Positions 1 to 64,000 of a DNA stretch of 64,000 nucleotides are shown piece by piece. Numbering within the stretch: the first letter of the stretch is position 1; each line of letters starts with the position of its first letter. The notes under the pieces were generated by a model. That model was given only the letters and a program-made list of their open reading frames with translations, did no database searches and was not told the DNA's origin. Position numbers and translations under genes: made by a program. The stretch comes from an uncultured Gammaproteobacteria bacterium (lineage in GTDB: Bacteria; Patescibacteriota; Microgenomatia; CAYQLK01), in assembly GCA_964404855.1 (NCBI GenBank), contig CAYOLO010000002.1, positions 67,494 through 131,493 of the forward strand. The letters run 5' to 3'.

Positions 1-2394
1 GGTTTGATTCTGGACTAGTGACTCAATAGGGAATTTAAATACTCGCGTAATTGTTTCATGATCGATGTCGGATATTAACTTTTCAAATAATTTGTACGAC
101 TCAGCCTTATATTCGACGAGTGGATCTCTTTGAGCATATGCCCTCATTCCAACACCAGACCTAAGATCATCTAGTGTATCAATATGTTCCATCCACAGAG
201 TGTCAATAACACTTAATGAGACTACAAGTTCGGCTTGATCAACTGATTTTTGGGAATATTTTTTAACTCGTTCACTATTTATGTCACCAATTATTTTTAA
301 CAAAAATTCGACAATTTTATCAGCTAATTTTAGTTTGACTATTTCGTCCAAAATTACCTTTTGAGAATTGGGATCAAAAGAAATAATATTGAAAAAATCT
401 TGACCAAGTTGATGATAATCTGGAATCTCAGCTTGATTGATGTGAGTATCGACAAGAAGGTTTATATGATTTTCTATCTTTTGATTAAAGTCTGATTTGA
501 AATCATTTTCTGAATCAATGTTCCCCTGTTGAGCTTCAAGAATTTCTTTTCGTTTTTTGTAAATAATTTCTCTTTGAACGTTTATTACATCGTCGTATTC
601 AACGACCCGTTTACGATTATCGAAATGATGGCCTTCAACTTTTTTTTGAGCATTTTCGATTGCTCTACTTACCATTGCATTTTCGATTGGAGTATCCTCA
701 GGAAGTTTAAGCGCAGTCATAATTTTTGATATCGATTCTCCACCAAATAAGCGCATAATGTCATCCTCTAATGAAACATAAAAACGGGTTGACCCTGGAT
801 CACCCTGTCTACCTGCTCTTCCTCTTAGCTGATTGTCGATTCGACGTGACTCGTGTCTTTCTGTGCCAATAATATGTAAACCTCCAAGCTTGTCGACATT
901 TTTTTCAAGTTTAATATCTACTCCACGGCCAGCAATATTTGTCGCTAGTGTAACTGCACCCTTCTGACCAGCTAGGGAAATAATTTCAGCTTCTTTGGTA
1001 TGATTTTTGGCGTTAAGTACTTCATGTTTGATACCAGTTTTTTTTAAAACCTCTGATAATAATTCGTTTTTTTCGATTGAAGTGGTTCCAATTAATACTG
1101 GCTGTCCAGTTTTGTGAAGCTCTTTGACTTCGCTAGCTACAGCAAGAAACTTGGCTTTTGCGGTTTTATAAACAATATCAGAATAATCTTTTCGAATATT
1201 TGGCCTGTGCGGAGGAATAACAACTACATCGAGCTTGTAAATTTTGAAAAACTCTTCAGCTTCGGTTTCGGCTGTACCAGTCATGCCGGCTAGCTTGTGA
1301 TACATTCTAAAATAATTTTGAAATGTGATTGTTGCAAGCGTACGACTCTCCTCCTGAATTGTAACATTCTCTTTTGCTTCAATAGCTTGATGCAAACCCT
1401 CGGAGTAGCGCCTACCCTCCATCAATCTACCTGTAAACTCGTCTACGATTACAACTTCATTACCTCTGACCACATAATCTCTATCTTTGACGAACAGAGT
1501 TCTCGCGCTGATTGCTTGTTCAATATGGTGGATTGTTGAAAAATTTGTTTCGTATAGATTATTAACTCCAAGAATTTTTTCAACTTTTTGAATACCTGCT
1601 TCAGAGAGTGAAGCTGATTTGAGTTTTTCATCCACAACAAAGTCTACTTCGACGTTAAGACTATTTACCATTTTGGCGAACGTGTAATATTTGTCAGTTG
1701 CCTCTCCAGATGGGGCCGAAATGATTAGAGGCGTTCTTGCTTCATCGATAAGAATTGAGTCGACCTCGTCTACAATTGCGAAATTATGACCCCTTTGAAC
1801 CATATTTTTGAGGTCCCAAACCATATTGTCTCTTAGGTAGTCAAAACCAAATTCATTATTGGTTCCGTAAGTAATATCTGATTTATACATCTCTCTTCTA
1901 ATACTGGTTCCTGGTGGAATTTCGTGGACAATATACCCAACACTTAATCCCAGAGTTTCATATATTGGCTTCATCCACTCCGAGTCTCTTTTTGCTAAGT
2001 AATCATTAACTGTTACAACGTGAACTCCTTTTTCCTCCAAAGCATTTAAATATGCAGGCAATGTTGCGGAAAGTGTTTTACCTTCTCCGGTTTTTTGTTC
2101 AGAAATTTTTCCTTCATGGAGTACAATTCCAGATAATAACTGTACATCGTAGTGACGCATTCTAACTGCTCTTTCAGAAGCTTCTCGAACAGCCGCAAAG
2201 GCTTCGGGTAAAATTTCATTTAAACTTAAGCCGTTTTTCAGCTTTTTCTTAAACTCAACTGTTTTTGATTTTAATTTGGAATCAGAGTATTTTTTGTAAG
2301 TTTTTTCCAAATCGTTAATTTGGGAAATCAATGGCCTAATTTTTTTAAGCTCTTTTTCGTTTGAATTAAGTAGACCGCCTAGTTTTCCTAACAT
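1..2394 (-). CDS. secA: Preprotein translocase ATPase SecA (partial; C-terminus runs off window start)
   Basis: Not in ORF track because it has no in-window stop. Minus-strand translation from ATG at 2392-2394 gives MLGKLGGLLNSNEKELKKIRPLISQINDLEK...HYDVQLLSGIVLHEGKISEQKTGEGKTLSATLPAYLNA. Further in, HIIGTERHESRRIDNQLRGRAGRQGDPGSTRFY, a classic SecA motif. Confidence 0.85.
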   Translation of the reverse strand, partial: MLGKLGGLLNSNEKELKKIRPLISQINDLEKTYKKYSDSKLKSKTVEFKKKLKNGLSLNEILPEAFAAVREASERAVRMRHYDVQLLSGIVLHEGKISEQKTGEGKTLSATLPAYLNALEEKGVHVVTVNDYLAKRDSEWMKPIYETLGLSVGYIVHEIPPGTSIRREMYKSDITYGTNNEFGFDYLRDNMVWDLKNMVQRGHNFAIVDEVDSILIDEARTPLIISAPSGEATDKYYTFAKMVNSLNVEVDFVVDEKLKSASLSEAGIQKVEKILGVNNLYETNFSTIHHIEQAISARTLFVKDRDYVVRGNEVVIVDEFTGRLMEGRRYSEGLHQAIEAKENVTIQEESRTLATITFQNYFRMYHKLAGMTGTAETEAEEFFKIYKLDVVVIPPHRPNIRKDYSDIVYKTAKAKFLAVASEVKELHKTGQPVLIGTTSIEKNELLSEVLKKTGIKHEVLNAKNHTKEAEIISLAGQKGAVTLATNIAGRGVDIKLEKNVDKLGGLHIIGTERHESRRIDNQLRGRAGRQGDPGSTRFYVSLEDDIMRLFGGESISKIMTALKLPEDTPIENAMVSRAIENAQKKVEGHHFDNRKRVVEYDDVINVQREIIYKKRKEILEAQQGNIDSENDFKSDFNQKIENHINLLVDTHINQAEIPDYHQLGQDFFNIISFDPNSQKVILDEIVKLKLADKIVEFLLKIIGDINSERVKKYSQKSVDQAELVVSLSVIDTLWMEHIDTLDDLRSGVGMRAYAQRDPLVEYKAESYKLFEKLISDIDHETITRVFKFPIESLVQNQT

Positions 2395-2466
2395 AATGTC
2401 GTGATTTACTACGAGTGAATATTATAAATTACTAATGTAGAAAATAACAGTCGAGTCTTGCGAGTG

Positions 2467-3696
2467 CTACTCAATTGTTTTAAATCCTGTATATTTGTGC
2501 AGAACATCTGGAATTATTATTGAGCCAGATTCGGTTTGAAAATTTTCCAAAATTGCCGCAATAATTCTTCCGAAGGCGAAGGCTGTTCCGTTGACTGTAT
2601 GGACTAGTTCTTTCTCATTATTGTCGTTAATATATTTAATATTTAGCCGTCTGGATTGAAAATCAGTCGTATTGGATGTCGAATGAGTCTCTCTATATTT
2701 TGATTGTGACGGGAACCAAACCTCAATGTCATATTTTTTGGCGGCAGGGAGACCTAGATCACCTGAAGCAATATTAAGTATTTGATATGGCAGCTTAAGA
2801 CCTTCGACCAATGATTTTTCTAGCTCCAAAATTAAATTATGTTCAGCTTGCGACTGTTTGGGGGTACAAAAAACAAACATTTCTAATTTATTAAATTGAT
2901 GGACACGAATTATGCCTTTTGTGTCTTTACCATAGCTCCCCGACTCGCGACGAAATGAAGGTGAATAACCCATATACCTTAAAGGTAGCTGGTTTACTGT
3001 AAGTATTTCATCCCTATGCATTGGACCAATTGATTGTTCAGCTGTACCTACCAAATACAAATCATCTCTTTCTAGATAATAAGTTTCTTCATTACCACCA
3101 TGTTCTAGATATCCCATTCCTTTCATTGAAGAGGAACTAATTAACACTGGAGGTAAAACAAATACAAAATTTTTCTCCGAAATAAGCTCCCTTGCATAAT
3201 TAAGTAACGCTAGTTCCAACTCTGCACCTTTACCTATTAGATAATAAAATCTTGAACCGCTGACTTTGGCCGCTGATTCAATATCGATAATGTCGAGTGA
3301 TCTACCTAACTCTTCGTGACTTTTGGGAGTAAAATTAAATTTATAGGGTTCGAAATTTTTTCCAACTACCAAACTCTTATCTTCACCACCAATTGGCACT
3401 TCATCAAAAGCTGGATTTGGTATTTTTGAAATTAAATCTTGAAATTTATTTTCTACAACCTTTAATGTTTCTTCAAGTTTTTTTAAATCTACCTTTATTT
3501 TTTTACCTTCCTCTGATGGTTTTTTTGACTTGGAGATAATTTTTCTCTTTTGATTAAATTCTTCTATTGATTTGATAAGTGCATTTCTTTCCTGTTCAAG
3601 TTCAATTACATTTTTAACCAAAATATCAACACCCTTTTCAAGAATCTTTTTTTGAAACCAATCTGGATCGGATTTTAATTTTTTGATATCAATCAT
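2467..3696 (-). CDS. serS: Seryl-tRNA synthetase (class II)
   Basis: N-terminal coiled-coil arm; class II core motifs FRRESGSYGKDTKGIIRVHQFNKLEMF and TSNTTDFQSRRLNIKY; 409 aa. Confidence 0.9.
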   Translation of the reverse strand: MIDIKKLKSDPDWFQKKILEKGVDILVKNVIELEQERNALIKSIEEFNQKRKIISKSKKPSEEGKKIKVDLKKLEETLKVVENKFQDLISKIPNPAFDEVPIGGEDKSLVVGKNFEPYKFNFTPKSHEELGRSLDIIDIESAAKVSGSRFYYLIGKGAELELALLNYARELISEKNFVFVLPPVLISSSSMKGMGYLEHGGNEETYYLERDDLYLVGTAEQSIGPMHRDEILTVNQLPLRYMGYSPSFRRESGSYGKDTKGIIRVHQFNKLEMFVFCTPKQSQAEHNLILELEKSLVEGLKLPYQILNIASGDLGLPAAKKYDIEVWFPSQSKYRETHSTSNTTDFQSRRLNIKYINDNNEKELVHTVNGTAFAFGRIIAAILENFQTESGSIIIPDVLHKYTGFKTIE

Positions 3697-4295
3697 TTTT
3701 GATCTTTAATTTCCCCAATACCTTTAATTTTACCCGAAGTGATTAATGTTATTGCTTTTTGATGCCAAGGAAAACGAGTGATTTTTAAAATATCATGGGT
3801 TTTTTTCTCTAGCTCATGCTTAGCAGCTGGTACGCCTTGAATTTGGGCGATGGCGTCAATATGATCTGCTGCTTTGGCAAACCTGGCCTCTAAACTTTTT
3901 CTTTCTGAATACTCCTTGTATAAACTAAGAATCTCTTCTTTGTTAACTAAATCCTCAACGAGTATTTCCATTCCTTTATCCTCTATATCGCGAAATTTTC
4001 CTTTTTCTAAATATTTTACAAACGACCCAACATCTCCAACAATTGTTTCTGCTAAATCATGAAACAATGCCATTTTAAGAACTTTGTTTTCGTCAACTCT
4101 AGGTTTTTTGTTTTCCTTATTGTGAAGAATGGCTAGCTCGTAAGCAAGAATTGCTGTCGCAAAGGAGTGAGCAGCGACAGAATCTGCCTCATTTCTTTTG
4201 AACCCTAATGTGACAAATCCTTGTCTGGGTAGTTCCTTCGTCCACTGAATGCGTAAAAAAAATTTGATTAGACTTGTTAAATTATTCGTTTTCAT
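3693..4295 (-). CDS. HD-domain phosphohydrolase (YfbR-like 5'-deoxynucleotidase family)
   Basis: H..FATAIL...FHDLAETIVGD motif of HD superfamily; 200 aa; 4-nt overlap with serS. Confidence 0.65.
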   Translation of the reverse strand: MKTNNLTSLIKFFLRIQWTKELPRQGFVTLGFKRNEADSVAAHSFATAILAYELAILHNKENKKPRVDENKVLKMALFHDLAETIVGDVGSFVKYLEKGKFRDIEDKGMEILVEDLVNKEEILSLYKEYSERKSLEARFAKAADHIDAIAQIQGVPAAKHELEKKTHDILKITRFPWHQKAITLITSGKIKGIGEIKDQK

Positions 4296-5745
4296 TTTTC
4301 CCTTCTTTCATAAGCGGGAAAATTACGGTCTCCCGAATAGGCAAGCCCATAAGAACTGAAAATAGCCTTTCAGATACTCCAAACCCAGCCGCTGGTGGCA
4401 TTCCATATTCCATTGCCTCAATATATTCCTCATCAATCATTTGGGCCTCATTATCGCCGTTTTCTCTGAGTTTCATTTGATTTTCAAATCTTTCCCTTTG
4501 ATCAATTGGATCATTAAGCTCTCCAAATCCTTTACCTAACTCTGAACCAAAAGCTAATATTTGCATACGCTGAACTGTTTTGGGATTATCAAGGTTCTTT
4601 TTGGCCAAAGGTTCTATTTCGATTGGAGGGTTAATTAAAAAAGCAGGTTGCAGTGAGACTTCTGGGAGTATACGAATTTTCTTTTTAAAAATTAGATCAA
4701 TAATTCTTCCTCGGCCCGCTGATTTTTCGTAAGTGATTTTGTTTGATTTGGCATATCTAAATAACTCTTCATCACTGGCTGTGAGAAGATTGATGTCGGT
4801 GTGTTTCCTAAACAAATCTAGATATTCAAGTTTTGGCCAATTACCTGACCAGTCAACAACTTGCCCCTCTCTTTCAAACTTAAGCGTACCGAAGGTTTCT
4901 TGAATCACAAACTGATACATTTTTTGAGTAAAATCCATTAGTTTATTGAACTCTCCATAAGCCCAATAAAATTCCATTTGGGTGTAATCTTGAAGGTGCT
5001 CAGAATCTATTCCCTCATTCCTGAAAATCCTCCCTATCTCAAATACTTTTTCGTATCCCGCTACCAGCATTTTTTTAAGCGGCAGTTCTAATGAAATTCT
5101 CAGGTAAAAATCTCTATCTAAAGCATTGTGGTGAGTTACAAATGGCTCAGCTTCTGCGCCTCCAGGAATATTTTCCAAAATCGGCATCTCGACCTCGAGA
5201 AAATCTTCGTTAACTAAAAACTGTCGCATTGATGACCAGAACTTATTTTTTTTAATAAAAATATCTTTTACCTCTGGATTAATTAATATATCCAGATAAC
5301 GTTTTCTCAATCTTGTTTCAATATTGGCCAATCCATAGTACTCACTCGGAATCGGTAGTAAAGATTTAGCGAGAAGTTTGTAAGTTTTTATATCAACCGT
5401 GGTTTGACCAGCGTTTGTTACAAATACTTTGCCTGTAACTTCTAGGAAGTCTCCAATATCCAAAAGTGAAATTTTTTTAAAAACTGCTTTATCCAGTTCA
5501 TCGGATTTAAAAAGAATCTGAATTTGACCGCTAAAATCTACCAAATCGCCAAAGATAATTTTGCCATGGGATCTAAGGGAAAAAAGTCTGCCAACAATCG
5601 TTACTTCTTTTTCCAGAGACTCTAGAGCAGAACTAATTGTGTGGGACCTGTTTGAACTTGAAGGATAGACTTCAATATTTTGATCTTGAAGTTTTTTTAA
5701 TTTGTCGAGCCTGATTTTTCTTAGTTCTGATAATGGACTTGGCAT
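4282..5745 (-). CDS. lysS: Lysyl-tRNA synthetase, class II
   Basis: N-terminal OB-fold region; motif 2 FRNEGIDSEHLQDYTQMEFYWAY; motif 3 GFGVSERLFSVLMG; 487 aa. Confidence 0.9.
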   Translation of the reverse strand: MPSPLSELRKIRLDKLKKLQDQNIEVYPSSSNRSHTISSALESLEKEVTIVGRLFSLRSHGKIIFGDLVDFSGQIQILFKSDELDKAVFKKISLLDIGDFLEVTGKVFVTNAGQTTVDIKTYKLLAKSLLPIPSEYYGLANIETRLRKRYLDILINPEVKDIFIKKNKFWSSMRQFLVNEDFLEVEMPILENIPGGAEAEPFVTHHNALDRDFYLRISLELPLKKMLVAGYEKVFEIGRIFRNEGIDSEHLQDYTQMEFYWAYGEFNKLMDFTQKMYQFVIQETFGTLKFEREGQVVDWSGNWPKLEYLDLFRKHTDINLLTASDEELFRYAKSNKITYEKSAGRGRIIDLIFKKKIRILPEVSLQPAFLINPPIEIEPLAKKNLDNPKTVQRMQILAFGSELGKGFGELNDPIDQRERFENQMKLRENGDNEAQMIDEEYIEAMEYGMPPAAGFGVSERLFSVLMGLPIRETVIFPLMKEGKNENE

Positions 5746-5826
5746 CAGTTTATGAACACTAACTTGTATTTAGGAGAGTATATTCCAAGACAATCTTTCA
5801 ATCAAGGCGACTTACTATAACAAAAC

Positions 5827-6333
5827 TTATCTGGTCTCAATCGAAATTATTTTATATACAGGTTTTGAAGCAATCGGAGGACTAACTTCATCGCCAACTT
5901 TTGCACCCATTAGCGACTTTCCAACCGGAGAATCTTCTGAAAGTCTATTAGTTAAAGGGTCTGCCTCAGGTGTAGAAACAATCGTAAAGATTTGTTCTGA
6001 GTTGCCAAGTTTTACGGTCACGATTGAGCCAACTTTGACCTTATGATCGTTATCAATGTGTTCCGGAAGTACTTTCGCGTGTTTTAATGTTGCCTCGATA
6101 TCTGTAATTTTAGCTTCGAGAGCAGATAGCTCGTCTTGAGCTGCATCGTATTCAGAATTTTCAGACAAGTCTCCCATTTCACGAGCAGCCTGAATTCTTG
6201 AAGCAACTCTTACTCTCTCTGGACCAGTTAATTTTTTGTGTTCTTTTTGAAGGTTTTCCAAAAAGTCTTTTGTTAGCAGGATTTCTTTTGCTTTAGTCAT
6301 AATAAAAAAACCACTAGCTGTCGATTTCATCAA
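5827..6333 (-). CDS. greA: Transcription elongation factor GreA (true start probably the MTKAKE Met near 6300)
   Basis: KAKEILLTKDFLENLQKEHKKL...RIQAAREMGDLSENSEYDAAQDELSALEAKI coiled-coil plus C-terminal FKBP-like domain. Confidence 0.85.
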   Translation of the reverse strand: MMKSTASGFFIMTKAKEILLTKDFLENLQKEHKKLTGPERVRVASRIQAAREMGDLSENSEYDAAQDELSALEAKITDIEATLKHAKVLPEHIDNDHKVKVGSIVTVKLGNSEQIFTIVSTPEADPLTNRLSEDSPVGKSLMGAKVGDEVSPPIASKPVYKIISIETR

Positions 6334-6517
6334 TCTAGCTGTGGTATATCTTGTATTCGGAGCTTGATGATAATTGAAAAACTCTCATTTGTCAATGATT
6401 CGACGGCCAACAACTTGCGAACTGTCTAATTAATTATCGGAAATTGACATCATATTGGCCACAAACCATAGAATCGGATATAATCGTGCGGTTGGCAGGC
6501 AGAATATAGCTATTTAA

Positions 6518-6592
6518 GCCGCCTTGGTCTAGTTGGTCTAGGACACTCGGTTCTCATCCGAGAGATCAGGGGTTCGAATCCCCTAGGCGGTA
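6518..6592 (+). tRNA. tRNA-Glu (anticodon CTC)
   Basis: Cloverleaf GCCGCCT/AGGCGGT acceptor (G1-U72 wobble), 3-bp D-stem GTC/GAC typical of tRNA-Glu, anticodon stem CTCGG/CCGAG with loop TTCTCAT, T-arm AGGGGTTCGAATCCCCT. No encoded CCA. Confidence 0.85.
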
Positions 6593-6660
6593 CTAAACAC
6601 AAGTTTTCGTAGGATAAATCTTTGTTATAATGGTTTGATATCTATTTTCCCCACAAAAAA

Positions 6661-7203
6661 ATGAAAAAAATACTATTAATGCTTTCGATTCTTTTCCAAG
6701 GGGTAGGTGTAAACAGCTTTGTATTAGCTCAAGAATCTGAAATATACGAAATCGACTTGGACATAAATGTGGATGACATAGCACTTACTGTTGATGCTTT
6801 TGCGCCAATATCTTACCTACCAGGCTCCCCAATTTACTCACTGGTTTTGATAAAAGAAGATATGGAAGAAGTGTTTAAGCCGAATGAGTTGGAAAAAATA
6901 AAATGGAAAATAATTATTTCTAATAAACGTTTGAAGGAAGCTTATATTTTAATGAATAATAAGGAAAAAGATGCCTCAGCGGATAATATATTTGCTTACA
7001 TTTCGTCATTGGAAGATATTAAAAATTCTATTACCAAGTTGAAATCCCGCGATGATATGCCTGTCCCCACAATTTATATAGAAAATAACCTGACTACACA
7101 ACAAAAAATATTAACTTATTTTTATAATTCGGGAATGGAGATTGCTAGTTCAAATGCAATAAAAGCAAACATTGAACTCTTAAAGTTTGCTAAACAAATA
7201 TAG
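6661..7203 (+). CDS. Hypothetical secreted protein (N-terminal signal peptide)
   Basis: MKKILLMLSILFQGVGVNSFVLAQ signal-like N-terminus; no recognizable domain. Confidence 0.45.
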   Translation: MKKILLMLSILFQGVGVNSFVLAQESEIYEIDLDINVDDIALTVDAFAPISYLPGSPIYSLVLIKEDMEEVFKPNELEKIKWKIIISNKRLKEAYILMNNKEKDASADNIFAYISSLEDIKNSITKLKSRDDMPVPTIYIENNLTTQQKILTYFYNSGMEIASSNAIKANIELLKFAKQI

Positions 7204-7306
7204 AGAATTTGACTTATTCTTCCAAACTACAACAAAGTAACTACTTAATCGTTAAATAGATAACCAGCACAAAGCTAAATTTCTAGTTTTTTAAATCGAA
7301 TGGTAT

Positions 7307-9328
7307 TTAAAATGTTAGAAATGGGATTATTAGGATAGCAACAATATTAATAATCTTAATCATTGGGTTGATTGCAGGTCCGGCAGTGTCCTTATATGGG
7401 TCACCAACCGTGTCACCAGTAACGGCAGCCTTGTGTGCGTCAGAGCCTTTACCACCATAGTTTCCAGCTTCAATGTATTTTTTGGCATTATCCCAAGCTG
7501 CTCCACCAGAAGTCATTGATAGTGCTAGAAATAGTCCTGAAATTATTGAACCAATAAGTAGTCCACCAAGAGCTTCTACGCCTAGAATCAAACCAATAAT
7601 TATTGGCGCTGCTACAGGAATTAATGCAGGAAAAATCATTTCTTTTAGCGCTGTTTTTGTAACAATATCGACACACTTTGCATAGTCAGGCTTACCTGTG
7701 CCATCCATAATGCCTTTAATTTCAGCAAATTGTCTGCGAACTTCGACAACAACTGCACTTCCAGCCTTACCAACGGCTTCCATAGCAAATGCTGAAAATA
7801 TAAACGGTAGTGCTGCTCCTAAAAATAGTCCAATCATGACATTGGGATCTGATAGTAAGAATTGAACATCAATACCAAGCACTTTAAATTCTAAAGAGTA
7901 GCTTGCAAAAAGAACTAACGAAGCTAGTCCTGCTGAAGCAATAGCATAACCCTTTGTAACTGCTTTGGTTGTATTACCAACAGCATCGAGAGCATCGGTT
8001 ACCTTACGAACTTTTTCTGGTAGTGCAGACATTTCTGCAATACCTCCGGCGTTATCAGTAATCGGACCATATGCATCAATTGCAACAATAATCCCTGACA
8101 TTGAAAGCATAGAGATTGCAGCGATTGCAATTCCATAAAGTCCACCCAGATAAAAACTTCCGAATATTGCTAATACGATTAGCAATATTGGAGCAAAGGT
8201 TGATTTCATACCTAGAGCAAGTCCTGCAATAACATTGGTTCCGTGACCAGTTGTCGAGGCAAGCGCAACGCCTTTAACGGGAGAATATTTTGTAGAAGTG
8301 TAGAACTCAGTAATAACGACCATGCCAATGGTAACAACGATACCAATGAGTGAAGCAAGATAAAGATTAAGCGAAGAAATTAATCCATTGCTCTCCATTG
8401 TAAGCATTGTTACAGGGTAAAATAGAATTGCAGAAATCAATGCTGAACTAAAAAGCCCCAAATAAAGAGCGCCCATAATACTTTTATTTTTTGGCAACTT
8501 AACAAACAAAGTACCAACAATAGATCCAATAATAGAAACTGCACCAAGAAGGAGTGGGAAAATCACTGCATTCGTACCAGAAGTGAAGCTTAAGTGTCCG
8601 AGGAACATTGCTGCTACTGCTGTAACTACATAAGTTTCAAAAAGATCAGCCGCCATTCCAGCATCATCACCAACATTGTCTCCAACATTGTCGGCTATTA
8701 CAGCTGGATTTCTCGGGTCGTCCTCAGGAATTCCGGCTTCGACCTTACCAACTAGGTCTGCTCCAACATCAGCTCCTTTGGTAAATATTCCACCACCAAG
8801 ACGAGCGAAAACTGAAATCAAACTTCCTCCAAATGCCAAACCAACTAATGGTTTAACATCTTGAACTACAAGGTAAAATCCAGCAACCGAGATCATAGCT
8901 AAACCAACAACCATAAGTCCTGTTACAGTTCCACCTTTAAAAGATACATCTAGGGCTTTTGAAAGAGAGGTTCTGGCAGCTTGCGCTGTTCGAACATTTG
9001 CCCGAACACTTACTGACATACCAATAAAACCTGCGGAAGCTGATGCTAATGCACCAACCAGGAATCCGATTGAAGTTTCGATATCTAACAAGAATCCAAT
9101 TGCAACTGCGATAACTACAGCCAGTATTCCAATAATTGAATATTGTCTCGTCATAAAAGCATTAGCTCCAATTTGGATGGCTTTTGCAATTTCATTCATT
9201 TTTTCATTACCAGTTGGTAATGCAAGTATCCAGCGAATCAAATATATTCCATATCCGATTGCGGCAAGACCAGAGATAATAGCGATTGGTAGGGCAAAGT
9301 TGGCTGTTAGTTCTTTAATTAAATCCAT
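7307..9328 (-). CDS. hppA: Membrane-bound proton-translocating pyrophosphatase (V-type H+-PPase)
   Basis: 673 aa polytopic protein; DNVGDNVGD and GGxxxK/DTxGD-type motifs ([14 protein letters not shown]) diagnostic of H+-PPases. Confidence 0.9.
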
Positions 9329-9439
9329 ATTATTTTATAAAAATTACAAATACGGCTTGACGCCATTTAAATCAAATATAAACAATAATCTAGATACTGT
9401 CAATTGGCCTATTCTGATAGGATTTTATTATTTTATAAA

Positions 9440-11629
9440 TTAAACACTAATTTCTCTAGTGTATTTTGCTCTAGATTGTTCTAATACCTTATCTCTTCTT
9501 TCTGTTTTCGATCTTGGTAGTGGTAGGGTGTTGGCAAAGAATGGCCTTGATGCGTGCCCATCAATTAGTAGTCTTAGTAAAATTTGAAAGTTGGCAAGTG
9601 AGGTAAATTCTGGTTCTTTATAAATATCTGAAAATTCTTTTGACAGAATTGGCGCGTCTTGTGCAGAAACCAAGAATGTAACCAATGAGCCTACATTTCC
9701 TAAGATTGCACTACGAATATCCTCAGGAACCTGAGACATAAACTGATTAGCCATAATCAAACAAAGTCTGTATTTTCTGGCCTCTGATAATATTTTTGCG
9801 AATGATTCAGTCGCAAAGTTTTGAAACTCATCAACATATAAGAAGAAATCTTTTCGATCCTCTTCCTTGATTGAGACGCGATTCATGGCAGCAATTTGGA
9901 ATTTAGTAATAATCATCGCACCAAGTAGAGCTGCTGAGTCTTCACCTAAATATCCTTGTGAAAGATTAAGAAGAAGAATTTTTCCAGAATTCATTACTTC
10001 TTCAATATCGATTGTTGACTTAGGTCTGCCGACCACATTTCTAATGGTTTTACTTGATAAAAATTGCCCAACCTTGTTAAGAATTGGAGCGATTGCCTCC
10101 TCAAGTTGTCTTGGTTGAACATTGTCAATTTCGTCTCGCCAAAATCTCAATAGAACGGGGTCATCAATATACTTGAGTTTTTCTGCACGAAATTCTCTGT
10201 CCGTAAGGATTCTGGGAACGTCCATAAAAGATGAATCGGGAACATTTACCAAAGTGAGAATAGTGTTTCTTAAAATATGCTCAAGTCTCGGACCCCAAGA
10301 AAATGCAAAGAGTTTTTTGAATATTCCAATAATTCCTGAGGCGACTAATTCTTTTTGAGCCTCGTTCTTTACTTCAAGTGGGTTAATAACAAAAGTTCGA
10401 GTCTGATCGGATGGATCGAAATAGATAACGTCATTGACTCTATATGAAGGAATGTAGTCAAGTAAAATATCACAAAGATCACCGTGCGGATCAACAATCG
10501 CTAATCCCTGTCCGTTGCGAATATCATTAATCGCCATATTGGCGATAAGGGTAGATTTACCTGTTCCTGATTTACCAACTACATAGAAATGTCTACGCCT
10601 ATCAAAATGCTTAATTCCAAAGGTTTTGATCTGATTTTTGTGTACTGTACGACCAAAGTAATTGATTGTGTCTCTTTCTGGACTTTCTGCTGTCGGAAGA
10701 TTTTCTGGCGAATCAGACAAGACTGATGTGCCCCATGATAAATTTGGAAGAGTGCTGAGTGTTTTTGAAGGTAAATGCCAAAGCGAGGCGATTTCTTTAG
10801 TACTTAAGACTTGACCCGCTGGAGACTGATCAGAGGTTCGTGCATATATTGCATCAATAAATTTTTTCTTTTTTCGATTGTTAGGTTTAGATAATCTTAA
10901 TGAGTTACCATCTCCATTTGCATAACTTCCGAAAGATCCAGCGACAGAATCTATTAGTGCTTTGGCTTGTGGTTCGGTTGGTGCCGCGACAAGTAATCTA
11001 ATTGCTGAAGTAAATCCTGGTAGGGCAATTTTTTCTTCAATAATTCCTGCGTTCGACGGCTTTACTGATGTTTGTCCTTCGACTTTTGGCGGATTAAGTA
11101 ATGATTTGGCCGCACTTGCCCAACCGCTACTGGCACCAGATAAATTAATTTGGACCAATATTTGTTCGTTCGGCAGGATTTTTGACATCACGCCCAAAAC
11201 AGAAGAAAGTGGATCGACCGTGGCATCAAAGTCTTTCATTGTTCTAATTGGTAGATAAGCCGCCTTACCTAGGACTAGCTCTGCGGACATGACATAGCTC
11301 TGCAAAAACCACTCAGTTAGGTAATTTTCTGCCTCAACTGAAACAGCCTGAGGATATTGAGATACAAGTTGGCTTTCAAAAAAAGACCTTAGGCTTGTCG
11401 GCAAAATAACAAAAAATTTAATTGATTGATTAATTGTGGCGATTTCAAATGTCATCGAAGGAACCTGTCTTCGAAATAGTCTTGCGTATTTATCAAAACC
11501 AAAATTACCCCGCAAGTTAGTGAGCATTTGTACGGTCGACTCCCAAGAAACCTCAGAATCCCTTGGGACTCTAATCTCAAGAATTGTCATTCCAGGAATT
11601 TGATTAGTTCGAAAATTACTTTCAGGCAT
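9440..11629 (-). CDS. HerA/FtsK-superfamily P-loop ATPase (DUF87/AAA_10-like; VirB4/TraG-like annotation class) with ~330-aa non-TM N-terminal domain
   Basis: Walker A HFYVVGKSGTGKST, DPHGD motif, DEFQNF Walker B-like; no N-terminal TM helices; not flanked by other secretion genes. Confidence 0.55.
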   Translation of the reverse strand: MPESNFRTNQIPGMTILEIRVPRDSEVSWESTVQMLTNLRGNFGFDKYARLFRRQVPSMTFEIATINQSIKFFVILPTSLRSFFESQLVSQYPQAVSVEAENYLTEWFLQSYVMSAELVLGKAAYLPIRTMKDFDATVDPLSSVLGVMSKILPNEQILVQINLSGASSGWASAAKSLLNPPKVEGQTSVKPSNAGIIEEKIALPGFTSAIRLLVAAPTEPQAKALIDSVAGSFGSYANGDGNSLRLSKPNNRKKKKFIDAIYARTSDQSPAGQVLSTKEIASLWHLPSKTLSTLPNLSWGTSVLSDSPENLPTAESPERDTINYFGRTVHKNQIKTFGIKHFDRRRHFYVVGKSGTGKSTLIANMAINDIRNGQGLAIVDPHGDLCDILLDYIPSYRVNDVIYFDPSDQTRTFVINPLEVKNEAQKELVASGIIGIFKKLFAFSWGPRLEHILRNTILTLVNVPDSSFMDVPRILTDREFRAEKLKYIDDPVLLRFWRDEIDNVQPRQLEEAIAPILNKVGQFLSSKTIRNVVGRPKSTIDIEEVMNSGKILLLNLSQGYLGEDSAALLGAMIITKFQIAAMNRVSIKEEDRKDFFLYVDEFQNFATESFAKILSEARKYRLCLIMANQFMSQVPEDIRSAILGNVGSLVTFLVSAQDAPILSKEFSDIYKEPEFTSLANFQILLRLLIDGHASRPFFANTLPLPRSKTERRDKVLEQSRAKYTREISV

Positions 11630-11707
11630 TTTTATTAGGATTAGTTAGATGATACCAATTTTAACTCTAAACTATGATGGCCAAAACTAAAAATTTGAGA
11701 ATAAATC

Positions 11708-14140
11708 CTAAACTCCTACTGTAATGGCTTGTTTACGCTTGACTGGAGATTTTTTGTTTAAATTCCCTGATCCTCCGCCTTTTTTGGGGGATTTAAATGC
11801 AACTCTTAGTACTTCGTCGAGATGTTTTACGAAAACAAAAGTCATATCTTTTTTAACATTCTGACTGATTTCCTCAGTGTCCCTTTTGTTATCTAGTGGC
11901 AGGATTACTGTTTTTAATCCAGCTCGATGAGCAGCCAATACTTTTTCCTTAACTCCTCCAATTGGCAGTACACGACCTCTTAAGGTTATCTCACCCGTCA
12001 TGCCGACAGAACTTATACTTTTCTTTTTGGTTAATGCAGAAATAAGTGCGGTTGCAATGGCTGTTCCGGCAGATGGACCCTCTTTGGGAATACCACCTTC
12101 TGGAACATGGATATGTATATCAACCTCTTGATTGAAGTTCTTTTTTAATCCAAGTTTTTTCCATCTTGAACGAATATATGACATTGCGGCTTGAGCTGAT
12201 TCTTTCATAACATCACCAAGCTGGCCCGTAAGCATTAGTTGGCCTTTGCCGGGAATGACGGAAACTTCAATAAAAAGTATTTCTCCTCCAACATTAGTAA
12301 CAGATAATCCAGTCGCTATCCCAATATCGTCATGACTATCAGCTAGGGTGTGTTTAAATTTTTCAATACCCAAAAACTTTTCTAGGTTCTTAGATGATAC
12401 TTTTATAGATTTAATTTCGTTACTGGCGACAGCTTTTGCAAGTTTACGGCAAACGGTACCAATTTCTCTTTCCAAGTTACGGACACCTGCTTCGCGAGTA
12501 TATTTTGAAATTATTTCGCGCAGTGAGGATTCCTCAAAAATAATTTTGTCGGGTTTAAGTCCGTGATTTTTAAGTTGTTTGGGAAGAAGGAAGTTTTTGG
12601 CAATATTAAATTTCTCTTCTTCGGTATAACCTGGAAAATCAATTACTTCCATACGATCAAGTAAGGCGTCAGGTATAGTATTAAGCTGATTGGCGGTGGC
12701 AATAAACATTACGTCTGAAAGATCGTAAGGCACTTCGAGATAGTGGTCAGAAAAACTATTATTTTGTTCTGGGTCTAGGGCTTCAAGTAATGCCGCAGAT
12801 GGGTCTCCTCGATAGTTAGAGGTAACTTTGTCGATTTCATCCAACATAAAAACAGGATTTGTACTTCCGCTGTTTTTGATTCCCTGAATGATTCTTCCCG
12901 GCATTGCTCCAACATATGTACGTCTATGTCCACGAATTTCTGCTTCGTCATGAACACCGCCCAGTGACATTCTGACGAATTCACGACCAAGAGATTTGGC
13001 AATTGATTTACCAATAGAGGTTTTACCCACACCTGGAGGTCCATAAAAACATAAAATTGGTCCACGAATTTTGCCGACTAGTTTATTAACGGCCAAATAT
13101 TCAAGTATTCTCTCTTTGGCTTTTGGTAAGCCATAGTGATCTTCTTCAAGAATTTTTTCAGAGTCGTGAATATTGATAGCTTTTGTGGATTTTGGTTGCC
13201 AAGGCATCTCTATTAATGTTTCAAGGTATGTTCTGATGTAGGCTGACTCGGGATTATATGAAGACATTTTGGCGAGTCTGCCAAGTTCTTTTTTGGCTTT
13301 TTTCTCGACATCTTTTGGCATATGAGCGTTTTTTATTTGTTCTTCAAGTTCGTCAATTTCCCTTTGATCATCATCCTCGCCTAACTCTTTTTCAATAGAT
13401 CTCATTTTTTCCCTGAGGATTGCTTCTTTTGTGACCTTACCAACTCGCTCCTGCGTTTCGGTATCAATTTTTTGATTAATTTCTAATATTCTAATTTCTT
13501 TCTGAAGGATTTCTGACAATCTTTCAAGGCGTTTTCTAATATCTACCATCTCCAAAATCTGTTGTTTTTCTACGGTTTTAAGATCCGCCAAATTTGCAGT
13601 AATAATATTTACAATTTGATTTGCATCCTCACTCGAGAATGCAGAAATCGATGCTTCGATAGAAATCGGCCCTCCAAGCTCAGCATAGGTGCGAATTTTA
13701 TTTTGTATATTTCTGACTAACGCGTCTACATCTTCCGCATTTTCTGCAAATTGAGGAATTTCCTCAACTTTGACTTTCATAAATGGCTCAACTTGGGTAA
13801 ATTCTTTAAGATAAACCCTGCTTAAGCCTTCAACGGCCGTATGATATTCGTTGTCTGATTTCCAGATTCTTCTAATCGCACAAACAGTACCAACCTGATA
13901 AATATCATTTGGTCCGGGATTGTCGACAGACTCACTTTTTTGTGCAACAAAAATCGCCAGCCCAGAGGTGGTTGTGGCCTCATCAATCGCTTTTTTGATT
14001 TTCGGTCTGGAAAATTGCAATAACGGAATAATCGAATTCGGGAAAACAACATCTTTCCTTAATGGTAGAACCACTAGTTCATCGGGGATTTTAATTTTTG
14101 TCTGGGTTAATGTTACCTCTGCCATAGTGTTAATTAGCAC
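11708..14140 (-). CDS. lon: ATP-dependent Lon protease
   Basis: AAA+ motif [23 protein letters not shown]; catalytic-serine motif [20 protein letters not shown]; 810 aa. Confidence 0.9.
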
Positions 14141-14167
14141 TTATATTAATATGAGTGCTAGATTTTG

Positions 14168-14935
14168 TCAACGGCTAAATGTTCCAAATATTCTCTGCTT
14201 AATAACTAAAAATGCACCAACGAATATTAAACTTATACTTAATAGATCTGCAATTTTTAATCCACCTTGTTGCCAGGTATCAATTCTAAAATGTTCTGTA
14301 ATTAATCTTGTTATTCCATAAAAAACTAAATAGAAAGCAAAAACTAATCCATGGTGCTGTTTTTTTTTATTAAAAATTAATACCAGTATAAAGGCAAAAA
14401 ATATGGCCAAAAGTGACTCGTATAAAAAAGTAGGATGGAAATATTCAAAGTTTTCAAATCCAGCAAGTCTATTGGTAGGGTCAATTTTTATTGCCCACGG
14501 TAAATTGCTTGGGTACCCATAAGCTTCCTGATTAAAATAGTTTCCCCATCTTCCAATTGCCTGAGCTAACAATACACTGGGGGTAATTACATCAAGTATT
14601 GGCAGGATTTTCTGTTTTTTTGATTTACAAAACACAACTAATGCAATTAAGGCTAAGATTAGACCACCATATATTCCTACCCCTCCATTCCAGATTTTTA
14701 TTATGTCTATTGGATTTTTTGAATAATAATTCCACTCGTCTAATACATGATAAAATCTTGCACCAATTAGACCAAAAATTAAAACTATATATAAGGTAGC
14801 TTCCAGATGCTTTTTATCAACTTTGGATAAGCTGGCTAATTTTCCAATTAGAAGATATGCAGACAATACTGCTAGTGAAAAAATAATTCCATAAAGCCGT
14901 ATTGTTAACTCACCGATTTGAATTGAATGAGGCAT
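14168..14935 (-). CDS. lgt: Prolipoprotein diacylglyceryl transferase
   Basis: Polytopic; GARFYHVL, IWNGGVGIYGG, YLVFYGITRLITEHFR motifs typical of Lgt. Confidence 0.85.
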   Translation of the reverse strand: MPHSIQIGELTIRLYGIIFSLAVLSAYLLIGKLASLSKVDKKHLEATLYIVLIFGLIGARFYHVLDEWNYYSKNPIDIIKIWNGGVGIYGGLILALIALVVFCKSKKQKILPILDVITPSVLLAQAIGRWGNYFNQEAYGYPSNLPWAIKIDPTNRLAGFENFEYFHPTFLYESLLAIFFAFILVLIFNKKKQHHGLVFAFYLVFYGITRLITEHFRIDTWQQGGLKIADLLSISLIFVGAFLVIKQRIFGTFSR

Positions 14936-15542
14936 AATTTATTTTTTTTATAAAAATTAAAATCAATAATAATGAAACAAATATTGTAGTTGCGGCACTA
15001 AAAACAATTAATCTACCAAAAAATTCATCAGGATAAAGCTTGATTAACATATCATTCGGATCTAGCATCCACAAGTCATTGGTATAAAAAATGTGGTGAA
15101 ATTTAATAAATAAAAAATCAAAAACTTTTTTTCCTGTTACTCCCAGAATTAAATAAAATGTAATAGCTAGAATCGGGCCTGATAAAAGTATTTTTTTAGT
15201 TAATTTGGCGCGTTCTAAATAGAAAAATATTAGCGAAATTAGACAAACAATAATTGGAATAGCTATTGCTCTTTGATAAATATCGCGAACATCAAACATG
15301 TGTATAACTGCCCTCTCAGACATAATCTCTACAGGTAATGAATTGCCATGCAATAAAAAGTCAGTAATTTTTTTTGAAGTTTGTATAGATTTTTCAAGAT
15401 CCGTTTTTTGTATGTTGATATTTTGCGAAAAATGATATCTATAAAAAAAACTGTTTTGTGATACAAAAATTATTGGATAAATTGTCAAAATCAAAAATAG
15501 TCCGATTATTAAAAGTGTCGGTAATAAAAAATTTGTTTTCAT
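14910..15542 (-). CDS. Hypothetical integral membrane protein
   Basis: Multiple hydrophobic helices; 26-nt overlap with lgt. Confidence 0.45.
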   Translation of the reverse strand: MKTNFLLPTLLIIGLFLILTIYPIIFVSQNSFFYRYHFSQNINIQKTDLEKSIQTSKKITDFLLHGNSLPVEIMSERAVIHMFDVRDIYQRAIAIPIIVCLISLIFFYLERAKLTKKILLSGPILAITFYLILGVTGKKVFDFLFIKFHHIFYTNDLWMLDPNDMLIKLYPDEFFGRLIVFSAATTIFVSLLLILIFIKKINYASFNSNR

Positions 15543-15856
15543 AGTAGGTTACTAAATAATGGTATTTAGAGTATTGTTGAGAGGGAAAAAACAGTATAAG
15601 TCGAAAGTATTTTATATTTGACTCAATTATAGAGCTTGATCTGTTTGGATACACACACAAGAAGTTTGTTTATTTTAATAATCTTATTACTTTCTTGTTT
15701 TTTAAATCCTATAGTTTGAAATACATTCGAGATTGATGTAAAATTTTTTGGCTTAATACGCATATTAACTAATTGGAGTGGTGATTGGTTTAATTTTTAA
15801 TCGGAAAATTCAGTCATAGTTAGGTGGCGGGGGCTTAGGCAAAGGAGCAAGTAGCC

Positions 15857-16114
15857 TTGGGTCCCGAATCTGAACTAACTGGCGAACTCTTAGCTCTTAC
15901 TGATGAACTAGAAATGTTCATCAATAAGCAAATCGACCGCTACTTTACGGCAGGCGAAATCCGAATCGACCTTGGTCGAAAGGCAGGAAAGTATCTTGTC
16001 CGGGAAAGATTAAAACAAAAATACCTCGATGCCGGCTGGGGGAATGTCGAGTTTCTCCTTCGTAGTGGAGGTGCAGTTAGGATTGTGCTGTGTGAAAAGC
16101 GAGCAGTCAAGTAG
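15857..16114 (+). CDS. Small hypothetical protein in a high-GC insert (TTG start, strong SD)
   Basis: AAAGGAG at 15841-15847, 9 nt before TTG at 15857; 85 codons; G+C visibly higher than flanks. Confidence 0.4.
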   Translation: MGPESELTGELLALTDELEMFINKQIDRYFTAGEIRIDLGRKAGKYLVRERLKQKYLDAGWGNVEFLLRSGGAVRIVLCEKRAVK

Positions 16115-16115
16115 A

Positions 16116-16274
16116 TTGACTGGGTGGTTAAATAATTTTGTTGGACTTGTTGGAGTTGGACTTTTCCTGCTTACACCAACGGTTACGATGATACTGTTTT
16201 GCCATCTGATACTTACAAGTGTTCGGCGTGTTTTGGGCCAACTAACAAAGTCTAGGACAGCTGAACTTAAGTAA
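16116..16274 (+). CDS. Small hydrophobic peptide (~52 aa) translationally coupled to the preceding ORF
   Basis: TTG one nt after upstream TAG; LTGWLNNFVGLVGVGLFLLTPTVTMILFCHLIL single TM segment; followed by a hairpin. Confidence 0.3.
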   Translation: MTGWLNNFVGLVGVGLFLLTPTVTMILFCHLILTSVRRVLGQLTKSRTAELK

Positions 16275-16281
16275 AAATTCT

Positions 16282-16327
16282 ACCCGCATGTTGTGATACA
16301 TAAATTTCATGACATGCGGGTATTTGA
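16282..16327 (+). terminator. Hairpin ACCCGCATG(23 nt)CATGCGGGT followed by T-rich tract; likely terminator of the GC-rich mini cassette
   Basis: Perfect 9-bp inverted repeat at 16282-16290 and 16313-16321, then TATTTGATATAATTTTTG. Confidence 0.45.
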
Positions 16328-16340
16328 TATAATTTTTGTA

Positions 16341-17123
16341 ATGGATCAGCCAACAAATATTAATAACCAACAGCAGACACAAACTCAAAGTGTAACGCCA
16401 AATCAAGTGCAAAATAATTTAGAACATCTTCCTCATCCAAATTTAGACAATCAAACTACAAGAAGAAATAGTATTAAGTGGATGCTTCATATATTAGTAC
16501 CAGTTCTAGTGTTTGTACTATATTTGGTGACTTACAATAAGTTCAAAATCACTGTTAGTGAAATGATTAAAACAACTGGCTTGTGGTCTATAACACTTTT
16601 ATCAGTTACATTACTTGTGGGTCCGCTGTCAAAATATATTAAGATATTTAATCAATTAAAAATCCACAGAAAGTTTTGGGGAATTACTTCATTCTGCGTT
16701 GCGATTACTCATTTTGTTTTGGTTTTGCACAAGTATTATCAATGGGACATTGTGGGTTTATTAAGTTTTAGTAATCCAAAGGTTGCACCTGTATGGGCTG
16801 GATTAATTGCGACAATCCTGTTGTTTTTGATAACAATTACTTCAAACAAGAAATCAATAGAAGTAATGGGTCCAAAGAAATGGAAGTTGTTCCAAACAAT
16901 GTCGTATTTGGCTTTGGGATTTGTGATATTACACTTCTATCTTGCAGAAACAAAAGACGGAGTATTGGTAATCAAAAGGTTTATGGGCCGGTTTGCTCTA
17001 GTTTTTGGAATTATTGCAATTTTAGTTCGTCTTGTTGTTTTTGTTCATGTGGAAATTTCAAAAAAGAAAAATAAAAATCAACAGACTGTTTCGGTACCTA
17101 CAGTTTTAACGGAAAAAATTTGA
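16341..17123 (+). CDS. Ferric-reductase-like transmembrane domain protein (YedZ/MsrQ-like topology); Q/N-rich N-terminus
   Basis: ORF track starts at GTG 16293 inside the hairpin; first ATG in frame outside the hairpin is 16341 (MDQPTNINNQQQ). TM helices with conserved His (ITHFVLVLHKYY, ILHFYL). Confidence 0.5.
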   Translation: MDQPTNINNQQQTQTQSVTPNQVQNNLEHLPHPNLDNQTTRRNSIKWMLHILVPVLVFVLYLVTYNKFKITVSEMIKTTGLWSITLLSVTLLVGPLSKYIKIFNQLKIHRKFWGITSFCVAITHFVLVLHKYYQWDIVGLLSFSNPKVAPVWAGLIATILLFLITITSNKKSIEVMGPKKWKLFQTMSYLALGFVILHFYLAETKDGVLVIKRFMGRFALVFGIIAILVRLVVFVHVEISKKKNKNQQTVSVPTVLTEKI

Positions 17124-17566
17124 TGATTGAGTTTGTAGATAAATTCCCACTGTTTATTCATTTAATTTCAACGATCGTTGGTTTTGGTGCGGTAATAGTA
17201 ATAGATGTCTGGGGGTTTTTGTGGATTATTAATAAACAAAAACTATCTCAAGTTATGTCTGTAGCCAAAGTAACACAGATATTGATTTGGATTGGTTTTT
17301 TTAGTTTAATCCTGTCGGGATTATTTTTGGGAGCACATTATGATAAACCAAGAACCCAATTAAAAATTGGTTTAGTAATCTTATTGGGTATTAACGGATT
17401 ATATTTAGAATATATTAAGAGATGGGCAAAAAAATTAGGGGACATAGAGTTTACGAAGGCACCAAAAATGTTTAAGGTTCAAATTGGAATGGCTTCGATT
17501 GTTTCACAAATTGGATGGTGGGGGACAATATTAATTGGATTTTTGACAGCAAATAGAATTTTCTAG
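17120..17566 (+). CDS. Hypothetical integral membrane protein
   Basis: 148 aa, four predicted TM segments, 4-nt overlap with upstream gene. Confidence 0.45.
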   Translation: MMIEFVDKFPLFIHLISTIVGFGAVIVIDVWGFLWIINKQKLSQVMSVAKVTQILIWIGFFSLILSGLFLGAHYDKPRTQLKIGLVILLGINGLYLEYIKRWAKKLGDIEFTKAPKMFKVQIGMASIVSQIGWWGTILIGFLTANRIF

Positions 17567-17604
17567 TAAAAAAATCCCGTCTAAGATTAGCTCTTAAACG
17601 GGAT
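17567..17604 (-). terminator. Intrinsic terminator downstream of the aldolase gene
   Basis: ATCCCGT(16 nt)ACGGGAT stem at 17574-17580 and 17598-17604; on minus strand followed by TTTTTTT (plus A-run 17567-17573). Confidence 0.6.
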
Positions 17605-17620
17605 ACTAGTTGGTCGGATT

Positions 17621-18628
17621 TCAGGCGACAGAAGCTGCGCTGGTCTGCCGGCACTTCTCGATAAAAACTGCCTGAGCCTTTGCGATGTTTGCTTCGTCTC
17701 CAGCCCAAGCCGACAAAGCCTTGCGCTGTAGGCCACGACCGAAGGATGCACAACTCATCCTCTGAGTGACCATCTGTTCGCGAGCGTGCCTTGAGATGGC
17801 AGCGAGATTTTCATCCGCCTCTTCATCGCCCTGTCCTCCAGAGAGGAAAGCTATACCTGCGACGTCGGTAGGGACAGTTGAGAGAAGCGTTCGAACTGTA
17901 CGCATGGCCACATCAGGCGAACCCGCGCGATTTTCGGCCGACTGGCCTGAGGTCACCATCGAAGGTTTGAGAATCATTCCCTCGTAGTCGATGCCGGCCT
18001 GTTCGAGCCGGCCAAAGACCGCGGACAAGACTTCGCACGACGCGTCTTCGCAGGTTCCGATGTCGTGCGTGCCCTTGAAATCGACCTCTGGTTCAACCAT
18101 CGGCACGAGCCCGACGCTTTGACAGATCCTTGCGAACTCTGCTTGCGCGAAGGCGTTGAGCAGAATGCATTCGTCCGTCGGCAGCTGAAGCTCATTGCCA
18201 GTGATTGAAAAGAGGCTGCGGAACTTGGTCGCCCGAGCACCTTGCCTAGCATAAAGCTCTAGGCGTGGCACGAGCTTGTCGGCGAAGAAGCCTTTGACGA
18301 TTTTCTCGCCGTTGGGTCCGTAATCAGCCAAGCCTTGGTCGATCTTGACGACGGGGATGATACCCTTACCGGTCAAAATCTCAACCAGCTCAGGATTGGC
18401 GAGCGTTTCCTCAAAGAGGATGGTGGCCGCGACGTAGTTCTCAATGCCGGCTGCGGTAAAAAGCAGCCCGCGAAACGCGTTGCGGTTTTCGGCGGTGTTA
18501 GGAAGACCGACTGAACTAAGCCGATCCCCCATTGTGCCGGTTGATTCATCGGCAGCAAGGATAACCTTGGGAGCCTGGACCATGGCGCGAGCTGTTGCTC
18601 GCAAGGCTGAAATTGCGGTTGCAGTCAT
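17621..18628 (-). CDS. Fructose-bisphosphate aldolase, class I (high-GC, likely horizontally acquired)
   Basis: ILAADESTGTMGDRL and Schiff-base Lys context MILKPSMVTSG typical of class I FBA; gene far more G+C-rich than surroundings. Confidence 0.85.
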   Translation of the reverse strand: MTATAISALRATARAMVQAPKVILAADESTGTMGDRLSSVGLPNTAENRNAFRGLLFTAAGIENYVAATILFEETLANPELVEILTGKGIIPVVKIDQGLADYGPNGEKIVKGFFADKLVPRLELYARQGARATKFRSLFSITGNELQLPTDECILLNAFAQAEFARICQSVGLVPMVEPEVDFKGTHDIGTCEDASCEVLSAVFGRLEQAGIDYEGMILKPSMVTSGQSAENRAGSPDVAMRTVRTLLSTVPTDVAGIAFLSGGQGDEEADENLAAISRHAREQMVTQRMSCASFGRGLQRKALSAWAGDEANIAKAQAVFIEKCRQTSAASVA

Positions 18629-18672
18629 GGGTAGGAACTATCTCCTTGTGAAAGTACAAAATCCGATTGATA

Positions 18673-18700
18673 ATTATAGGTTATTAGAAATTATTGTCAA
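18673..18700 (-). promoter_or_regulatory. Sigma70-like promoter TTGACA-16-TATAAT for the aldolase gene
   Basis: Minus-strand TTGACA (plus 18695-18700), 16-nt spacer, TATAAT (plus 18673-18678), about 45 nt upstream of the aldolase ATG; -35 lies inside repeat R1. Confidence 0.45.
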
Positions 18701-18861
18701 ATGTAAAGGTTTATAGTTACTCGCTTGAAAACGTCACAAAACTGGGTCCCCCATTTTGTTTCCTTTTTCAAGCTACGCCCTGCGTTTCAGGAAACCTGAA
18801 ACTAAGAATATTTGTAGCGATTGTCAAATATAGAGGGATTATAGTTACTCGCTTGAAATCG
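18693..18861. repeat. Two direct repeats of 41-42 bp (ATTGTCAAAT.TA.AGG..TTATAGTTACTCGCTTGAAA.CG) about 127 bp apart, plus shorter degenerate sub-repeats downstream
   Basis: R1 18693-18733 and R2 18820-18861 differ at about 5 positions and one indel; further GCCTGCGTTT..GGA.AC..AAACTAA-like sub-repeats to ~18980. Confidence 0.6.
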
Positions 18862-18987
18862 CAAAATACTTCGAGTCCTTCGAAATTTTTGTAAGTGCTA
18901 GTTTTCTGACGAAAACTACGCCTCGGTTTTGATTCTCAAAAACTCAGTTTGAACTTCGAGCCTGCGTTTTTGGAGACTTAAAACTAA

Positions 18988-19017
18988 AAAAAACCCCGCT
19001 TTTTTTATTGGCGGGGA
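18988..19017 (-). terminator. Intrinsic terminator for the minus-strand Cys-rich ORF
   Basis: CCCCGC/GCGGGG stem (18995-19000, 19012-19017) with A7 run on plus strand, i.e. U-run on minus-strand RNA. Confidence 0.55.
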
Positions 19018-19048
19018 AAGACGAATTCTGGACTTTAGCTTGCCCTTA

Positions 19049-19393
19049 TCAGGCAGCTATTGGATGGCGATTGCGCTTTTCGGCAGTTGCGAGGAGTGTT
19101 TGATATTTCGTGATATCCTCCGTGCCTCGGCACTGATCGGGGTTTTCGGCACCGCAGTCGCCCATGCAACCCCACTCGCCGCAGAGGGCTTCGTAAGTTT
19201 GGCGAGCTCTTGAAATCGAATTTTCGAGACATTCTTCGCACTCGTTGTGCGGAAGAATGAGGGCGTCAATGAAGCCGTCCTCTACGCGCTTCTTGCAATC
19301 AGCCTCGAGCTCGGACCCAACTGCGGCGTTGTAGACGTGTCCCGAAAGACACTGAACTTGATGGGTTGGAAGAGTGTGAACTGACAAAGACAA
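19049..19393 (-). CDS. Cys-rich hypothetical protein in high-GC DNA (TTG start; possibly metal-binding)
   Basis: HNECEEC and CGEWGCMGDCGAENPDQC clusters; longest of three overlapping frames in GC-rich DNA, so reality uncertain. Confidence 0.35.
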   Translation of the reverse strand: MSLSVHTLPTHQVQCLSGHVYNAAVGSELEADCKKRVEDGFIDALILPHNECEECLENSISRARQTYEALCGEWGCMGDCGAENPDQCRGTEDITKYQTLLATAEKRNRHPIAA

Positions 19394-19448
19394 CCTCCAG
19401 AAATGTTAATTTTCTTGAGAGTAATTATACCAAATTTGAGGCTAAAAG

Positions 19449-19733
19449 TCAAGTACTATGGGTTTTATATAGATTAGTAGATGTTAATGTTGCCGCAGTT
19501 CCGCTAGCAGTGATGGTGGGATTAAAACTTAACCCAAAATGTGGTGTAAACCCTCCAAACCTTATCTCTGGAATTTCAAGCTCACTGTTTTCTGCTAAAT
19601 AACACGAAGCAGAGAAAACTTTATTTTTATATTCGATTATCTCTTTTGGTTTTGGGCTGTCACATGTTGAAGCAAAAACTACTTCAATCAAACTAATACC
19701 AATAATCGAATAAATAAGATAATGGCTTTTCAT
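19449..19733 (-). CDS. Small hypothetical secreted protein
   Basis: MKSHYLIYSIIGISLIEVVFAS signal-like N-terminus; 94 aa. Confidence 0.3.
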   Translation of the reverse strand: MKSHYLIYSIIGISLIEVVFASTCDSPKPKEIIEYKNKVFSASCYLAENSELEIPEIRFGGFTPHFGLSFNPTITASGTAATLTSTNLYKTHST

Positions 19734-19753
19734 TGGTAAGAATTTTATAAGCC

Positions 19754-22432
19754 TTAACTACACTTGGACCAGCCGCAAATTGGATTAATACAACTCTTGC
19801 ATCCTTCTTTGAAAGCTAGTGGTGATCCACATTGAGGACAGGAGTTGTTGATATCCAATGTAATAACCTTGCTTTCTAGTGGAGATTTAATCTCTAAAGC
19901 AAGTGGTTCTTCTTTGATAAGTGGCTCTTGAACAGCCTGAGTCTCATTGTGTTGTGCGTGCCCGTTTGAAGAATGACCGTTAGTGTGACCATTCGAAACT
20001 GCCTGCTGTGGCTTGTCATCAGTAATCAAAATATCCTGAGATAAAAGATTAAGTTGTTTGGCAGAAGCAATTTCGGCAAGAGACTTACCGACTGCGTCAA
20101 AAGCAGAATAGATGGCGTTGGGACCAATCCCGTACTGTGTACCACAACTAATTCCGACTAGCTCTGAAGCAACTTCTTCGAGGGTTGCACCGTACTTTAA
20201 AGCAAGTGACGACAACCTGCCGGTGACTTCTGCAGCTCCAGAAACATAAGCTCCTGATTTGCCAATATTAATGAAAACTTCAACCGGCTCGTTTTGGGCG
20301 TTACGGAAAACGGAAGTATAAACATTACCAACGTCGGATGGTTTCCTGACTCGCATACCCCAAGCTTCGATCGGAGTTGGTTTGCGCATTGGTAAAACCG
20401 GAAAGTGAGCATCTGAATGTCCATTACTATCGGATTTTTTCTTGCCCGTCATTTGGTCGTAGTACGAACCTTCTTTTTTGGTTTCTAGAACCTGCTTATC
20501 GCGAGATCCGTCACGGTAAATAGTGATTCCCTTGCATCCTTGTTCATATGCCAACCAGTAAGCATTCCTTACATCATCAACAGTAGCATCGTTGTTAAAG
20601 TTGATTGTTTTACTAATAGCATTATCTGTAAAGCGTTGGAATGCGGCCTGCATTTTAACGTGATCAAGAGGGGCAATATCACCAGCTACAACGAAGGCTT
20701 TTTGCAAGTCCTGTGGAACATCATTAAGGCCCTGAACAGAACCTTTGTTGTTTTGAATTTTTTCTAATAACTCTTCGGAATAAATTTCGGCCTTTTTGGC
20801 TGCTTTAACAAACTCTTCAATGGTGTTAAAAAGCCTCTTGCCTTCAACAGTGTTCTTAGCATAAGTTAGAGCAAAATGTGGCTCAATTCCACTTGAACAG
20901 TCTGCCAACATTGAAATGGTTCCGGTTGGAGCAATGGTTGTTCTGGCACCGTTGCGCATTGGACGAACACCGTCATAGATTGACCCGACATAAGCACCAA
21001 AGTTGCCTCTAATTTTGGCCAAATCTTCTGAAGCATTGTCACTTTCTTCCTGGAAGAATTTCATTATCTCCTCGGCTTTATCAAAACCTTCTTGAGTGTT
21101 GTAACCAATTCCTAGGCCTGCGAGTAAGTCAGCAAACCCCATAACTCCAAGCCCGACACGACGAATCGCGCGTGTGGTTTTGTGAATCTCTGGAAGAGGA
21201 TATTCGTTCATATCCAAAACGTTGTCCAAGAAGTGAATACTTTGGTGAATGGCAGTTTTAAGTCTGTCCCAATCAACATTTTTACCTTTTTTGAACTTGT
21301 TTAGATTGATTGATCCTAATGTACAGGCGTCATATGGATGTAGTGGTTGTTCACCACAAGGATTAGTGGCCTCAATCATGCCGAATTTAGGCACAGGATT
21401 GGCTTTGGAATTATTAATTCTGTCAATCAAGATCATACCTGGGTCACCGTACTGCCAAGCTAAACGAGTAATGAGATCAAAAACTTTTTTGGCATTAAGC
21501 TTGCCGGCAACTTGGTTGGTACGAGGATTAATTAATTCGTAACCTTCGCCATCTTGGGTTGCACGGGTTAGTTCGTAAAGTTTTTTGACACCCTCTTCGA
21601 CTTTGACTAGTTTAAGGTCGACATCGCGAATAGCTTGAGCGGCTCTTATTTCTGAAATTATTTCCTCGAGTTCTTCAACATCGAAGCTTTCAGTGCCTTC
21701 GATAAACCGACTATCCGATCTTACTGTTTCCATAAAATCTTCTGTGACGGTCACAGAAATATTGAAGTTAGTTAGCGAAAATTCGTCAACTTTGTGTACG
21801 GAAAATCTGAGAATGTCTGGGTGAGTTATGTGAAGAATACCCATGTTAGCACCACGGCGTACTCCACCCTGTTTTATTTGGGTTGTTACATCATTGTATG
21901 CCTGCATAAAGGATACCGGACCAACGGTCGTGCCACGTGATGAACCAATGACATCACCGTATGGACGCAGTCTGGAAAAAGAAAATCCAGTTCCGCCACC
22001 ACTCTTGTGAATCATTGCCATGTCAGACATTGTCTTAAGAATTGCTGGCATACTGTCCTCGACTGGAAGAACAAAACAAGCTGAAAGCTGTTGATTGGGT
22101 TTGCCTGCATTAACCATGGTCGGAGTATTGGGAATATACTCTTGATTTGCCATCATTAAGTAAAAAGTACGTGCAGTGTTTAGGGTTTTTTCTGAAGAAT
22201 TGTTGTTATAACTTCGGTCAGCGGTGGCAATATTGTAAGCCACTCTCCAAAACATTTCTTTGGGGGTTTCGACTGGAGTACCGGCTTCGTCGCGCATTGC
22301 ATATCTGGTCTTTGCAATATATGCAGCATTTTCTGACAAAGTAGGTTCGGGAAGATCCAATGGCGGAGCAGGTATTTCTTTACCGAGTTTTTGAAGTTCA
22401 TTTGCCTTCAATTTTGATTTTGGCAGCGCCAT
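19754..22432 (-). CDS. nrdJ: Ribonucleotide reductase, class II (adenosylcobalamin-dependent), with C-terminal zinc ribbon
   Basis: NPCGEQPLHPYDACTLGSINL active-site loop; C-terminal CPQCGSPLAFKEGCKSCINPICGWSKCS; 892 aa. Confidence 0.9.
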   Translation of the reverse strand: MALPKSKLKANELQKLGKEIPAPPLDLPEPTLSENAAYIAKTRYAMRDEAGTPVETPKEMFWRVAYNIATADRSYNNNSSEKTLNTARTFYLMMANQEYIPNTPTMVNAGKPNQQLSACFVLPVEDSMPAILKTMSDMAMIHKSGGGTGFSFSRLRPYGDVIGSSRGTTVGPVSFMQAYNDVTTQIKQGGVRRGANMGILHITHPDILRFSVHKVDEFSLTNFNISVTVTEDFMETVRSDSRFIEGTESFDVEELEEIISEIRAAQAIRDVDLKLVKVEEGVKKLYELTRATQDGEGYELINPRTNQVAGKLNAKKVFDLITRLAWQYGDPGMILIDRINNSKANPVPKFGMIEATNPCGEQPLHPYDACTLGSINLNKFKKGKNVDWDRLKTAIHQSIHFLDNVLDMNEYPLPEIHKTTRAIRRVGLGVMGFADLLAGLGIGYNTQEGFDKAEEIMKFFQEESDNASEDLAKIRGNFGAYVGSIYDGVRPMRNGARTTIAPTGTISMLADCSSGIEPHFALTYAKNTVEGKRLFNTIEEFVKAAKKAEIYSEELLEKIQNNKGSVQGLNDVPQDLQKAFVVAGDIAPLDHVKMQAAFQRFTDNAISKTINFNNDATVDDVRNAYWLAYEQGCKGITIYRDGSRDKQVLETKKEGSYYDQMTGKKKSDSNGHSDAHFPVLPMRKPTPIEAWGMRVRKPSDVGNVYTSVFRNAQNEPVEVFINIGKSGAYVSGAAEVTGRLSSLALKYGATLEEVASELVGISCGTQYGIGPNAIYSAFDAVGKSLAEIASAKQLNLLSQDILITDDKPQQAVSNGHTNGHSSNGHAQHNETQAVQEPLIKEEPLALEIKSPLESKVITLDINNSCPQCGSPLAFKEGCKSCINPICGWSKCS

Positions 22433-22515
22433 TTTTATTTCCTTTCTTTATTTTTATAGACTTTTACCTGCATCGAAAATATACAAATCCGAGGCAGGAA
22501 AAACAAAATCAGCTT

Positions 22516-23001
22516 TTAGTTTTTGGTTGTTGAGGCTTTGCGAGCCCGAAGATTGCTGGTTAAAGAAGCAAGTTCTTTTTCAAAATCATTTAGATCAGTA
22601 AACTGTCTGTAGACTGATGCAAAGCGAATATAGGCAACCTCATCAACTTTTTTAAGATGTTTCATTACTAAGTCTCCAAGCTTTTTGGAGTGAATCTCAT
22701 TACCTGTTAATCTTCTTAGGTCTGTTTCGATTTTGTCTAATGTTGATTCGATAACTTCGGCAGGAACGGGTCTTTTTTCACAGCTTTTGACGATTCCAGA
22801 GCGAAGCTTGTTGCGGTCAAAATGTTCACGACGGCCGTCTTTTTTGACTACCAACAAATCAATGGTTTCGACACGTTCAAAAGTTGTGAATCTCTTTGCA
22901 CACTTGAGACACTGTCTGCGTCTGCGGGTAATCCGCTTATCATCAGACTCTCTTTTGTCGACAACCTTGTTGGAACTGGAATAACAGTAGGGACATTTCA
23001 T
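22516..23001 (-). CDS. nrdR: Transcriptional repressor NrdR
   Basis: MKCPYCYSSSNKVVDKRE...RRRRQCLKCAKRFTTFE zinc ribbon followed by ATP-cone. Confidence 0.9.
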   Translation of the reverse strand: MKCPYCYSSSNKVVDKRESDDKRITRRRRQCLKCAKRFTTFERVETIDLLVVKKDGRREHFDRNKLRSGIVKSCEKRPVPAEVIESTLDKIETDLRRLTGNEIHSKKLGDLVMKHLKKVDEVAYIRFASVYRQFTDLNDFEKELASLTSNLRARKASTTKN

Positions 23002-23083
23002 GATGTAACAAGCGTGAAAACAAGGTGATTAAAAAAGCTTATTTTGTTTTTTAAATTGCTTTAAACACCTCGAGTAACTTTTA

Positions 23084-23141
23084 ACAAGATATACAATATC
23101 TTGTGTATAAATCCAGTTTAAGTACAAGATATATCGAGTGT
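23084..23141 (-). promoter_or_regulatory. Two tandem NrdR-box-like palindromes upstream of nrdR-nrdJ
   Basis: ATACAATATCTTGTGT (23091-23106; 14/16 to acaCwAtATaTwGtgt) inside a longer palindrome ACAAGATATACAATATCTTGT; second weaker box ACAAGATATATCGAGTGT 23124-23141, centers ~33 bp apart. Confidence 0.5.
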
Positions 23142-23372
23142 CAAGGGTTAAAAAGTCCTTTAGCTTTGAATTAAATATACACGAAAATAACCCGAAAATA
23201 AAGTCTCGTGAAAACATTAATCCTATAAACAAAATAAATGAAAACTATAGTCTAATTAGTTGGATATAAAACCTCTAAAACAATCTTGGCGTTACTGCTA
23301 ACTTATAATTTTTGTTTATTTTTTTATGATGATTTTATCTAAATTAATTGGTTTTAGGTTAAAATAATAGAA

Positions 23373-23837
23373 ATGAGCATTAAAATACTTTTAGCTAATA
23401 ACTATATAGAAGCAATTAAAAATTCCGTGGGAACAAAGATTTTTAAAAATCTTTGGGCTGAGGTTGATGGAGAGACAAAGGATATTTTAATTGACGGAAA
23501 TTTAAGTTGTGCGCAGTTTGTGTCAGGAGTTTTGTATTTGTTTAAGTTAATTACAGATAGACACGCAACAGTGGATGGAACAATTAAAGATCTTGAAAAG
23601 TCCAACTGGACAGAAATAACTTCGCCAAAAAACGGCTGTATTCTAGTTTGGGAAAATATAATATACCCAGACGGAGAGGCGCATAAGCATATTGGATTCT
23701 ATATTGGAGACGAGCTTGCAATAAGTAATAGTCCAGAGGCAAAATCACCACAAATACATCATTGGACATACGGTAAAGAGACAGAAAAAACTTACCGAAA
23801 AATAACTGCGATGTATTGGAACAAACTACTTGACTAG
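23373..23837 (+). CDS. Hypothetical protein with a Cys...His dyad reminiscent of papain-fold (CHAP/NlpC-P60-like) hydrolases
   Basis: GNLSCAQFVSG ... HKHIGFYIGD spacing; no confident family match possible by eye. Confidence 0.35.
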   Translation: MSIKILLANNYIEAIKNSVGTKIFKNLWAEVDGETKDILIDGNLSCAQFVSGVLYLFKLITDRHATVDGTIKDLEKSNWTEITSPKNGCILVWENIIYPDGEAHKHIGFYIGDELAISNSPEAKSPQIHHWTYGKETEKTYRKITAMYWNKLLD

Positions 23838-24187
23838 GAGACGAATCCTAATTGAGCCTTAGCTAAATCCGTAACCCTACTAAAATCCCAAGGTGGATCA
23901 AAAACAATTCTAACATCACTACTTTTAACACCATCAAGATCAGCCAGCCTATCTCTTATGTCTTTGCGAAAAAATCCCCCCAAGGGGCACCCAGGGGTGG
24001 TTAAGGTCATGACAATATCGACGTGGTTTTCTGGAGAAATATTAATTTCATAAAGTAATCCCAGATCAACCATATTAACGCCAAGCTCAGGGTCAATTAC
24101 TTCGGTTAAGACTTTTTCGACATCAACTTTGGAAACGGATTTCATATAAAAATTACCTACTCTTCTCGAGCAGAAGATATAAAGCAA
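23834..24187 (-). CDS. DUF59/MIP18-family Fe-S cluster assembly protein (SufT-like); true start probably MKSVSK near 24145
   Basis: VMTLTTPGCPLGG signature of DUF59. Confidence 0.65.
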   Translation of the reverse strand: MLYIFCSRRVGNFYMKSVSKVDVEKVLTEVIDPELGVNMVDLGLLYEINISPENHVDIVMTLTTPGCPLGGFFRKDIRDRLADLDGVKSSDVRIVFDPPWDFSRVTDLAKAQLGFVS

Positions 24188-24365
24188 GAATTACCGATAT
24201 TACTCCTAAAACCATCTGTAAATTCAATGATCCAATAGCAATACTTTGTGCAACTGGGGTAAATAAACCTGGGAACGCATTCATCACTCCACCAACAAGA
24301 AGTAAAAAGGCGCAATAAATGTCTGTTTTTTGAAATCTTCTTTTTTTATTCTCAATAATTTTCAT
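24153..24365 (-). CDS. Small hypothetical membrane protein
   Basis: 70 aa, two hydrophobic segments. Confidence 0.3.
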   Translation of the reverse strand: MKIIENKKRRFQKTDIYCAFLLLVGGVMNAFPGLFTPVAQSIAIGSLNLQMVLGVISVILALYLLLEKSR

Positions 24366-24401
24366 TATACGTAAGTTATTGTTACGGTATTATACTGTAT
24401 T

Positions 24402-25478
24402 TTATTTGTCGCGACTTATTATAAAATCACAAAATTCAGATAAAATATTTTTGTGTTCTTGGTCAATATTTGCTTCCAATATATAATTCTTTGATTCGTC
24501 TGAAAGTCTTAAAATTTTTGCTTCGATTTTTGCTTTTGCGCCAGAAGAGGTAAGAATATCTTGAACGATTTTTAGCTCGTTTTCATCTGCACTTTGTTTA
24601 CCAAGAATTGAGTTTAACTTGGATATTTGATCAGGATTAGCCAATTCCATTGCGTATCTAATTAGTAATGTATTTTTTCCCTCTCTGATATCAGACAGAT
24701 TAGATTTGCCGATTGTCGTACTTTCGGAAAAAATTCCAAAAATATCATCCCTTAATTGAAATGCAATTCCAATTGGGGTAGCGAATTTGGCAAAAAAACC
24801 TAAAAGTTCTTCAGAAGCATTACCCAATATCCCTCCAAACTTTAGCGGAAATTCAACCGTATACTCCCCTGACTTCCACCGCAGAGTCGACATAATCATT
24901 TCTTCGCTGGGTCTAGTGGGGTCAAATGACTGATAAACATCTTGATATTGACCAAGTATTAAATTGATAAACATATCGACAAAAGCGGTATTTAAATTCT
25001 GTTTTGTTTGATGATCAGTTTCTATATCAGAAATAATTTTGGTCACGTACGCAATCAACAAGTCTCCAGTAAGGATTGCCATTGAAGTTCCAAAATGTTC
25101 AGAACTGCCTTTTAAACGATTTGACTTATGAACCTCGTTAAATAAAACATGAGAAGTCTTTTGATTCCTGCGAGTTGATGATTGGTCAATAATATCGTCG
25201 TGTACAAGAGCAAAAGTGTGAAAAATTTCCGCAACTAGAGCTGCATCTAGAACAGGTTTAGAATCGAATGATTCGTTTTTAGCTATTTGATAACCTAGAC
25301 TTACTAAATAAGGTCTTAATCTTTTGCCTCCACCTTGAACAGCGAGAGTTGATATGTCAATAAGTTTTTGAGTGCTAGCATCCTTATTCTCCAAATCTTT
25401 GGGCAAGGAATCAAGATATTTTTTAAGATGTGATTCAAAAATACCTAAGAAGTTTTGGTAGTTTTCGATAAATGTCAT
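24402..25478 (-). CDS. Polyprenyl diphosphate synthase (trans-isoprenyl diphosphate synthase family)
   Basis: FARM ALVHDDIIDQS and SARM FQLRDDIFGIF aspartate-rich motifs. Confidence 0.85.
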   Translation of the reverse strand: MTFIENYQNFLGIFESHLKKYLDSLPKDLENKDASTQKLIDISTLAVQGGGKRLRPYLVSLGYQIAKNESFDSKPVLDAALVAEIFHTFALVHDDIIDQSSTRRNQKTSHVLFNEVHKSNRLKGSSEHFGTSMAILTGDLLIAYVTKIISDIETDHQTKQNLNTAFVDMFINLILGQYQDVYQSFDPTRPSEEMIMSTLRWKSGEYTVEFPLKFGGILGNASEELLGFFAKFATPIGIAFQLRDDIFGIFSESTTIGKSNLSDIREGKNTLLIRYAMELANPDQISKLNSILGKQSADENELKIVQDILTSSGAKAKIEAKILRLSDESKNYILEANIDQEHKNILSEFCDFIISRDK

Positions 25479-25501
25479 AAGATTAGTATAGATAAAATAA
25501 T

Positions 25502-25729
25502 ATGATTAAAGGGTTTTGGGCATTATTCTACGAGAAAGCATGGTTCTATATCAAACAGTACGACCAGCTCTATTCCTTTATTCTGTATCTTTTGGTTATG
25601 GGAATATTGACCCCAGCTGTATTGTCTTTTACAAATTATAATTTGGTTTTCTTACTGTTTTTTTGGCTGATTTCGATTGTTGTCTGGTTCTTGCTTACAC
25701 TGATGGGGGTTAAAATTTTCCGAAGGTAA
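25502..25729 (+). CDS. Small hypothetical membrane protein
   Basis: 75 aa, two TM segments. Confidence 0.3.
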   Translation: MIKGFWALFYEKAWFYIKQYDQLYSFILYLLVMGILTPAVLSFTNYNLVFLLFFWLISIVVWFLLTLMGVKIFRR

Positions 25730-25737
25730 AAATAAAT

Positions 25738-26325
25738 TTAACGAAACTTTGCTGATTTTAGAAAATCTCTAAATTCTGTTTCGTTAGTTTCAAAGTTTTG
25801 ATATATGAATATCTCAAAAGTATAAAATAAACCATCTTGTTCTAAATTATTTACTATCACACTGCGAATTTTTCCTTGGTCCTCCCAAATTTGAATGTCC
25901 CCTTCAAGGTTGGAAACAGTGATTTTTTCTTTCGAAACTAACTCACCATCGACGCCGTGACCTGTAAAGGTTTTTGACGTAGTTACCACAACTTCAGCAT
26001 CTTCATCTTTTTTGAATGTCAAAAATAAGTTCGGAGTGACGATATTTTCGCTCTCAAACCAACTAGAGGGGATGGAGAACGAAAGACCATAATCATTGTA
26101 GTTTTTTGTCTGCAATAGAGGAGTTTGATTTTGAGATTTGAAAGGGGAGACTGTTGGAGCTTTGTTTGAGTTTTGGTTGTTATCTGGTTTGGAAATTTCT
26201 GCTTCAGTTGTAACTCGACCTTTAAGAGTGCTAGTGATTAACACAATTGATATTACAACCAATACAACGCCAGCAAACAACATTCCATGATGTTTGCTTT
26301 TTATGTGTTTATGCAGGGTAGTCAA
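25738..26325 (-). CDS. Hypothetical membrane-anchored protein
   Basis: N-terminal TM (LFAGVVLVVISIVLITS) then soluble domain. Confidence 0.4.
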   Translation of the reverse strand: MTTLHKHIKSKHHGMLFAGVVLVVISIVLITSTLKGRVTTEAEISKPDNNQNSNKAPTVSPFKSQNQTPLLQTKNYNDYGLSFSIPSSWFESENIVTPNLFLTFKKDEDAEVVVTTSKTFTGHGVDGELVSKEKITVSNLEGDIQIWEDQGKIRSVIVNNLEQDGLFYTFEIFIYQNFETNETEFRDFLKSAKFR

Positions 26326-26339
26326 ATCTAGTTTGAAGT

Positions 26340-26855
26340 TTAAGCTGCTTTATCAGTTGTTGATTCAGGAGTTTCTGGAATTGCTTCTGGGGTTACTGAA
26401 TCAGTCTCGCCTATTTCTACTGAAGCTTGTTCAGATTCGGGTGTAGGTACTGGTGTAGTTTCTGCAGCTGGCTCTATTTCACTAACATTTAATTCAACTG
26501 GTGCTTCTTCGGATGCTAGAGTCTCAGTAGTATTTTCAACAACTGGAAGTTCGTCTGCAGCTGCAAAAGTTTGTACGGATGTTGGCTGTTCGGGAGCTGC
26601 TTGATCTGGTCTGGGTTTGGCAAACGCAACAATTATCTTACGGCCTTCTTGTTCAGTGTCGTTTAAGGCGTCAATAGCTGTTTGTGCTTCAGGATTGGTA
26701 GAATATTCCACAAAACCAAATCCTTTTGATCTGTTTGTCAGTTTGTTGATTACAACTTCAGCTGAGACTATTCCTCCGAAGGGGCTAAATATCGCCTTTA
26801 AGGTGTCACTAGTCATTGAGAAAGGTAGATTACCTACAAAAAGTCTTTTATCCAT
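26340..26855 (-). CDS. RRM-type RNA-binding protein with acidic/Pro-rich C-terminal tail
   Basis: RNP2 LFVGNLPF and RNP1 KGFGFVEY motifs. Confidence 0.8.
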   Translation of the reverse strand: MDKRLFVGNLPFSMTSDTLKAIFSPFGGIVSAEVVINKLTNRSKGFGFVEYSTNPEAQTAIDALNDTEQEGRKIIVAFAKPRPDQAAPEQPTSVQTFAAADELPVVENTTETLASEEAPVELNVSEIEPAAETTPVPTPESEQASVEIGETDSVTPEAIPETPESTTDKAA

Positions 26856-26998
26856 AATTATTTTTTTATCAGTTGGTTATAAATATTAATACTGACTAAA
26901 TTAAATATAGAAAAAAAATATTCTGACTGTCAAATCGCTTAGGGAAGTATTCAAAAACTAATATGTATGGATACAATCCAAAAATCGATCAACTGTAA

Positions 26999-27622
26999 TT
27001 ATTCTTGGTCAAATTGTGGAATACTATCCAGATCAACATTCGGTAGTGAACCACCAGTACCACTGGGGTTCGTGAAAGAATTCATCATTTGTGAAAAGTC
27101 TTGAAATTCGACCTCGGTTGGTGGAGTAAAATCAGAGTCACTTAAAATTGCATTCTGACAATCTATTTTTTCTTTAGCGTCAAGTTTTTCTGGATTAAGA
27201 AATTCATCAAAATCACTGTTAGCGTTCGTGGTGTCATTGGTATCTGTCGTTTTGGAAGCTGGATAAAAGAAACCTTTTTTCTCACCTGGAGTCCACATAT
27301 ACATTCCTTTTTCATTGACTATTACCGAAGACTGCTGACCATTAACCTCTTGACCGTCAACTCTAAAGCTTTTGTTTTTTACGAGATATTCCCCTGTTGA
27401 GTTATCGGTCTTATTAGTATATTTACACCTGAAACTGTCACCAGAAATTAATGCCGCAGCAAGCCCCCCAGCTTTTGATGCTAAGGAATTAGTGTCAGAA
27501 GAATTTGTTGAGCCAGCTGGTTTTTTGCAGCTAACAAGAAATATAGCGAGAATAAAAACCGTAGATAGTAATAGTCTTTTTTTGTCTGTAATAGCAACCA
27601 TTAATCTTTTGTAACAATACAA
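26999..27622 (-). CDS. Hypothetical lipoprotein
   Basis: Signal peptide with lipobox-like LVSC; polar T/N/D-rich body. Confidence 0.45.
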   Translation of the reverse strand: MYCYKRLMVAITDKKRLLLSTVFILAIFLVSCKKPAGSTNSSDTNSLASKAGGLAAALISGDSFRCKYTNKTDNSTGEYLVKNKSFRVDGQEVNGQQSSVIVNEKGMYMWTPGEKKGFFYPASKTTDTNDTTNANSDFDEFLNPEKLDAKEKIDCQNAILSDSDFTPPTEVEFQDFSQMMNSFTNPSGTGGSLPNVDLDSIPQFDQE

Positions 27623-27646
27623 TAGTAAAACTATTGAAAGAAAAAA

Positions 27647-28228
27647 TCAATAGAAATTGTAAATGTCGACTATTTTTTTTACTTGATTTAGTATGTTATT
27701 TCCGTCGAATTCGCGCCCAATAATAATTAAACCGTGAACGTTTTTGTATTTGTCAGTTTGTCTAAAATGGTCTGCATAATAGTCTGAGGATTTGATTTGA
27801 AATCCAAAAAAATTCTTGCCATCTTTGGACAGTAAAATATCCACACCTTGATGATCCAGCTCGCGAGAAAAAATTGTAAGATATTTTTTGGATAAATATT
27901 TCCATACTTTATCTTCGTTATAAAATCCTTTTACACTTTTTGAAAATTCCTGATATTTTTTGGTGCCAAATAACCTATCCCAAAAATTGATTAAGTTTTT
28001 GTTTGCGACTTCTTGCTTGGAACTCTCAGAGTGAGTTGAAAAATCACTGATTAAATAAGGACCAGAGATTGTATTGTTTATTAAATTAACTTTAGTAATT
28101 TTGTCGTTAAGGCGTGTGTAAATAAAATCTGGTTTGAAAATTTTTTTTTCGGTATTAAAAAATAATTTAAAAATATTCATTTTGTTCGATAAATTATTTT
28201 GATTATATAAATATTCCAAATTGCCCAA
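27647..28228 (-). CDS. Hypothetical protein (start likely MNIFKLFF near 28180)
   Basis: 52-nt overlap with PAP2 gene if the longest ORF is used; no recognizable domain. Confidence 0.35.
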   Translation of the reverse strand: MGNLEYLYNQNNLSNKMNIFKLFFNTEKKIFKPDFIYTRLNDKITKVNLINNTISGPYLISDFSTHSESSKQEVANKNLINFWDRLFGTKKYQEFSKSVKGFYNEDKVWKYLSKKYLTIFSRELDHQGVDILLSKDGKNFFGFQIKSSDYYADHFRQTDKYKNVHGLIIIGREFDGNNILNQVKKIVDIYNFY

Positions 28229-28872
28229 AAACCGCCAATAGCCATTGCAGCTACAACGTCAGAAAAATAGTGTAAACCAAGTGCCACTCTAGACATGGCA
28301 ACCGATATAGTCACAAGAAAAAAGAAAAAAGAATAGACAATCTTGAGTGTTGGATTTTTCTCAAAACTTACAACTAGATATCCTAATACACAATAAAAAA
28401 CAGTCGCACTCATAGTATGGCCTGATGGAAAAGAATAATCTTGCCAAAGTAGATGATAATCCGTTATCTCTGGCCTATCTCGAACGAATACCAACTTTAA
28501 TGCACTATTGATAAGTACTGTTGATATCGTACTAAAAGCCAAAATAAAAGCTCCTCTGCGAAAATGGTTTTTGACTAAGAAAAGTACCGCCACAATAAGT
28601 AGAGGAATAATAAATATTGTTGAACCTAAAAATGAAGCTATTTCAGAAATAAAGTCTGTGGTGGGAGAAGCAACATATCTAAGTAATTGGTAGATTCCTT
28701 CATCGAAATAAACAAGTCTAGGCTCAGTTAGATTGCCGGCAATTTTGCGAAAAATAAAAATAAGCCCAACTGCAATTATCAGACCAATCGATGAATAGAA
28801 ATAATGAAAAACATCACTTTTTTCTAACCTTTTTGAGATTGAATTTTGTGACGTATTTTTAGCTTTTCGCAT
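28177..28872 (-). CDS. PAP2-family phosphatase (phosphatidic acid / undecaprenyl-PP phosphatase-like)
   Basis: KLVFVRDRP, PSGHTMSAT and SRVALGLHYFSDVVA, the three PAP2 motifs. Confidence 0.8.
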   Translation of the reverse strand: MRKAKNTSQNSISKRLEKSDVFHYFYSSIGLIIAVGLIFIFRKIAGNLTEPRLVYFDEGIYQLLRYVASPTTDFISEIASFLGSTIFIIPLLIVAVLFLVKNHFRRGAFILAFSTISTVLINSALKLVFVRDRPEITDYHLLWQDYSFPSGHTMSATVFYCVLGYLVVSFEKNPTLKIVYSFFFFLVTISVAMSRVALGLHYFSDVVAAMAIGGFWAIWNIYIIKIIYRTK

Positions 28873-28883
28873 TTATTTTATGT

Positions 28884-29273
28884 CTATGGGAAAATTTTAG
28901 GTATAAAGATTAATAGGCCTGCACTCGTTGCAATAATTGCTGAGATAAGAACGAAACCAGCAGAAATATCTTTTATGATTTTTACTTCGTCTGAGTAAGC
29001 GGGGTAAATAAAATCCATTAAATCCTCTAACAAAGTATTTATCATTTCACAAACAAGAACTAGCCCAATCGAAAAAGAAACAATCGCCCACTCGATATAA
29101 TTGAGGTTATAAAAAAATCCAAGAATAATTACCGAAGCCGAAATAAGTAGATGGAGACGAAAATTACGTTCCTGCAAAAAAGCGTATCTAATTCCTGAAA
29201 AAGCGTAACGAAAACTATTGTAGTGTTTCTTGGGATGATGACTGGCAATAATCTTTCTGGAAGTTGAGGTCAT
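28884..29273 (-). CDS. dgkA: Diacylglycerol/undecaprenol kinase DgkA family
   Basis: 129 aa, three TM helices, EMINTLLEDLMD motif. Confidence 0.75.
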   Translation of the reverse strand: MTSTSRKIIASHHPKKHYNSFRYAFSGIRYAFLQERNFRLHLLISASVIILGFFYNLNYIEWAIVSFSIGLVLVCEMINTLLEDLMDFIYPAYSDEVKIIKDISAGFVLISAIIATSAGLLIFIPKIFP

Positions 29274-29355
29274 AAAACTATTCTAGTACAAATGGATATA
29301 ATCTTATTTTGTTTTTAGGTATAATCTAAATAATTATAAGTTTTAATTAATATTT

Positions 29356-29613
29356 ATGGCAAAGCAAGCAGTCAGTAAGCCTTCGGCTAAAGCTGAAGCA
29401 TATAGCGACAAGAATTTTTTGGTCGCCGTTTTATTATCAGTACTTGTTGGTGGTTTAGGTGTAGACCGTTTTTATCTAGGATATATCGGACTTGGAATCC
29501 TTAAACTCATTACGCTTGGCGGTTGCGGGGTATGGACGATAATTGATGTAATTCTAATCGTAACAGGCAACCTACCAGATGCCGAGGGTAAAAAACTTAA
29601 CCCAAAAGCCTAA
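29356..29613 (+). CDS. TM2-domain membrane protein
   Basis: [21 protein letters not shown]2 signature. Confidence 0.7.
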
Positions 29614-29929
29614 AAATTCTCATTGGCAATTTGCCAAAGAAACAACAAGCCTTTCCACATCTCGTGGGAGGCTTGTTGCTTTTGGTGTAGTAATTTTCAC
29701 TCTATTTATAGTGCCCACGGAGAAACTGCATTATTTACCTATTAAGTCTGTTTATGAATCAGTGTTTGGATGGGTACCTTATTCTAGCGGTATGACACGA
29801 GGCGTCTCTTCAATTCTGCATGGCAAAATAGATAACGCTTGGGAGTTTAATCCTTTGTCTTTTTTAGTAATGGGAGTGGTTCTGGGTATAACTGTGAACG
29901 ATTTTTTTAAACTAAAGCGTCAATCTTGA
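29579..29929 (+). CDS. Hypothetical membrane protein (DUF2752-like; often partnered with TM2 proteins)
   Basis: Overlaps TM2 gene by 35 nt; two hydrophobic segments. Confidence 0.4.
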
Positions 29930-30236
29930 AAGCTATAACAAAATCATTTGTTGAGAGTCCGCCAATCGCGTGAGTTGAAAGAGTTACTTTTACTTGATTA
30001 TAGTTGTGAATAAAAATGTCCGGGTGATGACCTTCTTTTTCTGCAATTTCTGCTATTTTGTTGACAAAAACCAAAGCTTTTGAAAAGTCTTTGAATTTAA
30101 AATTTTTTGAGATTTTTTTGTTATCTATTACTTGCCAAGTTTTTACTTTTTTAAGATATTGCTCAAATTCATGGGATGTAAGAGGATACATCCCTCCTTC
30201 ACAAGGCACGCACTTAAGTGAAGATAGTTGAGCCAT
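29907..30236 (-). CDS. Pterin-4a-carbinolamine dehydratase (PCD/DCoH)
   Basis: EGHHPDIFIHNYNQVKVTLSTHAIGGLS motif. Confidence 0.85.
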   Translation of the reverse strand: MAQLSSLKCVPCEGGMYPLTSHEFEQYLKKVKTWQVIDNKKISKNFKFKDFSKALVFVNKIAEIAEKEGHHPDIFIHNYNQVKVTLSTHAIGGLSTNDFVIAFKIDALV

Positions 30237-30239
30237 TAT

Positions 30240-30764
30240 TTAATTGCCGAACTTGCTATTTTGCTTGATTAGTCTTGCGGTGTAAACAATTGTGCGAACT
30301 TCACCATCTTCACCTTCAATTTCATTAAGACCAGACAACTGCTGAAATTGGGTTAAATAATCGGACATTTTTTCCTTAAGCTCTTTTATCTCTGACCTTT
30401 TACTTTGAACTTTAAGACTAAGATCGGCAACATCAGGTTTTTTGAGAATTTCTTTTTTGGCGGCAAGTTTGTCTTTTGCAGCCGCTTTGGCGTTGTCGTC
30501 AAATTCTCTGTAGATAGGATCAGACTCAAAAGCGCTTTTTAGCATATCTGCTTCTTCTTTTAGCTCGTTTTTGAGCATCTCCATTCTAGAAATAACATTT
30601 TTCAACATTGACTCTACAGCCATTAAGGTTTGGACGTCACCGGCTGGAATTGCAGGACTAACTACCTGAGCGGAAGGCTGTGGGCTAGCAATCTCGTTTG
30701 TAACGATTTCTTCTACAGGGGGGTTATTAAAGTCGGGCTCGACCGGTAAAGGTTTATCACTCAT
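30240..30764 (-). CDS. Hypothetical coiled-coil protein
   Basis: Heptad-rich K/E sequence; no domain recognized. Confidence 0.4.
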   Translation of the reverse strand: MSDKPLPVEPDFNNPPVEEIVTNEIASPQPSAQVVSPAIPAGDVQTLMAVESMLKNVISRMEMLKNELKEEADMLKSAFESDPIYREFDDNAKAAAKDKLAAKKEILKKPDVADLSLKVQSKRSEIKELKEKMSDYLTQFQQLSGLNEIEGEDGEVRTIVYTARLIKQNSKFGN

Positions 30765-30811
30765 AAATATCTACTATATATGAAGTTATCAATAAAAATA
30801 AAGGCGGAGAT

Positions 30812-31156
30812 TTATTTGTGAGCTTGTCGATTTCTTATTTCTATATGCGTTTCAATTATGGCTAGATTTTTGGAATTGGATCTATAAAAAAGGTCACTAA
30901 TATCGCCTACGATTGGAACAAGGCCGATTAAAAAGTCAGAGATAATATTAAAGATGATAAGTAGAATTCTGTGATAGGGAAGTCGCTCGTGTAGAGCAAT
31001 GTAGAGCAGATAAAGAGACAAGCAAAAAGCGACCGCGTCCCCTGCCCATGGAATAAGTCCGATTAAGAAGTCGACACCAAACTTAACACCAAAAATACTG
31101 TATTGGTTTTCAAGAATATTGGTCAAGATTCGCGCGTTTTCAATGTGACTTGTCAT
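30812..31156 (-). CDS. Small membrane protein (DUF4112-like)
   Basis: GLIPWAGDAVAF and GLVPIVGDISD repeated motif typical of DUF4112. Confidence 0.45.
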   Translation of the reverse strand: MTSHIENARILTNILENQYSIFGVKFGVDFLIGLIPWAGDAVAFCLSLYLLYIALHERLPYHRILLIIFNIISDFLIGLVPIVGDISDLFYRSNSKNLAIIETHIEIRNRQAHK

Positions 31157-31184
31157 ACAATAAATTATATAAGCAAAATTAATT

Positions 31185-31766
31185 ATGACAGGACGAACCC
31201 ATGACTTGGCGGCGTTTACAGGACTTAGTATTTATTTTGTAATTTTTCCTTTAGTTAATATGTCGCTGGCTACATTAATAACTGTACTTGCTGCGAACTT
31301 TATCGGCGGACTTTTTCCAGACATTGATCAATCAACAGGAACTCTTTGGCGCAGATTAAGGGGTGGAAGTTTTTTGGGCAAACTTATTTCCCCACTGCTT
31401 GGCGGACACAGGTTATTTACCCATTCGATTGTCGGTCTAGTAGCTACAGGATATTTGCTGAAATGGTTTTTGGAAATACTTCACACTGTACTTCTGGTCG
31501 ACATGAATGTAGTTTGGTGGGCTTTTATGATTGGTTTTGTGACACATTTGTTTATGGATATGCTGACTAGAGACGGAGTGCCGTTATTATTCCCAATACC
31601 AGTTAAATTCGGTATTCCACCCATTAAAACGATTCGGCCAAAAACGGGAGGGTTTTTTGAAAAGGTAATAATGTTCCCATCCTTATTGGGAATAAATGCA
31701 TTTTTAGTCTATACAAACTACGAAAAGTTTTTAACTTTTCTGAAATTGTTTGTGACATTTAAATAA
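31185..31766 (+). CDS. Membrane-bound metal-dependent hydrolase (YdjM/DUF457 family)
   Basis: His-rich TM protein HRLFTHSIVG ... THLFMD. Confidence 0.55.
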   Translation: MTGRTHDLAAFTGLSIYFVIFPLVNMSLATLITVLAANFIGGLFPDIDQSTGTLWRRLRGGSFLGKLISPLLGGHRLFTHSIVGLVATGYLLKWFLEILHTVLLVDMNVVWWAFMIGFVTHLFMDMLTRDGVPLLFPIPVKFGIPPIKTIRPKTGGFFEKVIMFPSLLGINAFLVYTNYEKFLTFLKLFVTFK

Positions 31767-31767
31767 A

Positions 31768-33516
31768 TTACTCAAGAGTAAAAAAATCTTCCACATCTTG
31801 ACCTGAGTCTATTTTTCGCCTTTGTATTTGACCATCCTTACCCACCACAATTATATAATCTACTCCCAGATCTTTTAAAAACATCTCATCGTGCGTGATT
31901 GTCATAACTGCACCAGAATATCTTTTAAGTGCGTCTTCTAGTGTTTCAATCGTATAGATATCAAGATGGTTAGTTGGTTCGTCTAGCACTAGCAGATCTG
32001 GATTGGAAACAAAGAGCGCGACAAGTTCTATCCGGCGAAGCTCGCCAAAACTAAAATCTCCCACTTTCTTATGTGCAGAATCATCAAGCAGCATTCGCGA
32101 CAATGCTTTGTATGCGTCCTCTACGGATACAACCGCCTTGCGACGAATATAATCAATAATATTTTGATCCATTTTTGGTTTATCAGCAGTTTGAGATAAA
32201 TAACCAATTTTTAGTCCGGGTGGAATATCTACCTTGCCTTTGGTCGGAAGCAAGGAGCCGGTAATTACCTTAAGTAGGGTACTTTTACCGGCACCATTGG
32301 CTCCAACAATACCGATTCGTTCTCCACCATGGACAACCAAATCTACGTTAGTAAATATGTCTGAACCATTATGGGGATACCCAAAAGAAATATCTTTCGC
32401 ATTTAGCAGCACACCTGATTTAATTTGAGGCTCCTTCACCTCGAAGGATGGTTTTTTAGGAAGTACTGGCTCGGGTATATCAGATAACTCTCTTTCAATT
32501 CGCACCAGTTGTGATTTTGCTCTTTTGGCTAAAGCACCGCCTTTTGATCGGTAGAACGAATCGTTTGAAATGCCTTCAAATCTTTGTGCCTCTTGTTTTA
32601 GTTGTTTTACAGAATCTTCCAATTGTTTACGTTTTTTCATTTGTTCGTCATAAAGCCTCATTTGAGCTTCAAACATCTCCTGTTTTTTTTGTCGATAAAA
32701 GGTGTAATTTCCACCGAATTTGATTAGTTTTTTTGTTGCTTCGTCGATTTCGATTATTTGAGTTACAGTTTCATCCAGAAACTCACGATCGTGAGAGACA
32801 AGTAATAGAGAGGTGTTTGTTTGTTTAACCCAATCTTCTAGAAACTTCACGCTTTGCGGATCAAGGTTGTTTGTTGGCTCGTCTAATAGAATTAGATTAG
32901 GTGATGAAACGAGTATTCCAGCAAGGGAAACCTTGGTCGCTTCCCCACCACTGATTTCTGTCATATCTCTATCAAGATAATCGGGGGTCAGACCTAAACC
33001 TTTTAAAATTATTTCTCTTTTGCGAGCAAAATCCCACGCATCATATTTGGTCATATCCTCGAGCGCTTTGCCATAGTCGTCCATCAGCTGATCATCGGTT
33101 TTGCCAGCAGCCATCCGTGCGGTCAGCTGGTCATAAGTCTCGATTACTTTGGCCACTTGATCGGCACAACTATCCAAATATTGTTTAACACTACCGTCAA
33201 ATGTAACCTGAATATCCTGATTTAAATATCCAACAGAGGCTTGTGATAAAACAATGTCCCCTTTAACATCTAAATGTTCAGGTGGCGGATTACCATCTGC
33301 AACAGTCGATATCAAATCTAAAATAGATGTTTTACCGCTTCCGTTGCGACCAATTAGTGCAAGTCGCTCTGAAGGTCCAATAGTAAAGTTACCATCAACA
33401 ACCAGCTCTTTCGCTCCAATTCCTAAGTTGAGACCGGTCACAACAAGTCTTGCATTTTCTGTTATTTTTTCTTCCATCCTTACCTCCGGATTAACTCTTA
33501 ATTTTTCATTTCCCAT
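31768..33516 (-). CDS. ABC-F family ATPase (two ABC cassettes with ~80-aa charged linker, no TM domain)
   Basis: Walker A GRNGSGKTS and GANGAGKST; signatures LSGGE-like (ISGGEATKV, FSFGELRRI); start codon 1 nt after sagB-like stop. Confidence 0.85.
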   Translation of the reverse strand: MGNEKLRVNPEVRMEEKITENARLVVTGLNLGIGAKELVVDGNFTIGPSERLALIGRNGSGKTSILDLISTVADGNPPPEHLDVKGDIVLSQASVGYLNQDIQVTFDGSVKQYLDSCADQVAKVIETYDQLTARMAAGKTDDQLMDDYGKALEDMTKYDAWDFARKREIILKGLGLTPDYLDRDMTEISGGEATKVSLAGILVSSPNLILLDEPTNNLDPQSVKFLEDWVKQTNTSLLLVSHDREFLDETVTQIIEIDEATKKLIKFGGNYTFYRQKKQEMFEAQMRLYDEQMKKRKQLEDSVKQLKQEAQRFEGISNDSFYRSKGGALAKRAKSQLVRIERELSDIPEPVLPKKPSFEVKEPQIKSGVLLNAKDISFGYPHNGSDIFTNVDLVVHGGERIGIVGANGAGKSTLLKVITGSLLPTKGKVDIPPGLKIGYLSQTADKPKMDQNIIDYIRRKAVVSVEDAYKALSRMLLDDSAHKKVGDFSFGELRRIELVALFVSNPDLLVLDEPTNHLDIYTIETLEDALKRYSGAVMTITHDEMFLKDLGVDYIIVVGKDGQIQRRKIDSGQDVEDFFTLE

Positions 33517-33517
33517 A

Positions 33518-34231
33518 TTAACCTATAGCAATTGAATATATAGCTTTTTCGTTTGTTCTGTCAATTCGAAGCAGTTTGTTGAGCTTGTCTTCATAAAAAC
33601 CGCCAATTGGACAAGTTCGAACTTTATATTTTTCCGCGATTAATAATATATTTTGAGCCAAATGGCCCGCTTCTATAAAAATATATCTTAATGATTTGTC
33701 TCCGTATTTAATTGCACTTCTTCCTGGAACAGCGGTGATAACCAAAAAAACTGAAGAGTTTGCGACCCAGCTATCTACGAGCGACTGTTTTAAATCTGAT
33801 TTAAAATCTTTTAGTTGGAGTATTTCTAGCGTGTTGTTTTCAATCGAGTAATGATACAAGCCTTTTTTTAAACCTTTAACATTGTTTATAAAAATATAAA
33901 TTTCTAATGGATACCTTGCACCACCAGATGGATACGCACGATAGCTGCGACCGTCGACAGTTGCAGCAAAATTTGCAAAATAAATAATTTTTTTAAGCCT
34001 AATAGCTGATATGAGACGATTGATATTCCTTTGGCTTCTTCTACTGGCAATAACTTTTTCTAGTTCTGATGAGGGCTTGAGTGCTGGGAGTTTAAGATTG
34101 GGAAACCTTGGATAGTTTTTGTAATGAATTGTTTTCCAGGCAATCGGCCACTTATCGTACGGAATTGGTTCTGGAGCAGTGTCCGACTGTGTTCCAGTTT
34201 CGATAAAAAATTTGTTTATATAATCTTTCAT
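33518..34231 (-). CDS. SagB-type FMN-dependent dehydrogenase (TOMM/LAP azoline oxidase, nitroreductase superfamily)
   Basis: RAYPSGGARYPLEIY signature; 237 aa; 4-nt overlap with YcaO gene. Confidence 0.8.
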   Translation of the reverse strand: MKDYINKFFIETGTQSDTAPEPIPYDKWPIAWKTIHYKNYPRFPNLKLPALKPSSELEKVIASRRSQRNINRLISAIRLKKIIYFANFAATVDGRSYRAYPSGGARYPLEIYIFINNVKGLKKGLYHYSIENNTLEILQLKDFKSDLKQSLVDSWVANSSVFLVITAVPGRSAIKYGDKSLRYIFIEAGHLAQNILLIAEKYKVRTCPIGGFYEDKLNKLLRIDRTNEKAIYSIAIG

Positions 34232-35520
34232 AGGAATGGTTGTAGAAATGGATCTAGGTTTTTGATTTGTCGTTTGGCGATTTTTTCAATGCGGCTGACT
34301 TCAAGATATTTATATTCCTCTTCTAAATATAATGGCTGGGCCTGGGGAATAATGATTTTACAAGCAAAAAATCCTAATTTTTTAATTTCTGGGTCATCAA
34401 ATTCTTTTAAATAAACATCAAACCCGATTTTTTTAAGCTGAGAAGTTAGTTTCTTTAATGTGGTTTTTGGATAACTTGACTTAAGCGAAAGTCTGATTGT
34501 TTTTTTATTTTTTAACCAAAAATTAATGTGTTTAAGAACGAACGGTTGACTCCAAATTAGTCCTCGGTCTTTCAGCTCGTATGTCTGATTAATGTTTTTT
34601 AGCAATGATTGGATATATTTTTCATCAGATTTTGCTAGCTCGTCACGCATCCAACCCCGAGTATGAAATGATTCCTCAAGACTGCCTTGAACAGCACGAT
34701 TTAAATCTGTGTGGCATTTCAGACCAAAAGTGACAACAGGTTTATTTTTTGTCTGATCAAGGAGAATTGTCAAAATTACTGGAATATCATAGTCATTGTC
34801 TAATTTAATTATTATTGGTTTGAGATTGTAAAAATTGAATTCATCCAAAATATCAGCAATAATACCCGATGGATTTGTTAGCTTAAGAATTGTACCTGGC
34901 AATTTAGCAAGATAAGAGGATATAAATGTGTCTCTTTCTAAGACTTCAAATATTGCTCGAATAATCGTTGAGTTTCTATCAAGACCTGCGGATGCGCCGG
35001 TTGATATTGGTGTGCGGATAATTTTTTCTTTTTTTCCAAATGGACAATATACTGTTTGAGCAGGAATATATATCGTTTTGTTTGTAGTCAAATCTGTCGC
35101 TTTGGTCCAGTAAAGCGAATCTTGAGGCTGTGCAATCTTTTTTCGAAAGATTGGGTTGGATAATTGTTCAGGTGAGAATTTTAGAAATTTTATTAACTCG
35201 ATTGAGGGGGATAGATTTTTTTGGGAAGCAAATATTAAATCTTTTAAATCTTTTTTTGATGGAATCAAAGCATATCTTTCTACCATTTCGATGTAACCTT
35301 TTATAAAAGCAAGTCTCTCATCCCACGCAGATCCGCTTGCATTGGTACTGAATTTTTTTGACGAGTTTTTACTGTTCAATATGAACGTATACAATTTAGG
35401 TTCATCGTTATAAAAATAACTTCGATGTACCGTCGATATAAAATTTGTTTTTTTGTGGGCAGACACACATTTCTGATATAGCAATTCTAGATTGCTTTCT
35501 ATCGATTTTTTGTTTGACAT
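34228..35520 (-). CDS. YcaO-domain cyclodehydratase (SagD/D-protein-like), standalone (no fused E1-like domain)
   Basis: N-terminal ATP-site motif NASGSAWDERLAFIKGYIEMVERYA and central STGASAGLDRNSTIIRAIFEVLERD (S.G.A.G...A..E..ERD). Confidence 0.85.
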   Translation of the reverse strand: MSNKKSIESNLELLYQKCVSAHKKTNFISTVHRSYFYNDEPKLYTFILNSKNSSKKFSTNASGSAWDERLAFIKGYIEMVERYALIPSKKDLKDLIFASQKNLSPSIELIKFLKFSPEQLSNPIFRKKIAQPQDSLYWTKATDLTTNKTIYIPAQTVYCPFGKKEKIIRTPISTGASAGLDRNSTIIRAIFEVLERDTFISSYLAKLPGTILKLTNPSGIIADILDEFNFYNLKPIIIKLDNDYDIPVILTILLDQTKNKPVVTFGLKCHTDLNRAVQGSLEESFHTRGWMRDELAKSDEKYIQSLLKNINQTYELKDRGLIWSQPFVLKHINFWLKNKKTIRLSLKSSYPKTTLKKLTSQLKKIGFDVYLKEFDDPEIKKLGFFACKIIIPQAQPLYLEEEYKYLEVSRIEKIAKRQIKNLDPFLQPFL

Positions 35521-35540
35521 AAATGCTTTTCTTTTTATTT

Positions 35541-35554
35541 GTGTGAGCTCACAC
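35541..35554. promoter_or_regulatory. Perfect 14-bp palindrome GTGTGAGCTCACAC between precursor gene and ycaO
   Basis: Seen directly; 13 nt downstream of precursor A1 stop on minus strand; no U-tract after it in mRNA sense. Confidence 0.35.
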
Positions 35555-35584
35555 TAGCTTTCTTAACCTAAATTAAGATCACTA

Positions 35585-35728
35585 TTATCTACCGGAATTT
35601 GAGCCTGTGTGTCCACATGAGCCCTGCGCAGAAGCACTACTGGTAGCATTTGCTATTTCTTCCTTTGATAATTCAACCTCTGAAATAACTTCGTCGTATT
35701 CCTTGGCGTTAATGTTAGTATTGTTCAC
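35585..35728 (-). CDS. Candidate RiPP precursor peptide A1 (47 aa; absent from ORF track)
   Basis: Minus-strand GTG at plus 35726-35728 preceded by AAAGGAGGTGA SD; in-frame TGA inside the SD blocks upstream extension; product MNNTNINAKEYDEVISEVELSKEEIANATSSASAQGSCGHTGSNSGR, with a Ser/Cys/Thr/Gly-rich core. Confidence 0.55.
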   Translation of the reverse strand: MNNTNINAKEYDEVISEVELSKEEIANATSSASAQGSCGHTGSNSGR

Positions 35729-35760
35729 TTTTTTCTTTCACCTCCTTTCAAATATTGATT

Positions 35761-36012
35761 TTATCTACAGTTTCCATGACAACCACTATGGGAACAAGCT
35801 GAACAATTTGAAGAGTTTGAGCTTGCGCTGGTTGAGAAATTTGCATAGCTGTCTTTAACAATTATCTTCAGTTCCAACAAACTAAACGGCTCGTACTCTT
35901 TAAAATTTTTAATTCTTTCTGGGTAATTTTGATCAAAAAAAACCCGAGCAATTGCTCGGGAACTCGCTGCTTTTTTATTATTTAACAAACACAACCGAAG
36001 TTTGTTTTTCAT
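35761..36012 (-). CDS. Candidate RiPP precursor peptide A2 (paralog of A1; N-terminal extent uncertain)
   Basis: C-terminus ...KEYEPFSLLELKIIVKDSYANFSTSASSNSSNCSACSHSGCHGNCR aligns with A1 (KEY...EL.K....AN. then TSAS...SC.H.G...R). ATG at 36010-36012 is 6 nt from a promoter -10 (leaderless). An intrinsic terminator lies inside the first 75 nt. Confidence 0.4.
   Translation of the reverse strand: MKNKLRLCLLNNKKAASSRAIARVFFDQNYPERIKNFKEYEPFSLLELKIIVKDSYANFSTSASSNSSNCSACSHSGCHGNCR
35935..35960 (-). terminator. Intrinsic terminator/attenuator hairpin inside the 5' part of the A2 ORF
   Basis: Perfect CCCGAGCAA/TTGCTCGGG stem (plus 35943-35960) followed on the minus-strand RNA by U8 (plus A8 at 35935-35942). 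Could also terminate the upstream pilin/repeat-protein operon. Confidence 0.55.
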
Positions 36013-36024
36013 TATTGTAGTGGG

Positions 36025-36052
36025 ATTGTAACAAATTTGTGATAAAAGTCAA
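36025..36052 (-). promoter_or_regulatory. Sigma70-like promoter TTGACT-16-TACAAT upstream of the RiPP-like operon
   Basis: Minus-strand -35 TTGACT (plus 36047-36052), 16-nt spacer, -10 TACAAT (plus 36025-36030). Confidence 0.4.
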
Positions 36053-36079
36053 GATTATTTATTTCTTCGATACTTAATT

Positions 36080-38230
36080 TTAAATACAAGTTGCTGAATC
36101 GAAACACAAGCCATCCTCTGGTGCGAGGTCTTTGAGGGCGCCATTGAAATTGAGGAACGCAGAATTAAGCGCATTGGGGCGAATATAGTTAGAACTACAA
36201 CTTGAGCTATCCTGAAGCACCGCCGTTCCTCCTTGCGTCGTTACCATGTAATCATTTGGTACTCCATCAGAATCTGGGTCGTATAAGCAGATGTATTTTT
36301 GAGTAATTTGAGTACCTGTCGCGTTAAAAAGTGTGATTCCGGGCGCTCGAACTATTTGCTTAGTTGGACCCCAAACTAGAACACTGCCTGGGTTAACAGT
36401 CATGTCAGCATCCATTTGAATACTACCAGTATCTGACCCAACGAGCTTAACCTGTGTTGTTGAAACCGTTAGTCCATTAGTAGGAATGTTACAAGATGAG
36501 CCGATAGTGACATCTCCTGAAACTGGAAATGTACAACCTGACGCGGGGGTTACTGTAGTAAATGTGTCGTCTGTGGTGTAAGCAGTGCCTGCAGAGTTAG
36601 TGGCATAAACTCGGAAATGATATAAAGTTTCTGGGCTGAGATTCGGGATAATTACACTAAAAACACCTGTTGTACCCGAAGTGCCTAGACAATTACCGCC
36701 AATACTCGGATTGGCACTTAAACCAACGCATACACCTCGACCAGTAATAGTATTACCGTTATCAGAAGTTACATTTGCCCCAAGGTTTGCGTTAATCGTG
36801 GTAATAGCATTTTTGGTTGAAGACGAAATAGAAGGCGGACTATTTTTAGTAACCGTAAAGCTTGTATCGGCACAATTATTAGCACCATCACATACTCTTA
36901 AATATCTAGTGTTGGATCCAGTTGTTAATGCCGCATCAACAATGGAGCCTGTAGTTACAGACTGGGCACTAGTAGCTGAGGTCCCAGTGAGGTAGGTGCC
37001 AGTACCGTTTGGACCAGTGTAAACATAACCAAGTAATTCACTAGCATTTGTGCTGGCAGCATCATTTGGAGTGAATGTAACAGTGTAAGTGTTATCAGTT
37101 GAGACTGCGGTAGGGGTGTGGGAAATTGAGGTGGTACTAGTTGGATTAACCGTATCTCTATATAACCAAGTGAACCAGTCACTTGACCAAACGACACCAT
37201 CAGAAACACGTAAATAAACAACATTAGCCCCTTCAACTATACCTGTCTGTGTATAAGCAAAAGTGCCAAAATTGTTTGTTTGACCACTGGTCGTTGTGCC
37301 GTTAGTGATAAGCGTGCCTCCTCCACCGGGAGCGGTACGTAGCTGCCAAGATAGTGCGTTAGCGCCTGTTTGTTCTGCATCATTGGCGCGCAATGAAAAA
37401 GACCAGGTTGTATTTGCGCCTGTTCTAAATCTGCTGTTTTGATAAGTTACTGACGGACCTATAGAAACTGTTGGAGCCGTGTTGGGGTTAAGTGTAGTAA
37501 AAGTGTCGTCTGTGGTATAAACCGTACCCGCAGAACTGGTTGCATAGGCACGATAGTGATAAAGCGTGTTACTGTTCAATCCGCTGACTGCAATCGTAAA
37601 TATCCCTGTTGTTCCACTAGTACTTGTACATCCTGTAGTTGGATTAGCTGAAAGACCAACACATACACCTCTACCTGACCATGTTCCATTTCCGGCTGAA
37701 GTAACATTTCCACCAAGTGTTGCACCAGTGGTTGTGATTGATGTTTTGGTTGGTGAGGTAATAGTTGGAGGTGTTTGACAGTTAAGGGCGGTGAATGTGG
37801 ATGATGCTTTATTCATCGCTGGCCACCCTAAATTGCGATCCTGAAGAAGGATTGTGTAGCTTACGCCTGCTGTAAAACCTGACCCTCCTTTGTTCCAAGT
37901 GTTGGAATATGTACCAGATAAAAATTGACTGAAGTCGTACATACTCGAATATTTGTTATAGGGATTATCTGTGCTTCCAGCTGAACCATTTGGACCTTCG
38001 ACTGTATAGTTGACTGAAAGCGATGATATGTTTCCAACGCAGATTGGAGTTGCGGAATTAATCGTATAAGCTGCATAAACCGATTTGAGTTTTCCAACTG
38101 TGATTGTGCCGATAATTAACAACACAAAAGTCAATAATACTTTAGACGATGTTCGTGAGTATTGATTGCAAAAAATTAGAGTCAATAGTTTCATATTGTT
38201 TTTGAGTAAATTGAGTTTGAAATTTTTCAT
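36080..38230 (-). CDS. Large secreted/cell-surface protein with tandem ~95-aa beta-rich (FN3/Ig-like) repeat modules
   Basis: Signal/TM N-terminus; internal repeats ...GRGVCVGLSANPTTGCTSTSGTTGIFTIAVSGLNSNTLYHYRAYATSSAGTVYTTDDTFTTL and ...GRGVCVGLSANPSIGGNCLGTSGTTGVFSVIIPNLSPETLYHFRVYATNSAGTAYTTDDTFTTV; 5 nt after pilin gene. Confidence 0.6.
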   Translation of the reverse strand: MKNFKLNLLKNNMKLLTLIFCNQYSRTSSKVLLTFVLLIIGTITVGKLKSVYAAYTINSATPICVGNISSLSVNYTVEGPNGSAGSTDNPYNKYSSMYDFSQFLSGTYSNTWNKGGSGFTAGVSYTILLQDRNLGWPAMNKASSTFTALNCQTPPTITSPTKTSITTTGATLGGNVTSAGNGTWSGRGVCVGLSANPTTGCTSTSGTTGIFTIAVSGLNSNTLYHYRAYATSSAGTVYTTDDTFTTLNPNTAPTVSIGPSVTYQNSRFRTGANTTWSFSLRANDAEQTGANALSWQLRTAPGGGGTLITNGTTTSGQTNNFGTFAYTQTGIVEGANVVYLRVSDGVVWSSDWFTWLYRDTVNPTSTTSISHTPTAVSTDNTYTVTFTPNDAASTNASELLGYVYTGPNGTGTYLTGTSATSAQSVTTGSIVDAALTTGSNTRYLRVCDGANNCADTSFTVTKNSPPSISSSTKNAITTINANLGANVTSDNGNTITGRGVCVGLSANPSIGGNCLGTSGTTGVFSVIIPNLSPETLYHFRVYATNSAGTAYTTDDTFTTVTPASGCTFPVSGDVTIGSSCNIPTNGLTVSTTQVKLVGSDTGSIQMDADMTVNPGSVLVWGPTKQIVRAPGITLFNATGTQITQKYICLYDPDSDGVPNDYMVTTQGGTAVLQDSSSCSSNYIRPNALNSAFLNFNGALKDLAPEDGLCFDSATCI

Positions 38231-38235
38231 ATAAG

Positions 38236-39102
38236 TTATCGAATAATAATTTCTGATGTAATTTCTTGCTCTTCTGAATCCATTGCGGATAGGTGCACAG
38301 TATAAGTTGTATCGTGAGTATCAGTGTGTGGAATACTAACTGCCCATGTTTCCCTATATATTTGATTGCTTATTGTAGAAGATGTTTGAGTAAGGTTAAA
38401 AGTTTCTGTAGTCGAGTTATCTAACTCAATATAAGCTGATACTTGACCGATTGGGTGTTCGGACCAAACTTTGGCTGTTACTAATTGCGTCTGACCAACC
38501 CCTGCATCAAGAGGATCAAAATCAACTTGAATTATTTTTGGGTATGTTGTCGATGATCCAAAATATGAAACCTTCCCTTGAATTAATTCGGTAGGAGACG
38601 GTGTGGGGGTTGGGCTTGGCGTTGGGGTTGGTATAAGATAAATTGACGCCAAGGAACTATTTGCACTCGCCAGTCCAGCATTATAAACACCTAGTGGTCC
38701 ACATTTGCCATTGCACGAAAACTCGTTAGGGACTAGATTCTCAAACTTGGCATATAGTTGATATTCGGTTCCGAATTGGGAGACGTATGCATATTTTTGA
38801 TTTTTGAGTGGATCAGACGGAAGCTGCATATATGTACTCCAATTGCTTCCCCAAGGAGCAGCAGATATTTCATAGTTATCATTTGATAGTGGATAAATAT
38901 TATTTGCCACACGATATGCCTCAATTGCTGTCTGAACAGCTTTGAGATCAGATGCTCTCTGTAGATCTCTTGTTCTACGTAGCTGAATAACAGGATTGAT
39001 GGCAATTATCACTAAAGAAATTAGTACACCTAAAATTCCGATGAATACGATAATTTCTATGGTTGTAAATCCAAAATTAAGCGTACTGCGCTTACTACAC
39101 AT
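38236..39102 (-). CDS. Type IV pilin-like protein (class III signal peptide)
   Basis: KRSTLNFG|FTTIEIIVFIGILGVL with Gly-1, Phe+1, Glu+5; PTPTPSPTPTPSPT linker. Confidence 0.75.
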   Translation of the reverse strand: MCSKRSTLNFGFTTIEIIVFIGILGVLISLVIIAINPVIQLRRTRDLQRASDLKAVQTAIEAYRVANNIYPLSNDNYEISAAPWGSNWSTYMQLPSDPLKNQKYAYVSQFGTEYQLYAKFENLVPNEFSCNGKCGPLGVYNAGLASANSSLASIYLIPTPTPSPTPTPSPTELIQGKVSYFGSSTTYPKIIQVDFDPLDAGVGQTQLVTAKVWSEHPIGQVSAYIELDNSTTETFNLTQTSSTISNQIYRETWAVSIPHTDTHDTTYTVHLSAMDSEEQEITSEIIIR

Positions 39103-39166
39103 ATTTTGATTGTTATTAAAAATGATTAACCATCAAAAATATGATGGCTTACAACGATATTAAGAA

Positions 39167-39394
39167 TCAATACTTAAGAATTGCTGAATACTTGCCGTTT
39201 CTGCTATTGCGAATCCCAACCGAGTAGTTAAGCGAGCCAACTGATAGGGCAATAGCGCCTTCAAGAAAACCTTTAACTATTTCTATTCCATCTTTGCCTT
39301 CTGAAATGGCGCCAATTCCTCCGATTAAAGATACGACAACTCCGACAGCCATTAGAAAATATCCGATTTTTATTGAAGTGTTGCCTTTTATCAT
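39167..39394 (-). CDS. Small hypothetical membrane protein
   Basis: 75 aa, Gly-rich hydrophobic segments. Confidence 0.3.
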   Translation of the reverse strand: MIKGNTSIKIGYFLMAVGVVVSLIGGIGAISEGKDGIEIVKGFLEGAIALSVGSLNYSVGIRNSRNGKYSAILKY

Positions 39395-39396
39395 TT

Positions 39397-39969
39397 TTAC
39401 TTTACTAACTCATTGTAACGAAAACAGGAGACCAGATGATTATTAACCATACCTGTTGCTTGCATGTGTGCGTAGATAATAGTCGTACCGACAAAACTAA
39501 ATCCCCTACTTTTCAGGTCTTTTGAAATTTGGTCAGATAGGGGAGACGATGGGGGAATATCAGAGTCTTTTTTGAACTTATTATTTACTGGCTCATAACT
39601 AGTAAATGCCCAGATGTATCTATCAAAACTACCAAACTCATGCTGAACTTCTAGGAATCTACTCGCGTTATTAATGGTAGATTTTATTTTTAGTCTGTTT
39701 CTAATGATTCCTGCGTCTCCAACTAATCTTTCAAAATCTTTGTCTGTATACTTGGCAATTTTTGAAACATTGTAGTTTTCGAATGCTTTCCTGTACCCTT
39801 CTCGCCTATTAAGAATTGTGTTCCAACTAAGCCCTGCTTGAGCGCCCTCAAGCACCAAAAACTCAAAGAGTTTGGCGTCGTCGTGGAGAGGAGTTCCCCA
39901 TTCGGTATCGTGATACTTGGTCATTAATTCTGAACTAAGACACCAATTGCAGCGAGTAATATTTTGCAT
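39397..39969 (-). CDS. tag: DNA-3-methyladenine glycosylase I
   Basis: RCNWC ... YHDTEWG ... LFEFLVLEGAQAGLSW motifs. Confidence 0.85.
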   Translation of the reverse strand: MQNITRCNWCLSSELMTKYHDTEWGTPLHDDAKLFEFLVLEGAQAGLSWNTILNRREGYRKAFENYNVSKIAKYTDKDFERLVGDAGIIRNRLKIKSTINNASRFLEVQHEFGSFDRYIWAFTSYEPVNNKFKKDSDIPPSSPLSDQISKDLKSRGFSFVGTTIIYAHMQATGMVNNHLVSCFRYNELVK

Positions 39970-40070
39970 GAATATATCTTACCAAAACGTTATTCAACCT
40001 ATAGTTTATTTTATTGACAAAATATTATAAAATTCGTGCTTAAGCACATTAAACTTGGAGGCGACAACAG

Positions 40071-40844
40071 TTGTTGTGGGTTTTGCGAACCCTCGTGTTC
40101 GTGGCAATTCTGATCACAATCGGGTCAGTAATAATACCAGCAATTGTTGCAGTGTCTGTGGCTCTTGCTTGGTATATGAGAACTGGCATGGGACCAAAAA
40201 TGATGGGTAGAATTCTTATGTTCTACCCTATCGTTCACTCGCTCATCTTTGTACTCTCGAAGAATGGCATCCAAAGTCGGACAGGAGAAGACTACTTGTT
40301 GGTCGTTATTCTGACTGTATTTATGATGTCAAACACGAAAGTACTGACCCACCCAACAAAACAAGCCCTCCTAGAAGCGTTGGAGGTAAAAAATCTGATT
40401 CTTGGACTTGTAATTGTGACCACGATTTATATTCGTGGGACCGAGCTTGATCCAAGTATCTACTTAATCGTGTTCATACTAATGGTGGTGGCTTCAGTTC
40501 TACTGAACACGGTCGAGTTCCGCCACAGGATAAGACCTACCGAAACACTGGATAGTGTCTCGTTAGCTTTCGTTCATGTCCATCCGACCGATCCGATAAT
40601 CGAAAGATTGATCCTCAGTTTCGCGATGGGGACCATGATCTTCATCTCTATGGTTTTTGCCAAAGAGGTGTTGACCATTTTCGGAAGCGGGTCGGTAAGT
40701 CTTATGGTCATCTGTTTTATGGGTGCAGTATCCATATTCATGATGCTCATGGACTTTACTGGCGGAAAAACAAAGAGGTTCGGCGCCGCAATCAAGGAGT
40801 TGGTCAAGTCGACTAGGCGACTAATTCCCTCACCAACATCCTAA
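40071..40844 (+). CDS. Hypothetical polytopic membrane protein (TTG start; G+C moderately above background)
   Basis: About 7 TM segments; no recognizable family. Confidence 0.45.
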   Translation: MLWVLRTLVFVAILITIGSVIIPAIVAVSVALAWYMRTGMGPKMMGRILMFYPIVHSLIFVLSKNGIQSRTGEDYLLVVILTVFMMSNTKVLTHPTKQALLEALEVKNLILGLVIVTTIYIRGTELDPSIYLIVFILMVVASVLLNTVEFRHRIRPTETLDSVSLAFVHVHPTDPIIERLILSFAMGTMIFISMVFAKEVLTIFGSGSVSLMVICFMGAVSIFMMLMDFTGGKTKRFGAAIKELVKSTRRLIPSPTS

Positions 40845-40869
40845 GGAAGAATGGAGGTAGCTTACTTAT

Positions 40870-40904
40870 AGCCCAAGAGAATCAAAAACTCTTGGGCTTT
40901 TTTA
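40870..40904 (+). terminator. Intrinsic terminator after the 40071-40844 gene
   Basis: AGCCCAAGAG(9 nt)CTCTTGGGCT 10-bp stem followed by TTTTTTAT. Confidence 0.65.
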
Positions 40905-41411
40905 TGTAAAAATTGCAATTGTTTGAGCGACTTCTTCTGGAATACCTTTAATGCAAGTTAGATTGTTAACTTCCTGACTGTTAACCCATTTGTAATCGGT
41001 AAATCCACCTTTTTCTAACACCACTTCCCCGCTGTCGTAGACAGCTGCAAACTTAAGTAGAATTACTGGTATTCCGTCAGGCCTGATAAAAGCTACATTA
41101 TTAATATATTTAAGTCCATTTTTAATTTTCACTCCCGCCTCTTCAAAAACCTCTCTATTCAGTAATGATTGAATCGCATCTTCATAATCCAAAACATCAC
41201 CATTAACTCGAGTAGGGTTATTGATATCTAAATCTTTCCACTCTAATTTGCCACCACAAACTGCATATTTATTTGGATGAACTTTTTCTCTGGCGTCGCG
41301 TTTTAGTACTAAACATCTTTTGTCTGATTCTCTATAAACAACAACATTAGCAACGACATAGAACAATTTATCTTTTTTGGCTTCTTGGATTGAAATTTTT
41401 TCTGCTGGCAT
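40902..41411 (-). CDS. NUDIX hydrolase
   Basis: Nudix box GGKLEWKD...EDAIQSLLNREVFEEAGV (G.5E.7REuxEExGu). Confidence 0.75.
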   Translation of the reverse strand: MPAEKISIQEAKKDKLFYVVANVVVYRESDKRCLVLKRDAREKVHPNKYAVCGGKLEWKDLDINNPTRVNGDVLDYEDAIQSLLNREVFEEAGVKIKNGLKYINNVAFIRPDGIPVILLKFAAVYDSGEVVLEKGGFTDYKWVNSQEVNNLTCIKGIPEEVAQTIAIFT

Positions 41412-41424
41412 AAATCTATTTTAG

Positions 41425-41460
41425 CAAGAAAAAGCCCCCGTCCATTTCCGTGGACGGGGG
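41425..41460 (-). terminator. Intrinsic terminator (10-bp GC stem) downstream of the GC-rich membrane-protein ORF
   Basis: CCCCCGTCCA(6 nt)TGGACGGGGG at 41435-41460; minus-strand RNA continues with UUUUUCUU. Confidence 0.6.
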
Positions 41461-41533
41461 CAAAAAGCGGAAGGCGGGAGCTTGTTTAGCTCCCAACCTA
41501 CTTGATCTTGAGCTTTTGGCAGTACTTGACTGC

Positions 41534-41968
41534 CTAGGCTCTGAGGAAGGTGGGGATGAGGCCGAGGCGGCCGGCGAGCTTGCTGAGGCCGACATACACG
41601 GCGGTGATGATGAGCATCGGGAACACCATGATGGCGGAGAACACGATGAAGATGATGGGTTCGTACCACTGCATCGGAGGCGAGCTGTTGACCGAGTCGT
41701 AGCCGACGACGTAGCCGCCCATGATCAACATGCTTCCGAAGAAGCAGAGGATGACTTGGGTCAGGACGGGTCGGCGCGATTCGGACGCGAACGCGACTGC
41801 CATGATTGGGACGAGGACGTACCCGAGCCAAAGCGAGGCGATACCCGCGGCCGTGTTGTTGTCCGGCGCCTGCCCGGCGATCGTGCCTGCCCAGAACGCG
41901 AAGAACGCGGTCATGGCGAGGTAGAAGAGCTTGAGCTGACGCGACGGATGACTGAGGGTTTCGAGCAA
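41534..41968 (-). CDS. Small 4-TM membrane protein encoded in a ~600-bp high-GC insert
   Basis: Hydrophobic segments (FYLAMTAFFAFWAGTIAG, LWLGYVLVPIMAVAFA, ILCFFGSMLIMGGYVVG, IIFIVFSAIMVFPMLIITAVYVG); the other long overlapping frames here are compositional artefacts. Confidence 0.45.
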   Translation of the reverse strand: MLETLSHPSRQLKLFYLAMTAFFAFWAGTIAGQAPDNNTAAGIASLWLGYVLVPIMAVAFASESRRPVLTQVILCFFGSMLIMGGYVVGYDSVNSSPPMQWYEPIIFIVFSAIMVFPMLIITAVYVGLSKLAGRLGLIPTFLRA

Positions 41969-42020
41969 GTCTGTGGACCTTCCTTTTTTAATGATCTAAC
42001 CCCCATTATACAATACTATA

Positions 42021-42048
42021 GGACATAAGTCAAATTTGACTTATGTCC
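42021..42048. promoter_or_regulatory. 28-bp perfect palindrome GGACATAAGTCAAATTTGACTTATGTCC at the edge of the high-GC insert
   Basis: Seen directly; about 55 nt upstream of the minus-strand membrane ORF start. Confidence 0.4.
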
Positions 42049-42206
42049 TCACGACGCGGTTTGGTATCGCATTTTTGCAATTTTAATGCTCTCTCAACCG
42101 CTCTGTGCAGGCCTTTTGTCAAGTCATTCTAGCCTCAAGTGGCTTTGATTTAAAAGAATATTGGTTTCGGGTATAATTGCCGAGCCTGAGTTACAGCTCG
42201 GTATTT

Positions 42207-42232
42207 TGCGGGATCGTCTAATGGTAAGAACC
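42207..42232 (+). pseudogene. tRNA-Gln 5'-half pseudo-copy 1
   Basis: TGCGGGATCGTCTAATGGTAAGAACC matches first 20 nt of the intact tRNA-Gln, then diverges; no 3' acceptor strand. Confidence 0.55.
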
Positions 42233-42274
42233 AAATACAATTTGAACCTTGCCATCATCCGACCCACATTAAAA

Positions 42275-42300
42275 TGCGGGATCGTCTAATGGTAAGAACC
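42275..42300 (+). pseudogene. tRNA-Gln 5'-half pseudo-copy 2
   Basis: Identical 26-mer to copy 1, followed by unrelated sequence. Confidence 0.55.
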
Positions 42301-42347
42301 TGACTAAAGTCAGAACCTTCCCACTAGACAGATTTTATTTAAATTTT

Positions 42348-42418
42348 TGCGGGATCGTCTAATGGTAGGACACGCCCCTCTGGAGGGTGGTATTGGGGTT
42401 CGAATCCCTGTCCCGCAG
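42348..42418 (+). tRNA. tRNA-Gln (anticodon CTG)
   Basis: U1-A72 acceptor TGCGGGA/TCCCGCA, anticodon stem CGCCC/GGGTG with loop CTCTGGA, T-arm GGGGTTCGAATCCCTG, discriminator G; no encoded CCA. Confidence 0.8.
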
Positions 42419-42567
42419 CAATTATCTGCTTGACGCAACAAGCGTCTGGGTAGAGAATTATCACGACAGGATAAGAACCGTCAGGTTCGCTCTTTTTGAG
42501 TTGAACTATTGAAAAAACTATTTCAATAGTTAGTTTCAAAAATCTATGATTTGAACAAAATCATACG

Positions 42568-42583
42568 TCCCTGTCCCGCAGCA
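42568..42583 (+). repeat. 16-nt direct repeat of the tRNA-Gln 3' end (TCCCTGTCCCGCAGCA), 147 bp downstream of the tRNA
   Basis: Exact match to 42405-42420; intervening 147 bp contains hairpins CTATTGAAA/TTTCAATAG and ATGATTT/AAATCAT. Confidence 0.6.
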
Positions 42584-42616
42584 AGATAAACAATTTGATT
42601 TGAGTATAATAAATAT

Positions 42617-42985
42617 ATGTTAAATTTTAATTCAGTAATGATTGGGTCGGAACAACCTAAAGAAATGGGTGAGTTTTATAAAAAAGTTTTTGATAAGGCT
42701 CCAGACATGGAAGAAACTGGTTGGTACGGATGGCAAATTGGAAATGCTTTTTTCTCAATAGGCGAACACTCCGAGGTCAAAGGCAAAGTACATGAACCTC
42801 AAAGAGTTATTTTTAATTTCGAAACAAAAGAAGTTAAAGAAGAATTTGAAAGAATAAAAAATACAGGAGCAATTGTTATTAAAGAGCCATACGAAATGGG
42901 TGGTGCTTGGATTGCAACTTTTGCCGATCCTGATGGTAACTATTTCCAGCTTATGACCCCTTGGAATAATGTTAGTAACCGATAG
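42617..42985 (+). CDS. VOC-family (glyoxalase/bleomycin-resistance fold) protein
   Basis: 122 aa; WIATFADPDGNYFQLM C-terminal motif. Confidence 0.7.
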   Translation: MLNFNSVMIGSEQPKEMGEFYKKVFDKAPDMEETGWYGWQIGNAFFSIGEHSEVKGKVHEPQRVIFNFETKEVKEEFERIKNTGAIVIKEPYEMGGAWIATFADPDGNYFQLMTPWNNVSNR

Positions 42986-43025
42986 TAAAATTGACACAGT
43001 TATTGGCAATACTTAAACTTGAGGT

Positions 43026-43223
43026 ATGAAGAAATCAGTTCAAGTTATTAACAAACACACTGGTGGAGGAGGAAATGCGGTATATGCTTTCGGATTAATC
43101 GGCGCTTTGGTCTATTTCATTCAACAAGCTAACACTTTGACCGAGGGAATAATTGGAGTACTTAAGGCAATTGTATGGCCGGCATTTGTAGCATATAACC
43201 TCTTAGATTTTTTTAAGATTTAG
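43026..43223 (+). CDS. Small hypothetical membrane protein
   Basis: 65 aa, two hydrophobic segments. Confidence 0.3.
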   Translation: MKKSVQVINKHTGGGGNAVYAFGLIGALVYFIQQANTLTEGIIGVLKAIVWPAFVAYNLLDFFKI

Positions 43224-43240
43224 GTCAGAATATTTTCTAG

Positions 43241-44437
43241 CTAGGCAGCAACCAAGTAAGGGACTCTGGCTATTGAGTACGGATTAATGTTCGGCTCCAT
43301 AAGAATAACTGGAGAACCAACGAACGCTCGACTCCCCTTGTCACCTACTCTTATTCTCCTGGCAACTGGTTTGTGCTTAATAACATCTAGTGAACGGTTA
43401 ATTTGTGCCATTAATTCTTGTGGAGTTACGACTCTTTTTTCTGTAGCGACAATTGTTTTCCTTTGAATATTTCCAAAACCAGCTTCGACACAAGCATCGG
43501 CAAGCAACTGCTGAAAAAGATCGATACGAAAAGTACCAAGCATTATTTGTAAAAATCTATGAGTTGTGTCCATGCCAATGTAAATACCTGCCTCACGTGG
43601 ACGATTGGCTAAATATTCTTTAAATATGTTTTTTTGTTTCTCTACTTGTAGTTCAACATGATTAAGGAGAAGTGATGCTTGGGCCGGTAAGCTCCTGAGG
43701 CCAGCTGTTGCTGGAAGTTTGGTTTTGTCGAATGGGTAAGCAATTTGTTCAAGTGCTTCAACAATATTAGTGTTAAATCTTGCTCCAATAAGTTTTTCGA
43801 CAGATTTTTGAATTTCAATTAACATTTGTTGAGGCTCATCAAGTGATGATTGAACACCTAAAGTGTTCAATCTCGCTTCAAGCGATTGTTGTTGAGAGCT
43901 AGTTATATCTTCGATACCTGTTCCCCCGATTGCGTGACCAGCTCCTTGCCATGACGAGCCATAAAACTCAGGATCAGGACTATATGTTTGCACTGCCACT
44001 AGCTTGTCGGTTTTGGTTTTGATTTGACTGACTACTTTAGGCAGGTCTCTAGGGGGAATACAGTCGAGTGCTTCTTGGGTAAGAGTCGTTGATGTGTAAT
44101 CGACTGAGCCAATAACGTCTTCCATTCTACCTTGAATAAATCTTGCCTTGGGAAGCCTTGTTTTGGCTTTGTCTAATAGTGATTGATTGAAGTCTATTCC
44201 AGTAATCCGAGCAGGGTCTAACCTCATCATTTCTTCAACTTTGCCTGTACCAATACCGAGACAAAGAAGATCTGTGCCTAGTAGATTCTCTGAGGCGACT
44301 AAATGACGATAAGCGTGCGTGAGTGGACGAATGTAAATATTACGAGAACGCTCAAAGTTACTGGTGAACTCCTCGGCGGTTCGCGGTTCTCTGATCCATT
44401 CTGAAACAAATGGAGATTTTCCTTGTTCTGGTGACAT
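43241..44437 (-). CDS. Hypothetical protein with N-terminal class I SAM-methyltransferase-like motif
   Basis: DLLCLGIGTGKVEEM (motif I-like) ... ITGIDFNQSLLDKAK; C-terminal 250 aa unknown; G+C somewhat above background. Confidence 0.45.
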   Translation of the reverse strand: MSPEQGKSPFVSEWIREPRTAEEFTSNFERSRNIYIRPLTHAYRHLVASENLLGTDLLCLGIGTGKVEEMMRLDPARITGIDFNQSLLDKAKTRLPKARFIQGRMEDVIGSVDYTSTTLTQEALDCIPPRDLPKVVSQIKTKTDKLVAVQTYSPDPEFYGSSWQGAGHAIGGTGIEDITSSQQQSLEARLNTLGVQSSLDEPQQMLIEIQKSVEKLIGARFNTNIVEALEQIAYPFDKTKLPATAGLRSLPAQASLLLNHVELQVEKQKNIFKEYLANRPREAGIYIGMDTTHRFLQIMLGTFRIDLFQQLLADACVEAGFGNIQRKTIVATEKRVVTPQELMAQINRSLDVIKHKPVARRIRVGDKGSRAFVGSPVILMEPNINPYSIARVPYLVAA

Positions 44438-44509
44438 TTTGGTGATTATAACAACACAACTAGCAATAACGAATTTAGCTTACTTTAGATGCCCATTAAA
44501 ATCTAGATG

Positions 44510-44534
44510 TATAATTAGTTCAGTTAACTGAACT
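44510..44534 (+). promoter_or_regulatory. TATAAT box followed by 18-bp perfect palindrome AGTTCAGTTAACTGAACT abutting the start codon of the 44536 gene
   Basis: TATAAT 44510-44515; palindrome 44517-44534; ATG 44536; also ATCTAGAT palindrome at 44501-44508. Confidence 0.4.
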
Positions 44535-44535
44535 T

Positions 44536-45027
44536 ATGATTTTACGAATAATTTACACACTTTTTATCGGCGTATTTTTAGCAGTATTTGTAGGAGTAGG
44601 AGTTTCTGCTTTTTATTCTGGACCCAAGTATCCCGAAATGCCTGCGATGTTGAAATATTGTTCAATTGAGCTTAAAGATGCTGACCAGTGTGCTGATTAT
44701 AAAAAATCAGCAGAGGAATTCGACATGGCTGAAAAAATATATCGAACTCAATCTCAAGATTACAATCGAAATGTTTCGATGATTGCTGTCATTGCGGCGG
44801 TGATTCTTGTGACTACAAGTTTAACTCTGTTTAAAAAAATATTACTCATTGCTGATGGAATATTGCTTGGAGGAGTACTGACATTGCTTTATGGTACTAT
44901 TCGCGGATTTAGTGCAGAAAATCTAAAGTTTTTGTTCCTGGTCGTCTCGGTTGGGTTAATCGTGTCTCTGGTGCTTGGATATCTTAAATTTATTCGACCT
45001 GTCAAAACAGGTAATAAAAAGAAGTAG
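44536..45027 (+). CDS. Hypothetical membrane protein
   Basis: 163 aa; N-terminal and two central TM segments. Confidence 0.4.
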   Translation: MILRIIYTLFIGVFLAVFVGVGVSAFYSGPKYPEMPAMLKYCSIELKDADQCADYKKSAEEFDMAEKIYRTQSQDYNRNVSMIAVIAAVILVTTSLTLFKKILLIADGILLGGVLTLLYGTIRGFSAENLKFLFLVVSVGLIVSLVLGYLKFIRPVKTGNKKK

Positions 45028-45051
45028 TCTGAGTTGAGGTTGATACTCTAG

Positions 45052-45303
45052 ATGTATTACGTTTATATAGTTAAGTGCGCCGACGGAACATACTACACAG
45101 GTAGGACAAATGATTTGGAAAAAAGGTTAAACAATCATAATCACTCCAAAAATGGCGCGCACTACACAAAAATCAGAAGGCCTGTTGAGCTTGTATATAA
45201 AGAGGAGTGTTTAAGTTTGGGTGATTCTTTAAGACGAGAGTTGGGAATAAAAAAATTAAGTCGCAAGCAAAAGAAAGTGTTGATAACAACTAAAAGAATT
45301 TGA
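45052..45303 (+). CDS. GIY-YIG nuclease superfamily protein (UPF0213/YhbQ-like)
   Basis: MYYVYIVKCADGTYYTGRTNDLEKRLNNHN. Confidence 0.85.
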   Translation: MYYVYIVKCADGTYYTGRTNDLEKRLNNHNHSKNGAHYTKIRRPVELVYKEECLSLGDSLRRELGIKKLSRKQKKVLITTKRI

Positions 45304-45874
45304 TTGCAGAAATTATTTTGTTAACGGTCTCAATATTCTGTGTTTGATTATTGTTTTGGTTAATTGTGAAATCGATTTTAAATATTTTTCTAGCGAAAAT
45401 TGAATAGATACTAATTACTTGAGGATTACTGTTTTGGGATTTTGCAATAATAGCGGGGCGTGTGTTGTTAATTATTGATTCACAAACAATATTTGGATTA
45501 TTATCACAATTTGTAACCTGATCCAGTACAGTATCGTACTGTTGGCTAATTGTAATATTGACTCGGATATCACCATCTGAAGAGGTTAGATTAACCGCTT
45601 GAATAGTATCTGTATCGTTTGGTGTTGTAATATCTTCTGTTTGCCAAGCGGCAGGATAAATCATTTGTAGCTTGCTATCCTTGCTCGAAAATACATTTTG
45701 ATCATCAAGATCAACTACTGTTAGTGTTGGGGTTGGAGTTAGTTGTGATGCGTCTATTGTTTCGCTTGGTTCTTGGTTGGATTTGAATAATACCCCCTGT
45801 TTGGTAAGAAAAAATATTAAACCGGTTACCAGCAGTAAAATAATACTTAGTACAATAATTATTTTTTTGACCAT
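45290..45874 (-). CDS. Hypothetical membrane-anchored/secreted protein
   Basis: N-terminal TM IIIVLSIILLLVTGLIFFL. Confidence 0.4.
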   Translation of the reverse strand: MVKKIIIVLSIILLLVTGLIFFLTKQGVLFKSNQEPSETIDASQLTPTPTLTVVDLDDQNVFSSKDSKLQMIYPAAWQTEDITTPNDTDTIQAVNLTSSDGDIRVNITISQQYDTVLDQVTNCDNNPNIVCESIINNTRPAIIAKSQNSNPQVISIYSIFARKIFKIDFTINQNNNQTQNIETVNKIISAIKFF

Positions 45875-45909
45875 ATGAATATTATATTTGAAAAGACTGA
45901 ATTTAGTTC

Positions 45910-47568
45910 TTACCCATTTTTTGGGAACCTAACCTTAGGCCAATGTAACTTAAGGTGAGATAGCAAAAAGTCTCCGGACACTTGTTCGGGCAAAATTACA
46001 TAATCTGCTCCCAGCTCAGTCAGAATTGCGGCATGCTCTTTGTCGCCGGCTCGAACTACGATTGTCGCTTGAGACCTTCTTTTTTTGGCCTCCAGAATAA
46101 TCATCTCATTATCGGTTAAATCGTTGGCAGTCGAAATAATTAGTTTGGATTTACCTAGTTGAAGACCTTCTAGTATTTCTGGATCTCCGGCGTCGCCATA
46201 AATAATGTTGACTCCCTTGTTGCGGTATTCTTGTACGATGTGCGGATTAAAATCTAAAACAATGACCGGAATCTTTTCTCTGTGTAAGTAGTTCACAACT
46301 GGCCCCCCTACCTGGTGGGCACCGATTACAACCACGTGATCATCAAGATCTTCAATTTGGCGAGTTTCAAAAAGATGAATTTTGGAGTGGTGTTCAAAAA
46401 TAACAATAAATTCTTTGAGAATATTATAAATACTCTTGGAGTTTGAAATAAAAATTGAAGAGAGAATAATTGAACCAATCGCAACAGCTGCCATTACTGA
46501 TAACGATTCTTGAGATGCGAGCCCCGCTTGGACGCCGACAAGAAGAACAACTAGTGAAAACTCAGAGACTTGGGAGAGATTAAGTCCTGTTTGAAAAATA
46601 GTGTGCTTACGAAAACCAAAAGCACCCAAAAGAAACATATATAAAAGAGGCTTAATCACAATTGCAAAAACTGTAAAGGCCAAAATTATTGGCCAGTAAC
46701 CTAAAACGTCCAAAATATTGGCCTGAAGTCCAAGATAAACAAAAAATAATGTAAGGAAAAAATCTCTTAATGGTTTAATTTTGCCTTGAATTTGTAGGTG
46801 ATAAGGTGAAGAAGCCAGCGCAACTCCTGCCAAAAACGCACCTATTACTACCGAAAAGCCTGATACAACCGCGAGAGTTGTAAATACAAAACACCAAGTG
46901 ATGGCTGTAAGAAATAACAGTTCGACTGATTTGGCGACTGCGTCGAATACTCTTTCTAAGACGAATCTCGAAAGTAAGAAAGTGAGAATAAATAATCCTA
47001 TTGCCTTAAGTATTAGTGTAATGATTGACAAGCTTTGCTGGAGTCCTAACCCTAAAGCAGACTCGCTAACCGAAATAAACATTAAAACAACTATGGCCAC
47101 AAGATCCTCAATAAGGAGAATTCCGATTGAGAGTTTGCCGTGAAGAGATGCGAGCTCTCTTTTTTCTAATAACATTTTGACGACAACTACGGTTGATGAA
47201 AAAGCTAGTCCTAGTCCAAGATACAAGCTAACCCCTGGACCAAATCCTAAAGTAGTAGCGATTACAAAACCCGCCAAAGTGCTGACAAATATTTGTCCAA
47301 GGGCGGAAAATATAATTGGCATACCTAGAGATTTGATTTCTCTTAAATCGAGCTCCATGCCAATCAAAAAAAGCACAAAGGCAATACCAATTTCTGGTAG
47401 GGCTTCGAAGACTGGAGAATGTCCTGGGTCAATAAGGCTAAGTACTGATATAACAACGCCAGCTAGTAAATAAGCGACAACGAGAGGAAGTTTGAATTTG
47501 AGTGTAACAAACCCAATTAACGAAGAAAGGCTTAATGCGACAGCAAGTTGTGAAAAAATGTTTTCCAT
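45910..47568 (-). CDS. CPA2-family cation:proton antiporter with C-terminal TrkA-N (RCK) domain (KefB-like)
   Basis: ~12 TM N-terminal domain; HVVVIGAHQVGGPVVNYL Rossmann motif. Confidence 0.8.
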   Translation of the reverse strand: MENIFSQLAVALSLSSLIGFVTLKFKLPLVVAYLLAGVVISVLSLIDPGHSPVFEALPEIGIAFVLFLIGMELDLREIKSLGMPIIFSALGQIFVSTLAGFVIATTLGFGPGVSLYLGLGLAFSSTVVVVKMLLEKRELASLHGKLSIGILLIEDLVAIVVLMFISVSESALGLGLQQSLSIITLILKAIGLFILTFLLSRFVLERVFDAVAKSVELLFLTAITWCFVFTTLAVVSGFSVVIGAFLAGVALASSPYHLQIQGKIKPLRDFFLTLFFVYLGLQANILDVLGYWPIILAFTVFAIVIKPLLYMFLLGAFGFRKHTIFQTGLNLSQVSEFSLVVLLVGVQAGLASQESLSVMAAVAIGSIILSSIFISNSKSIYNILKEFIVIFEHHSKIHLFETRQIEDLDDHVVVIGAHQVGGPVVNYLHREKIPVIVLDFNPHIVQEYRNKGVNIIYGDAGDPEILEGLQLGKSKLIISTANDLTDNEMIILEAKKRRSQATIVVRAGDKEHAAILTELGADYVILPEQVSGDFLLSHLKLHWPKVRFPKNG

Positions 47569-47733
47569 TTGGGCAGCTAATTTTGTTATTAAAAAAATTA
47601 CTTATCAATACTAAAGTATACGATTTTCTTACATCTTTGTTTAGTAAATATGATATATCCTATAATTTTTGATTAATGAGAGTAAATCGCATACAATCTG
47701 AGAACAAAACTCATTAAATATATTAGTTTAAAA

Positions 47734-48774
47734 ATGAATCGAGGATTTTGGGACAAATTAAATAAACCGATTATCGGCCTGTCGCCAATGGACGGCGTAA
47801 CTGATGCGGCTTTTAGATATATAACTGACAAATACAGTCAGCCTGATGTTTTGTTCACAGAATTTACATCTGTCGAAGGTATTGCTGCCGGAGCTGACAA
47901 ATTATTAAGTGCCTTTGTGTATCATAAAAGTCCTACTCCAATTGTTGGGCAGATTTTTGGTTCTACGCCAAATGATTTTTATAAAAGTGCTTTTGTTTTA
48001 GCGGAACTTGGATTCGATGGAATTGATATTAATATGGGTTGCCCCGATCCCCATGTAGCAAAAAAAGGGGGTGGTGCAGGACTTATCAAAACTCCGGAGC
48101 TAGCACGCGAAATTATCATTGCAACTCAGAAGGGGTCTGAAGACTGGGCAAGCGGAATAAAAATTGAAAAAACTGGGCTTCCGAAGACAATAACTAATTG
48201 GATAAAAAACTATAAAGAAAAAAATAATATTTTAACAAATAATATTTTACTGCCAGTCTCTGTCAAAACAAGAATAGGTTACGATGAAATAGTTACAGAA
48301 TCTTGGATTGAAACATTGCTTACCACAAAGCCTGCCAATATTACATTACACGGTCGAACACTTAAACAACTATATAGTGGAGAAGCCAACTGGGAGGAAA
48401 TATCAATAGCAGCTAGGCTGACAAAGGATACTACAACCACATTACTTGGAAATGGTGATATTAAATCAATGGATGATGCGCTTGAAAAAATATCGCATTA
48501 CAAAACAGATGGTGCACTAATTGGTCGAGCAGCGTTTGGTAAACCTGAAATTTTTTCTAATAAAGAAATCATTTTGAATGAAAAACTTAAAATTGCAATT
48601 GAACACTGTGAAGCATTTGAAAAATTAACTCCTGAATTAAATTTTTTATCAGTGAGAAAACATTTGGCGTGGTACTGTAAAGGATTTAATAATGCCAGTG
48701 ACAAAAGAATGGCACTTATGATGTCAACCAATTCTAAAGAGGTGCGGAAAATAATCGAAAGTGTAATTAAATAA
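47734..48774 (+). CDS. dus: tRNA-dihydrouridine synthase
   Basis: GLSPMDGVTDAAFR and GFDGIDINMGCP motifs. Confidence 0.85.
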   Translation: MNRGFWDKLNKPIIGLSPMDGVTDAAFRYITDKYSQPDVLFTEFTSVEGIAAGADKLLSAFVYHKSPTPIVGQIFGSTPNDFYKSAFVLAELGFDGIDINMGCPDPHVAKKGGGAGLIKTPELAREIIIATQKGSEDWASGIKIEKTGLPKTITNWIKNYKEKNNILTNNILLPVSVKTRIGYDEIVTESWIETLLTTKPANITLHGRTLKQLYSGEANWEEISIAARLTKDTTTTLLGNGDIKSMDDALEKISHYKTDGALIGRAAFGKPEIFSNKEIILNEKLKIAIEHCEAFEKLTPELNFLSVRKHLAWYCKGFNNASDKRMALMMSTNSKEVRKIIESVIK

Positions 48775-48776
48775 TT

Positions 48777-49565
48777 TTAGAGGGATGTTTTTAGCCAACT
48801 CAAAATATCAGTAACTGTTTGTGGATTTTTCAAAAGTTCTACACCGTGAGCAGTAGATTCAGGATAAATTTTAATTGATTTTGGGTTCGAAGACTTACCA
48901 AAAAATTCTTGAGATGATGTAAGATCTTTTTGGTCGGTTAGGAAAAATATATTTGAAGGACGAAAGTTATTTATATTTTTTCCTTGCAGTGGGCCGTTGG
49001 TTTTTGAAGCAGAAATAGTAACAGTAGCAGAAATAGTATTTTGGTTTGACCCTGAATAAACATAAGCAATATTTGCGCCAAGACTGGCGCCAATTACACC
49101 AATATGCTCCTTGTCGGTGTCAGGTAAGTTTCTAATATATTCAACTGAGGCCTCAAGATCTCCGACTAAGGAATCAAGATAAATACCGGCAGGTTCTTGT
49201 TCAACGGACGACTTAGACCTACCCATACCTCTTAAATCAAAAACTAAAACTCTATAACCGTTATCCAATAATGTGGGAATAAATGCTGACCAGTCTGATC
49301 TATCAGAATCGGATTGATGAACAAGAATTAATGATTTGTAGGGAGGTATTGTATTGACTGGGGAATATACAGTCGCCGAAATTACAGATTTATCTTTGGT
49401 AATGTAGGTAATTTCGTTACCGAAAATATTTTGTTTGGGAGTAGGAGTTGGTGAGAGGGAAACATTAACGGACGGGGATATTGAAATATTATTAATCCTA
49501 ACAACTGCGAGAAGTAAAGCTGAAACAGCTAAAAAAAGAATTAATATAAATAATCCAGGTTTCAT
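48777..49565 (-). CDS. Secreted alpha/beta-hydrolase (dienelactone-hydrolase-like esterase)
   Basis: Signal peptide; nucleophile elbow GVIGASLGAN. Confidence 0.6.
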   Translation of the reverse strand: MKPGLFILILFLAVSALLLAVVRINNISISPSVNVSLSPTPTPKQNIFGNEITYITKDKSVISATVYSPVNTIPPYKSLILVHQSDSDRSDWSAFIPTLLDNGYRVLVFDLRGMGRSKSSVEQEPAGIYLDSLVGDLEASVEYIRNLPDTDKEHIGVIGASLGANIAYVYSGSNQNTISATVTISASKTNGPLQGKNINNFRPSNIFFLTDQKDLTSSQEFFGKSSNPKSIKIYPESTAHGVELLKNPQTVTDILSWLKTSL

Positions 49566-50872
49566 TAAATATTCTCTAAACTAATTTTTATGCGACTAGT
49601 ACAAACTTCTTTGCCTAATATTTCCATTGTTTCAAACAGTGGAGGAGTTGCTGTACTGCCAGTGACTGCAACTCTTAAAATCATAAATACAACGCCTGGT
49701 TTTTGTTCAGTTTTTGTAACATATTCTCTAAATCTGTTTTCAAGTTCTTCGTGAGAAAAATTATTTAGTTCAGAGATTAGCTTAAGTGAGTCAATAATAA
49801 TGTTTTTGACTAAACTAGTATCATTTTTACCAACTAAATCTTTGATGTTTGGCGAAAAATCTCCAAAGAAAAACCCGGAGTATTTAGCAAAGTCAGCTAA
49901 GGTTACTAAGCGCTCTTTAACTAGAGGAATGACTTTTGTGATTTCTTTTGTGTTAATTTTTGGATCAATAAAACCACCCGATATTATTTTTTCCGCTAAA
50001 TCTTTATCGCTCAGTGCTCTTATATATTGGCCGTTATACCAGTTAAGCTTATCAATATTAAAAGTTGGCATAGTTGGATTAATTCCTTTTAAGTCGAACT
50101 TTGAAACTAATTCTTCTCTGGTAAATATTTCTTGATCAGTTTTTGGAGACCAACCAAGAAGTGCTAAAAAGTTAAAAATTGCCTCTGGTAGGTATCCATT
50201 ATCCCGATAAATCATTGCTGATTCAGCACCGTGACGTTTACTAAGTTTTGCTTTGTCAGGACCAACTATTAATGGGAGGTGGACATAAAAAGGTATTTCA
50301 TTTCCCCAACCTAGGGAATTAAACATTTGAATATGTTTGGGTGTTGAGGATATCCACTCATCACCACGAAAAACATGACTGATTTTCATTAGGTGGTCAT
50401 CAACTACATGTGCAAAGTGATATGTGGGATAACCGTCGGATTTGATAATTACAAAATCTCCAAAACTCTCATTAGCAAACTCGATTTTGCCATGAACTAA
50501 ATCATCCCAAGAGGTTACACCTTCTGTTTTGGTCTTAAAGCGAATAGCTCCATCCTCTTTGTAAGCATCCCCAGAGTTGAGCAACTGATCAGCGTATTTG
50601 TGATAAATATCCAGTCTTTGAGATTGAATATATGGACCATATTCACCACCAACCAATGGACCTTCATCTGGTTCAATTTCTAACCATTTTAGGCCTTCCA
50701 CTATTTTTTCTTCAGATCCTGGTACAAGCCGTGCCTGATCAGTATCCTCAATGCGAAGAATATATTTACCGTTATTGGCTCTAGCAAATAACCAGTTAAA
50801 AACTGCAGTTCGACTAAAACCAATATGTGGAGTCCCTGTTGGCGAAGGCGCGACTCTTACTCTGACTTCCAT
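49565..50872 (-). CDS. gltX: Glutamyl-tRNA synthetase
   Basis: HIGH-region PSPTGTPHIGFSRT; KMSKS-like KLSKRHG. Confidence 0.9.
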   Translation of the reverse strand: MEVRVRVAPSPTGTPHIGFSRTAVFNWLFARANNGKYILRIEDTDQARLVPGSEEKIVEGLKWLEIEPDEGPLVGGEYGPYIQSQRLDIYHKYADQLLNSGDAYKEDGAIRFKTKTEGVTSWDDLVHGKIEFANESFGDFVIIKSDGYPTYHFAHVVDDHLMKISHVFRGDEWISSTPKHIQMFNSLGWGNEIPFYVHLPLIVGPDKAKLSKRHGAESAMIYRDNGYLPEAIFNFLALLGWSPKTDQEIFTREELVSKFDLKGINPTMPTFNIDKLNWYNGQYIRALSDKDLAEKIISGGFIDPKINTKEITKVIPLVKERLVTLADFAKYSGFFFGDFSPNIKDLVGKNDTSLVKNIIIDSLKLISELNNFSHEELENRFREYVTKTEQKPGVVFMILRVAVTGSTATPPLFETMEILGKEVCTSRIKISLENI

Positions 50873-50957
50873 AATTTACAGTAGTTGAATTGTTATATAC
50901 TTTATCTAAAGCTTACGAATTGTACAAGATTTATCAAGTAACAACTAATTTCAAATC

Positions 50958-52058
50958 ATGTCGAGTTTAACGGATACTGCAAATACGGTAAAAAGAATTG
51001 GGGTGGTTGGCGTAATCGGAGCGGTGGTTGTTGGAGTAATAATCGTCACACTAATTGGAGCAATAGCAGTTAAAAATAAATACTTCCCTGCTAAGCCAGA
51101 AGTTGTTGAGTTAAGCAAGTTTGGAAAAATAACTCCGATAAATTTTTTATCACAAACTAATATTGACCCAGCTAAGTTAAATTTTCAGATTGAAACAGTG
51201 TCTGGAGACTTGGGAACAACACCACCAAATGAAAAGGTTTTTAAATTTGTAGTGCAAAGCCCTGCAATATTGGGCTTGGAAAATGCCAAGGCAACCGCAG
51301 AAAAAATGGGCTTTGTCTCAGAACCGCAAAATGTTGAGGGGGTAGTTTATCAATGGATAGATGAAGTAACTGGGAGGGTTTTGACCTACAACATTGTTAG
51401 CAAAAATTTTAACATCGAATCTGAAAGAATTTTTTCTCCAGAATATGTTTCTGTTCCTCCACCTGGTAATGAAGCAGCAATTAAAATTGCGAAAAGCTGG
51501 CTGAATCAGAACAATCTGTTTCAAAAAGATTTTGATGAGAGCAAGATAATAACTCGCCCAATCAAGGTAGAAGTTACACAGCTCAAGGAAGCCTTGTCCC
51601 TATCTGAGGCAAATTATGTTGAAGTAAGTTTTAGAAGAAAAGATATTAACGAAATTCCTGTAGTTGAACCGTCGATATCAGGCTTAGTTTCAATTCTTGT
51701 TACTGGAAATGCTGGCAGAGAGTCAGTCGCTCAAGTAAATTACAAATACAATCAAGTTGATGAAGAATCCTACTCCCACTATCCTTTAATTACCAGTGAA
51801 GAAGCGTTTGCAAAACTTAAAAGTGGTGAAGGTGGTAAGGTGATTTCCTCGCCAGTAGTCTCTGGCACAGTTTTTATTCGAAAAGTATATTTGGCTTATT
51901 ATTTGTCAGATTTTGATGATGAATATTTACAGCCAGTAGTTGTATTTGACAGTCTTGATGGATTCGTCGGCGTAAGCCCAGCGATTAAAGATGATCAGTA
52001 TGAACCAGAAAGTGTTAATCAAAATAAAAAGACTCAACCAACGCAAAACCCAAGGTAA
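50958..52058 (+). CDS. Hypothetical membrane-anchored protein
   Basis: N-terminal TM VVGVIGAVVVGVIIVTLIGAI; 366 aa. Confidence 0.4.
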   Translation: MSSLTDTANTVKRIGVVGVIGAVVVGVIIVTLIGAIAVKNKYFPAKPEVVELSKFGKITPINFLSQTNIDPAKLNFQIETVSGDLGTTPPNEKVFKFVVQSPAILGLENAKATAEKMGFVSEPQNVEGVVYQWIDEVTGRVLTYNIVSKNFNIESERIFSPEYVSVPPPGNEAAIKIAKSWLNQNNLFQKDFDESKIITRPIKVEVTQLKEALSLSEANYVEVSFRRKDINEIPVVEPSISGLVSILVTGNAGRESVAQVNYKYNQVDEESYSHYPLITSEEAFAKLKSGEGGKVISSPVVSGTVFIRKVYLAYYLSDFDDEYLQPVVVFDSLDGFVGVSPAIKDDQYEPESVNQNKKTQPTQNPR

Positions 52059-52061
52059 GAG

Positions 52062-53069
52062 CTAATAGTTAATCCACTCAAAATTTTGATATGCCCACTC
52101 GATTATGTTTTGACTCTCCTCAAATCTGTTTTGTGACCCAAGCAAAACAATAATTAGTTCTTTATTCTCTCGATTCGTAAGTGTAATCAGATTCTGACCT
52201 GCGCCATCAGTCGTTCCTGTTTTGCCCGCAATAACACCAGGCACGCTAAACAAAAGTTCATTAAGATTGGTCAGTGGGTAAGTTTTGTTTGCCAAGGTGT
52301 TGGTCAGAACCAGTGTGCGAGTATTGGATATTTCTTCAATGATAGGAGATTCTATGAACGCCACTTTTGCAAGTTTTGCAAGATCCTCAGCGGTTGAGTA
52401 TAGATTTGGGGAATCTAAGCCGGCTGGATTAGAAAACTGTGTGTCTTTCATATTTAGTTCCGCTGCTTTCTGGTTCATTCTAAAAATGAATGAGTCGTAG
52501 TTTTCTGCACAGTTGTCAGCCAAAGCAAAGGCGGCATCGTTAGCTGAAGCGATAAGCGTCGCAAATAACAAGTTTTTAATAGTAATATTCTCCCCTTCAG
52601 ATAAACCAATTACTGTTCCATCAACCTTTGATCTTTTAACAGATACGACTTTGTCTGGATTACAATTCTCTAAAGCCACAACGGCGGTCATAAGCTTGGT
52701 GGTGGATGCAGGTAATAATTTACTATCTTTGTTTTTTGAAAAGAGAACAACACTTGATAAAGGGTCAACTACAAATAGTGATCTGGCTGTGGTTTGCGGT
52801 GGTAGGCTTGCCCCTAAAATTCGCTGAGGATATGAGCTTGGTTCAGAAAAAAATTTGGAATCTAAGTTTTTGGGAGACGAAAATGGCTTGAGATTTAGAT
52901 AAAGCTCATCAGAATAAAAATTTGGATATTTTGAGTTGGCCAAAATTACAATAATTAATCCAAGAAAAAATACAGCAATGGTTTTGCTGGTAAGTAATTT
53001 GACGAATAGAGAATTTTTAAGGAGTGAGTCTCTTAAGATCTCTAGGGAAGAGCGTTGCTTTTTTGACAT
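52062..53069 (-). CDS. D-alanyl-D-alanine carboxypeptidase (peptidase S11, PBP5-like)
   Basis: SxxK PASTTKLMT, SxN ASANDAA, KTG AGKTGTT. Confidence 0.8.
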   Translation of the reverse strand: MSKKQRSSLEILRDSLLKNSLFVKLLTSKTIAVFFLGLIIVILANSKYPNFYSDELYLNLKPFSSPKNLDSKFFSEPSSYPQRILGASLPPQTTARSLFVVDPLSSVVLFSKNKDSKLLPASTTKLMTAVVALENCNPDKVVSVKRSKVDGTVIGLSEGENITIKNLLFATLIASANDAAFALADNCAENYDSFIFRMNQKAAELNMKDTQFSNPAGLDSPNLYSTAEDLAKLAKVAFIESPIIEEISNTRTLVLTNTLANKTYPLTNLNELLFSVPGVIAGKTGTTDGAGQNLITLTNRENKELIIVLLGSQNRFEESQNIIEWAYQNFEWINY

Positions 53070-54309
53070 TGTCTAAGTTTAAGAACTTTGCTGTTAATCT
53101 TTCAAGACCTATTGCTAGTCCACCGTGAGGAGGCATACCAAACTTAAAGGCATCAAGATATGATTCAAAGTTTTTTGGATCAAGTTTTCTTTCCTTTATT
53201 TTTTCTATTAATTGATTATAGTCGTGTATTCTTTGTCCGCCAGTCGTTACTTCAATTCCTCGGTAAATTAAATCAAAACTGTCGGTAACAGTTGGATCCT
53301 CATTAGATGGATATGCATAAAATGGTCTTTTTGAGGTGGGAAAATGGGTAACAAAAACAAAATCGCTGTCCTCGTTCTTTAAATAATATTCACTCAAATC
53401 TTTTTCATCTTGTGGCTCTAAATCAGGTTCGTTCGTATTGTCTCTGCCATATTCTTTTTTAATCAGTATTTGTGCATCTTTTAATGTAATGGTTGGAATT
53501 TTTTTGGGTAGTTTGGGTAACTCAACACCAAAGGCCGAAAATATGTTTTTTGCTTTTGCGGAAAGTGCATCAACTAAATTATTTAAAAATATTTCTTCAA
53601 CTTCTAAAATATCTTTAAACGATTGAATATACCCCATTTCTAAATCAAGACTTGTGTACTCATTAACATGACGAGAGGTATCGTGCTCTTCAGCTCTAAA
53701 AACTGGCGCGATTTCATAAACCCTGTCAAAAACACCTGCCATTATCTGCTTATAAAATTGTGGACTTTGCGCCAGATAAGCTTTTTTACCAAAGTAATCG
53801 ACGGTGAACAAATTAGCACCACCCTCTGTCGCCGTTGAAACTATTTTAGGTGTAAAAACCTGAGTGAAACCAATGTCATTAAGTGTGGAAGAAAAAGTAT
53901 TAGCAATAATTGACTGAACTTTAAAAATATTTCTTTGTTTAATATTTCTTAATGTTAGTGGCCGGTGATCCAAAAGTGTATCGATTGCCAAATCCAAATC
54001 TTTGGCAGACAAGTCGAAAGGAAGTTCTTGAGACTTACTTAGCACTTTGATACTCTCAGCCACCATTTCTACTTTACCTGTTTCGATATCCTGATTAACT
54101 AGGTTTTCAGGTCTTAGTTTTATCTCCCCTGTTATCTCGACCGTGTCTTGTTGCGAAAGATCTTCTCCTGTTTTGACTACAACTTGAATGTATCCAGTTC
54201 TGTCTAGGAGATCTAAAAACTTTATTTTTCCGTGATCCCGAATAATATTAACCCTGCCACAAAGTGTGACTGTTTCCCCAATTTTTTTTGCCGACTCAGT
54301 AATTGTCAT
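53017..54309 (-). CDS. aspS: Aspartyl-tRNA synthetase, short (archaeal/AsnRS-like) type; AspRS vs AsnRS not resolvable by eye
   Basis: N-terminal OB fold; motif 2 FRAEEHDTSRHVNEYTSLDLEMGY; motif 3 GMPPHGGLAIGLERL; 430 aa. Confidence 0.75.
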   Translation of the reverse strand: MTITESAKKIGETVTLCGRVNIIRDHGKIKFLDLLDRTGYIQVVVKTGEDLSQQDTVEITGEIKLRPENLVNQDIETGKVEMVAESIKVLSKSQELPFDLSAKDLDLAIDTLLDHRPLTLRNIKQRNIFKVQSIIANTFSSTLNDIGFTQVFTPKIVSTATEGGANLFTVDYFGKKAYLAQSPQFYKQIMAGVFDRVYEIAPVFRAEEHDTSRHVNEYTSLDLEMGYIQSFKDILEVEEIFLNNLVDALSAKAKNIFSAFGVELPKLPKKIPTITLKDAQILIKKEYGRDNTNEPDLEPQDEKDLSEYYLKNEDSDFVFVTHFPTSKRPFYAYPSNEDPTVTDSFDLIYRGIEVTTGGQRIHDYNQLIEKIKERKLDPKNFESYLDAFKFGMPPHGGLAIGLERLTAKFLNLDNVKKATLFPRDLKRLTP

Positions 54310-54347
54310 AAGGTGATTCTAATTAGACAAGCAAGAATTGTAAATGA

Positions 54348-55814
54348 TTATTTATTTAATTTTTTGATTTGAGATCTGGCGTGGGAAGTGACAACAAAAT
54401 TAAGCCAGTCTCTGTTTGGGAGTTTATCATTTTTGCTAGTAATAATCTCAACCACGTCGTGGCTTTTTAATTTGTGGTCGAGTGGCACTTGTTTGCTGTT
54501 TACCAAAGCACCTGTGCAATTGTTCCCAATTGTCGTGTGTACCGAGTATGCAAAATCAACTGGTGTAGATCCAACCGGTAAATCTTGCACATCACCCGCG
54601 GGCGTAAAAACAAAAATTCTTTCGCTGAAAAGATCAATTTTTAGACTTTCTAAGAGTTCTTCATTCGACTTAACATCATTTTGCCAAGAAGAAAGTCTGC
54701 GCATTATTTCTACTTTTCTTTCGTCCGCAACAAAGCCTTTATCTATTTCTTGACTTGATGAATGATGTTTTTTTTCGGAATAATGCCAATGCGAAGCAAC
54801 ACCATGTTCCGCCTCTTCATGCATAAATTCGTCACGAATCTGTACTTCAATAATATTTCCTCCTGGTCCAAATATTGCGGTATGGAGCGATTGATAACCA
54901 TTATTTTTAGGATTGGCAATATAATCTCTAAGATATCCAGGTAACGGCCTGTACGCTTTGTGCACATGTCCCAAAACTTTGTAACAGTTTTCGACATCTT
55001 TGACTATAATCCTCATCGCTAACAGATCGTAAATCTTGGTGATATCACCAGATATTTCTGGACGATTGAGTTTGCGATATAGAGAGTAAATATGTTTTTT
55101 TCTGGATTGAATTTTGTATTCAATTTTGTGGTTTTCTAAAATCTCAGATATTTTTCTTTCTGCTTCTGAAAGAGACTTGTCTAATTTTTCAAAACCTTTG
55201 GTTGCAACCTCAAGTGTTTCTTGGTATTTATCTGGATATAAATAAGGAAAGCTAAGATCTTCTAATAATCCTTTCATTTCACCAATTCCTAATCTTTCAG
55301 CAAGAGGTGCAAACACTTCAAGCGTTTCTTTGGCAATTCTCTCCTGTTTGTGTGCTGGTAAAAATTCTAAAGTCTGCATATTGTGTGTTCTGTCAGCAAG
55401 TCTAATAATTGCTACTCTAATATCGTTGGAAGCAGCTAGGAACATTTTGCGAAGGTTTTCGACAAATTCTTCTTTATCCGAAGTCAGTCTAATTGATTTG
55501 AGATTAGTTACGCCTTCAACTAATTCATTGACTTTGGAGCCAAATTCTTTTTCCAAATCTTTGGATGTAACAGCTGTATCTTCGAGTGTGTCGTGCAGAA
55601 GGGCTGCGGCAATCGCAGCAGTGTCATACATATTAAAATCAATTAAAATTGAGGCAACATTAAGCGGATGGACGATATACGGATCGCCGGATGCGCGCTT
55701 CTGAGTATCGTGCGCTAAATTCGCGTATTCGTAAGCTTTCTTAATAAATCCCGTGTCGACGTCTGGTGCGACTTTTTTAAATTTTTGTTCAAGCTCGTTG
55801 TATGTTTTTATCAC
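54348..55814 (-). CDS. rel: Short bifunctional (p)ppGpp synthetase/hydrolase Rel (HD + synthetase + TGS; no ACT/RRM C-terminus)
   Basis: HD motif LLHDTLEDT; synthetase RIIVKD...YQSLHTAIFGPGGNIIEVQIR; TGS IFVFTPAGDVQDLPVGSTPVDFAY; 488 aa. Confidence 0.85.
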   Translation of the reverse strand: MIKTYNELEQKFKKVAPDVDTGFIKKAYEYANLAHDTQKRASGDPYIVHPLNVASILIDFNMYDTAAIAAALLHDTLEDTAVTSKDLEKEFGSKVNELVEGVTNLKSIRLTSDKEEFVENLRKMFLAASNDIRVAIIRLADRTHNMQTLEFLPAHKQERIAKETLEVFAPLAERLGIGEMKGLLEDLSFPYLYPDKYQETLEVATKGFEKLDKSLSEAERKISEILENHKIEYKIQSRKKHIYSLYRKLNRPEISGDITKIYDLLAMRIIVKDVENCYKVLGHVHKAYRPLPGYLRDYIANPKNNGYQSLHTAIFGPGGNIIEVQIRDEFMHEEAEHGVASHWHYSEKKHHSSSQEIDKGFVADERKVEIMRRLSSWQNDVKSNEELLESLKIDLFSERIFVFTPAGDVQDLPVGSTPVDFAYSVHTTIGNNCTGALVNSKQVPLDHKLKSHDVVEIITSKNDKLPNRDWLNFVVTSHARSQIKKLNK

Positions 55815-57513
55815 CTGTTTTAGCTAAATCGATTAATACCAGCTGCAAACTACTTCTGCCATTAAACTCGTTGAGGTTTAGACTGAATATTATATCAATA
55901 TAGTCACCATATCTAATTGACGAACTTTTTTCTGCTAGGCGAAACCCGATACATGAAATGTTTTCTAAATCAATTTTAATATGCGACTGGTCTGATCCAA
56001 CTTTTGAAATTCGCTTAACCAATTGATTTTTTAACAAAAAAACTGGCTCTAAGTTACTGTTTCCAAATGGGCGGAGTTTTTGAATCTGATTATATAAATC
56101 CAAATTGACGTGATGAGGTGAAAGCTCTGCTTCAACAACAATCTCTTTATAAAATTTTTGATTTTCATATTTTTTTTCAAAATATTCATAAATTGATTTT
56201 TTAAGTTTGGCGATATTTTCAGTCTTGACAGTAAATCCCGCAGCCATTGTATGGCCCCCAACATCTTCGAGTAAATCCTGTGACGACGTGCGGAGCAACT
56301 CTGTGATATCGACACCGGCAACGGATCTAGCAGAACCTTTGGAAAAAAGTTTACCTCTGGAAATTATAATTGTTGGCTTATTAAATTTATCATTTATCCT
56401 TCCTGCAATTAAACCAATTATTCCTTCATGCCAATCTGGAGAATCTAGAATAATAATTTTTTTATTTTCATCAACTAGTTTGAATGCGTCGGCAACTCCA
56501 GTCATTGTAAGATTTTGTCTTTTAATGTTTGTTTCCTCTAAAATTTTTGATAGCTCCTTGGCTTTTTGAGGACTATTAGTACAGTAGAGTCTTAGTGACT
56601 GTATCGCATTATCAAGCCTCCCCATTGCGTTAATTCTTGGAGCAATAATATGACCCAGATGATACTCGTCCATTTTGGACTTTTGAATTGAAGCCACACT
56701 ATATAATTCGACGAGGCCTGGCCTTTTTGTTGTTCGAAGATATTCAAGCCCATGCTTAACAATCGCCCGATTATGAGAGGTGAGTGGCATCTGATCAGCA
56801 ATGGTAGCAATCGAGGCAATTGAAAGTTTTTCGTAAATATTTTCCAATGGTAGTTTAAAATGCTTGTGCAACTCATAAGATAACTTCCAAGAAACAGCAG
56901 CCCCACAAATTAATGTTGTGTGAATAAGTGAATAAGGACTTGGTGATTTGTCTGGAATAATATGATGGTCGGTCAAAATAACGTCAATCCCAAGAGATTT
57001 GGCATATTCTATTTCTTCAACTGCGGTTACTCCATGATCAACGGAAATAATTAAACTGACTCCAGTGTCTGAAACAGACTTTATTCCTACTTTTGAAAAT
57101 CCATAACCTTCCTTAATTCTGTCAGGTATATATGGCATTACATCTGCACCCAGACTTTTAAGCGTTTCCCAAAGAATCGCTGCAGCTGAAATACCGTCAG
57201 CATCATAATCTGAATAAACTGAGATTTTTTCTTTATTTTTTATGGCTTTTTCGATTCTTGAAATAGATTTTTTCATATCCTCAAAAACCATTTCAGTGAT
57301 TCCATTTAAACTTGGTGAAAGAAAATCCTCTATATCTTCGGTTGTAATTATGTTTCTGTTTTGAAGCAAAATATCAAACAAGTCTGGTAAGGTAAGATTA
57401 AGCGATGACTTTTTTGTTTGTATTTTCCAAATTGTATCTTGAGACATATTAAAAAGTGTTTGATTATTTAAGCTAAAATAGACAGAATTAACAATATACT
57501 CTTTTTGATACAA
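55789..57513 (-). CDS. recJ: Single-stranded-DNA-specific exonuclease RecJ
   Basis: DHH motifs VYSDYDADGISA, IISVDHGV, DHH-associated DHHI. Confidence 0.85.
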   Translation of the reverse strand: MYQKEYIVNSVYFSLNNQTLFNMSQDTIWKIQTKKSSLNLTLPDLFDILLQNRNIITTEDIEDFLSPSLNGITEMVFEDMKKSISRIEKAIKNKEKISVYSDYDADGISAAAILWETLKSLGADVMPYIPDRIKEGYGFSKVGIKSVSDTGVSLIISVDHGVTAVEEIEYAKSLGIDVILTDHHIIPDKSPSPYSLIHTTLICGAAVSWKLSYELHKHFKLPLENIYEKLSIASIATIADQMPLTSHNRAIVKHGLEYLRTTKRPGLVELYSVASIQKSKMDEYHLGHIIAPRINAMGRLDNAIQSLRLYCTNSPQKAKELSKILEETNIKRQNLTMTGVADAFKLVDENKKIIILDSPDWHEGIIGLIAGRINDKFNKPTIIISRGKLFSKGSARSVAGVDITELLRTSSQDLLEDVGGHTMAAGFTVKTENIAKLKKSIYEYFEKKYENQKFYKEIVVEAELSPHHVNLDLYNQIQKLRPFGNSNLEPVFLLKNQLVKRISKVGSDQSHIKIDLENISCIGFRLAEKSSSIRYGDYIDIIFSLNLNEFNGRSSLQLVLIDLAKTGDKNIQRA

Positions 57514-57515
57514 AT

Positions 57516-58880
57516 ATGAATTTTAATGATATTCCAAATGACGTGATTTCAATCTTAGATGTTTTTGAAAAAAACAAATTTGAAATTGCGATTGTTGGAG
57601 GAGCGGTGAGAAACTTAATAATCGATCACAAGGTCAAAGACTGGGACTTTGCGACCAATGCCACACCTGAACAAATATTAGAAATGTTTGAAGGATTTTA
57701 TGACAATACGTTTGGCACAGTAAGAGTCAAGACTAATGATAATTTCTATGAAATTACAACTTACCGAAGTGAGTTGGGATTTTCTGACAGCAGACGACCA
57801 GATAAAGTTGTGTGGGGCAAGTCGTTAGCCGATGACTTATCGAGAAGAGATTTTACGGTTAATGCGATGGCAATTCTAAGAAAAAATGACAAGTTTGAAC
57901 TAGTCGATCCGTTTAATGGCAAGGACGATTTGGATCATAAAATAATCCGTTCTGTAGGAAATGCTAACGACAGGTTTATAGAAGACGGACTAAGAGTAAT
58001 TAGGGCAATAAGATTTGCGATTCAGTTAAACTTCAAAATTGAAGAGGAAACTTTTCATGCACTTACCGAACAAAGGTTTATTTTGTTAAAAATCGCAAAC
58101 GAAAGAATTAGAGATGAATTTTTAAAAATAGCATTGAGTTGTGATTCTTATGAACATTTTATGCTTTTGTGGGACTCAAAAGTTATTGAAATAATTCTTC
58201 CCGAACTTGCCAAATGTTTCGGTGTCGAGCAAAAAAGTCCAAACAGACACCATAATTATGATGTATGGAAACATAATGTAATGTCTATGATAATGTGCCC
58301 ATCTAACGACTGTGTTGTTAAATTTGCAGCACTAATTCACGATATTGGTAAACCATTAGTTGCAGATATCACCGAAGAAGGAGTAAGAACTTTTTATAAT
58401 CACGATATTGTTGGGGGGCAAATAGCTAAACAAATTTGTGCTAGATGGAATATGTCAAAAATTGATACCACTAGAATATACAAATTAGTTAGATGGCATT
58501 TATTTTCGGTCAACGAATTCCAAACCGATAAAGCGATTCGTCGATTTATTAGAAATATTGGTGAGGAAAATATTCAAGATATTATTGATGTAAGAACTGG
58601 CGATCGATTAGGTAGTGGCTCAACTAGAGAAAGCTGGCGTCTGAGGAAGTTCCGCGAAAGGCTGGTCGAAGTAAATAAAACAAATTTTGAAATCAAAGAT
58701 CTTAAGATAAATGGTGTTGATGTTATGAAAATTTTTGATATTAAACCTGGACCAAATATCAGAAAAGTACTTGAATCAGTTTTTGAAAAAGTAGACTCAG
58801 ATGAACTAAAAAACGAAAGAGATGTGTTACTTAGTTATCTTAACGAACTAAGATCGTCTAATTTTTTGAAACAAAATTAA
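57516..58880 (+). CDS. cca: CCA-adding tRNA nucleotidyltransferase with HD domain
   Basis: IVGGAVRNLIID...RRDFTVNAMA head domain; HDIGKP HD motif. Confidence 0.85.
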   Translation: MNFNDIPNDVISILDVFEKNKFEIAIVGGAVRNLIIDHKVKDWDFATNATPEQILEMFEGFYDNTFGTVRVKTNDNFYEITTYRSELGFSDSRRPDKVVWGKSLADDLSRRDFTVNAMAILRKNDKFELVDPFNGKDDLDHKIIRSVGNANDRFIEDGLRVIRAIRFAIQLNFKIEEETFHALTEQRFILLKIANERIRDEFLKIALSCDSYEHFMLLWDSKVIEIILPELAKCFGVEQKSPNRHHNYDVWKHNVMSMIMCPSNDCVVKFAALIHDIGKPLVADITEEGVRTFYNHDIVGGQIAKQICARWNMSKIDTTRIYKLVRWHLFSVNEFQTDKAIRRFIRNIGEENIQDIIDVRTGDRLGSGSTRESWRLRKFRERLVEVNKTNFEIKDLKINGVDVMKIFDIKPGPNIRKVLESVFEKVDSDELKNERDVLLSYLNELRSSNFLKQN

Positions 58881-59729
58881 TATTGGGGTTGCAACAAAAA
58901 TTGAAGAGTAAGTACCGCAAATTACACCAATTAATAGAGTAACAACAAACCACCTAATCGATTCACCGCCAAATATTGTCAATGCCACTAACACGAAAAT
59001 AACCGTGAGTGATGTATTAAGTGATCGTACTATTGTCTGCAAAACGGAGTTGTCTAAATTTTTAATAAAGTTTTTCTCTGGGTGACGGATTAAATTTTCC
59101 CTAGCCCTGTCAAAAGTAACAATAGTGTCGTGAACGGAAAACCCAAAAATCGTAAGAATAGCTGTGATAAATAATGTATCTACTTCTGCGCCGAAATATT
59201 TGCCTAATACCGCATAGATACCAATTGTAATTACCACATCATGAAATAATGCTAAAACAGCAGAAAGTCCGAAAGCTAATGGGGTAGTAGGTTTAGGTAC
59301 TTTTCTAAAAGCCCAGGTAATATAAATAATAATTGCTAAAAGTGCTAAACCCATAGAAACAAATGCTTGTTTGGTTATTTCTTCCGATACACTTGGTCCA
59401 ATGATTTCTAGATTGAGTTCTTTGGGGTTGAATGACTCAAGTTCTTTGTTAAGATTTTTGAGGTTTTCAGCTGTGGTTGGTTTAAAACGAATTTGGTATG
59501 ATTTTTCTCCACTTTGTTGAATGCTTACTAATTCGTTTTGTGTCTTAGAAGATGCATCTTCAACAAGTTTTCTGTCAGGTAGATTTTCAAACTCAAGTTC
59601 GTATTTAGTTCCCCCAGTGAAATCAATACCGAGTTTAAGCCTGAAAACTACAATCGATATAATCGAGGCGATAAAAATTACGATTGAAATTATAAAAAAT
59701 ATATTTCTGACTCTATCAAAACGGTTCAT
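58848..59729 (-). CDS. secF: Protein translocase subunit SecF
   Basis: LGIDFTGGT motif, six TM helices. Confidence 0.85.
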   Translation of the reverse strand: MNRFDRVRNIFFIISIVIFIASIISIVVFRLKLGIDFTGGTKYELEFENLPDRKLVEDASSKTQNELVSIQQSGEKSYQIRFKPTTAENLKNLNKELESFNPKELNLEIIGPSVSEEITKQAFVSMGLALLAIIIYITWAFRKVPKPTTPLAFGLSAVLALFHDVVITIGIYAVLGKYFGAEVDTLFITAILTIFGFSVHDTIVTFDRARENLIRHPEKNFIKNLDNSVLQTIVRSLNTSLTVIFVLVALTIFGGESIRWFVVTLLIGVICGTYSSIFVATPILILFQKIRRS

Positions 59730-59732
59730 AAA

Positions 59733-60038
59733 TTATTTTGCTGATAATACATCTTCTAATATTTCATCTTCTATCTTGATCGTAATCTCCTCTAACTTAA
59801 TTTCAAATTTGGCAATTCTTGAGTTGAGAAAGTTTTTTGTTTTTTTATCATCATCTTCGGAAATTAAAAGTAAAAGTTTCTTTTTATCCTCCTCTGGGAG
59901 TAATTGAAGCAAGTTATCGAGTAGTTTGGTTTGGTAGAGATTGGCAATAAGTGGCCAAACCTTGTTTGACTGACTTTCGCTTAGACTATCGAGGTTTAAT
60001 TTTTTTAATAATGATTTTTTCTTTACGCTTACTAACAT
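59733..60038 (-). CDS. Small hypothetical coiled-coil protein between secD and secF
   Basis: 101 aa, K/E/L-rich. Confidence 0.35.
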   Translation of the reverse strand: MLVSVKKKSLLKKLNLDSLSESQSNKVWPLIANLYQTKLLDNLLQLLPEEDKKKLLLLISEDDDKKTKNFLNSRIAKFEIKLEEITIKIEDEILEDVLSAK

Positions 60039-60048
60039 AGCTTTGTTT

Positions 60049-61026
60049 TTAATAATTTATATTAACAGGTCCAAGAGGAATTTTATTCTCTGGATCGTCG
60101 ACAAAAAATAACAAAATTTCTCCCTTTGCTGGCTTATCCCAGGCTCTCATATATTGCATAATTTCCGGAGAACCTCCGTAGGCTTTACCAACCCATTCAG
60201 CGGGTCCCGCATCACCAATGACACCAACCACTGCCTTACCGTTTACAGGGTTAAGTGCGACGACCTTGCGATGTTTAAACCATTTATAGGCTTCTTTAAC
60301 ATTGCCTTTCCAATTGGGTGATAGAAATGTTTGGACAGCAAAGTAATATTTTTCTTTTTCAGTTAAATCAGGCGTCAAGGCTTGTTTGGTCGGCGCAAAA
60401 TATCCCCACGCGCTACGACCTGGCGTCATTCCTGATTTGGCGTACTTTGCAAAATCTTCTGGATTTTGAAGTTGATCAGAAACTGTATCACCTGGATATC
60501 TTGGCATGTGCTGTTCCCCACCAATTTTTCCAAAACTCTTATTTAATCTAAATCCTTCAAGCTCTGGGGTTGCTTTAGTGCCTGTGATTTGTGATACAAA
60601 ACCAGAAAGTTCTTGTGCTTGTTCGTTTGAAACGTTAGGACCTGCTTGTAATGATTGTTGAATACTGGCCAATAATTGAGCATTACTAACTACTAGTGTT
60701 TCTTTGGCTTGAGCTTGTGCAACTTGAGTCGATGGATAATTTTGAATCGCACTAGCAGCAGATGGGACTGCCGGCAACATCGAAGATGTCAGCATCGCCG
60801 CTGATAAAACCGGAACGGTCACAAAGTGAACTAGTTTTGGAAATAAATTCTCTACAGGTATACCAACACTTGCAGCCCAACTAAGTACGGCTTGGTGTTT
60901 TTCACTTAAAGCACTAAGCGCTTTCTGTTGACTGGATTCTAAAACATTAAACAGTTTCTCAAAAAAATCTGGAGCAATTTCGGATTTAGTGTTTTTGGGT
61001 GCGTGATTTTCGGCAGAATTTTCCAT
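60049..61026 (-). CDS. Hypothetical protein with C-terminal RlpA-like double-psi beta-barrel (DPBB) signature
   Basis: KVVALNPVNGKAVVGVIGDAGP resembles RlpA/expansin DPBB motif V.V.N..NGKSV.VRINDRGP; G+C slightly elevated. Confidence 0.45.
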   Translation of the reverse strand: MENSAENHAPKNTKSEIAPDFFEKLFNVLESSQQKALSALSEKHQAVLSWAASVGIPVENLFPKLVHFVTVPVLSAAMLTSSMLPAVPSAASAIQNYPSTQVAQAQAKETLVVSNAQLLASIQQSLQAGPNVSNEQAQELSGFVSQITGTKATPELEGFRLNKSFGKIGGEQHMPRYPGDTVSDQLQNPEDFAKYAKSGMTPGRSAWGYFAPTKQALTPDLTEKEKYYFAVQTFLSPNWKGNVKEAYKWFKHRKVVALNPVNGKAVVGVIGDAGPAEWVGKAYGGSPEIMQYMRAWDKPAKGEILLFFVDDPENKIPLGPVNINY

Positions 61027-61028
61027 AT

Positions 61029-62435
61029 TTATTTATAAAAAATCTTAAGTAGTCTTCGACTAAAAGTTATAGCTGAAAACATTGATATTAGTACACCAAT
61101 GGCAAGTGTAATCGCAAAACCTTTAACAATTGAAGATCCAAAATAAAACAGGATGGCGGCTGTAATTAACGACGAAACATTCGAGTCACGAATCGAACTC
61201 CAAGCCCTATCGAACCCAAGATTGACCGCAACTCTTGTATCTCTGCCTCTTTTTTTCTCTTCTTTAATTCGTTCAAAGATTAAAATATTAGCATCAACGG
61301 CCATGCCAATTGATAAAACAAAACCTGCAATACCTGCGAGCGTTAAGGTAACAGGAACAAACTTAAAGATTGCGAAAGTTAGCAGAGTGTAAAAAATCAG
61401 AGCTACTGACGCTACTACCCCCAACCATCTGTAGTAGATGATCATGAAAATAATGACAGAAATTAATCCAACTATGGTTGCAATTAGACTTTTCTGCAGA
61501 GATTCACTACCTAGACTTGGCCCAACATTTGTTTGTTTGATTACTTCAATTGGTGCTGGTAATGCTCCACCATTTAATAGATTGGCTAAATTCTTTGCAC
61601 CTTGTGCGTCAAAATCTCCACTAATTTGTGCTGTTCCACCTGAAATTTTTTGCTGAACAGTCGGCTGTGTAATTAATTGTTCATCTAGAAATACGGCAAT
61701 TGGCTGACCAATATTGCGAGAGGTAATATCCTCAAACTTTTTTCCACCCTCACTAGTAAACTCGAGCGTGATTACATAGCTACCTGACGATGAAATACTA
61801 TTAGAAGTTCCAGACGCGGGAGTCGCAGTTGCCCTCTTAAGATCGTTCCCTGTTAGTTCTGTATCTTTGTATATTTCCTCTTCTTTGGTAAGTGATGCGG
61901 ACGCGCTAGCATCTCGTGCTTTCTCTGTTAACTCTTTATATTTTAGCTGGGCGGTTGTACCAATCAGACTTAAAGCTTGATTGACATCGCTAACACCAGC
62001 TAACTGAACATTAATCCGATAATCTTCACCAACCTTGGAGGTTTGAATAACCGGCTCAGACACGCCTAACCCATTTACTCGCCTTTCGATTATATCTCTG
62101 GCTGATTGCAAGGCTGCGTCTCTATCGGTAGATGGAATATTATCCATTTTGAGTCTTAGTGTGATATCTGCTCCACCCTGCAAGTCTAGACCGAGTTTAG
62201 GTTCAAGGTCGCGTTCAAAATTGATTCCTAACTTATTTAAATTGATTGTAGGATGAACGACAAAAACATCAATATTTTTGTTAAAAATATTAAACTTTAC
62301 CGGTGTACGTGGAATATCAATTGCAACTACTAAAACAAAGAATCCGAGTAAGAATAAAACACCAGTATGCCTAAGAACGAACTTAAGCGGTAAAAACAGA
62401 ACTCTTCTTGGTTTTGAGCCTTTGCGAAACAACAT
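61029..62435 (-). CDS. secD: Protein translocase subunit SecD
   Basis: LGLDLQGGADITL motif, periplasmic domain plus six C-terminal TM helices. Confidence 0.85.
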   Translation of the reverse strand: MLFRKGSKPRRVLFLPLKFVLRHTGVLFLLGFFVLVVAIDIPRTPVKFNIFNKNIDVFVVHPTINLNKLGINFERDLEPKLGLDLQGGADITLRLKMDNIPSTDRDAALQSARDIIERRVNGLGVSEPVIQTSKVGEDYRINVQLAGVSDVNQALSLIGTTAQLKYKELTEKARDASASASLTKEEEIYKDTELTGNDLKRATATPASGTSNSISSSGSYVITLEFTSEGGKKFEDITSRNIGQPIAVFLDEQLITQPTVQQKISGGTAQISGDFDAQGAKNLANLLNGGALPAPIEVIKQTNVGPSLGSESLQKSLIATIVGLISVIIFMIIYYRWLGVVASVALIFYTLLTFAIFKFVPVTLTLAGIAGFVLSIGMAVDANILIFERIKEEKKRGRDTRVAVNLGFDRAWSSIRDSNVSSLITAAILFYFGSSIVKGFAITLAIGVLISMFSAITFSRRLLKIFYK

Positions 62436-62441
62436 ATATCT

Positions 62442-63038
62442 CTAGGATACAACAGCTGCCTTAGCTCGCAAAAGGTCTTCTTCGTCCCCGATCAACATAA
62501 TTCTCGGAGATCTCAGCACTTCTTCAATGAATGGGTCGGTTCTGTTTTTTCTGAAAATAAATTCTTCCTCAGTCATAGGCGTAAAATTAATTTCTCTATC
62601 AATTCTAATTTCTTCGTCACGAACAATCTTAGCTAAATCTGCTAAAGCAACATCTCCTATAACAAGTAAATCAATTTTGTCTGGATTGTATGGTTTGCCT
62701 TTTGCAAATGACAAAGAAAGGGTTGCGAATTTTATTTTACCGAGTTTGGATTTGTTTTTAACAATTTTCCCGCCCAAACCGGATGTTTTGTACACCATAG
62801 AAAGCAAGTCCTGATATAAAATATTATCTGACCTAAAAAAATAGACTAGACGATTTGCCCGTCTTTCTGAAGTTAAGAAGCCAGACTCTTCAAGGTGGGA
62901 TAATTCTCTTCTGACCGCATTGATTTCTTCACTGGTTCGTCTGGTGATTTCGCGAACATGAAAAACTTCGTTTGGATTGGTAAGTAGTAGTTCAAGTATT
63001 TTTACTCTAACTTTGGAAACAATGAGATATTTAAGCAT
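62442..63038 (-). CDS. Hypothetical protein with N-terminal winged-helix (ArsR/MarR-like) DNA-binding region
   Basis: VKILELLLTNPNEVFHVREITRRTSEEINAVRRELSHLEESGFL. Confidence 0.4.
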   Translation of the reverse strand: MLKYLIVSKVRVKILELLLTNPNEVFHVREITRRTSEEINAVRRELSHLEESGFLTSERRANRLVYFFRSDNILYQDLLSMVYKTSGLGGKIVKNKSKLGKIKFATLSLSFAKGKPYNPDKIDLLVIGDVALADLAKIVRDEEIRIDREINFTPMTEEEFIFRKNRTDPFIEEVLRSPRIMLIGDEEDLLRAKAAVVS

Positions 63039-63116
63039 CTTTAGTGTAGATAGGCGAAATTGTACAACTATTTTACCCTAAATTATTAAGGGATTAAATA
63101 TTCAAGTATCTGCAAC

Positions 63117-64000
63117 TTAATTGTAAGTTACGTCCTGCTCAGAAAATGTAGGCACAGTCTGAATCCAAATTTGCCCACGGTTTAACTCAACCTCTTTACC
63201 TGTTTTAGCGTCAGTAAAGATTGAGCGATCTAGTCTTGTTTTTTTGTTCCATTTTATAGCAGTTGCGATTCCGTCTTGAAACAATAGTCCAGTTCCCACC
63301 CCTTTGTTGTCATAGAGTAAGTGCTGACCTGCATCATACCCATCATCAGCAACAGACTCTTCTTGAAATTGAACAATAACTACTTTTGGAGATACAGTTA
63401 AACTGTTTGTTGTGTCTGTGAAAGCACCTGTACTTGTATGACTTCTATCGTAGGTGTTAGTAGTTGGATTATATGTCCAATTGACTCCATAGTCGGCAAT
63501 AGATTGTGTCCAAAATGGTACAAATATTTTACTGGCTGTAGCAGACGCAGAAACAGAATCATCTTTGAATTTCCAAGGAACAAAACTCGCATCCCATTTT
63601 TCTCCATCAACCTCAGAGCCCCAATCACGGTCTTGACCAGCCTTCCAAAGTTTTTCTGTTGTAGTATGCACATTGTGTGGTGCGACACGGTCTGCACCCC
63701 TCCAGTAAGTTGGGAACCCTAAGCCGAATTGATCCATATCTCTAATTCCATAATCGATTATTTGCCCGAGAGCGTTGGCTGGACCAGGCGTATTAGCTCC
63801 ACCTACATGAGCATAGAGGGCACCATTGTATTCAGAAAGCCAATCAAGAAAATATGTTCTCGCAGATCTGACAGGGTGGATGTCACCGGCATCTTGACAC
63901 AAAAACATTGCCATAAAACGAGTTATTCCACCTTCTGCAACTGCTTCGTAGACAACGTCGGCGTGAGTTAAGCCACCTTGAGGTCTAGCGTCAGTTGAGT
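63117..64000 (-). CDS. DUF3048-like secreted protein (partial; N-terminus beyond window end)
   Basis: Frame stays open upstream of Met 63914 to the window edge (...YEAVAEGGITRFMAMFLCQDAGDIHPVR); the AEGGITRF motif resembles YerB/DUF3048 proteins. Confidence 0.45.
   Translation of the reverse strand, partial: STDARPQGGLTHADVVYEAVAEGGITRFMAMFLCQDAGDIHPVRSARTYFLDWLSEYNGALYAHVGGANTPGPANALGQIIDYGIRDMDQFGLGFPTYWRGADRVAPHNVHTTTEKLWKAGQDRDWGSEVDGEKWDASFVPWKFKDDSVSASATASKIFVPFWTQSIADYGVNWTYNPTTNTYDRSHTSTGAFTDTTNSLTVSPKVVIVQFQEESVADDGYDAGQHLLYDNKGVGTGLLFQDGIATAIKWNKKTRLDRSIFTDAKTGKEVELNRGQIWIQTVPTFSEQDVTYN

Follow-up and report, generated by a model that had tools for sequence, protein, structure and literature searches.

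Islands and prophages have reportedly been found integrated at tRNA genes, in work attributed to Reiter in 1989 and to Williams in 2002. Examples of tRNA genes that serve as integration sites are given in PMC4383910 and PMC9897764, and the former also contains the principle that a regenerated tDNA and a displaced fragment mark the ends of an island. CIMEs, or cis-mobilizable elements, are flanked by att sites and have lost their genes for integration and transfer; they keep both attL and attR without carrying integrase genes (ICEberg 2.0, PMC6323972). Two other described systems that touch upon the locus studied here are SegB of phage T4 (PMC2330249) and the disrupted tRNA genes of archaea, which include split and tri-split genes and transposing introns (PMC10714607). 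The locus lies in a window of 64,000 nucleotides, by which we mean the whole stretch of DNA that was analyzed, and we hold with moderate confidence that a single functional tRNA-Gln(CTG) is flanked here by two features with no relation to each other, namely an integration scar on the 3' side and a leader module on the 5' side.

The window is AT-rich, with about 36% GC, and the locus is surrounded by housekeeping genes for GluRS, Dus, an Asp/Asn-type tRNA synthetase, RelA/SpoT, RecJ, SecDF and a CCA-adding enzyme (57516-58880). Sequences that cluster with proteins of the window at 90% identity or more bear the name Candidatus Curtissbacteria bacterium, which belongs to the Patescibacteria. A single tRNA-Gln with the anticodon CTG, in which CCA is not encoded, was identified by ARAGORN at 42348..42419 on the + strand, with 51.7 bits for the Rfam tRNA model at the same place. 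The original prediction was correct in recognizing only one intact tRNA here, which it had ended at 42418, and in placing the 26-mer TGCGGGATCGTCTAATGGTAAGAACC 5' of the tRNA at 42207 and 42275. The first 20 nt of this 26-mer are identical to the tRNA start at 42348, and the three units, here called U1, U2 and the tRNA, are arranged head to tail with a spacing of 68 and 73 nt; matches to the 26-mer expected by chance amounted to 0 (100 shuffles). The copy of the tRNA 3' end downstream of the gene was also recovered, although with a length of 17 nt rather than the predicted 16 nt: the 17-mer TCCCTGTCCCGCAGCAA is located at 42405-42421 and at 42568-42584, with a start-to-start distance of 163 nt, and two matches to it were obtained in 0 of 100 shuffles. 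The same repeat layout was found in independent assemblies from Logan, ENA and JGI, and the repeat architecture is therefore no assembly artifact. No partial copies were identified for the tRNA-Glu gene of the window (6518).

On the 3' side, the first copy of the direct repeat (42405..42421, +) is attL-like and covers the 3' strand of the T-stem, the 3' strand of the acceptor stem, the discriminator and CAA, and the second copy (42568..42584, +) is attR-like and corresponds to a displaced tRNA 3' end. The two enclose a miniature insert (42422..42567, +) that contains five hairpins and no noteworthy ORF. Folding of the segment between the repeats as 148 nt (42420-42567) yielded a z-score of -6.3 for these five hairpins, and its predicted richness in hairpins was thereby borne out. 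Inside the mini-insert, a terminator-like hairpin is followed by a T run (42475-42488), and the comparison with sister species revealed a 95% copy of the native trailer and terminator at 42465-42503, outside of which the mini-insert does not align to the native trailer. The copy of the terminator block and the non-aligning remainder together fit incoming DNA that restored the tRNA 3' end along with a trailer of its own, and not a simple local duplication. The terminator block excepted, no further copies of the 147-bp segment were found in the window or in any fetched locus, and the attP-type junction of the mini-insert, CGTCCCTGTCCCGCAGCAATTAT, gave 0 matches in viral contigs.

Loci from sister species, referred to by L numbers like the other loci and contigs below, were fetched in two ways, with a DNA pattern and with homologs of the neighboring NUDIX gene. 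The comparison of related loci that the original prediction had proposed uncovered both empty and occupied alleles, here in a sister species: in L178 and L169, the tRNA is followed by the 147-bp segment, the repeat and a trailer starting with TAGTTTGG, and in L139 the tRNA end continues straight into TAGTTTGG without the 147-bp segment. L139 and L178 are 99.75% identical over 1610 nt. Within one sister species, the segment together with one copy of the repeat (~164 bp) is thus either present or precisely absent, with the repeat as its boundary. The insert is likewise absent from L214. In the species of the window itself, no empty allele was present among the assemblies and every informative contig was occupied, the only hint of a branch in the assembly graph being the Logan contigs L007 and L009, which start exactly at 42568. 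The empty allele is explained equally well by slippage from one repeat to the other as by excision.

The intact tDNA is thus accompanied, as at islands of the Islander type, by a fragment in the same orientation (17 nt, 42568-42584, +), and the empty and occupied alleles of the sister species have their boundaries at the repeats, but no integrase is located in the interval of 146 bp between the tDNA and the fragment. Also, none of the 40 window ORFs that were scanned with Pfam, which correspond to about three quarters of the window ORFs of at least 120 aa, encodes an integrase or recombinase, in agreement with the earlier statement that no integrase is present. The mechanism of the 3' insertion is one that we infer, because no recombinase was found in the window. 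As in CIMEs, the attL- and attR-like sites are intact, here as exact 17-nt repeats, and they enclose a non-coding interval with no genes for integration or transfer.

The homology between sister species breaks exactly at the tRNA 3' end, and different cargo is located beyond it. Right after ..CCCGCAGCA, five different continuations were observed, in the window, L178, L208, L211 and L214. The homology between the window and L208 ends at 42421 and resumes at 42983; the species-specific cargo of the window (42585..42982, +) consists of a gene of the VOC/glyoxalase family (42617-42985), and the cargo of L208 consists of DUF4287 and AHSA1 genes. The cargo of L178 is a gene for a 646-aa repeat protein, and there is almost no cargo in L216 to L219, where an ortholog of the ORF at 44536-45027 is reached after ~90 nt. 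In L211, the cargo beside the tRNA is a prophage-like element with a large serine recombinase (Resolvase and Recombinase domains), an HTH gene and a weak terminase-like match; the far end of this element was sought, but the L211 contig stops ~2.8 kb past the flank that was fetched. For the methyltransferase-like protein of L211, only 6 homologs were found, none of them on the L211 contig. These comparisons show that the tRNA 3' junction behaves as an integration hot spot, which is a known behavior of tRNA genes, and the 3' part is ordinary in being the usual scar of DNA integration at such a hot spot. The interpretation of the partial copies as att scars at a hot spot thereby holds for the 3' repeat, with its empty and occupied alleles and variable cargo, but not for the 5' copies.

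The events on the 3' side may be reconstructed as follows. Through recombination in the final 16-17 bp of the tRNA gene, DNA would have been inserted at its 3' end in a Curtissbacteria-like chromosome (Patescibacteria). The incoming DNA would have restored the 3' end of the gene and brought its own trailer and terminator, with the original 3' end displaced to become the repeat at 42568-42584. The 147-bp non-coding miniature between the repeats may represent a remnant or an att-flanked passenger, and its precise loss is possible through excision or through slippage from one repeat to the other.

On the 5' side, the only promoter-like site on the + strand upstream of the tRNA, TTTAAA-17-TATAAT (42149..42177, +), precedes U1 and is followed by a hairpin, CCGAGC..GCTCGG, at the putative start of the leader (42178..42203, +). 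U1 (42207..42274, +) consists of the tRNA bases 1-22, AAC, the hairpin CAAAT-ACA-ATTTG, AAC and CTTGCCAT.., which is an inverted copy of the D-arm segment. U2 (42275..42347, +) is built in the same manner as U1, with the hairpin CTGAC-TAAA-GTCAG, the 3' arm CTTCCCACTAGAC and a T-rich spacer to the tRNA. Each 5' copy had previously been described as being followed by unrelated sequence, which is wrong: both are followed by a homologous module in which a short hairpin stands between two AAC triplets ahead of CTT(G/C)CCA.., and this conserved U module of 35-50 nt is all that is located between the 5' copies and the tRNA. Folded singly, U1 and U2 adopt one and the same shape, with an outer stem, a symmetric AAC/AAC internal loop and a short inner hairpin, and in the outer stem GTCTAATGGTAAG (tRNA positions 10-22) pairs with CTT(G/C)CCA..TAGAC. 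The predicted folding energy is -18.9 kcal/mol (z = -3.45) for U1, the hairpin proper of which spans 42207-42268, and -17.0 kcal/mol for U2, and the leader as a whole (42178-42347) contains three hairpins (z = -5.5).

No additional intact tRNAs are hidden in the two units, since neither U1 nor U2 was called by ARAGORN or matched by Rfam at E<=10. Likewise, the search of the region 41900-42700 against Rfam at E<=10 returned only tRNAs, as did the search of 20 related loci at gathering thresholds, with no family for U. The lack of an anticodon arm led us to reject U1 and U2 as odd or armless tRNAs or as halves of a split tRNA, and the absence of the defining parts to reject them as T-box or attenuator elements. 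Folded sites of the IS200/IS605 type or the integron attC type were also rejected, as there is no transposase or integrase and there are no dispersed copies. In a covariance model of the unit, termed R1, U1 and U2 scored 55.2 and 62.1 bits, respectively, and together with the unit of L044 they span 53-62 bits, as compared to at most 25 bits for intact tRNA-Gln genes. Nothing else was matched by R1, either elsewhere in the window or among 120 genome loci whose tRNA begins with the same 20 nt.

All sister loci examined contain one or two U units upstream of the tRNA (L178, L139, L208, L211, L214, L216, L217, L218, L219), and U has been kept across sister species in which the neighboring NUDIX protein is 76-100% identical. 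Two units are present in the window, L178 and L139, as compared to a single diverged unit in each of L208 and L214. The one unit of L211 combines the hairpin of U2 with the tail of U1, and a single unit of the U2 type is found in L218 and L219. L216 and L217 have identical NUDIX proteins and identical flanks, but the single unit has a U1-type hairpin in one and a U2-type hairpin in the other, and because the alleles swap hairpin type within otherwise identical flanks, the U array must recombine. Further upstream, synteny is retained in all sister species and variable cargo is absent. Between the window and L178, the block at 42020-42583 shows 97% identity, as compared to 83-86% for the flanking genes. 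The promoter block TATAATTGCCGAGCCTGAG is conserved upstream of the U unit in L208, L214, L216 and L218, and no promoter-like site was found on the + strand between U and the tRNA in the window, which suggests that U is part of the leader transcript of pre-tRNA-Gln. U1 and U2 are thus apparently transcribed along with the tRNA from a single promoter-like site.

Beyond the sister species, U-like units were identified upstream of tRNA-Gln(TTG or CTG), at start-to-start distances of 59-130 nt, in about 20 metagenome contigs from several lineages with distinct sequences, including tandem pairs in L155, L158 and L185. The tRNAs of these lineages differ in the acceptor (TGGGGG or TGCGGG) and in whether CCA is encoded, and across lineages the first bases of the U unit match the local tRNA at all positions or at all but one. 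In L136, L148, L155 and L185, the duplicated unit takes in the tRNA leader or promoter. Among the 120 genome loci whose tRNA-Gln starts with the same 20-mer, only 1, in the genome bin L044, has a U unit, and the U module is therefore not generally needed by tRNA-Gln. A scan of viral contigs for the U junction gave 7 matches, all in one unrelated coding context.

To assess covariation, we used the N-padded alignments A3 and A4, which were made by hand and fitted to the structure, so that the pairing counts lean towards the structure. RNAalifold on the MAFFT alignment A2 gave a meaningless structure, with the variable hairpin out of register, and was discarded. In the hand-fitted alignment of 17 distinct units, 98.8% of the cells of the inner hairpin are paired and changes on both sides occur in 5 of the 6 pairs. 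In the outer stem, 84% are paired with essentially no compensation, and there are disruptive changes in L208, L216 and L217; as there is no real covariation, the outer pairing may be a relic of an inverted duplication. Independently of the hand alignment, the orthologous U2 units differ by two compensatory double changes, from CTGAC/GTCAG in the window to TTGGC/GCCAA in L214. Judging from these sequences, the inner hairpin appears to be kept by compensatory changes, the alternative being a palindrome that is maintained at the level of the DNA. Perfect small palindromes can also be maintained by template switching, without selection.

We also compared the locus to the above-mentioned 120 genome loci with the same tRNA 5' 20-mer, which are mostly from Patescibacteria bins. 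In 8 of the 120 loci, a GIY-YIG ORF of ~80 aa, recognized as such by Pfam in six cases, ends no more than 25 nt from tRNA-Gln or reads into it; four more are located within ~520 nt of tRNA-Gln, and the other parts of these 8-kb loci contained only four. Upstream of the ORF, a 5' fragment of tRNA-Gln is present in L014, L020, L036, L059, L081, L119 and L129, and breaks at about position 15-26 (~20 in L020 and L036, 25 in L081 and 26 in L059) with the exception of L119, where the break is in the anticodon loop. Fragments of the 3' end were identified downstream of the intact gene in L014, L062, L119, L122 and others. An ORF in L062 that resembled LAGLIDADG proteins by eye had no Pfam match and is not claimed as such. 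In L014, an outer tRNA-Gln (TGCCAGA...TCTGGCA) is split in the D-loop by a cassette that is bounded by CTTGCCCCGCC and GGCGGGGTGAAG and contains the GIY-YIG ORF plus an intact inner tRNA-Gln. The same pair of inverted repeats, empty, is found in the anticodon loop of the outer copy in L014 and in the D-loop of a pseudo-copy in L052. Such an arrangement points to cassettes, linked to a nuclease, that interrupt tRNA-Gln and supply a substitute for it. Such cassettes were not described in the literature searched, where the nearest precedent is SegB of T4 (PMC2330249).

The locus in the window could on this basis be the product of nested invasions by a cassette that targets tRNA-Gln, the autonomous form of which would consist of a GIY-YIG nuclease and a replacement tRNA-Gln or 5' part. 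U1 and U2 would then be the 5' stumps of genes invaded one after the other, joined to the structured left end of the cassette, the 17-mer would be a 3' stump, and the nuclease gene would have been lost. Besides the GIY-YIG ORFs that abut tRNA-Gln and the split tRNA of L014 with its empty repeat pairs, this explanation has in its favor that head-to-tail units that all start with the tRNA bases 1-20 are the expected product, and that U1 and U2, which match the tRNA through position 20, break in the same D-arm region (~18-26) as the tRNA fragments of nuclease-plus-tRNA cassettes. The agreement between the break after position 20 in U and the stumps at the GIY-YIG loci makes such an insertion a plausible origin of the U module. 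However, neither the window nor any other locus with U units has a GIY-YIG or other nuclease ORF between these fragments and the tRNA, and the nearest GIY-YIG ORF of the window (45052-45303) is 2.6 kb downstream in another context. Also, both U units have been kept in L139, which has no 3' stump, the changes in U copy number are explained by unequal recombination in the array (L216 vs. L217), the sequence of U that follows the 20-mer was not found to form terminal inverted repeats with the right end of the insert, and U is an old feature that the clade has conserved. Nested invasion is therefore an unlikely account of the locus, albeit the strongest of the alternatives. A related proposal, which we regard as doubtful, is that U is the structured junction module of undescribed selfish cassettes in Patescibacteria that target tRNA-Gln, with autonomous members that have a minimal GIY-YIG nuclease and a replacement tRNA-Gln or 5' part. 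Insertion in the D-arm or anticodon loop would in that case leave nested 5' and 3' stumps, and derivatives that lack the nuclease, U1 and U2 among them, would persist. As a tentative suggestion, the reason might be that the U hairpin, composed of the target sequence and an inverted copy of it, is the structure on which the nuclease or repair acts, or a co-opted element of the pre-tRNA leader.

A more improbable explanation is that all partial copies, 5' as well as 3', are decayed att sites of lost elements that carried an integrase, with the 5' copies derived from elements that brought a replacement 5' part. The 3' repeat does behave like an att site (L139 vs. L178 and L169), 5' fragments that break at position 18-26 are present at other tRNA-Gln loci, and islands with a displaced 5' tDNA fragment exist, although they are rare (159 of 3919 in Islander; PMC4383910). 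For the 5' copies, however, there is no variable foreign DNA between the displaced fragment and the gene, the upstream flank being syntenic and free of variable cargo in the sister species. U has been kept even where the NUDIX neighbor is only 76% identical, its hairpin changes by compensation, and the sequence that follows the 20-mer is a conserved module common to unrelated lineages and not random element DNA. The conservation, structure and distribution of U do not fit decayed att remnants of lost elements, and the original prediction, which had taken the 5' copies for such footprints, is not upheld on this point. Least probable of all is a neutral by-product without function or mobile element, in which slipped-strand or unequal-crossover duplication of the leader and the first 20 nt was followed by quasipalindrome correction: the tandem head-to-tail layout, the copy number of 1 or 2 with recombinant units (L211 and the L216/L217 alleles), the units that include the tRNA leader or promoter and the lack of covariation in the outer stem all agree with it, but the AAC/AAC loop is invariant and the same, never complementary base is found opposite T19 in lineages with different tRNAs, and the block at 42020-42583 is far more similar between species than its flanking genes.

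We therefore return to the composite reading, with a leader module upstream of the gene that is unrelated to the integration scar downstream of it. U1 and U2 are tandem copies of a lineage-conserved, probable leader module, in the form of an imperfect palindrome in which nt 1-22 of the tRNA gene are combined with an inverted D-arm segment. The module probably started as a partial duplication of the 5' part of the gene, possibly when DNA was inserted near position 20, as is seen with the GIY-YIG cassettes, and may now be retained for a role of the hairpin in the pre-tRNA leader or at the level of the DNA.

The 3' part provides a small and clean example of a tRNA-gene hot spot in Patescibacteria (candidate phyla radiation), with both alleles in one population, and helps to delimit accessory DNA in poorly known genomes. 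The 5' module matters more, as a hairpin that is built from the first 20 bases of a tRNA and located in the leader of that same tRNA in several lineages, and that corresponds to no known RNA family and to no att scar. Should it affect the processing of pre-tRNA-Gln, or mark a family of cassettes that use a nuclease and replace the essential gene that they disrupt, it would extend the known ways of targeting and rebuilding tRNA genes by a new one. For annotators, the module is also a warning that fragments of tRNA-Gln are unreliable island boundaries in these genomes.

Compared to the described systems, the 3' part is of a known kind, and the 5' module is new and has no described counterpart. 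As in tRNA-gene islands, the intact tRNA is followed by a copy of its 3' end in the same orientation, the repeat bounds the insert, empty and occupied alleles exist and the cargo is variable. The locus differs from such islands in that the interval in the window is only 147 bp, non-coding, without an integrase and with a spare trailer and terminator, in that the element of the sister species (L211) has a serine rather than a tyrosine recombinase, and in that the 5' copies do not fit. With CIMEs, the locus shares the identical attL- and attR-like repeats around DNA that lacks a recombinase and is present or absent, but the known CIMEs measure kilobases and are each linked to a cognate ICE, whereas the element in the window is far smaller, no cognate element or integrase was identified for it, and its loss is explained equally well by slippage. 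The disrupted tRNA genes of archaea (PMC10714607) resemble the locus in that pieces of tRNA are separated by inserts and in that the leader is complementary to parts of the tRNA, but here an intact gene is located alongside, the pieces cannot join into a tRNA since there is no anticodon arm, and the host is bacterial. SegB of T4 (PMC2330249) acts in phage co-infection and leaves no nested fragments, whereas the GIY-YIG proteins considered here are putative nucleases of ~80 aa that comprise only the catalytic domain. The likeness to SegB is that small GIY-YIG genes abut tRNA-Gln at other loci, most of which are labeled Patescibacteria, and by analogy the association of these genes with tRNA genes and with gene fragments suggests nuclease-driven replacement.

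Two orthologous loci in a sister species differ in a single upstream module. The contigs L216 and L217 derive from one species and are identical in the neighbouring NUDIX protein and in the flanks, but the single U unit, the hairpin module upstream of their tRNA-Gln, differs over roughly 40 nt, with a U1-type hairpin in one versus a U2-type hairpin in the other. On the downstream side, the Logan contigs L007 and L009, which were obtained from different runs, both have their first nucleotide precisely where the downstream repeat begins (window position 42568), as would be expected if an allele lacking the 147-bp insert coexisted in those samples. In L148 and L175, the tRNA-Gln with a U unit is the final gene in a cluster of ten tRNA genes. 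A pooled scan of all fetched loci, with this cluster included, identified a 5' partial copy in only one of the 68 non-Gln tRNA genes.

Other fetched loci (L155, L159, L161, L122, L032, L045, L073, L114 and L126) contain GC-rich segments of 100-150 nt on the 3' side of tRNA-Gln. At their start, these segments have the T-loop in inverted orientation (GGATTCGAA), and they extend to a second, directly oriented copy of the tRNA 3' end. The segments of several loci are mutually related; in L073, a similar segment is also present after the 5' fragment. A match to an Rfam family was not obtained for these downstream segments.

An ORF of 83 amino acids in the window (45052-45303) matches the GIY-YIG family in Pfam with a score of 60.9 bits, and is conserved at the same place in L208 and L218 from sister species; no tRNA is adjacent to it in the window. 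In L014 (the 1850 region), L052 and L119, a cassette flanked by the inverted repeats CTTGCCCCGCC and GGCGGGGTGAAG contains a GIY-YIG ORF and an intact tRNA-Gln, and is located in the D-loop of an older tRNA-Gln. The pair of these repeats was also found empty, inserted between TCTAA and TAGGAC in the D-loop, and in the anticodon loop. The GIY-YIG ORFs of L014, L036 and L119 lack a stop codon ahead of the tRNA-Gln gene, with the reading frame entering the tRNA sequence.

Upstream of the array, a patch with 55-65% GC (41421-41990) stands out from the genome background of roughly 36%. It contains a membrane-protein-like ORF of 144 amino acids on the minus strand (41534-41968), for which no match was found in Pfam and which is conserved in sister species, with 154 (L178) and 172 (L211) amino acids. 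In public contigs, an antisense ORF of 192 amino acids (41450-42028) is annotated as a gene. A perfect palindrome of 30 bp, AGGACATAAGTCAAA/TTTGACTTATGTCCT (42020-42049), overlaps a promoter-like site on the minus strand (TTGACT-17-TATAAT, 42033-42005) that is directed towards the GC-rich gene, and the palindrome could therefore be an operator. It is retained with one change in L178; in L208, its position is occupied by a different palindrome.

A prophage-like element adjoins the orthologous tRNA-Gln of a sister species in L211 (1-3972 in the orientation of the locus), a contig that stops short of the far junction of the element. Its genes encode a large serine recombinase of 411 amino acids (Resolvase and Recombinase domains) as well as tRNA_anti-like and HTH proteins, and there is one weak match to a terminase. 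Elsewhere in the window (31768-35520), genes for a YcaO cyclodehydratase, a nitroreductase-family protein and an ABC ATPase are located in a row, the synteny of the YcaO gene being preserved in the sister species L211, L216 and L218, and this row looks like a small cluster of the azoline/RiPP type.
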